Source: Azolla caroliniana
Taxonomy: Eukaryota; Plantae; Polypodiophyta
Assembly: GCA_043228905.1 (NCBI GenBank)
Contig: JBHGNT010001368.1
Location: forward strand, 1 to 9,346
Direction: 5' to 3'
Length of the DNA stretch: 9,346 nt
Below, piece by piece: positions 1 through 9,346 of the stretch. Position 1 is the stretch's first letter. Every line of letters begins with the position of its first letter. Below the pieces are notes generated by a model. It saw nothing but the letters and a program-made list of their open reading frames with translations, ran no database searches and had not been told where the DNA came from. The position numbers were made by a program, and so were the translations under genes.

Positions 1-390
1 AGTCTCTAGAATTAGTGGGCAGGAATTCTCGGTATTATCGTCCTCCATTGTTTCACCCATAGCCACCTTCTCGACTATCTCTCTGTCGTATGCATTGGCT
101 TTGACCTTCGTTTTCTCTTCGTGACCTTCCGTCTCTTCGGTCTCACGTTGCTTTTCGAACGCAACTGCTGAAATCTCTAGAATTAGTGTTGGGAGAGTCT
201 TGCCTCGGCCATCCGCCATTGGCTCATCCATAGCCACCCTCTTGACTATTTCTCCATCACATGCATCGACGTCAATTTTTGTTTCCTCTCTGCCACCTTC
301 TGTCTCTTTGGTCTCACGTTGGGTCTTAGATGCAACTGCCGAAGTCTCTAGAATTAGTGGGAAGGAATCCTTGGTATTACCATCCTCCAT
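1..390 (-). repeat. 171-bp (57-codon) degenerate tandem repeat, at least 2.3 copies, inside the gag-like ORF
   Basis: TCTCTAGAATTAGTG recurs at 3, 174 and 345 (period 171), and the intervening sequence aligns without gaps. Confidence 0.9.
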
Positions 391-1189
391 CGAATCATCC
401 TTAGCCTCCTTCACCTCGATGTCGTTATCCGTGGCTATCTCTTCAACTCTATAGGCTTCACACTCTTTGCCCTCCTCAATCATGCAAGCATCGATTATGG
501 TTACCCCTTTTTCACTCGATGCTTTCGACACTCGTGTCCCGAAACCTTCTTCCACTCTTGAAATGGTGTTCGCCACTCTCAAGTCATCGGCCATATCCTT
601 GGCTATCATTCTTTCACAAGACAAGAGGATATCTTGTTCCACAACCTCTCCCGTAGTACCATCATATTGTATTTCAGCCTTCATATCGGTCACATCATTC
701 ATTTTCAATTGATCATCCCTCATGAACCATGTTGATGCCAACCAGATTCTCGTCTTCCTCTTATCATGTCTTCGGAATATTCTTTCAACTTCGGCCCATT
801 CCATTTGCACCGTTATCGTCTTCAAGTTTGATCCTGATGTCCATCCTTCCTTTCCAATCGATCAATCTTACGAACATTAGGACTTTATCTACCCCCACCA
901 ATCGTTGTTCCCGCTCCAAGAGTTGAGCAAAATGATACTCAAACTCTAGGAATGCTTGTGTCGCGCTTTGGTGGATCTTCGCCGATGCCACCCACTGGTC
1001 AAACTCGCGTCGATCTCGTCCCTTCGGTCTCTCATAGTCATATGCCTCTCATAAAGCTTCTTCAAAGGACCCCCATGTCGGGTTTTGTTGTCGTATCTTG
1101 TGGATTCTCTCTTGTAGCTTATATGTGGCCACCCGATTAAAGGATATCACTTGCAATCCTTCCGGTATCCCGCATCGCATCATCTCTGC
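1..1189 (-). pseudogene. gag: gag-like ORF of family A, 3' part (one stop, one frameshift, long acidic extension running off the window)
   Basis: Reads EMMRCGIPEGLQVISFNRVATYKLQERIHKIRQQNPTWGSFEEAL*EAYDYERPKGRDRREFDQWVASAKIHQSATQAFLEFE... with the stop at 1049-1051. After a frameshift near 800 it reads MEWAEVERIFRRHDK...PLILET with no stop down to base 1. Confidence 0.75.
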
Positions 1190-1731
1190 TGTCGTGCCTT
1201 TCGGCTCCGGATCGTTGCGTGAGTCGGGTGGGAACCACAGAGGTCTTGGACTAGGAGAAAGAAGTTCGTGAGATAGAGATTAATTATAAGTAAATAGCAA
1301 AGAGAAAGATAAGAAACTCGTGAATCACACGAGTATACTATATTAATTGGTACTTAGGGTGTTAAGAGAGAAGTAGATGTATAAATCGTGAATCCCACGA
1401 ATAATTTTTGTATTGATTAATACATAATCCAAATAATCAACAACCATATACATATTTCTCTCCTCCTTATATAAAGATGGAAGAGCTAAGCATGGCTTCA
1501 TGCTTTTTTTTTACAAAAAGTGTTCATGTCCACTAAATGTGCATGTGATGCTTTTTTTATTTCCTAAGTATAGGGCTCATGCACGCTAGATGTGCATGAG
1601 TTATTTTTAGTGTCTCGTGTTTTTCTTTTCTTTTCTTTTTCATATATTAAAAAATACACGATTTACCTTTTAATAAAGGTATGCATAAATAAAGGTCTTA
1701 TACCTATTAAATCTATATTTAAAACACTTAA

Positions 1732-1803
1732 GATAAGTTAATGTAATGGTAAGGTTGGGGTTTGTCAACGTGGAGGTGCAAAGTTCGAATCATGCCCTGC
1801 GCA
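1732..1803 (+). promoter_or_regulatory. tRNA-like (Pol III A-box/B-box) cassette in U3 of the solo LTR, antisense to the element
   Basis: A-box-like TAATGTAATGG at 1739-1749 and B-box core GTTCGAATC at 1783-1791, at tRNA spacing (44 nt). GGAGGT sits in the variable-loop position and a T5 run follows at 1819-1823. Confidence 0.55.
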
Positions 1804-1853
1804 ATAGTGAGTATTTCCTTTTTCTTTTTACATTTATGTCTCTTTATCCGGCT

Positions 1854-1927
1854 CTTCCTTGCCGGTATGCCGTTTTCTTCCTTGCCGGTATGCCGTTTTC
1901 CTCCTTGCCGGTATGCCGTTTTCTTCC
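1854..1927. repeat. 23-bp tandem repeat x3.2 in U3 of the solo LTR
   Basis: CTTCCTTGCCGGTATGCCGTTTT at 1854, 1877 and 1900 (one mismatch in the third copy), plus CTTCC. Confidence 0.95.
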
Positions 1928-2007
1928 GGATTTCACCGAGCACTCCATTCTCTATCCGGAGGGACAAAAATATTATTTCCACATAGTGTGCAACCTACAC
2001 TACGACA

Positions 2008-2176
2008 CCGCTTTGTAGTCACGTAGATAGCATGACGCATCCTTTCTGTTGAATTGTCCATTTCATTCTACGAGCTGCTTTACTACCGCCGTGATCTCCG
2101 ACATCACTTGTTGTTCATGTAGCATCTGCTCGAACATCATCATCATCGTGCTCATCGTCTCTTGTTGATTCTCCAT
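2008..2176 (-). pseudogene. gag: gag-like ORF of family A, 5' part
   Basis: ATG at 2176, 17 nt past the PBS: MENQQETMSTMMMMFEQMLHEQQVMSEITAVVKQLVE*NGQFNRKDASCYLRDYKA. It joins the 3' part in frame once the solo LTR and one TSD copy are removed. Confidence 0.75.
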
Positions 2177-2192
2177 CTCCTTGTCACCCGTC

Positions 2193-2210
2193 TTCACGTC
2201 GGGTTCACCA
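2193..2210 (-). promoter_or_regulatory. Primer-binding site complementary to the tRNA-Trp 3' end (copy 1)
   Basis: TGGTGAACCCGACGTGAA follows the LTR end after a 4-nt gap (CATT). The plus strand TTCACGTCGGGTTCACCA matches the 3' 18 nt of plant cytosolic tRNA-Trp(CCA) as I recall it. Confidence 0.85.
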
Positions 2211-2214
2211 AATG

Positions 2215-2329
2215 TGTCGTGCCTTTCAGCGCTAGATCGTTGCGTGAGTCGGGTGGGAACCACTAGGGTTTTGGACTAGGAGGAAGAATTTGAGACGAGT
2301 CTAGTTATGAATAGATTATTAGAAAGAGA
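2215..2329 (-). mobile_element. U5-end fragment of a family A LTR (part of a duplicated block)
   Basis: Nearly identical to 3173-3290. Similarity stops abruptly after AGAAAGAGA at 2329. Confidence 0.9.
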
Positions 2330-3137
2330 ACAGGTTCCTCCGGATGGGAAGGGAGTAGATCAATGCCGATGAACAAACTCGGCCGAGGCCGAAGACCGGA
2401 TGAGGTGGACCCGGCCACGGAGAGCCGGATGATGCAGACCCGGTGAAGACCGGATGAGGAGTACCTGGCTACGGAGAGCCGGATGATGCAGATCCGGTGA
2501 AGACCGGATGAGGAGAACTTGGCTACGGAGAGCCGGATGATACAGACCCGGTGTGAACCGGATGAGGAGTACCCGGCTACGGAGAGCCGGATGGTGCAGG
2601 CCCGGTATGAACCGGATGAGGAGTACTCGGCTACAGAGAGCCGGATGGTGCAGGCCCGGTATGAACCGGATGAGGAGACATATTCATAAATATGTTTCTG
2701 AGAGCCTATCGAGGCTACATTTGTAAATAGCCAAAAAGTCATATTAGTATAAATATGACTTAGGGCAAAAACTTTTGGTTACTGTTGTTGTCATTTTTTT
2801 TTTCTTGTTGGTGCAAGAAGAAGAGAGAGTGCGTAACTGTACAGAGAGAGAGTGAGAGACGAGGTCGTTGCCTCTGTTGTAACCGCCGCCTGTGGCGAAG
2901 ATCGTGAGTCCAAGGTCGTTGCCTCCGTGAACTCACTGTTTTGTACATTCATACATAGCGACAGTTTGCAGCCTGTGGGCTGCCGTGGTATTTTCCCCTA
3001 GTTTGGGGTTTTTTCCACGTTAACCTCCTGTGTATCTTTCTCCTCTTTGTGTCGTGTTCTATTTCCCGTTTTCTGTGTATGAAAAGAATCTCGGTTGTGG
3101 CCGAGCGTTGCGCATAAGGAGCTAGGAGTTCCCGACA
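2330..3137 (+). mobile_element. 5'-truncated Ty1/copia LTR (family B)
   Basis: Ends ...GTTCCCGACA at 3137 and has TATAAATA at 2748-2755. The CCGTGGTATTTTCCC...GGGGTTTTTTCCACGTTAA motif resembles Tnt1/Tork-like LTRs. It is collinear with the reverse complement of the LTR at 8501-9209, which is linked to a copia RNase H. There is no 5' TG end. Confidence 0.85.
2391..2677 (+). repeat. 54-bp CCGG-rich tandem repeat x5.3 upstream of the TATA box of the copia LTR
   Basis: Units start at 2391, 2445, 2499, 2553, 2607 and 2661. Approximate consensus is GAAGACCGGATGAGGAGTACCCGGCTACGGAGAGCCGGATGATGCAGACCCGGT. Confidence 0.95.
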
Positions 3138-3150
3138 CTTGTCACCTGTC

Positions 3151-3168
3151 TTCACGTCGGGTTCACCA
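3151..3168 (-). promoter_or_regulatory. tRNA-Trp primer-binding site (copy 2)
   Basis: The same 18-mer as 2193-2210, again 4 nt from the LTR end at 3173. Confidence 0.85.
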
Positions 3169-3172
3169 AATG

Positions 3173-4026
3173 TGTCGTGCCTTTCAGCGCTAGATCGTTG
3201 CGTGAGTCAGGTGGGAACCACTGGGGTTTTGGACTAGGAGGAGGAAGAATTTGAGACGAGTCTAGTTATGAATAGATTATTAGAAAGAGAGATAGAAACT
3301 TGTGAATCCCACAAGTATAGTTGTTTTAGTTTATCTTAATCGTAGTAATAAATTGAAATAGTTTAGAATAGTTTAGAATAGATTAGAGTAGATTGAGAAA
3401 AGAGATCAAAACTTGTGAATCCCACAAGTATTATATTAATCAATACTTATGTAAGAATATGAATGTAGATTGAAAGAGAAGGATATAAAAACCTCGTGAA
3501 TTCCACGAGTATAGTTTATGTCGTGAATCCCACGAATATAATTTATTAATTTGTGTTTTTAGAAATATATCCAATTTCCAAAGTTTTCACACCCCTATTA
3601 CATTATGCTCCCCATCCTTATATAGTGATGAGAGAGTCTTAGCAATCCATGCTTTTTTTTTCTAACTATGGACTCCATGCTTTCTCTATCTATAGACTAT
3701 ATGCTTTCTCTAACATGCGTTTTTTATTGACTATAGTGTTTATGCACGTTAGATGTGCATGTGTAACTTTTTTCTATCATGCGTTTTTCTTCTAGTTGAA
3801 GCTTTTTCTTAGAAAAAAAACCTTTCTATGTGGAATATTTGCTTTTCTAACACTCATGATGTGTTAGTGTGATGGTAAGGTGTTAAATTATTAATATGGA
3901 GGTATAAGGTTTGAATCTTGCCCTATGCATGTAATATTTATTGTCATATTTTCTTCGTTTTCTTCATATTTATTAAATCGAGTACTTTGTACATTTTTGA
4001 CGTAGTGTATGAAATACACTACGACA
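3173..4026 (-). mobile_element. Complete 5' LTR of the family A element (854 bp)
   Basis: TGTCGTG at 3173 to CACTACGACA at 4026, followed on the minus strand by the PBS. TATATAA lies on the minus strand at 3624-3618. The predicted TSD is ACGG (4027-4030). Confidence 0.92.
3858..3929 (+). promoter_or_regulatory. tRNA-like A-box/B-box cassette in U3 of the second family A LTR
   Basis: TAGTGTGATGG at 3865-3875 and GGTTTGAATCT at 3908-3918 (C>T at the CpG), with the same 44-nt spacing as in the solo LTR. Confidence 0.5.
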
Positions 4027-4052
4027 ACGGTATGCTACGTATGTTACAACCA

Positions 4053-4533
4053 TGCAATATCCAACATATCTTGCATATCGTGAAGAAAGTTTTGTGTACT
4101 TTGCAACTCATCATGATGTATATTAACATCAATCAAGGCTCGTGGTTGAAAACCATACATCAACATAAAAGGACTATATCCCGTCAATGTATGTTTGGAG
4201 TTGTTATAAGCAAAACCGTGGGGTTAACTTAGCGCACTTACCTGTAGGCAATGTCTTAGAATTGTGAGGTACACTTAAAAATACCTTTTGTAAAGGGTTG
4301 AATACACGAGGTTGCTTATTCTGATCGGCATAAGAACGCGCTCTATCTTGAGCTTCTTTTATATTATCTCGTGCAATATCCAACATATCTTGCATATCGT
4401 GAAGAAAGTTTTGCATACTTCGCAACTCATCATGATGTATATTAACATCAATTGAGGCTCGTGGCTGAAAACCATCCACCAACATAAAAGGACTATATCA
4501 TGTCGATGTATGTTTGGAGTTGTTATAAGCAAA
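4053..4533. repeat. 162-bp direct repeat (4053-4214 and 4372-4533), remnant of a 319-bp tandem duplication in the integrase relic
   Basis: Ungapped alignment at offset 319 with about 11 mismatches by manual count. Confidence 0.93.
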
Positions 4534-5107
4534 CTCCAAAATTGGGAGATAATGTTCCCATTTTGTTAGTTTTGTACAACATATGCACGGAGCATGTCCT
4601 CAATAATTTGATTTACTCGTTCTGTCTGTCCATTGGATTGAGGATGATCTGTGGAGCTAATGCTCAATGTAGCGTCCAAAAGTGGCGATTAAACTTTGGA
4701 TCTCAATCACTCACAATATCCATCGGTAACCCATAAAAATGAAATAATTCGTCAACGAATTGCTAAGCGAGTTCAGGAGTTGTTACCGTGGTTTTAGTAG
4801 CAATAAATCTGGCCATTTTTGTTAGTCTATCAACCACAACCCAGATGGCATCATGGCCTTTTTGGGTGCGAGGAAGGCTAACAATAAAATACATGGATAT
4901 ACATTCCCACTTATTATTGGGAATGTCCAAAAGTCAAGCGGCATTAAGTCGCTCAACTTTGTTAACCTGACACTGTTGACATTTAGTCACATAACTATTT
5001 ATGTCAGGACGCATCTTAGGCCAATAGAATTGAGTGGAGATGAGAATGAGTGTACGATGTATTCCAGGGTGCCCTACTAAGGGTGCATCATGGCATTCAA
5101 AAAGAAT
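4211..5107 (-). pseudogene. pol: Ty3/gypsy integrase relic (element D), truncated at both ends
   Basis: Reads ILFECHDAPLVGHPGIHRT...FYWPKM...KCQQCQVNK (HHCC), [75 protein letters not shown]...SPF and KLTPRFC. It has stops and frameshifts, and the first catalytic D is replaced by Y. Confidence 0.95.
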
Positions 5108-5365
5108 TCTCTCTCTCTTTTCTTTTTTTTAAACTATACTCCATTAGTATTAAAATTAAAGTGGCCAAAGGCAAGATACAAGATAATCCAACATTACAAT
5201 GAATATTGTGTAGACATGTTAACTGACTGTAGCCAATCTTTCTAGATAAAGATAAATAAATTTTTCTGCTAGCCAATCTTATTCATATTCAGAATCCAAG
5301 AATAATGTTTCATCCAAACAACCCCTTTCCTTCAATCTTAGCATGTGTCATAGACATATGCCAAG

Positions 5366-5437
5366 GAGGAAGGTAGGGATTTAACCCAAGACCTCATGGT
5401 CTCTATTGGGTAACCCTACCCATTGAGCTACCTATGC
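5366..5437 (-). promoter_or_regulatory. tRNA-like cassette (A-box, D-arm, variable loop, T-arm) in U3 of LTR C, antisense to the element
   Basis: The minus strand reads GCATAGG TA GCTC AATGGGTA GGGT ... GAGGTC TTGGG TTAAAT CCCTA CCT. The A-box TAGCTCAATGG (5430-5420) is canonical, the B-box lacks one C and the anticodon arm does not pair. Confidence 0.65.
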
Positions 5438-5505
5438 ATCCTTGTACCATATCCAGCTTCATGTAGTGTAGATTGAACATTGGAAGTTTCTAGCTTGCAC
5501 ACACT

Positions 5506-5600
5506 CTCATGCATTGTCTATTGCATGCATCCTCATGCATTGTCTATTGCATGCATCCTCATGTGTTCTCCATTGTGTGCATCCTCATGCATACTCTATT
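5506..5600. repeat. 26-bp tandem repeat x3.6 in U3 of LTR C
   Basis: CTCATGCATTGTCTATTGCATGCATC is identical at 5506 and 5532, with diverged copies at 5558 and 5584. Confidence 0.93.
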
Positions 5601-5765
5601 TCTAGCTGGCTTACATAGCCCTACCTTCTTGTATAAATACCCTTGATTCTAATCAAGGTGAACAACACCAGTTACAGATTCTATAAGTTGAGTTCTTGTT
5701 CTTTTCCTCTCTCTTGTGTTCTGGTCTTGTCTTCTCTTTGCTCTATTATACTTGTCCGTGATAGT

Positions 5766-5775
5766 TTGTTCACCT
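5766..5775 (+). promoter_or_regulatory. Putative self-priming PBS of element C
   Basis: TTGTTCACCT begins after a 2-nt gap from the LTR end and is the exact reverse complement of AGGTGAACAA at 5656-5665, 24 nt downstream of the start of the TATA box. Confidence 0.75.
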
Positions 5776-5791
5776 GCCTCTTCTTGCTACC

Positions 5792-6829
5792 ATGTCTGGC
5801 TCCGTCGACAACCTAAACCAAATCATGACAGCCTTGCAACAACTTGAGCTAGAGAATGAAATCCTTCGGGAATCATTATGAGAGTTGCAATCTGGCACTT
5901 CAAGAAATCCACCACCCGCCGAGTCACAACCATCGTCGGCACCGAGCCCGACCACGTCCTCTTCCCATCCATATGTCCTCGAGCCAAATATCAGCCTACC
6001 AGACAAATTCAACGGCACAAGGGCTTATCTTCACGGTTTCATCAACCAAATTCGGCTTATGATCCGGTTACAACCCCAACTGTATGCTAGCGACTTTTCT
6101 CAGGTTGGGCTTGTTGGCATTCTTCTCTCCGGGTCGGCGCAAGTGTGGTTTTCACCCTTGATCATGACGTCATCCCCTCTCTTAGAAAACTTCACCGCTT
6201 TCATTGAGGAGCTCGAAGCGACATGTGGCGAGACAAATCGGCGACGAATGACACTCACAAAGCTTTATTCTTTCCAACAAGGCTCACGTCCATACTCGGT
6301 CTACGCCTCAGAGTTCCATCAGATTGCATGCGATGTTAGTTGGGATGACCAAGACCTATTCAACCATTTCCATCGCGGCCTCCGAAATGACGTCAAGACC
6401 CTTCACTTAAAATTCCCGAAGCCCACATCATTGTCTCAAGTATTCTCCCAAGCTGTCCAGTGTGACAATCGTCTCTTCGAGCTTTGTCAAGAAGAAAGGG
6501 GGACTCGCGGGTCTCAACCTTCTTCTCGAAATGCATCAATCGCTAGGCCCTACTTGTCTCCCACGCCAACCTTACCATCACCCAGCAATACCGATACCAC
6601 GACGGAGGTCAATTTCCATACCCCGATGGAGATCGACCACACTTGGTTCCAACCACTAACTGAAGCCCAATGCCAACATCGTCGGGACAATGGAGTTTGT
6701 CTCTATTGTGGAGACCCCGGCCATGTCATCCACCACTGCCCGGTGCGGGGCCCGCAACACCAATTCCATCGTGCACGTCTAGCGGAGGTTCCTCGACAAC
6801 AAGAAAATGACCAAGTCTGGTTGCAGTAG
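5792..6829 (+). pseudogene. gag: gag of element C with one premature stop
   Basis: ATG at 5792 (MSGSVDNLNQIMTALQQLELENEILRESL*), TGA at 5879-5881, then in frame with the 314-aa ORF. Motifs are PDKFNG, a capsid-like region (QGSRPYSVYASEF...FHRGL), PMEID and the zinc knuckle CLYCGDPGHVIHHC at 6698-6739. Confidence 0.93.
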
Positions 6830-6843
6830 CCATGCCGCTGGAC
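6802..6843 (+). promoter_or_regulatory. Decayed -1 ribosomal frameshift signal (slippery site plus stem-loop)
   Basis: A_GAA_AAT at 6802-6808 (inferred ancestor G_GAA_AAC), a 6-nt spacer, then the stem GTCTGGTTGCA/TGCCGCTGGAC. pol is in the -1 frame relative to gag. Confidence 0.65.
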
Positions 6844-8500
6844 GCTTCTCGTTACTCACCTTCTCCATGCTCCTACAAGTTCGTTCCGCCATTAGGAGGG
6901 TTTTCTTTGCAAGTAAGTCTTTGTTTTGGTTCGACTTCCATAAATTCTCATGCCTTGCTCGATTCTGGAGCATCTACTTGCTTTATCGATAAATCGTTTG
7001 GCCGTGCACATAATATCCCCACCATCCGCACATCACAACCCATATCCGTTGAAGCGATCGACGATCGGGTTCTCTCTTCGGGGGCGGTTACCAAAGCCAT
7101 TATCCCATTGGTAGTTCAAGTCGGGGTGCACCAAGAAGAAGTCACATTCTACCTCATCGCAACTCCCCAACATCCGATTGTGTTAGGGCTATCTTGGTTG
7201 GTGACACACAATCCAACAATGGATTGGTGTAACCGCTCCACCACTTTTCCAATAACGCCAATTCCTACTAGGTCACGACACTCTCTTGATTCCATTGTGG
7301 TTGAGTCCAGTTTGGTCTCTACACTGGCCGTTGTGTCGGGGGATGTCACCGTTCCTGTCAACAATTTACCCATTCGATATAACGACTTTTTCGATGTCTT
7401 CGAAAAGTGGAATGTGGATCGGTTACTGGCTCATCGCCCCTACAATTGCCCAATCAAACTCCAAGTTGGTGAGCATCCCCCATTCAATCCTATCTATGGG
7501 TTATCTGAACCTGAGCTTGAGGCTCTCCGCACATATCTGGCTGAGAATCTTGCGATGGGCTTCATTCAACCCTCCAAATCACCGGCAGGGGCACCAATCT
7601 TATTTGTCAAAAAGAAGGTCGGCTTGACGACATCCTAGTTTTTTCTACCAATTGGGAGGAGCACACACACCACGTCTAGCTGGTCTCACCAACTCTGGGA
7701 ATATGGCCTCTTCGCCAAAAGTGAGAAATGTGAATTCAATAGGACCTCTATCGAATTCCTAGGTTACATGATCTCCCCTATCGGGATCAAAATGGATGAA
7801 CGCAAGGTAGCAGCAATCACTGATTGGCCTCTCCCGACTCGGCTGAAAGAGGTGCAATAATTTCTTGGTTTTGCAAATTTTTATAGACGATTTATAGACG
7901 TGTTCTCTTCCATAGTCCAACCTCTCATCCAGCTTACCCAAAAAGATACTCCATTTCTTTGGACCCCCGTAGCAAACAATGCTTTTAATGCCCTCAAAGC
8001 AGATTTTCTGTCCACCCCCGTGTTAGTCTACCCGACCCCACCCGCCCTTTCCAGGTTGAAACCGACGCCTCCGACTTTGCCATAGGTATGGTCTTGTCTC
8101 AACCCGATGACAATGGCACCCTGCATCTGGTCGCCTTCTACTCTCGGAAGTTTACAACCACGGAAATCAATTATCTGGTCTACAATAAGGAGCTTGGAGC
8201 TATCATCGCGGCCTTCGCCGAATGGTGACCTTATCTAGTTGGGGCCCAACATCGTATTCTGGTGGTGATCGACCACAAGAATCTCATCTACATCACCACC
8301 ACTCGTATGTTGAATCGACGGTAGGCTCGTTGGTCATCTTTTCTCGTCGACTACGACTTTAAACTCTTGTTTCGACCGGCGTACAACATGGGAAAGCGGA
8401 TGCTCTCTCGGCGACCCGACTTTGCACTATGCCCAAGTGACGACACATATTCTCAGCAATCACATTGTTTATTGCGGCCCAATCAACTCCACATGTTTGC
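6811..8500 (+). pseudogene. pol: pol of element C: aspartic protease, internally deleted RT, RNase H
   Basis: ALLDSGASTCFI (DSG at 6961-6969). PSKSPAGAPILFVKKK jumps to LDDILVFS at 7623. Further motifs are EKCEF...[49 protein letters not shown] and KADALSR, with several stops and frameshifts. Confidence 0.95.
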
Positions 8501-8812
8501 TGTGAGGAATAGCACGGAATATTGCTCGGCCACAACTGAGTCTTGAATCACTTTGTTTAAGGATCAAACACAGAAATGGGAATAGAGATGAATACTCGTA
8601 CACACACGAGTCGATAGAGAGTACACAGGATGTTTACGTGGAAAACCCTAATAGGGAAAAACCACGGGAGCCCATAGACTCCGAACTATCACTATATGAG
8701 AAAGGTACAATCAGAGACTCGGAGGCAATGACCTCGAGCTCTATTTCTTCGCCAAGCGACGGTTACAACTAAAACGGTTCTGTATCTCACTCTATCTCTC
8801 TCTCTCTCTCTC

Positions 8813-9209
8813 TCTCTTTGTCACTCGCTCTATACAACAATTATACATACAACAATATGACAACATTCTAGTAAAGTGATTGCCCTAATTCATATTTATA
8901 CTTATATGAACTTAGGGCTATTTACAAATATAGCCTCAATAGGCTTACTCAAAACATATTTACAAATGTCTTCTCTTCCAGTTCTCACCGGGTCCATCCG
9001 ATCCGGTTTCTGGATCGCTTCCGGTTCTCACCGGGTCGTAATCATTCATAACCGGATCTCTTTGTCACTCGCTCTATACAACAGTTATACATACAACAAT
9101 ATGACAACATTCTATTAAAGTGATTGCCCTAATTCATATTTATACATATATGAACTTAGGGCTATTTACAAATATAGCCTGAATAGGCTTACTCAAAACA
9201 TATTTACAA
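8813..9209. repeat. 153-bp direct repeat (8813-8965 and 9057-9209) covering the copia LTR core promoter
   Basis: Ungapped at offset 244 with 4 mismatches. Confidence 0.95.
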
Positions 9210-9345
9210 GGTGGATGGCACTTTGACTGTCGAACTAGAGCCAGTATTCCTCATGTTGGATCCCTAGCTCTCCGATGAAGTCCTTCATCTAGATTATCTC
9301 CTTGCCGGCTTGCACAATTGCCATTTACTCCGCCGCCGTGGTTGA
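9207..9345 (-). pseudogene. pol: Ty1/copia RNase H fragment
   Basis: STTAAE*MAIVQAGKEII*MKDFIGELGIQHEEYWL*FDSQSAIHL matches the copia STTEAEY...DSQSAIHLAKN signature, with three stops. Confidence 0.92.
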
Positions 9346-9346
9346 C

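What the first reader, a model, noticed from the sequence alone, without database searches (positions are those of the whole stretch)
1732..3929. Family A LTRs also carry an antisense tRNA-like A/B-box cassette in U3, conserved in two diverged copies
Seen: the solo LTR has TAATGTAATGGTAAGG...GGAGGTGCAAAGTTCGAATCATGCCC (1739-1797) and the 5' LTR has TAGTGTGATGGTAAGG...GGAGGTATAAGGTTTGAATCTTGCCC (3865-3923). Box spacing is 44 nt in both. The boxes are conserved, while the anticodon-arm region and the U3 just beyond differ strongly. T-runs follow at 1819-1823 and 3949-3952. Inference: this pattern suggests selection on TFIIIC sites rather than on an RNA fold. With LTR C, two otherwise dissimilar families share one architecture: a tDNA mimic upstream of, and divergent from, the Pol II TATA box. 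It could be a convergent barrier or anti-silencing module. TTGTCAA at 1762-1768 weakly hints at a tRNA-Asp origin.
Basis: partly seen in the sequence, partly recalled or inferred. Interest (0 to 1): 0.8.

Follow-up and report, generated by a model that had tools for sequence, protein, structure and literature searches.

The report
Backward tRNA promoter in retrotransposon LTRs
Many families of protein-coding jumping genes in this plant genome carry a conserved, backward-facing copy of a tRNA-gene promoter near the outer edge of their end-repeats, and young copies of one family mutate there on one strand only, so it is likely switched on and likely keeps the element's own promoter open inside silenced chromatin.

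Summary
Confirmed, and wider than reported. Family A is an autonomous Phygy-type Gypsy element. Its antisense A/B-box cassette is in 50 of 52 complete LTRs sampled by primer site; boxes and spacing are fixed across three subfamily groups while the spacer is not. A tight pattern hits 12,731 times against 42 controls. The cassette is antisense in U3 in Phygy-type and Tcn1-type families (48 of 59 integrase-anchored loci, 1 sense); 16 Copia LTRs lack it. tRNA stems and a terminator are not conserved; the tRNA-Asp hint is unsupported. In 33 young LTR pairs, 26 of 82 differences fall in the 72-bp cassette, 20 C>T against 4 G>A on its own strand, as expected for a transcribed Pol III unit. A second family repeats this only partly; ten further pairs not at all. 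Best reading (0.5): an active outward-facing Pol III promoter that keeps the Pol II promoter open. Binding, RNA and barrier function are untested. Closest known: Helenus TRIMs, which are non-autonomous. The scan noted antisense tRNA-like pieces in single Gypsy families of other genomes; my five look-ups returned no note of this U3 cassette.

The parts
1190..2007 (-). Solo LTR of family A, young subfamily A1, inserted in a gag-like region of an older A-like element
   Evidence: Termini and 4-bp NCGN target duplications of other solo copies; 491 exact hits of an A1 LTR-start motif
1732..1803 (+). tRNA-derived cassette, antisense in U3 (A box 1739-1750, conserved block 1771-1777, B box 1783-1791)
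   Evidence: strand-biased C>T hotspot in LTR pairs
1467..1473 (-). TATA-like box of LTR A1 (inferred Pol II promoter), about 270 bp from the A box
   Evidence: Conserved between A1 and A2, position
2193..2210 (-). tRNA-Trp primer-binding site of the older A-like element; truncated 5' LTR at 2215-2329
   Evidence: Complementary to the 3' end of genomic tRNA-Trp genes
3151..3168 (-). tRNA-Trp primer-binding site following LTR A2
3173..4026 (-). 5' LTR of family A, older subfamily A2
   Evidence: Followed by the PBS; relatives at 81-89% identity
3858..3929 (+). Second antisense cassette (A box 3865-3876, B box 3909-3917 with C>T at the CpG)
3618..3624 (-). TATA-like box of LTR A2
5346..5763 (+). 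5' LTR of family C, Tcn1-type Gypsy, predicted self-priming
   Evidence: PBS region 5765-5776 complementary to 5656-5665; gag 47% identical to a chromodomain-bearing family
5366..5437 (-). Antisense cassette of LTR C
   Evidence: 21.5 bits, 0 of 200 resamples; seen in most of 30 family C loci
5632..5639 (+). TATA box of LTR C; inferred transcription start near 5656
   Evidence: Sequence and self-priming complement
2330..3134 (+). LTR B, Copia-type, no cassette (negative control; second copy about 8560-9210 on minus)
   Evidence: A relative precedes a Met-type PBS and a Copia gag-integrase ORF in L250; scores at resample level

Best explanation
These Gypsy LTRs carry a conserved tRNA-derived A/B-box cassette, antisense in U3, that is likely an active outward-facing RNA polymerase III promoter and likely serves to keep the element's own Pol II promoter open inside heterochromatin. 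Shown: presence, fixed orientation, tRNA-like spacing, position between the LTR's outer end and the TATA box, loss of the cloverleaf, no conserved terminator, and strand-biased C>T mutation in young family A1 copies. Inferred: TFIIIC binds the boxes and loads TFIIIB on the inner, TATA-facing side; Pol III opens the DNA and reads outward, exposing the cassette strand to deamination; the RNA is a by-product; the bound complex forms a nucleosome-poor edge that resists silencing from flanking repeats, so 5' LTRs with intact boxes found more daughter copies. My split: about 0.75 that it is an active Pol III unit, about 0.65 that the benefit is chromatin opening if so.
For: Cassette in 50 of 52 complete family A LTRs sampled by primer site; between three subfamily groups A-box core 8 of 8 sites fixed, 1771-1777 7 of 7, B box 8 of 9, spacer 6 of 18, downstream 2 of 17. 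12,731 pattern hits vs 42 reversed-pattern controls. Antisense to gag-pol in 10 of 10 elements with LTR pair and ORF. Integrase-anchored Tcn1-type loci: 48 of 59 antisense above the 99th resample percentile, 1 of 59 sense. Stems pair no better than swapped halves across 20 cassette clusters (outer T stem 0.48 vs 0.52, anticodon 0.43 vs 0.45, acceptor 0.50 vs 0.50) while real tRNAs pair 0.94-1.0. 33 young A1 LTR pairs: 26 of 82 differences in 70 of 761 sites (p about 1e-8), C>T 20 at 10 C sites vs G>A 4 at 23 G sites (p about 8e-8), 12 in 5' and 14 in 3' LTRs; elsewhere 16 C>T vs 13 G>A; in symmetric CG/CHG contexts 22 vs 2, 17 of 33 elements contributing. Family F, 37 pairs: C>T 25/597 vs G>A 12/629 in the cassette and 19/173 vs 3/102 in the 45 bp upstream. 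Elevated transition rates at active tRNA loci: PMC6130373 (passages). Pol III-dependent tDNA barrier: PMC2040200 (passages).
Against: No binding, chromatin or RNA data. In family F the cassette is not a rate hotspot (21.6 per 1000 vs 8-28 elsewhere) and U5 also shows C>T excess on that strand (CG context 17/177 vs 4/136). Ten further pairs from other families show nothing (C/T 4/162, G/A 5/206), though they were picked on intact cassettes. Strand-biased methylation could give the same skew (recalled, untested). The 5' half of the A box is degenerate in many families, and 18 of 31 copies in the A2 group carry the B-box C>T change, spread over several branches, so that base is not strictly required. 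The fission-yeast tDNA barrier works in either orientation, so a barrier alone does not explain the fixed orientation. Copia families thrive here without it. Upstream TATA-like (15 of 20 vs 8 of 20 control) and CAA (8 vs 4 of 20) signals are weak against rising AT content. PMC6130373 reports both C>T and G>A excess, not a one-strand skew.
Confidence: 0.5

Rival explanations
1. TFIIIC-only boundary (B-box/ETC type): the factor binds and blocks or tethers chromatin, with no Pol III transcription.
For: B box is the best-kept part across families and the 5' half of the A box is often lost; no conserved terminator; B-box barriers without Pol III exist in fission yeast (PMC2040200 passages).
Against: 3' half of the A box and A-B spacing are kept; orientation is fixed; the one-strand C>T skew in A1 suggests strand opening.
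Confidence: 0.13
2. The antisense RNA is the functional product: it would dampen the element's own activity, decoy small-RNA silencing, or read from the 3' LTR into the purine tract and the end of pol.
For: Fixed antisense orientation and the mutation skew that suggests transcription.
Against: Neither fold nor length or terminator is conserved: T4 lies 12-26 nt after the cassette in family A, 295 nt in H, and is absent from the LTR in F and I.
Confidence: 0.12
3. Divergent activator: TFIIIC-loaded TBP/TFIIIB helps the Pol II TATA promoter directly, whatever the chromatin context (as recalled for oppositely oriented tRNA-like boxes upstream of trypanosome snRNA genes; that paper could not be read).
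For: Explains the fixed orientation, because TFIIIB would land on the TATA side; families D and G add a second, sense cassette 3' of the promoter region, so both face away from it.
Against: A-box-to-TATA distance varies from about 120 to 270 bp, too loose for direct contact.
Confidence: 0.12
4. RNA-level role: the genomic RNA carries the complement of tRNA D- and T-loops in U3 and pairs with the primer tRNA to aid strand transfer (recalled for HIV-1 U3-R and the Ty3 bipartite primer site; papers not read).
For: Family A shares 7 D-loop letters and part of the T arm with its primer tRNA-Trp; antisense orientation is what pairing needs.
Against: Tcn1-type families self-prime (10-12 nt LTR complement) yet carry the cassette; Trp-primed D and G have different box letters; Trp is not the best match among the tRNAs compared.
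Confidence: 0.05
5. Neutral relic of an old SINE or tRNA insertion copied along with the LTR.
For: Origin by such an insertion is plausible (proposed for Helenus, PMC10886601); copies lacking it exist (L204, L433).
Against: Boxes persist while spacers and flanks are unalignable across 20 clusters with two or more members and two lineages.
Confidence: 0.04
6. Landing pad for elements that integrate at Pol III start sites (lead from earlier finding e1-10420559).
For: The window is a nest of elements; a few old copies break in or near the cassette (L044, L049, L050, L074).
Against: No insertion pile-up upstream of the cassette among 102 loci examined (28 A2, 28 C, 46 A1); family A targets NCGN.
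Confidence: 0.04

Closest known systems
Helenus / TRIMp3 (Kojima 2024, PMC10886601; main text parts 1-4 of 6 and keyword passages read, figures and supplements not seen)
   Same: tRNA-derived sequence inside an LTR, conservation at boxes A and B, no functional tRNA fold.
   Different: Helenus elements are non-coding, 311-1263 bp, and the boxes are proposed to make the template RNA. Here they sit in 5-8 kb gag-pol elements with a TATA box, antisense and upstream of the start. The paper expects autonomous partners to rely on Pol II; it notes that 'not a few' Repbase LTRs hold tRNA-like pieces but analysed only TRIMs under 1000 bp.
Cassandra TRIM (5S-derived promoter in LTR; as described in PMC10886601)
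   Same: Small-RNA-gene promoter kept in LTRs over long times.
   Different: 5S type, drives the element's own transcript, non-autonomous.
tDNA and B-box chromatin barriers of fission yeast (PMC2040200, passages read)
   Same: A/B boxes at the edge of a domain that must stay open next to heterochromatin (proposed here).
   Different: Host tRNA genes or B-box clusters, orientation-independent; here a degenerate mimic carried by mobile elements with fixed orientation; function untested.
Phygy and Tcn1 lineages of plant Ty3/gypsy (Neumann 2019, PMC6317226; passages and supplement rows read)
   Same: Family A: 4-bp NCGN duplication, tRNA-Trp primer site, no chromodomain. Families C, F, I, J, K: self-priming and/or chromodomain.
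   Different: The passages read there, in PMC2864245 and in PMC7466625 mention no tRNA-like LTR cassette.
Plant tRNA-derived SINEs (recalled)
   Same: 3' half of A box plus B box at tRNA spacing is the pattern recalled for their promoters.
   Different: No own target duplication or tail seen; fixed place in LTRs.

Membership tests
Helenus (TRIMp3) | tRNA-derived sequence with conserved A and B boxes in the LTR | tested here: met
Helenus (TRIMp3) | Non-autonomous, short (up to about 1.3 kb), no coding region | tested here: not met
   7.3-kb family A copies with gag-protease and pol frames
Helenus (TRIMp3) | Pol III boxes placed to transcribe the element's template RNA | tested here: not met
   Antisense and upstream of TATA/start; exception: extra sense cassette in D and G
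Phygy (non-chromovirus Ty3/gypsy) | 4-bp NCGN target duplication | tested here: met
   8 of 8 other solo A1 copies; the window's solo copy has one mismatch; reference row
Phygy (non-chromovirus Ty3/gypsy) | tRNA-Trp primer-binding site; no chromodomain | tested here: met
Phygy (non-chromovirus Ty3/gypsy) | RT/RH/INT phylogenetic placement with reference Phygy elements | not tested
   No reference set fetched; length 7.3 kb is just under the reported 7.66-9.97 kb
Tcn1 chromovirus (families C, F, I) | Self-priming site complementary to the transcript start | tested here: met
   10-12 nt complements 24-36 nt after TATA
Tcn1 chromovirus (families C, F, I) | Chromodomain on integrase | tested here: met
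   F, I, J, K; not checked for the window's broken family C copy
Functional tRNA gene | Cloverleaf with paired stems | tested here: not met
   ARAGORN 0 genes, Rfam no tRNA hit, stems at control level, folds
Type 2 Pol III promoter | A and B boxes at tRNA spacing | tested here: met
   21-34 bits in 9 LTRs of 8 families, within the range of real tRNA genes
Type 2 Pol III promoter | Upstream TATA-like/CAA elements and a T-run terminator | tested here: inconclusive
Type 2 Pol III promoter | TFIIIC/Pol III occupancy and an RNA product | not testable with these tools
   No RNA holder listed; only indirect mutation skew
tDNA chromatin barrier | Blocks heterochromatin spread in a box-dependent way | not testable with these tools
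   Needs reporter or chromatin data

The most novel reading that the evidence does not exclude
Two distant lineages of autonomous Gypsy retrotransposons have each built a host-type Pol III transcription unit into U3 as a portable insulator: every insertion brings its own outward-firing tDNA barrier, which lets heterochromatin-dwelling elements stay active and seeds the genome with over ten thousand TFIIIC sites, likely far more than its tRNA genes.
Probability: 0.4. Interest if true: 0.88.

Novelty: new variant of a known kind. Interest (0 to 1): 0.74.

Why it matters
How LTR elements that live in heterochromatin keep a promoter active is an open question. A conserved, orientation-fixed Pol III module across two Gypsy lineages gives a precise target: a few B-box bases in an LTR reporter. 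tDNA barriers are established in yeasts; a plant mobile version would be new to me, and my searches found no description. At 12,731 exact matches it could shape TFIIIC distribution and confuse tRNA/SINE annotation in such genomes. The LTR-pair mutation skew may also serve as a sequence-only readout of Pol III activity.

Tried and rejected
ARAGORN and Rfam on the window: no tRNA. Sequencing runs: no RNA holder listed; the four runs are assembled contigs and say nothing on expression. Viral contigs: no relatives. Two scripts had errors and were redone: wrong spacer length and a matrix built from one tRNA; the real-tRNA terminator distances were faulty and are not used; information-content peaks are circular and not used. 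tRNA-Asp and tRNA-Trp origin: no isotype stands out among the 17 ARAGORN classes compared (set incomplete, partly organellar, one class a false call). Insertion pile-up near the cassette: not seen. Ten extra LTR pairs gave no mutation skew. Two Copia LTRs scored 14.5 and 13.2 bits (1 and 3 of 200 resamples), below all Gypsy cassettes tested by LTR (21+); the second has a negative B-box score. Three papers could not be read, so the trypanosome and HIV-1 comparisons are recalled. Helenus figures and supplements were not seen and may state orientation or list longer LTRs. No protein homologue search, tree, structure or complex job was run.
Full report
Setting. The window is a whole 9.3-kb contig of a 523-Mb genome and is nearly identical to a stretch of contig C15. 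It is a nest of LTR elements. Family A lies on the minus strand: a solo LTR (1190-2007), a 5' LTR (3173-4026) followed by a primer site, and a truncated LTR with a second primer site. Full-length copies are 7.3 kb with gag-protease and pol frames, RT, RNase H and integrase and no chromodomain. Solo copies show 4-bp NCGN duplications and the primer site matches genomic tRNA-Trp. These are the marks listed for the Phygy lineage (PMC6317226, passages and supplement row); tree placement was not tested. Family C (LTR 5346-5763) has a primer-site region complementary to 5656-5665, 24 nt after its TATA box, the self-priming layout of Tcn1-type chromoviruses; this also places its cassette in U3. That paper reports Phygy in a moss and Tcn1 in mosses and club-mosses, so the host is likely a non-seed plant (inference).

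Observation. All quoted coordinates are right. A loose A..B pattern also hits 5 unrelated places in the window, so I scored with a matrix made only from real tRNA genes found in this genome: 21.0, 24.5 and 21.5 bits for the three window cassettes, 0 of 200 resamples reaching them, real tRNA.7-36.3.

Conservation in family A. I sampled 70 of the first 100 listed (of 1,048) Trp primer-site junctions: 59 family A, 10 family D, 1 family E. Of 52 family A LTRs with both ends, 50 carry the cassette at fixed spacing; one is deleted and one degenerate. Between three subfamily groups (18, 31, 24 copies, the second topped up) fixed sites were: A-box core 8 of 8, 1771-1777 7 of 7, B box 8 of 9, spacer 6 of 18, 5' half of the A box 2 of 6, downstream 2 of 17; neighbouring blocks 1721-1738 (11 of 18) and 1792-1803 (8 of 12) are also kept. 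B-box variants in the 50: canonical CG 27, C>T 10, G>A 10, others 3. The anticodon-position triplet differs among subfamilies, so the Asp hint is unsupported.

Breadth. A tight pattern gives 12,731 exact hits against 42 for the reversed control; about 8 of the first 100 look like true tRNA genes by eye. Of 20 regions fetched around hits, 10 elements had an LTR pair and a gag or pol frame, and the cassette was antisense in all 10; one more was rearranged. They include chromodomain-bearing families (F, I, K) and Trp-primed ones (G, H); RT-RNase H identity between the lineages is 28%. As a test independent of the cassette I fetched 77 metagenome loci by integrase-chromodomain peptides, dropped 18 without a usable LTR start, and found 48 of 59 antisense and 1 of 59 sense above the 99th resample percentile, with the B box 19-71 nt from the LTR end. 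Their hosts are unknown and some may be the same species as G000. Families D and G have two antisense cassettes in most copies shown and one sense cassette 3' of the promoter region. Of 20 Copia regions, 17 gave LTR pairs and 16 were scored: best 14.5 bits; the window's LTR B, also Copia-type, scores at background.

DNA signal, not RNA fold. Over 20 cassette clusters with two or more members (of 47), only the pairs inside the B box are kept; outer T stem, anticodon and acceptor stems pair at control level, real tRNAs at 0.94-1.0. Window cassettes fold no better than shuffles for A1 and A2 (z -0.14, -0.89); C forms a non-cloverleaf hairpin (z -2.28). A terminator is not conserved. A-box-to-TATA distance is about 120-270 bp.

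A trace of activity. The two LTRs of an element are identical at insertion, so their differences are later mutations. From 119 young A1 LTRs I formed 33 pairs (7 candidate pairs dropped for a missing partner). Of 82 differences, 26 fall in the cassette (11.3 per 1000 site-pairs against 2.5 elsewhere, p about 1e-8). They are 20 C>T at 10 C sites against 4 G>A at 23 G sites on the cassette strand, split 12 and 14 between 5' and 3' LTRs; outside, 16 C>T and 13 G>A. In symmetric CG/CHG contexts the count is 22 against 2, from 17 of 33 elements. Symmetric methylation would not give this skew; events during reverse transcription would not hit both LTRs separately; Pol II transcription would expose the other strand (inference). 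Exposure of the non-template strand of an outward Pol III unit fits, and active tRNA loci are mutation-prone (PMC6130373, passages, which reports both transition classes). Against: in 37 family F pairs the cassette is no rate hotspot, the skew is about twofold in the cassette and about fourfold just upstream, reverses towards the TATA box, and appears again in U5; ten pairs chosen on intact cassettes show nothing; strand-biased methylation is an untested rival. In the A2 group 18 of 31 copies have the B-box C>T change on several branches; this may reflect the same hypermutation, or parents whose 3' LTR was mutated, but it shows the base is not indispensable.

Mechanism. I favour an active, outward-facing type 2 Pol III promoter whose bound complex keeps U3 and the TATA region open against silencing from flanking repeats (0.5). 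In fission yeast a tDNA barrier needs TFIIIC and Pol III and works in either orientation (PMC2040200, passages); the fixed orientation here therefore needs an extra reason, such as TFIIIB landing on the promoter side (inference). Chromodomain elements are thought to insert into heterochromatin (PMC7466625, passage), which would make such a module useful. Rivals and odds are listed separately. No RNA or chromatin data were available.

Known and new. The nearest described case is Helenus: tRNA-like boxes in LTRs of short non-coding elements, proposed as their promoter (PMC10886601, parts 1-4 of 6 and passages). This case fails that family's non-autonomous criterion and its orientation logic. Seven searches of an open-access library found no report of an antisense U3 cassette in autonomous plant Gypsy elements; subscription papers and Repbase notes were not searchable, and the Helenus paper says tRNA-like pieces occur in many Repbase LTRs. 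Earlier notes of this scan describe antisense tRNA-like pieces in single Gypsy families of other genomes and an LTR-borne unit with insertions in front of it; look-ups by place, words and sequence returned no note of this cassette. Verdict: real, conserved, lineage-wide; new variant of a known kind; interest 0.74.

Noticed in passing
L203, L110, L125, L238 (families D and G): LTRs with antisense cassettes in U3 (a tandem pair 136-166 bp apart in most) plus a sense cassette about 90-110 bp 3' of the TATA box in D, so that cassettes face away from the promoter on both sides.
   Followed up: partly
window 1480-1600, 3640-3790, 5495-5600; families D, E, G, H: CATGCA/TGCATG (RY-like; label recalled) motifs occur 2-8 times per LTR, seen mostly between cassette and TATA; family F has none.
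   Followed up: no
L177: Family A LTR in which the cassette reads in the sense direction, apparently through an internal inversion.
   Followed up: no
L204, L433: Family A LTRs with the cassette region deleted; in L433 the deletion runs between two T-runs.
   Followed up: no
L247:7558-8567: Tandem array of family C-like cassette units about 170-230 bp apart, beside a 105-bp satellite.
   Followed up: no
L243: Chromodomain element with part of its LTR duplicated in inverted orientation.
   Followed up: no
window 1-861 (minus): Open frame with 171-bp acidic repeats downstream of a gag-like piece, in the A-like element that received the solo LTR; no Pfam hit.
   Followed up: no
window 2215-2330: Truncated family A LTR joined directly to Copia-type LTR B, which lacks its first bases; looks like a deletion junction.
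   Followed up: no
G000 C8:17.80-17.82 Mb, C16:4.99-5.11 Mb, C5:10.11 Mb and C5:17.99 Mb: Tandem clusters of tRNA-Trp-type matches and of tRNA-Lys/Asn genes; Trp is the primer of the abundant Phygy-type families.
   Followed up: no
window contig vs G000 C15:11.797-11.806 Mb: The window contig nearly duplicates a chromosome-scale stretch, probably an alternative haplotype or redundant contig.
   Followed up: partly
young A1 LTRs outside about 1600-1810: CpG sites outside the cassette region are almost unmutated (0-2 changes in 119 copies), while those at 1616-1800 carry 7-40.
   Followed up: partly
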